This document shows, piece after piece, positions 1-11,367 of a stretch of DNA of 11,367 nt (the first letter of the stretch is position 1; each line of letters starts with the position of its first letter). The notes below the pieces were generated by a model that saw nothing but the letters and a program-made list of their open reading frames with translations, was not told the DNA's origin and did no database searches. Origin of the DNA: a bacterium (GTDB taxonomy: Bacteria > Arandabacterota > Arandabacteria > Arandabacterales > JALGWA01); contig JASFEA010000101.1 in the NCBI GenBank assembly GCA_050125095.1, forward strand, positions 1-11,367, read 5' to 3'. Both the position numbers and the translations under genes were made by a program.

Positions 1-1
1 T

Positions 2-2473
2 AAGGCGGCCGGGAAAACTGGGCGCAGCAGCGGGAAGAAGACTGCGAAGCGGCCGGGCCGGAAGTCCGCGAAGCCGCGCGGGACCACCAGGGGCCCCAGG
101 GTCGTGAAGACGGCCACCGTGGGAGACCCCAGCATACTCGTTGAGCCCGGCGCCCCCAGAATTCAGAAACTGCCGGGCGAGCTGGGCATCATCCCGCTCA
201 GGGACACGGTGATCTTCCCCTACATGATAGCGCCGCTGGTCATCGGCAGGCAGAGGTCGCTTCGCCTGGTCGATGAGGCCGCGAACGGCGACCGCACCAT
301 AGGCCTGGCGACCCAGGTAAGGCCGGACATAGAGATGCCGACCCCGGCCGACCTCTATAATGTCGGGACGGCGGCCACCATACTCAAAATGCTCAAGTTC
401 CCCGACGGCAGCACGCGGCTTCTGGTGCAGGGCATCGCGCGCGTAGAGATCAAAAAGTTCACGCAGGAGGAGCCGTATCTCAGGGCGAGCGTTACGGAGA
501 TCCCGGAGGTCAGCGACGAAAGCGTGGAGGCCCAGGCGCTCTTGAGAAACGCCTCCGGTGTGTTCAACAAGATAGTCGCGCTCTCTCCCCATCTGCCGGA
601 CGAGCTCCAGGTAGCGGTCATGAATATCGACAATCCGACGAGGGCGGCGGACCTCATCGCCTCGAATATCAATCTGACCACTGCGGAGAAGCAGGACATC
701 CTTGAGACATTCGACACCAAGCCCAAGCTGGAGCGGCTCATCAATTATCTGAACCGCGAGCTGCAGGTGCTGGAGCTCGGGAGCAAGATACAGTCGGATG
801 TCAAATCCGAGCTCGACAAGACGCAGCGCGAGTACTACCTGCGCGAACAGCTCAAGGCCATAAGGCGGGAGCTCGGCGAGGGCGACGAGCGCACGATGGA
901 GATAGAGGAACTCAGGGAAAAAGTAAAGGCCGCGGGAATGAGCGAGCGCGCCGAGAAGGCCGCGGAGAAGGAAATAGACCGGCTCGGGCGCATGCCGCCG
1001 CAGGCGGCGGAGTACACGGTTTCCAGAACCTATCTGGACTGGCTGGTCGGGCTGCCCTGGTCGGTGAGCACCGAGGACGTGCTGGAAGTGCCGGCGGCCG
1101 CGAAGATTCTGGATGAGGACCATTATGATCTGGAGAAAGTAAAGGAGCGCATTCTCGAGTTTCTCGCCGTGCGGAAGTTAAAGAAGGAGACCAAGGGTCC
1201 GATTCTCTGCTTCGTCGGTCCGCCCGGCGTCGGCAAGACGTCGCTGGGCAAGTCTATCGCGCGGGCGCTGGGGAGGAAATTCACCAGGATTTCGTTAGGC
1301 GGCGTGCGGGACGAGGCCGAGATCCGGGGCCACCGCCGGACCTATGTGGGCGCATTGCCCGGCAGGATCATTCAGGGCATCAGGCAGGCGGGATCCAGAA
1401 ATCCGCTGTTCATGCTCGACGAAGTGGACAAGCTCGGGACCGACTTCCGCGGTGACCCCTCGGCCGCGCTTCTGGAGGTGCTCGACCCGGAGCAGAACGA
1501 GAATTTCTCCGACCACTATCTTGAGGTTCCGTTCGACCTGTCCCGGGTAATGTTCATCACCACGGGCAACGTACTCCATACCATACCGCCGGCCCTCCTG
1601 GACCGGATGGAGGTGATCGAGCTTCCGGGCTACACCGACGGGGAAAAGGTGGAGATCTCGAAGAAGTTTCTGATACCCCGCCAGCTGGAGGGCCACGGAC
1701 TCACGGGGGACAATATCGAGTTCGGAGACGACGCGCTTCGGCTGCTCATTTCGGAGTACACGCGCGAGGCGGGCCTGCGCAACTTCGAGCGGGAAATAGC
1801 CAACATCTGCAGAAAGGTCGCCCGGAAGGTGGCGGAGGGCGAGAAGGACAAGGTGAACATAGATGCGGCCGCGGTGGCCGAATTGCTGGGGCCGAGCAAG
1901 TTCTTCAGGGATGCGGCCGAACGCACAATGGCGCCGGGCGTCGCCACCGGCGTCGCATGGACCGAGGCCGGCGGCGATATCATTTTCGTGGAAACCAGTA
2001 TGATGAAAGGCGGCAAGTCGCTCACGCTGACCGGTCACCTGGGAGACGTCATGCAGGAGTCGGCACAGGCCGCGCTCACTTACGTGCGGTCTAACGCCGA
2101 GACCCTGGAAGTGCCGCCCGACTTCTATGAGAAAAACGACCTGCATGTCCATGTTCCCCATGGGGGCGTTCCCAAGGACGGCCCCTCAGCTGGAGTCACC
2201 ATAGCGACGAGCATGGTTTCGCTCTTAAGCGGCAAACCCGTCAGACCCGATGTGGCCATGACCGGCGAGATCACTCTCAAGGGCAAGGTCCTCCCCGTGG
2301 GAGGCGTGAAGGAGAAGATACTGGCTGCGCGCAGGGCCGGTATCAAGACGGTCATTCTTCCGAGGAAGAATGAGAAGGACCTGAGCGAAGTCCCGGACAT
2401 CGTCAAGAAGGGCATCACCTTCGTCTTTGTCGATAATCTTGACGAAGTCTTCAAAGAAGCCCTGACAGGATAG
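2..2473 (+). CDS. lon: ATP-dependent Lon protease (LonA, endopeptidase La); probably 5'-partial, since the frame is open from the window edge (the ORF track starts it at GTG 104)
   Basis: Lon N-domain (IPLRDTVIFP), 'QREYYLREQLKAI', Walker A GPPGVGKTS, 'IRGHRRTYVGALPG', Walker B FMLDEVDK, catalytic Ser motif PKDGPSAG and Lys motif VGGVKEK. No in-frame stop between 2 and 104, and no clear RBS before GTG 104. Stop TAG 2471-2473. Confidence 0.97.
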   Translation, partial: KAAGKTGRSSGKKTAKRPGRKSAKPRGTTRGPRVVKTATVGDPSILVEPGAPRIQKLPGELGIIPLRDTVIFPYMIAPLVIGRQRSLRLVDEAANGDRTIGLATQVRPDIEMPTPADLYNVGTAATILKMLKFPDGSTRLLVQGIARVEIKKFTQEEPYLRASVTEIPEVSDESVEAQALLRNASGVFNKIVALSPHLPDELQVAVMNIDNPTRAADLIASNINLTTAEKQDILETFDTKPKLERLINYLNRELQVLELGSKIQSDVKSELDKTQREYYLREQLKAIRRELGEGDERTMEIEELREKVKAAGMSERAEKAAEKEIDRLGRMPPQAAEYTVSRTYLDWLVGLPWSVSTEDVLEVPAAAKILDEDHYDLEKVKERILEFLAVRKLKKETKGPILCFVGPPGVGKTSLGKSIARALGRKFTRISLGGVRDEAEIRGHRRTYVGALPGRIIQGIRQAGSRNPLFMLDEVDKLGTDFRGDPSAALLEVLDPEQNENFSDHYLEVPFDLSRVMFITTGNVLHTIPPALLDRMEVIELPGYTDGEKVEISKKFLIPRQLEGHGLTGDNIEFGDDALRLLISEYTREAGLRNFEREIANICRKVARKVAEGEKDKVNIDAAAVAELLGPSKFFRDAAERTMAPGVATGVAWTEAGGDIIFVETSMMKGGKSLTLTGHLGDVMQESAQAALTYVRSNAETLEVPPDFYEKNDLHVHVPHGGVPKDGPSAGVTIATSMVSLLSGKPVRPDVAMTGEITLKGKVLPVGGVKEKILAARRAGIKTVILPRKNEKDLSEVPDIVKKGITFVFVDNLDEVFKEALTG

Positions 2474-2492
2474 CCAGCCATGGAGGGCAGAA

Positions 2493-4190
2493 TTGAAAGA
2501 CCCTCATAGCAGGGAGCCCGTGCGCTGCTGGGAAGAGGTGGCCTGCGGGCGTCCGGACTGCGAGGCGCATGAGAATGAAAACGCGCCCTGCTGGCTTCTT
2601 CCCGACAGCCGCTGTTTCGACCGCCCCACATGCCTTACGGAGAGGCTCACGATCAGATGCGCGGACTGCCCGGTTTTCAAAGCGCACCGGGCCCGCGCCG
2701 AAGGGAAGCGGACCTCCGACGGGGCCGTGGTCGGCACCATGGAAGGCCTTCTTTCCGAATGCGCCGAGCTGCTGTCCAGCTCGGAGACTCTCAAGAGAGA
2801 CCTCAGGACCAAGTCGGCCGAGGTTACGCTTCTCGGTGAAGTGGGCCGGGCGCTGCAGAGCACCATGGAGCTGGATGAGCTCCTTATGGTCATACTTACG
2901 GCGGTTACGGCCGGCGACGGCCTGGGATTCAACCGCGCCTTTCTGATCATGCTGAACAAAGGCGGAAACGCGCTGGAAGGGCGCATGGCGGTAGGGCCCT
3001 CGCGCCCCGACGAGGCTGAGACAATATGGGGCGCGATGAAGCACGAGGCGAGGAGCTTCGGCGAGATCCTGGCAGGCCCATCCTCGGGCCGTGACGGCGC
3101 GGCGGGCATCATGCGACTCGCCCGCACGATAAGGCTGTCCGCCGACCCGGGGTGCGGGATCGTGGCCCGCAGCATGGAGGAGGGCGTCGCCTACAGCATA
3201 GACAATGCCCGCGAAATCCCTGAAGCGAGGGTACTGGCGGATTTGATAGAGAGTGACTCCTTCATAGTCATGCCGCTGGTGGCCAAGGGCAGGAAGCTAG
3301 GCGCGATCGTCGCCGACAACTTCGTGACACGGCGGGCGATCTCCAGAGAGGACGTGAGGCTGCTGGAAACGCTGGCCAGCCAGGCGGCGCTCGCAATACT
3401 AAACGCATCGCTTCACAGCAGGCTGCAGGAACGGCTTAGACAGCTGGAGGACGCCCACAGGCAGCTGATGCAGGACCAGCTCCAGCTCATGAGGGCCGAG
3501 CGGCTGGTGGCTGCGGGCGGTCTGGCGTCGACCCTGGTTCATGAAATCAAGACGCCGCTTGTTTCCATCGGCCTCATGGCGAGGGCCGCGGCGGCCGAAT
3601 TTCTGGACGGGCATAAGGTCAGAGACGTTCTCGACAAAATCGCCATGGAAATAGTCAGGCTGGAAGACTCACTCAAGCACATTGTGAAGTCCACAAGCGG
3701 ACTCAGCCGCGAGACAGTCCCCATCGACGTATCGTCGCTGGTCGGGGAGACTCTTGATCTTCTTGCGGGCGTCACAGCCCGGGCGGGCATCGAGGTCGTT
3801 TATGTCCCGGGTCACGGCGACGTCGTGGTGATGGGGAGCCCTGTGGAACTCAGGCAGATGTTGCTGAATATACTGCATAACTCGGTTGAGGCGATGTCCG
3901 ACGGCGGCAGCCTTACCTTGAGGACTGAAATGCAGGGCGCCATGCTGAAATTGAGCGCCGAGGACACGGGATGCGGCATGTCCGAAGACGTGCGCGAGCG
4001 GATCTTCTCCCCGTTCTTTACCACCAAGCGGGAAGGCTCGGGCCTGGGTCTCGTGATCGCCCGGAGGATCGCCGCGGATCACGGCGGAAGGCTGTCATTC
4101 GAGAGCAAGGAGGGAGAAGGGACCTGCTTCCATGTCCATCTGCCTGTCGCGCAGGGGGCGCCGGAAGAGGCTGATTCCACACCCAAGTGA
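2493..4190 (+). CDS. Cytoplasmic sensor histidine kinase: N-terminal Cys-rich (two-CW-like) domain, GAF domain, HisKA, HATPase_c
   Basis: TTG start 6 nt after GGAGG (2482-2486). H-box LVHEIKTPL, N-box LLNILHNSVEAM, G1 DTGCGM, F-box IFSPFFTTK, G2 GSGLGL. GAF-like 'GLGFNRAFL...FIVMPL...LGAIVADN...DVRLLETLASQAALAI'. Eight Cys including two CW dipeptides in residues 12-59. No obvious transmembrane helix. Confidence 0.93.
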   Translation: MKDPHSREPVRCWEEVACGRPDCEAHENENAPCWLLPDSRCFDRPTCLTERLTIRCADCPVFKAHRARAEGKRTSDGAVVGTMEGLLSECAELLSSSETLKRDLRTKSAEVTLLGEVGRALQSTMELDELLMVILTAVTAGDGLGFNRAFLIMLNKGGNALEGRMAVGPSRPDEAETIWGAMKHEARSFGEILAGPSSGRDGAAGIMRLARTIRLSADPGCGIVARSMEEGVAYSIDNAREIPEARVLADLIESDSFIVMPLVAKGRKLGAIVADNFVTRRAISREDVRLLETLASQAALAILNASLHSRLQERLRQLEDAHRQLMQDQLQLMRAERLVAAGGLASTLVHEIKTPLVSIGLMARAAAAEFLDGHKVRDVLDKIAMEIVRLEDSLKHIVKSTSGLSRETVPIDVSSLVGETLDLLAGVTARAGIEVVYVPGHGDVVVMGSPVELRQMLLNILHNSVEAMSDGGSLTLRTEMQGAMLKLSAEDTGCGMSEDVRERIFSPFFTTKREGSGLGLVIARRIAADHGGRLSFESKEGEGTCFHVHLPVAQGAPEEADSTPK

Positions 4191-5419
4191 CGACCATATT
4201 ACTACAGATAATATTCCTCGGAGTCCTGCTTGTCTTCTCAGCTCTGTTCTCCGGTTCAGAGACCGCCCTCTTCTCCCTGAAACCCTTCGAGATACGAAAG
4301 CTCGAACGCCGGCCCTCTCGCCGCTCCATCGCCGTCGCCTCGCTGCTTTCGGATCCCGTGAGGCTGCTCGTAACCATACTGGTCGGGAACACGCTCGTCA
4401 ATGTCGCGGCTTCGTCCATCGGAACCAATATCGTGGGACACGTGTTGCACAAGGGAGTCATCGGGATCAGCGTGGCCGCGATGAGCATACTCATACTCAT
4501 ATTCGGGGAGATCGTCCCCAAGACCTACGCAGTTACCAAGCCCCTCAAGACGGCGCTGAGAACGTCCGCGCTCATATCGTTCGCCGTCAAAGTCATGTCT
4601 CCGCTGCGCGCCTGCTTCACCGCGCTGACGGGCCTCGCGGCAAGGACCAGGCTGCCGGGTTCTGCTATGCCGGACCATGAGCACGCCCATGTCGTGGAGG
4701 CCGTGTCGGCGGGCCATACCGAAGGCGTGCTGGACGGTCTGGAGCGCAGGATGCTTGCGGGTTTCCTGAAGATCGAGCACCAGTCCGTGCAGAACATCAT
4801 GACGCCGCGAACCGAGGTCTTCATGGTGGACGCGGGGACGCGGGTGGCGGACGCGGTGGGCCCGTTCAAGTCGGCGGGCTTCTCCAGGGTGCCGGTATTC
4901 GAGACCGAGAACAGGGACAACATCAAGGGAGTCGTCTATGTGAAGGACCTCCTCCACAAGCAGTACAGCGAGAACCTGAGCCTCAGCGACATAGCGCGGC
5001 GGCCGGTTTTCGTCCCCGAGTCCAAGTCGCTTGCGGACCTTCTCAGCGAGTTCGTGAAAGGCGCCGCCCACTTCGCGGTGGTGGTGGACGAGTACGGCTG
5101 CTTCTGCGGGATAGTCACGCTGGACGACATAGTGGAGGAGATAGTGGGCGAAGAGCTCGACGCGAGGTCCAAGAACACTTACCGGAAGAAGACAAGGTCG
5201 GCCTATGAAGTCTCTGCGAGGATGGAGCTCGAGTACTTCAACGCGCTTATGGGCTCGTCGCTTGTGGATAATAACGCCGAGACCGTCGGCGGGTTCATAA
5301 TCAACCGGGTGGGCAGGATACCGGCAACAGGCGATGAGTTCATTTTCGAGGGCATAGGGTTCAAGATTCTCGAAGCCGACTCGCGCCAGATCAAGCTCCT
5401 GAGAGTACGGAAGAAGTAG
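4187..5419 (+). CDS. CNNM/CorB-CorC (HlyC/hemolysin-family) Mg2+/Co2+ transporter-like protein: DUF21 + CBS pair + CorC_HlyC domain (paralog 1)
   Basis: FSALFSGSETALFSL, TILVGNTLVN and FGEIVPK transmembrane motifs; CBS 'IMTPRTEV', 'FSRVPVF', 'FVPESK', 'VVDEYG...GIVTLDDIVEEIVGE'; C-terminal 'ETVGGFI...GRIP..GD'. GTG start overlaps the kinase TGA (GTGA 4187-4190). Confidence 0.93.
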   Translation: MTTILLQIIFLGVLLVFSALFSGSETALFSLKPFEIRKLERRPSRRSIAVASLLSDPVRLLVTILVGNTLVNVAASSIGTNIVGHVLHKGVIGISVAAMSILILIFGEIVPKTYAVTKPLKTALRTSALISFAVKVMSPLRACFTALTGLAARTRLPGSAMPDHEHAHVVEAVSAGHTEGVLDGLERRMLAGFLKIEHQSVQNIMTPRTEVFMVDAGTRVADAVGPFKSAGFSRVPVFETENRDNIKGVVYVKDLLHKQYSENLSLSDIARRPVFVPESKSLADLLSEFVKGAAHFAVVVDEYGCFCGIVTLDDIVEEIVGEELDARSKNTYRKKTRSAYEVSARMELEYFNALMGSSLVDNNAETVGGFIINRVGRIPATGDEFIFEGIGFKILEADSRQIKLLRVRKK

Positions 5420-5424
5420 GGAAT

Positions 5425-6648
5425 ATGCTGGATGTGATTGGCAATATAGCGGCCATCGTGGCTGCCGTGCTGGGATCCGGGTTCTTCTCGGGAAGCGAGA
5501 CCGCCTTCGTGTCCAGCAACCGCTTCCAGATATCGGCGATGGCCACGTCCGGGTCAATGCGGGCCCGGATGGCAAGGCGGCTGCTCGCGGACCCGAGCAC
5601 GCTGCTCAGCGTCACGCTGGTGGGGACCAATGTATGCGTGGTGCTGGCGTCCGCCCTGGCGACGGCCACGCTGGCGGACTATCTCGGAGACTACGCCGTG
5701 CTCGTTTCCACGGTGAGCGTGACGTTCTTCTTACTCGTTTTCGGAGAGATAATCCCCAAGGCGATTGCGCGGACGAGCCCCGAGGGCTTCCTCACATTCG
5801 TAGCCCCCGTGCTCGGCGTCGCGTATTACGTGCTTTACCCGGTCGCGATGGTGACGTCATCAATCGCGTCGGTCTTCGTCGGCCCTTCCGGGCGCAGAGA
5901 GAGATCGGGCGCGGTTACCCGCGAGGAAATAAGGGCGATCGTGAAGGAGATAGCAGGAGACGCCAGCAGTCTTCCCAGCCACGCTTACGCCTATCGAGTT
6001 CTTGACCTCTCCAGAATGAAAGTGACGGGTGTCATGGTGCCCATGGACGAGGTGAACTGCTTCGAGGAAGGTATGACCGTGAGACAGGTGCTTTCGGAAT
6101 CCTCGCGCAGCGGCCATTCGCGTTACCCGGTGTACAAGGGCAGCTGCGAGCACATCACGGGTGTGCTGCATATAAGAGATCTCCTGGGCGTTACGGAGGA
6201 CCGCAGCATAAGGGTCTTCTCGCGAAGCGCGCACTTCATTCCGGAGACCCAGACCGTCAGAAGGGCGATATTCGAGATGCGCGACGACCTCAGGCATCTC
6301 TCGGTTGTCACCGACGAGTACGGCCGCTCGATCGGGATTGTGACCTTCGAGGACGCCCTGGAGGAGATACTGGGCGAGATCAGCGACGAGTACGACGGCA
6401 GACAGGAGAGGGGTATCGAGATAGGCGGGATAGTGAGCGGGCGGGTACCCGTTTCGCTTATAGAGGAGGAGCTCGGGATAGAGATCCCCGAGGGCGCGGG
6501 CGACACCCTCGCCGGTTTCCTGCTTCACGTCAGCGGGGAGATCCCGCATGCCGGCGCCGTCATAGAGCATGGCAATTTCAGGTTCCATGTGGTAGAGGTG
6601 AGGGGAAACCGGATCAGGCGCGTGCGGATAGATGAGAAGGAAGAATAG
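5425..6648 (+). CDS. CNNM/CorB-CorC (HlyC/hemolysin-family) transporter-like protein (paralog 2)
   Basis: SGFFSGSETAFVS, FGEIIPK, 'VTREEI', CBS 'GHSRYPVY', 'FIPET', 'VTDEYG..IGIVTFEDALEEILGEISDEYD', C-terminal 'DTLAGFLL...GEIP..G'. Starts 5 nt after the previous stop. Confidence 0.93.
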   Translation: MLDVIGNIAAIVAAVLGSGFFSGSETAFVSSNRFQISAMATSGSMRARMARRLLADPSTLLSVTLVGTNVCVVLASALATATLADYLGDYAVLVSTVSVTFFLLVFGEIIPKAIARTSPEGFLTFVAPVLGVAYYVLYPVAMVTSSIASVFVGPSGRRERSGAVTREEIRAIVKEIAGDASSLPSHAYAYRVLDLSRMKVTGVMVPMDEVNCFEEGMTVRQVLSESSRSGHSRYPVYKGSCEHITGVLHIRDLLGVTEDRSIRVFSRSAHFIPETQTVRRAIFEMRDDLRHLSVVTDEYGRSIGIVTFEDALEEILGEISDEYDGRQERGIEIGGIVSGRVPVSLIEEELGIEIPEGAGDTLAGFLLHVSGEIPHAGAVIEHGNFRFHVVEVRGNRIRRVRIDEKEE

Positions 6649-7611
6649 ATGAAGAGGGACGTAGTCATAGCAGTCGACCTGGGAGGGACCAATCTGCGCC
6701 TCGGCGTCGTGAGCCCGTCGGGCAGGGTGCTCGCGGGGGCCAGGGCCAAGATGGGTTCCTATAAGCGTAACGCCGATCTTCTCACCGATCTTTACGAGGC
6801 CATCGCGGACTTCGAGCCGGAAGCGTCGGCCCGCGGCCGCCTGAGAGCCGTATGCCTGGGCTTCGCGGGCTACACCGACTCCGCCCGCGGCCTCATATAC
6901 TTCGCGCCCAATGTCGGCGGGCTCAGGAACATACGAGTCGGCCCCTATCTCAAGAAGCGGTTTAATGTGCCCGTCTTCGTCGAAAACGACGCCAACTGCG
7001 CCGCCCTGGGCGAGCACTATAAGGGAGCCGGCAGGAACGCCGGTAGCCTTTTCATGTTCACGCTCGGAACAGGCGTGGGCGGCGGTTTCATCGTCGACGG
7101 GAAGATCTGGCGCGGAGCCAGGGGCACGGCGGGGGAGATCGGCCATACGATAGTCATGGTGGATGGGCCGCTGTGCAGCTGCGGTAATCGCGGCTGCCTC
7201 GAGACCTTCGCCTCGGCAACCGCCATAGTGAAGGAATACCGCAGAGTAAGGAGGTCAAAGGGCCGGGGCAGGGTAGCTCCCGGCACGGGCGCCCGGGGGA
7301 AAGTCACCGCCCGCCAGGTCACCGATCTTGCCAGGCGCGGCGACAGGGCCGCGACGGCCGCTATGAAGTATGCCGCCCGGGGCCTGGGCGTGGGCATCGC
7401 CAATATCTTCAACCTGCTGGACCCCGAACTCATCCTCATCGGGGGCGGCGTGAGCAGGGCCGGCGCGGTGCTGCTCCGGCCGGCCATCATGGAGGCCAGG
7501 AAGATCGTATTCCCGCCGCTCGCCCCGCGGCTCAGGGTCAGGCGCGCGGTACTCGGCGACGACGCGGCTTTGATAGGAGCGGCCCGGTTCGCGTTCGAGC
7601 ACCTAAAGTGA
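6649..7611 (+). CDS. ROK-family sugar kinase (glucokinase-like, Zn-binding, no HTH)
   Basis: VDLGGT ATP-binding motif at the N-terminus, ENDANCAALGE, TLGTGVGGG, AGEIGH, Zn motif CSCGNRGCLE, IGGGVS, AALIGAA. AAGGA RBS at 6636-6640. Substrate cannot be determined from sequence. Confidence 0.93.
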   Translation: MKRDVVIAVDLGGTNLRLGVVSPSGRVLAGARAKMGSYKRNADLLTDLYEAIADFEPEASARGRLRAVCLGFAGYTDSARGLIYFAPNVGGLRNIRVGPYLKKRFNVPVFVENDANCAALGEHYKGAGRNAGSLFMFTLGTGVGGGFIVDGKIWRGARGTAGEIGHTIVMVDGPLCSCGNRGCLETFASATAIVKEYRRVRRSKGRGRVAPGTGARGKVTARQVTDLARRGDRAATAAMKYAARGLGVGIANIFNLLDPELILIGGGVSRAGAVLLRPAIMEARKIVFPPLAPRLRVRRAVLGDDAALIGAARFAFEHLK

Positions 7612-7612
7612 T

Positions 7613-7641
7613 TTGACATGCCCCATTCCCTGTGTTAGGAA
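7613..7641 (+). promoter_or_regulatory. Putative sigma70-type promoter for the amino-acid dehydrogenase gene
   Basis: Perfect TTGACA (7613-7618), 17-nt spacer, extended -10 TG-n-TAGGAA (7633-7641; lacks the conserved last T), within a 63-nt intergenic gap. AAGAGG RBS at 7659-7664. Confidence 0.5.
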
Positions 7642-7674
7642 CAGTAAGGAAACACTGCAAGAGGCGCACATCTT

Positions 7675-8739
7675 ATGGCCGTATTCGAGAAGCTTAAGGA
7701 CAAGAAGCACGAGCAGCTCATTTTTTTCCGGGAGCCGGTGTCGGGGCTCAGGGCCATAGTCGCCATACACGACACCACACTGGGGCCCGCGATAGGCGGC
7801 GTCCGTATGCGCACCTATTCGGGGGAGGACGAGGCGATCGAAGACGCCCTGAGGCTCTCGCGCAGCATGACTTACAAGGCGGCCGGCGCCGGCGTCAACT
7901 TCGGCGGCGGCCAGACAGTCGTGATGGGTGACCCCAGGAAGGACAAGAGCGAGGCGCTGTGGAGGGCGCTTGGCCGGTTCATCGACGGCATGGGCGGGCG
8001 GTACGTCGCCGGTCAGGACGTCGGCACTTCCGTCGACGACATGGACAATATGCGAACCGAGACCCGGTACGTAGTGGGCATCCCGAGCTCCAGGGGCGGC
8101 AGCGGCGACCCTTCCCCCGTATGCGCGTTCGGCGTCGTGAAAGGCCTCGAGGCCTGCCGCCTAGCCAGAGGGGGGAGCGACGACCTCAGGGACCTGCATG
8201 TGGCCGTTCAGGGCCTGGGTAACGCTGGCAGCCAGGTGGTCGATATGCTGATGGCCCGCGGCTCCAGGCTTAGCGTGGCCGATGTCGATGAGGAGGCGGT
8301 TGAGCGGATAACCCAGCGCCACCGGGTCGATGTGGTTGACCCCGAAGCTATATTCGACGTCGATTGCGATGTCTTCTGTCCTTGCGCCCTCGGCGGGATC
8401 ATGAACCCCGAGACCGTGAAGCGGCTCAAATGCGTAATCGTCGCGGGTGCGGCCAATAACCAGCTCTCCGATGAGGGATCTGGGAAGCTGCTCCATGAGC
8501 GCGGCATACTGTACGCGCCCGACTACATAATCAACGCCGGCGCCCTCATCAACGTCGCCGACGAAATATACGGCTACGATAGGGAGCGCGCCCTGAGGAA
8601 GACCGGCGCCATAAAGGACGTGCTACTGAAGGTTTTCGCGGCAGCCAAGGAGAACGGCATACCCACCAATGAGGCCGCCGATCGTCTCGCCGAGGAGAGA
8701 ATCGAGAAGATAGGCCGCGTCAAGCGCACATTCAGCTGA
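7675..8739 (+). CDS. Glu/Leu/Phe/Val dehydrogenase family protein, leucine dehydrogenase-like, with atypical active site (Gln at catalytic Lys80)
   Basis: Colinear with Bacillus LeuDH motifs: AIHDTTLGPAIGGVRM, LRLSRSMTYK (K68), DVGT (D115), SGDPSP, Rossmann VAVQGLGNAG...D203, PCALGG, AGAANNQL, YAPDYIINAG, AADRLAEERI. Gene symbol withheld because GGGK reads GGGQ. Confidence 0.92.
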   Translation: MAVFEKLKDKKHEQLIFFREPVSGLRAIVAIHDTTLGPAIGGVRMRTYSGEDEAIEDALRLSRSMTYKAAGAGVNFGGGQTVVMGDPRKDKSEALWRALGRFIDGMGGRYVAGQDVGTSVDDMDNMRTETRYVVGIPSSRGGSGDPSPVCAFGVVKGLEACRLARGGSDDLRDLHVAVQGLGNAGSQVVDMLMARGSRLSVADVDEEAVERITQRHRVDVVDPEAIFDVDCDVFCPCALGGIMNPETVKRLKCVIVAGAANNQLSDEGSGKLLHERGILYAPDYIINAGALINVADEIYGYDRERALRKTGAIKDVLLKVFAAAKENGIPTNEAADRLAEERIEKIGRVKRTFS

Positions 8740-8799
8740 GCCGGCCCAGTCCCCGGGCCGCCGCACGTGATCCCCACCGGTTGATCCGGCCCCGGTCGA

Positions 8800-9702
8800 C
8801 TACCGCTTCGCCTCCACGGGATTCGAGAGCGTCCCTATCCCCTCAATGATGACCTCTATGACGTCTCCGTCCTTCATGAAGACCGGCGGCTCCCTGAAAA
8901 CGCCGACCCCGCCGGGGGTGCCCGTGGAGATTACGTCGCCCGGTTCCAGGGTCATGGTCCTGGTTATGAACTTGATAATTTCGGCCGGCGTGAATATGAG
9001 GTTGGAGGTCGAACTCAGCTGCATGAGCTCGCCGTTTAACTTCGATGAGACCGAAAGGCTGCTCACGTTGCTCAGCTCGTCCGCGGTCACTATGCAGGGT
9101 CCCATGGGAGCGAAGGTGTCCGGGCTCTTGCCCCGGAACCACTGGCGCTCGGACTGCTGCATCTCGCGCTCGGTGACGTCGTTCATGCAGGTGTAGCCGA
9201 AAATCGCGTCCTGGGCGAGTGCGGCGTCCGCGTCCCTTATCTCCCTTCCGATCACGAAGGCGAACTCCGCCTCGAAATCGACCTTGCTGGAGCCTTCCGG
9301 AATCACTATGGCCTGGCCGTGGCCTATCGTCGAGGTGGACGCCTTCACAAAGAGAAGCGGTTTGTCGGGGATCTTGGCGTCCTGCTCCTTCGCGTGGTCC
9401 TTGTAATTGAGCCCCAGGCATATGATCTTGCCGGGCCTGGGCACGGGGGCGTGGAACTGGACTTCTTCCACCGAAGCCCAGCACTGCAGAGGAAGGTCTT
9501 CGCCGCCCTTATCGAGCTCCTTTATGCGCCTGGCCAGAGTCTTGAGGTCGCCGAGGTCGCGGCTGGCGATGATATCTATGAGATCGCTCGGGTAGCCGCC
9601 CTCCAGGTGCAGGAATGACGCCGTGTTCTCGATGTCGTATATGCGCTCATTGATAAGCAGGCCCGCCCTGCGGCCGCCCCGCTCGTAAGTGACCAGTTTC
9701 AA
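8800..9702 (-). CDS. Fumarylacetoacetate hydrolase (FAH) family protein (FAHD/HpcE-like hydrolase, tautomerase or decarboxylase)
   Basis: KIICLGLNYKDHAKE, LFVKA, metal-binding DFEAE, GYTCMNDVTER, GKSPDTFAPMGP, TLEPGDVISTGTPGGVG. TTG start with GGGGGAGG RBS (9709-9716, - strand) at 6 nt spacing. Confidence 0.95.
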   Translation of the reverse strand: MKLVTYERGGRRAGLLINERIYDIENTASFLHLEGGYPSDLIDIIASRDLGDLKTLARRIKELDKGGEDLPLQCWASVEEVQFHAPVPRPGKIICLGLNYKDHAKEQDAKIPDKPLLFVKASTSTIGHGQAIVIPEGSSKVDFEAEFAFVIGREIRDADAALAQDAIFGYTCMNDVTEREMQQSERQWFRGKSPDTFAPMGPCIVTADELSNVSSLSVSSKLNGELMQLSSTSNLIFTPAEIIKFITRTMTLEPGDVISTGTPGGVGVFREPPVFMKDGDVIEVIIEGIGTLSNPVEAKR

Positions 9703-9730
9703 AGCAGACCTCCCCCGGGAATTCTAATGT

Positions 9731-9759
9731 TTGAATTGTGCCTCGTTATTGAGTAGAAT
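9731..9759 (+). promoter_or_regulatory. Putative sigma70 promoter for the thioesterase-ptb operon
   Basis: TTGAAT (9731-9736), 17 nt, TAGAAT (9754-9759) in an AT-rich divergent intergenic region. Confidence 0.6.
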
Positions 9760-9783
9760 ATCCTCCGCGTTCATACCATGCAA
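9755..9783 (-). promoter_or_regulatory. Putative sigma70 promoter for the FAH-family gene
   Basis: On the - strand: TTGCAT (9783-9778), 17 nt, TATTCT (9760-9755). The -10 overlaps that of the + strand promoter. Confidence 0.55.
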
Positions 9784-9803
9784 GTCCAAACTTGGGGGGA
9801 CCC

Positions 9804-10226
9804 ATGAGCCTGAGAGACGAGGGGATGTGCTTCGGGTGCGGCAAGAACAATCCGATAGGCCTCAAGCTGGAATTCGACCTGGATAAGGAGAACCTCACCG
9901 TAGAGGGCAGGTTCAGGCCGAAGAGGGAACATGAGGGCTATGCCGGCATAATGCACGGGGGCCTGGTGGCGACGCTGCTGGACGAGGCCATGTTGAAGCT
10001 GCTCTGGGACTCGGGCATATCGGCGGTCACCGCGACGCTGGAAGTAAAGCTCGTCAGGCCGGTTCCAATAGAGGGGGAGCTCTTCATAAAGGGTCGCGTG
10101 GACTCCGAGCAGGGGCGCCTGATACACACGTCGGCCGAGGTGGCGAATGCGGAGGGCACGGTACTCGCGAAGGGAAAGGCCAAATGCATGAAAGTGGAGA
10201 TAAAGGAGGGCTACGTTGGCAGGTAA
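9804..10226 (+). CDS. PaaI-family hotdog-fold acyl-CoA thioesterase
   Basis: N-terminal CFGCGKNNPIGL motif, 'HEGYAGIMHGGLVATLLDEAM' catalytic signature, 'VTATLEVKLVRPVP'. ATG 9804 follows a G-rich RBS-like run; TTG 9792 is an alternative start. Confidence 0.9.
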   Translation: MSLRDEGMCFGCGKNNPIGLKLEFDLDKENLTVEGRFRPKREHEGYAGIMHGGLVATLLDEAMLKLLWDSGISAVTATLEVKLVRPVPIEGELFIKGRVDSEQGRLIHTSAEVANAEGTVLAKGKAKCMKVEIKEGYVGR

Positions 10227-11157
10227 GAAGTCTAAGAACGTTCGATTCAGGGACATACTCACGCTGGCCAAGAGAGTAGCCAGCCGCACCAGCACGCGCG
10301 TAGCCGTCGCCGGGGCGGCCGACCCCATAGTGCTGGACGTTCTATGCGACGCCTGCAGGAAGGGCTTCGCCGAGCCCATACTCTTCGGGGACGAGGCCAG
10401 GATAAGGGCGCTTGCCAAGAAGCAGCGCCTTTCGCTCAAGGGCTGCACCATGGCAGACGTCAGGACGCCGGTCAAGGCGGCCCGGGCGGCCGTCAGGGCC
10501 GTCGGCTCGGGCGACGCGGACGTCCTCATGAAGGGCAACGTTACCACCAAGACCATCATGCAGGCGGCGCTGGATAAGGAAATAGGCATCACCACGAGCG
10601 GCCTCATGAGCCATGTGGCCGTCTTCGAGGTCGAAGGCTTCGACCGCATAATGTTCATGTCGGACGGCGGAATAGTAATAGAGCCCACGCTCGAGCAGAA
10701 GGTGGAGATAGTCAATAACGCCGTCTCGGTCGCGCGCGCGGTGGGCCTCAAGAGGCCCAAGGTCGCCCTGCTTTCGGCCATTGAGACGGTGAACCTCAAG
10801 ATGAAGTCGGCCGTCGACGCGGCCGTTATCGCCCAGATGGCCGAGCGCGGCCAGATAAAGAACGCCGTCGTGGACGGGCCCTTCGGTTTCGATAACGCCG
10901 TCTCGTTGGAGGCGGCCAGGCAGAAGGGCGTCAAGAGCCCGGTCGCCGGGAAGGCCGACATATTCATCGTGGGCCATGCCGATGTGGGCAATGTGTTCTA
11001 CAAGTTGCTCACATATTTCGTGGGCAAGCGCGCCCAGACCGCAGGGGTCATAGTGGGAGCCAAGGTCCCCGTGGTGGTGGTCTCGAGGGCCGACACATAC
11101 GAAGCCAGGCTGAACTCCATCGCCGTGGCGTGCATCCTGGCGAGGAGGGGGAAGTAA
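10216..11157 (+). CDS. ptb: Phosphate butyryltransferase / branched-chain phosphotransacylase (PTA_PTB family)
   Basis: VAVAGA, LMKG, LMSHVAVFEV, SDGG...PTLEQKVEIVNNAV, PKVALLSAIETVN, DGPFGFDNAVS.EAA..KG..SPVAGKADI, GNVFYK, GAKVPVV..SRAD. TTG start 6 nt after AAGGAGG (10203-10209); overlaps the thioesterase end by 11 nt. Confidence 0.9.
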   Translation: MAGKKSKNVRFRDILTLAKRVASRTSTRVAVAGAADPIVLDVLCDACRKGFAEPILFGDEARIRALAKKQRLSLKGCTMADVRTPVKAARAAVRAVGSGDADVLMKGNVTTKTIMQAALDKEIGITTSGLMSHVAVFEVEGFDRIMFMSDGGIVIEPTLEQKVEIVNNAVSVARAVGLKRPKVALLSAIETVNLKMKSAVDAAVIAQMAERGQIKNAVVDGPFGFDNAVSLEAARQKGVKSPVAGKADIFIVGHADVGNVFYKLLTYFVGKRAQTAGVIVGAKVPVVVVSRADTYEARLNSIAVACILARRGK

Positions 11158-11189
11158 CGGCTCGATGGCGCTGCAGGCCTGAATAGTCC

Positions 11190-11218
11190 TTGACCGGAGC
11201 GGTTTTGGGCACTAGCAT
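11190..11218 (+). promoter_or_regulatory. Putative sigma70 promoter for the downstream secreted-protein gene
   Basis: TTGACC (11190-11195), 17 nt, TAGCAT (11213-11218), followed by a TAAGGAG RBS (11234-11240). Confidence 0.6.
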
Positions 11219-11249
11219 GAAAGCCGGCAATTCTAAGGAGTAACCGACA

Positions 11250-11367
11250 GTGCGGGTACTTTCCAGACTTAGAATAACAGGGATAATGGCGTTTGCCGTT
11301 CTCGTGATTCTGGTTGCCTCACCTGCCCCATGTGCCATCGATGTTCGGGGCGCCGGGTCGGGGGAAT
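11250..11367 (+). CDS. N-terminus of a putative secreted protein with a Sec-type signal peptide; 3'-partial and absent from the ORF track
   Basis: GTG 9 nt after TAAGGAG. Translation MRVLSRLRITGIMAFAVLVILVASPAPCAIDVRGAGSGE... has a basic n-region, a hydrophobic h-region and a small-residue c-region. Frame open to the window end. Confidence 0.75.
   Translation, partial: MRVLSRLRITGIMAFAVLVILVASPAPCAIDVRGAGSGE

Follow-up and report, generated by a model that had tools for sequence, protein, structure and literature searches.

A selected branch of leucine dehydrogenase-like proteins without the catalytic lysine: candidate hydride-transfer-only oxidoreductases

The gene described here, denoted gene A, occupies positions 7675..8739 on the forward strand of the window, i.e. 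the whole 11,367-nucleotide stretch of DNA that was analysed, and encodes a protein of 354 residues related to leucine dehydrogenase (LeuDH) but lacking the catalytic lysine. Sequence comparison places gene A, intact and under selection, in a lysine-less LeuDH-family branch, clade A, throughout which the general base Lys80 is replaced, the change being neither private nor an error. The protein very probably no longer performs the textbook LeuDH reaction. Rather, the preferred reading, to which a probability of roughly 0.4 is assigned, is that it acts as a hydride-transfer-only oxidoreductase on 2-oxo or 2-imino acids. No description of a lysine-less LeuDH-type protein was found in open-access full text. 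Textbooks give Lys80 as the catalytic residue of the Leu, Phe and Val dehydrogenases, and it is reportedly an acid-base catalyst conserved across the Glu, Leu, Phe and Val enzymes; the Leu/Phe/Val group is of industrial interest, serving in tert-leucine synthesis and as the starting point for amine dehydrogenases. Clade A, a strongly conserved natural branch, lacks this lysine, has a rebuilt first shell, replaces the normal enzyme in its own genomes and keeps company with acyl-phosphate and acyl-CoA genes; it may be an untapped template for new NADH-dependent chemistry on 2-oxo/2-imino acids, or else a new sensor, of a metabolite or of redox state, in the fermentative metabolism of short-chain acids.

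The open reading frame is intact from its ATG start, and its product belongs to the ELFV superfamily, both domains scoring above the Pfam cut-offs (PF02812, E 2.8e-24, 85.7 bits against 25.3; PF00208, E 1.6e-16, 61.2 bits against 23.4). It aligns with the LeuDH 1LEH colinearly and without gaps over residues 1-353 (E 9.3e-124), and matches LeuDH in fold and length. No curated LeuDH family model recognized the protein: the top NCBIfam model, Trp_DH_ScyB, reached 378.2 bits where its cut-off demands 600, and no LeuDH-specific NCBIfam model was listed for it. Likewise, only the ELFV domains exceeded their cut-offs, and no fold membership in the known 2-hydroxyacid dehydrogenase or ketimine reductase families (LDH/MDH, D-2-HADH, DpkA, ornithine cyclodeaminase/mu-crystallin) was found; if the gene A protein reduces oxo or imino acids, it would resemble these families in function without being a member. 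As source annotations call clade-A-type proteins 'leucine dehydrogenase', this label would mislead metabolic reconstructions of the window's order and of other uncultured anaerobes.

At codon 80 (7912..7914, forward strand, as are all codons below), the site of the general base, CAG encodes Gln in place of the Lys of the GGGK motif. The initial annotation had reported this replacement, the further changes A113G, E114Q, T134V, T150C, G290A and V291L, and the integrity of K68, N261/N262, GLGNAG, D203 and D115; translation of the window and the 1LEH alignment bear out each of these. Thus, codons 112-115 (8008..8019) read Ala-Gly-Gln-Asp in place of the canonical Thr-Ala-Glu-Asp, codon 150 (8122..8124) is TGC for Cys where canonical LeuDH has Thr, and codon 68 (7876..7878) retains AAG for the carboxylate-binding Lys. 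The other changed residues are V134, A290 and L291, A290 being confined to the window's subclade. Codon 40 (7792..7794), for a pocket residue, is ATA, giving Ile where canonical LeuDH has Leu. This L40I change and T112A had not been listed, and prove to be clade-defining.

Among the 120 closest database proteins (90%-clusters), 77 combine Gln, His or Tyr at position 80 with I40, A112 and C150, and these form a clade with support of 100 when the trait columns are removed from the alignment. Position 80 is Q in 62 members, H in 14 and Y in one, encoded in relatives by CAG/CAA, CAT/CAC and TAC but never by AAR, although Lys lies a single base from either Gln codon. The accompanying residues are nearly as uniform: I40 is found in 71/74 clade-A proteins that cover the position, A112 in 77/77 and C150 in 76/77 (Ser in one), against L, T and T, respectively, in 42/42 of the nearest K80 proteins. 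The step from ACN to TGY at codon 150 requires two base changes. Across the best 150 family representatives at the 50%-cluster level, K80 is kept in 142 and T150 in 141. Of 16 genomes from one order, 15 carry gene A, and a genome-contig scan with the window protein returned 48 loci, two of which belong to clade A (L004 and L016) while the other 46 have the canonical K80 wherever the region is present. A search for fused forms gave 23 longer proteins, all at most 50% identical and none of clade A, and the protein atlas held only generic LeuDH-family clusters.

Since only one base separates CAG from AAG, a private mutation, a sequencing error or a decaying pseudogene might be suspected, but the probability of this is negligible. 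Logan contigs from four of four runs (four studies, one run possibly being the source sample) cover 7912-7914 without a difference, reading CAG and not AAG, in evidence that consists of assembled contigs and not raw reads; two of the four runs represent a ~99% strain with 10 differences at other places. The intact frame, the absence of Lys80 from 77 of 120 proteins, close orthologues included, and dN/dS values of 0.05-0.15 in six of the seven pairs computed (the remaining pair being saturated) rule out an accident of this kind. The suggestion that selection was at work is upheld by the same dN/dS values, by the clade-defining nature of the trait and by the concerted pocket changes. Of the two motifs proposed for a homologue search, GGGQ and GQD, the second is restricted to a subclade, the loss of Lys80 being clade-wide: positions 113-115 read AEG in 48/77 and GQD in 18/77 members. 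Similarly, the loss of two charged residues, K80 and E114, applies to the window's subclade, while most members have lost K80 and D115. The window protein has D115, as do 28/77 clade-A members, and 49/77 have Gly there; 76/77 retain an acid at position 114 and/or 115.

The ligand-binding parts of the protein are well preserved. Mean column entropy over 24 pocket positions, a list drawn from PMC8766677, is 0.42 in clade A and 0.38 in the 42 nearest K80 LeuDHs; over 16 NAD-site positions the values are 0.50 and 0.46, and over the whole protein 0.86 and 0.85. Only four positions conserved in the K80 proteins are relaxed in clade A, none of them in the pocket list. Both K68 and N261 are found in 77/77 members and N262 in 73/77, and at the NAD site, at the level of sequence, G180 and G182 are invariant, G185 occurs in 76/77 and D203 in 77/77. 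Judged by these figures, clade A conserves its NAD site, carboxylate site and small hydrophobic pocket to the same degree as working LeuDHs do, and the earlier statement that the ligand sites are retained holds.

The first shell near the substrate C2/N is remodelled, through L40I, T112A and T150C together with D115G or E114Q. L40 lines the LeuDH binding pocket, T112, A113, E114 and D115 are first-shell or catalytic residues, and T150 corresponds to T153 of phenylalanine dehydrogenase (PheDH), less than 6 A from the substrate (PMC8766677). Three of the seven clade-defining substitutions (40, 112 and 150) fall within the 24-position pocket list (hypergeometric P = 0.008). Given this enrichment, the two-step T150C change and a recurrence of the pattern in a second clade, the alignments indicate that clade A has undergone remodelling beyond mere inactivation. 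This second group, clade A2, comprises 70 proteins from several phyla, all without Lys80. They are only 39-44% identical to clade A and share with it I/M40, A112, P137, G142 and C150. Position 80 is more varied in A2 (Y31/Q15/E14/H7/A2/S1), whereas K68 is again invariant (70/70) and an acidic D/E115 is kept in 70/70. Pocket entropy in A2 is 0.95 against 1.14 for the whole protein, a constraint much weaker than in clade A and a point against the oxidoreductase reading.

As a hydride-transfer-only oxidoreductase, the gene A protein would still bind NAD(H) and a 2-carboxylate ligand and transfer hydride between them, and would have given up the water/ammonia half-reaction of Lys80 (with Asp115). 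Loss of this half-reaction would call for a substrate that needs no carbinolamine chemistry, i.e. either a 2-oxo acid, reduced to the 2-hydroxy acid, or a pre-formed (cyclic or N-substituted) 2-imino acid. According to PMC6033044, the equivalent lysine of PheDH keeps C4 of NAD(H) and the keto group 5.1 A apart, thereby blocking hydroxy acid formation. The same review describes imine reductases with Asp, Tyr or Asn at the catalytic-lysine site of their hydroxyacid-dehydrogenase relatives; set against HIBDH, they are a precedent for changed chemistry with the lysine replaced and hydride transfer from NAD(P)H kept, but the fold is unrelated and the analogy mechanistic only. Because position 80 is variable in both clades, its new occupant is not itself a new catalytic residue. 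Furthermore, where Asp115 is lost (49/77), Gln80 leaves no obvious acid for protonating the alkoxide, a point against reduction of 2-oxo acids by those members. A weak spot is that the search for a 2-hydroxyacyl-CoA dehydratase system, the expected consumer of a 2-hydroxy acid, came up empty: the single HGD-D match has a radical-SAM gene and DUF366 for company and lies beside leuS. A reductive Stickland branch was also considered and was rejected, as this match does not accompany a Had-type system. The missing Asp115 is less of an objection where the substrate to be reduced is an imine that already carries its proton.

The genomic setting points to short-chain acyl metabolism. Upstream of gene A lies a ROK-family sugar kinase (6649..7611, forward strand; PF00480, E 1.5e-68), at a distance that varies from ~60 to ~750 bases across the 12 loci compared. 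Downstream, a convergent FAH-family hydrolase (8800..9702, reverse strand; PF01557, E 6.9e-73), for which no NCBIfam model reaches its cut-off, follows gene A in 12/12 loci. A hotdog (4HBT) thioesterase-like gene (9792..10226, forward strand; PF03061, E 9.9e-10), likewise syntenic in 12/12, overlaps by 11 bases with a phosphate butyryl/acetyl-transferase (Ptb) gene (10216..11157, forward strand; PF01515, E 5e-46). The latter matches NF006045 on its transferase half (315.7 bits, cut-off 282) and scores 339.5 with TIGR02706, below the cut-off of 410.5. The grouping ROK-A-FAH-thioesterase-Ptb is found in 12/12 loci, all from one order, so that synteny may reflect inheritance and not function. In this order gene A does not adjoin butyrate kinase (Buk), which is encoded elsewhere in the genome. 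The two sister-family genomes that lack A and its paralogue B also lack both a PTA_PTB gene and a butyrate kinase above the cut-off. Judged by its neighbours (the FAH hydrolase and the hotdog thioesterase-Ptb pair), and by the butyrate kinase and the second LeuDH-like paralogue encoded at other sites of the genome, the gene A protein may serve a short/branched-chain acyl pathway resembling a remodelled ptb-bcd-buk module.

This setting also bears on the idea that the protein is still a Leu/Val dehydrogenase, either releasing a 2-imino acid that is hydrolysed off the enzyme or sustaining slow canonical activity through another base, in a catabolic and poorly reversible role at the entrance to the Ptb/Buk pathway. 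With LeuDH (EC 1.4.1.9; 1LEH of Lysinibacillus sphaericus, 6ACF of Geobacillus and Bacillus bcd of ptb-bcd-buk) it shares the fold, K68, N261/N262, the NAD motif, D203, the hydrophobic pocket and Ptb/Buk-type neighbours; clade A differs in the absence of Lys80, the fixed I40, A112 and C150 and the loss of E114 or D115. The bcd-like position beside ptb/buk-type genes in organisms without a canonical LeuDH would suit such a role, and the acid at 114/115 in all but one clade-A protein and in all of A2 could bind the amino group. K80A/Q/R mutants of LeuDH suffer a near-total loss of activity and keep a small residual (PMC12018205, citing Sekimoto 1993), which can be turned either way: the LeuDH-like pocket might harbour such residual activity, and a real LeuDH carrying K80Q is nearly inactive. 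Moreover, the PheDH lysine also starts the reaction by deprotonating the ammonium group via water (PMC6033044), and no relocated conserved Lys or His occurs among the clade-specific conserved positions of clade A. The genome also encodes a branched-chain aminotransferase and four 2-oxoacid:ferredoxin oxidoreductase alpha subunits, which would allow entry into the pathway without a dehydrogenase. Retained dehydrogenase activity is accordingly regarded as unlikely.

The initial annotation had proposed a search for a second, canonical LeuDH. None was found in the gene's own genome, among the 15 related genomes that gave a match or in the A2-bearing Acidobacteriota genome G087; the sole other family member in the genome is paralogue B, which lacks K68 and N261. 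Across B, confirmed against 6ACF, Q68, Y261 and D115 occur in 15/15 and K80 in 14/15, and the gene is under purifying selection like A. All 15 genomes with A have B, and both are present in 15/15 genomes with either. The positions noted in the annotation, 68, 114, 261 and 291, are indeed those changed in engineered amine dehydrogenases (PMC8766677). Those enzymes (K68S/N261L and derivatives) have lost the carboxylate anchors but not K80 or D115, and the gene A protein, in which K68 and N261 are both kept, is the reverse; paralogue B, with Q68 and Y261, resembles them and may be their natural counterpart. The complementary losses could suggest one enzyme made of two paralogues, A, with K68/N261/N262, and B, with K80/D115, joining in a hetero-oligomer in which one would provide regulation or substrate capture for the other, an arrangement with which the co-occurrence, the purifying selection on both genes and an operon in G087 joining a B-like gene, butyrate kinase and A2 would agree. 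The active site of ELFV enzymes lies between two domains of one subunit, so that residues could not be lent across subunits. In addition, the G087 B-like protein has N80 and the B of one further genome (G013) has M80, hence B is not always catalytic; in the window's order A and B are found on separate contigs; and the counted genomes are kin, which makes co-occurrence weak evidence. A composite enzyme of this type is therefore considered quite improbable.

Of the two readings put forward at the outset, altered chemistry and a ligand-sensing pseudoenzyme, both are still live. As a pseudoenzyme, the protein would bind NAD+/NADH and/or a branched-chain amino or oxo acid and signal to a partner acyl enzyme, candidates in the genome being B, Buk, Ptb/thioesterase and FAH; this carries a considerable, though minority, share of the probability. 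Loss of the catalytic residue across a whole clade, with varied replacements and with the cofactor and carboxylate sites conserved, speaks for it, as do the additional loss of Asp115 in most of clade A, the short-chain acyl enzymes neighbouring both clades and the constant company of B, including its co-operonic relative in G087. A parallel is the clade of ADLP, an alanine-dehydrogenase-like NAD+ sensor of Thermus thermophilus, in which, according to a preprint (bioRxiv 10.1101/2025.10.31.685773), the catalytic lysine is variably replaced, NAD(H) binding is kept and the gene adjoins the short-chain acyl enzyme that it regulates. It differs in having an alanine dehydrogenase fold and proven binding and partner (a CoA transferase, which is inhibited), and the gene A pocket is remodelled, not merely disabled. 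The variability at position 80 also matches the pattern reported for that proven pseudoenzyme clade.

The annotation had offered Thermus GdhA as a precedent; Thermus thermophilus GdhA (PDB 3AOE) is a catalytically inactive ELFV paralogue kept by selection without the family activity, with a regulatory-subunit role in the GdhA/GdhB glutamate dehydrogenase according to the ADLP preprint. The likeness is incomplete: GdhA has the catalytic partner GdhB, and with no canonical LeuDH in the genome or its relatives there is no normal LeuDH for gene A to regulate. GdhA is, moreover, of GDH and not LeuDH type, and the query matches 3aoe chains no better than E 6e-12 to 7e-9. Also at odds with a pure sensor are the lack of a fused or adjacent partner constant across both clades, and the fact that one substitution suffices to kill catalysis, leaving the fixed L40I and T112A and the two-step T150C unexplained unless the sensed ligand changed. 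Hydride transfer without the lysine half-reaction remains, narrowly, the preferred reading.

What the initial annotation saw as a single gene belongs, by its residues and neighbourhoods, to one branch of a larger set of lysine-less LeuDH-like proteins that is spread over several phyla and tied to Buk, Ptb, FAH and thioesterase genes, the neighbourhood link across the clades coming from just two A2 contexts. In both of these A2 comes after butyrate kinase, and in one (the metagenomic locus L098) A2 is followed by FAH and thioesterase genes that are homologues of those in the window, with 33% and 32% identity, respectively. More tentatively, and with doubt outweighing belief, A and A2 may together form a new class of ELFV-fold oxidoreductases that carry out the hydride-transfer step only, on 2-oxo acids or pre-formed 2-imino acids, and, with an anchor-less paralogue, serve a remodelled ptb-bcd-buk pathway replacing canonical LeuDH in several anaerobic phyla. 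In searches for further members, A2 was found in 1/301 sampled Acidobacteriota genomes and 1/10 genomes of the class of G087, and was absent from 112 genomes of the class of G019, a set without a positive control. Of the 80 loci kept in a metagenome scan one was A2 (L098), the rest being ~41-46% identical to the A2 query P0136. Clades A and A2 are placed apart in both the quick and the careful trees, on an unsupported backbone, and appear as one clade in 4% of bootstrap trees. In the AU test a single A + A2 clade was not rejected (p 0.80), and the constrained tree exceeded the quick free tree by 30.85 lnL.

The gene designated A, at 7675..8739 on the + strand, has an intact frame of 354 residues and encodes both Glu/Leu/Phe/Val (ELFV) dehydrogenase domains (PF02812, E 2.8e-24; PF00208, E 1.6e-16). 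Its product aligns without gaps to the leucine dehydrogenase (LeuDH) of Lysinibacillus sphaericus, 1LEH, over residues 1-353 (E 9.3e-124), and LeuDH numbering can therefore be used directly. As the initial annotation had read, codon 80 (7912-7914) is CAG, giving NFGGGQT where 1LEH, 6ACF and 8HPE carry GGGK or GGAK, while K68, N261/N262, the GLGNAG motif and D203 are all retained. The differences it had listed (G113, Q114, V134, C150, A290 and L291) recur in the comparison with 1LEH, and I40 and A112 are to be added. Protein A thus belongs to the ELFV superfamily with the defining lysine of LeuDH absent, and no curated LeuDH-type model scored above its cut-off (best, Trp_DH_ScyB, 378 bits vs a cut-off of 600). 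The closest solved structures to A and to a second lysine-less clade, A2, are ordinary LeuDH, TrpDH and PheDH entries; K80 was confirmed at the level of the individual residue in four of them, 1LEH, 6ACF, 8HPE and 8GXD.

The substitution is not a private mutation, which the initial annotation had allowed for. Among the best 120 90%-cluster proteins, query included, residue 80 is Gln (62), His (14) or Tyr (1) in 77, whose residue 150 is Cys (76) or Ser (1), and 42 carry K80 with T150; the remaining one, P0083, has a small deletion around position 80 and otherwise resembles the 77. CAG is moreover unchanged in the contigs of all four public runs, from four studies (these are assemblies, one of which is possibly the source), and two of these contigs represent a strain with 10 other differences in the A gene. 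Orthologue pairs of A gave dN/dS values of 0.045-0.146 in six of seven cases, the remaining pair being saturated. In the relatives compared, codon 80 is CAG or CAA (Gln), CAT or CAC (His) or TAC (Tyr), and a Lys codon was not seen, though it lies one step from Gln; at position 150, Cys (TGY) is two base steps away from Thr (ACN). That the lysine was lost through error or decay is extremely improbable. Two irregular copies were encountered, a match in genome G009 containing a single in-frame TAG close to where its contig begins (G009:C314:10-1065) and a gene in G015 split over two contig ends (C63 and C54), one piece with a TGA; both are probably assembly artefacts.

The 77 members of clade A are 61-100% identical to the query, and the score falls from 497 to 451 bits at the point where K80 starts, so that more than the trait itself marks them off as a group. 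Whether homologues sharing the loss form a clade, a check proposed in the initial annotation, was examined in a 94-row tree, in which the 29 sampled members were united (SH-aLRT 100, stem 0.28) among K80 LeuDHs, with the H80 and Y80 proteins as one subclade. After removal of the trait columns (40, 80, 112-115, 137, 142 and 150) the members still formed one clade, both in a quick tree (16/16, support 100) and in a careful tree (9/9, 100/99). In the wider family, 142 of the best 150 50%-representatives have K80 and 141 have T150.

When the 77 members are set against the 42 K80 proteins closest to them, seven positions besides K80 prove to be conserved in both groups yet different: L40I, T112A, S137P, S142G, T150C, A218V and N302D. 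Three of these (40, 112 and 150) fall in a 24-position substrate-shell list (of 354 positions; P = 0.008) taken from PMC8766677. Only four positions conserved in the K80 group (1, 46, 60 and 64) are relaxed in clade A, and no new conserved Lys was found in the same comparison. Mean column entropies in clade A and the K80 proteins are 0.42 vs 0.38 for the pocket list, 0.50 vs 0.46 for the NAD site and 0.86 vs 0.85 for the whole protein; the ligand sites are thus kept as tight as in working enzymes. Positions 113-115 read AEG in 48 members, GQD, the window's type, in 18, AED in 7, AQD in 2, and GED and AQG in one each. Consequently, the proposed loss of two charged residues, K80 and E114, holds for the window's subclade, but in most members it is D115, not E114, that is lost.

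Protein P0136, one of the 50%-representatives, combines I40, A112 and C150 with a position 80 lacking lysine, and a search with it retrieved the 70 proteins of A2 (P0136 and P0271-P0339; 51-100% identical to P0136), which are 39-44% identical to the window protein (12 aligned). Source labels include Acidobacteria, 'Candidatus Defer...', Delongbacteria and Omnitrophota. Position 80 is Tyr (31), Gln (15), Glu (14), His (7), Ala (2) or Ser (1); position 40 is I, M, L or V; A112 occurs in 60, P137 in 69 and G142 in 65; position 150 is Cys (53), Gly (15) or Ala (2). The anchors are retained (K68 in 70, N261 in 70, N262 in 68), and position 115 is Asp (45) or Glu (25), all 25 E115 proteins having Y80; these may constitute one subclade. 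A2 is itself monophyletic (100/100), with a long stem branch. Free trees place A and A2 apart on an unsupported backbone, and 4% of the bootstrap trees unite the two; the union is not rejected by the AU test (p 0.80), and the constrained tree gains 30.85 lnL over the quick free one. Sisters or not, the same set of changes accompanies lysine loss in both.

Loss of Lys80 is recurrent in the family. A separate clade with N80 that keeps T112 and T/S150 (P0363, P0365, P0367, P0376 and P0378; two of the five have source labels, Ignavibacteriales and Ignavibacteriae) appears to represent a third loss. Of the best 150 representatives at 50% clustering, seven more (P0123, P0177, P0183, P0188, P0231, P0233 and P0268) have Q, M, R, S, A, S and T, respectively, in place of Lys80, with other pocket changes.

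The window's genome (3.35 Mb, 268 contigs) is 91% complete. Across 18 species genomes searched in the phylum, A is present in 15 of the 16 from families f1 and f2, the window's order, and the single one without it is 57% complete; it is absent from both family f3 genomes, each 96% complete. Taxon names rest on a few source labels, one clade A member being labelled 'Candidatus Eisenbact...'. The distribution of a second LeuDH-like paralogue, B (42-46% identical to A; dN/dS 0.08-0.11), is the same. In the window's own genome B lies at G000:C78:11773-12825 (-), corresponding to 1468-2556 (-) of locus L002, and carries K68Q, A113Y, N261Y, N262D and G290E. In the 15 genomes it has Q68, Y113 and Y261 throughout, D, N or H at 262 and E290 in 14, and it retains D115, T150 and, with one Met, K80 (14/15); the assignment of these residues was confirmed against 6ACF. 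The exception is the B of genome G013 (locus L079, G013:C81), which combines Met80 with Gly290, as against Lys80 and Glu290 in the other 14. With its carboxylate anchors replaced, B parallels in nature the amine dehydrogenases engineered at K68 and N261. A second, canonical LeuDH was sought and none was found in the A- and B-carrying genomes of the order, as A lacks the base and B the anchors.

Residue roles follow two reviews and one engineering paper. Replacement of K80 in LeuDH by Ala, Gln or Arg removes nearly all activity, with partial rescue by amines (Sekimoto 1993, via the review PMC12018205), and a residual or imine-releasing LeuDH activity is an unlikely reading of A. According to the review PMC6033044, the equivalent lysine of PheDH has three proton-transfer tasks: it takes a proton from the ammonium group by way of a water molecule, primes water to attack the iminium, and removes a proton from the carbinolamine, while Asp118 donates one to the amine as it leaves. 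The lysine also keeps the keto group at 5.1 A from the C4 atom of NAD(H), blocking hydroxy-acid formation. A keeps the cofactor site, carboxylate anchors and pocket but lacks this lysine, and most clade A members lack the aspartate (D115) too; on this scheme the ammonia/water half-reaction would no longer run. The safeguard against direct carbonyl reduction would be removed as well, and loss of hydroxyl or charged groups at 80, 112, 115 and 150 may open space near the C2 substituent. We tentatively favour A as an oxidoreductase performing hydride transfer only, with either a 2-oxo acid or a 2-imino acid formed beforehand as its substrate (probability roughly 0.4); the imine reductase/HIBDH pair provides a precedent for such a switch in chemistry (PMC6033044).

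However, the residue at position 80 varies, no proton donor is evident in members that combine Q80 with G115, and the same pattern is shown by ADLP, a proven pseudoenzyme clade of Thermus. Because of these points it is a serious possibility that A is instead a ligand-sensing pseudoenzyme: in ADLP, according to the preprint (bioRxiv 10.1101/2025.10.31.685773), the lysine is variably replaced and NAD(H) binding kept, and the gene adjoins a short-chain acyl enzyme. Both GdhA and ADLP are, like A, conserved lysine-less dehydrogenase homologues, but A has no canonical partner and its pocket is rebuilt. A hetero-oligomer of A with B, which overlaps with the sensor reading, is quite unlikely. The open-access full-text literature searched yielded no account of a LeuDH-type protein lacking the lysine.

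Gene order is shared by the window and 11 species loci, all clade A contexts coming from one order: Lon protease (104-2473), a GAF histidine kinase (2493-4190), two tandem CNNM/CorC-type paralogues with CNNM, CBS and CorC_HlyC domains (4187-5419 and 5425-6648, +), a ROK kinase and A, followed by a convergent FAH-family hydrolase (FAH) and a hotdog thioesterase gene (9792-10226, +) that overlaps by 11 bases the gene for a phosphate butyryl/acetyl-transferase (Ptb; 10216-11157, +). The core from ROK to Ptb is present in 12/12 loci, and the Lon-GAF kinase-CNNM/CorC order is kept in those loci of the order reaching that far. Two loci of genus g6 only (L083 and L087) have two extra minus-strand genes without family match between A and FAH, at about 9040-11000. 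The thioesterase is a real gene; a 406-aa ORF on the opposite strand (9771-10991, -) matches no family and was rejected as a shadow of the two + strand genes. The window's Ptb matches, above cut-off, the C-terminal half of NF006045 ('bifunctional enoyl-CoA hydratase/phosphate acetyltransferase'), and the thioesterase-Ptb pair may for this reason be a split form of such a fusion.

B is followed in 4/4 long loci by a butyrate kinase (TIGR02707, 477 bits, cut-off 289) and a short-chain enoyl-CoA hydratase, and in 12/14 short loci the kinase lies 3' of it; in family f2, genes for propionyl-CoA carboxylase, methylmalonyl-CoA mutase and an epimerase are divergent. Two f2 genomes have a second butyrate kinase above cut-off away from the B locus (G003:C25:40117-41163 and G012:C4:13569-14618). 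In the two f3 genomes lacking A and B, which provide one contrast, neither a butyrate kinase above cut-off nor a PTA_PTB gene was found. The corresponding Bacillus operon has the order ptb-bcd-buk, and the recurring set of A, B, butyrate kinase, Ptb, FAH and thioesterase resembles a remodelled version of this module. In the window's genome there are also a single class-IV aminotransferase gene and genes for four alpha subunits of 2-oxoacid:ferredoxin oxidoreductases, so that the path from branched-chain amino acids to acyl-CoA does not require a dehydrogenase.

Contexts of A2 comprise two cases. On the metagenome contig L098, a butyrate kinase and A2 are followed by a convergent hotdog thioesterase and FAH hydrolase, 32% and 33% identical to those of the window. 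In the Acidobacteriota genome G087, one operon (L178, G087:C187, 2786-6060) holds a B-like gene with Q68, N80, Q261 and H262, a butyrate kinase and an A2 gene with E80. Both LeuDH homologues of G087 are without Lys80, no third was found in that genome, and two SpoIIE-type phosphatase genes come after its A2 gene.
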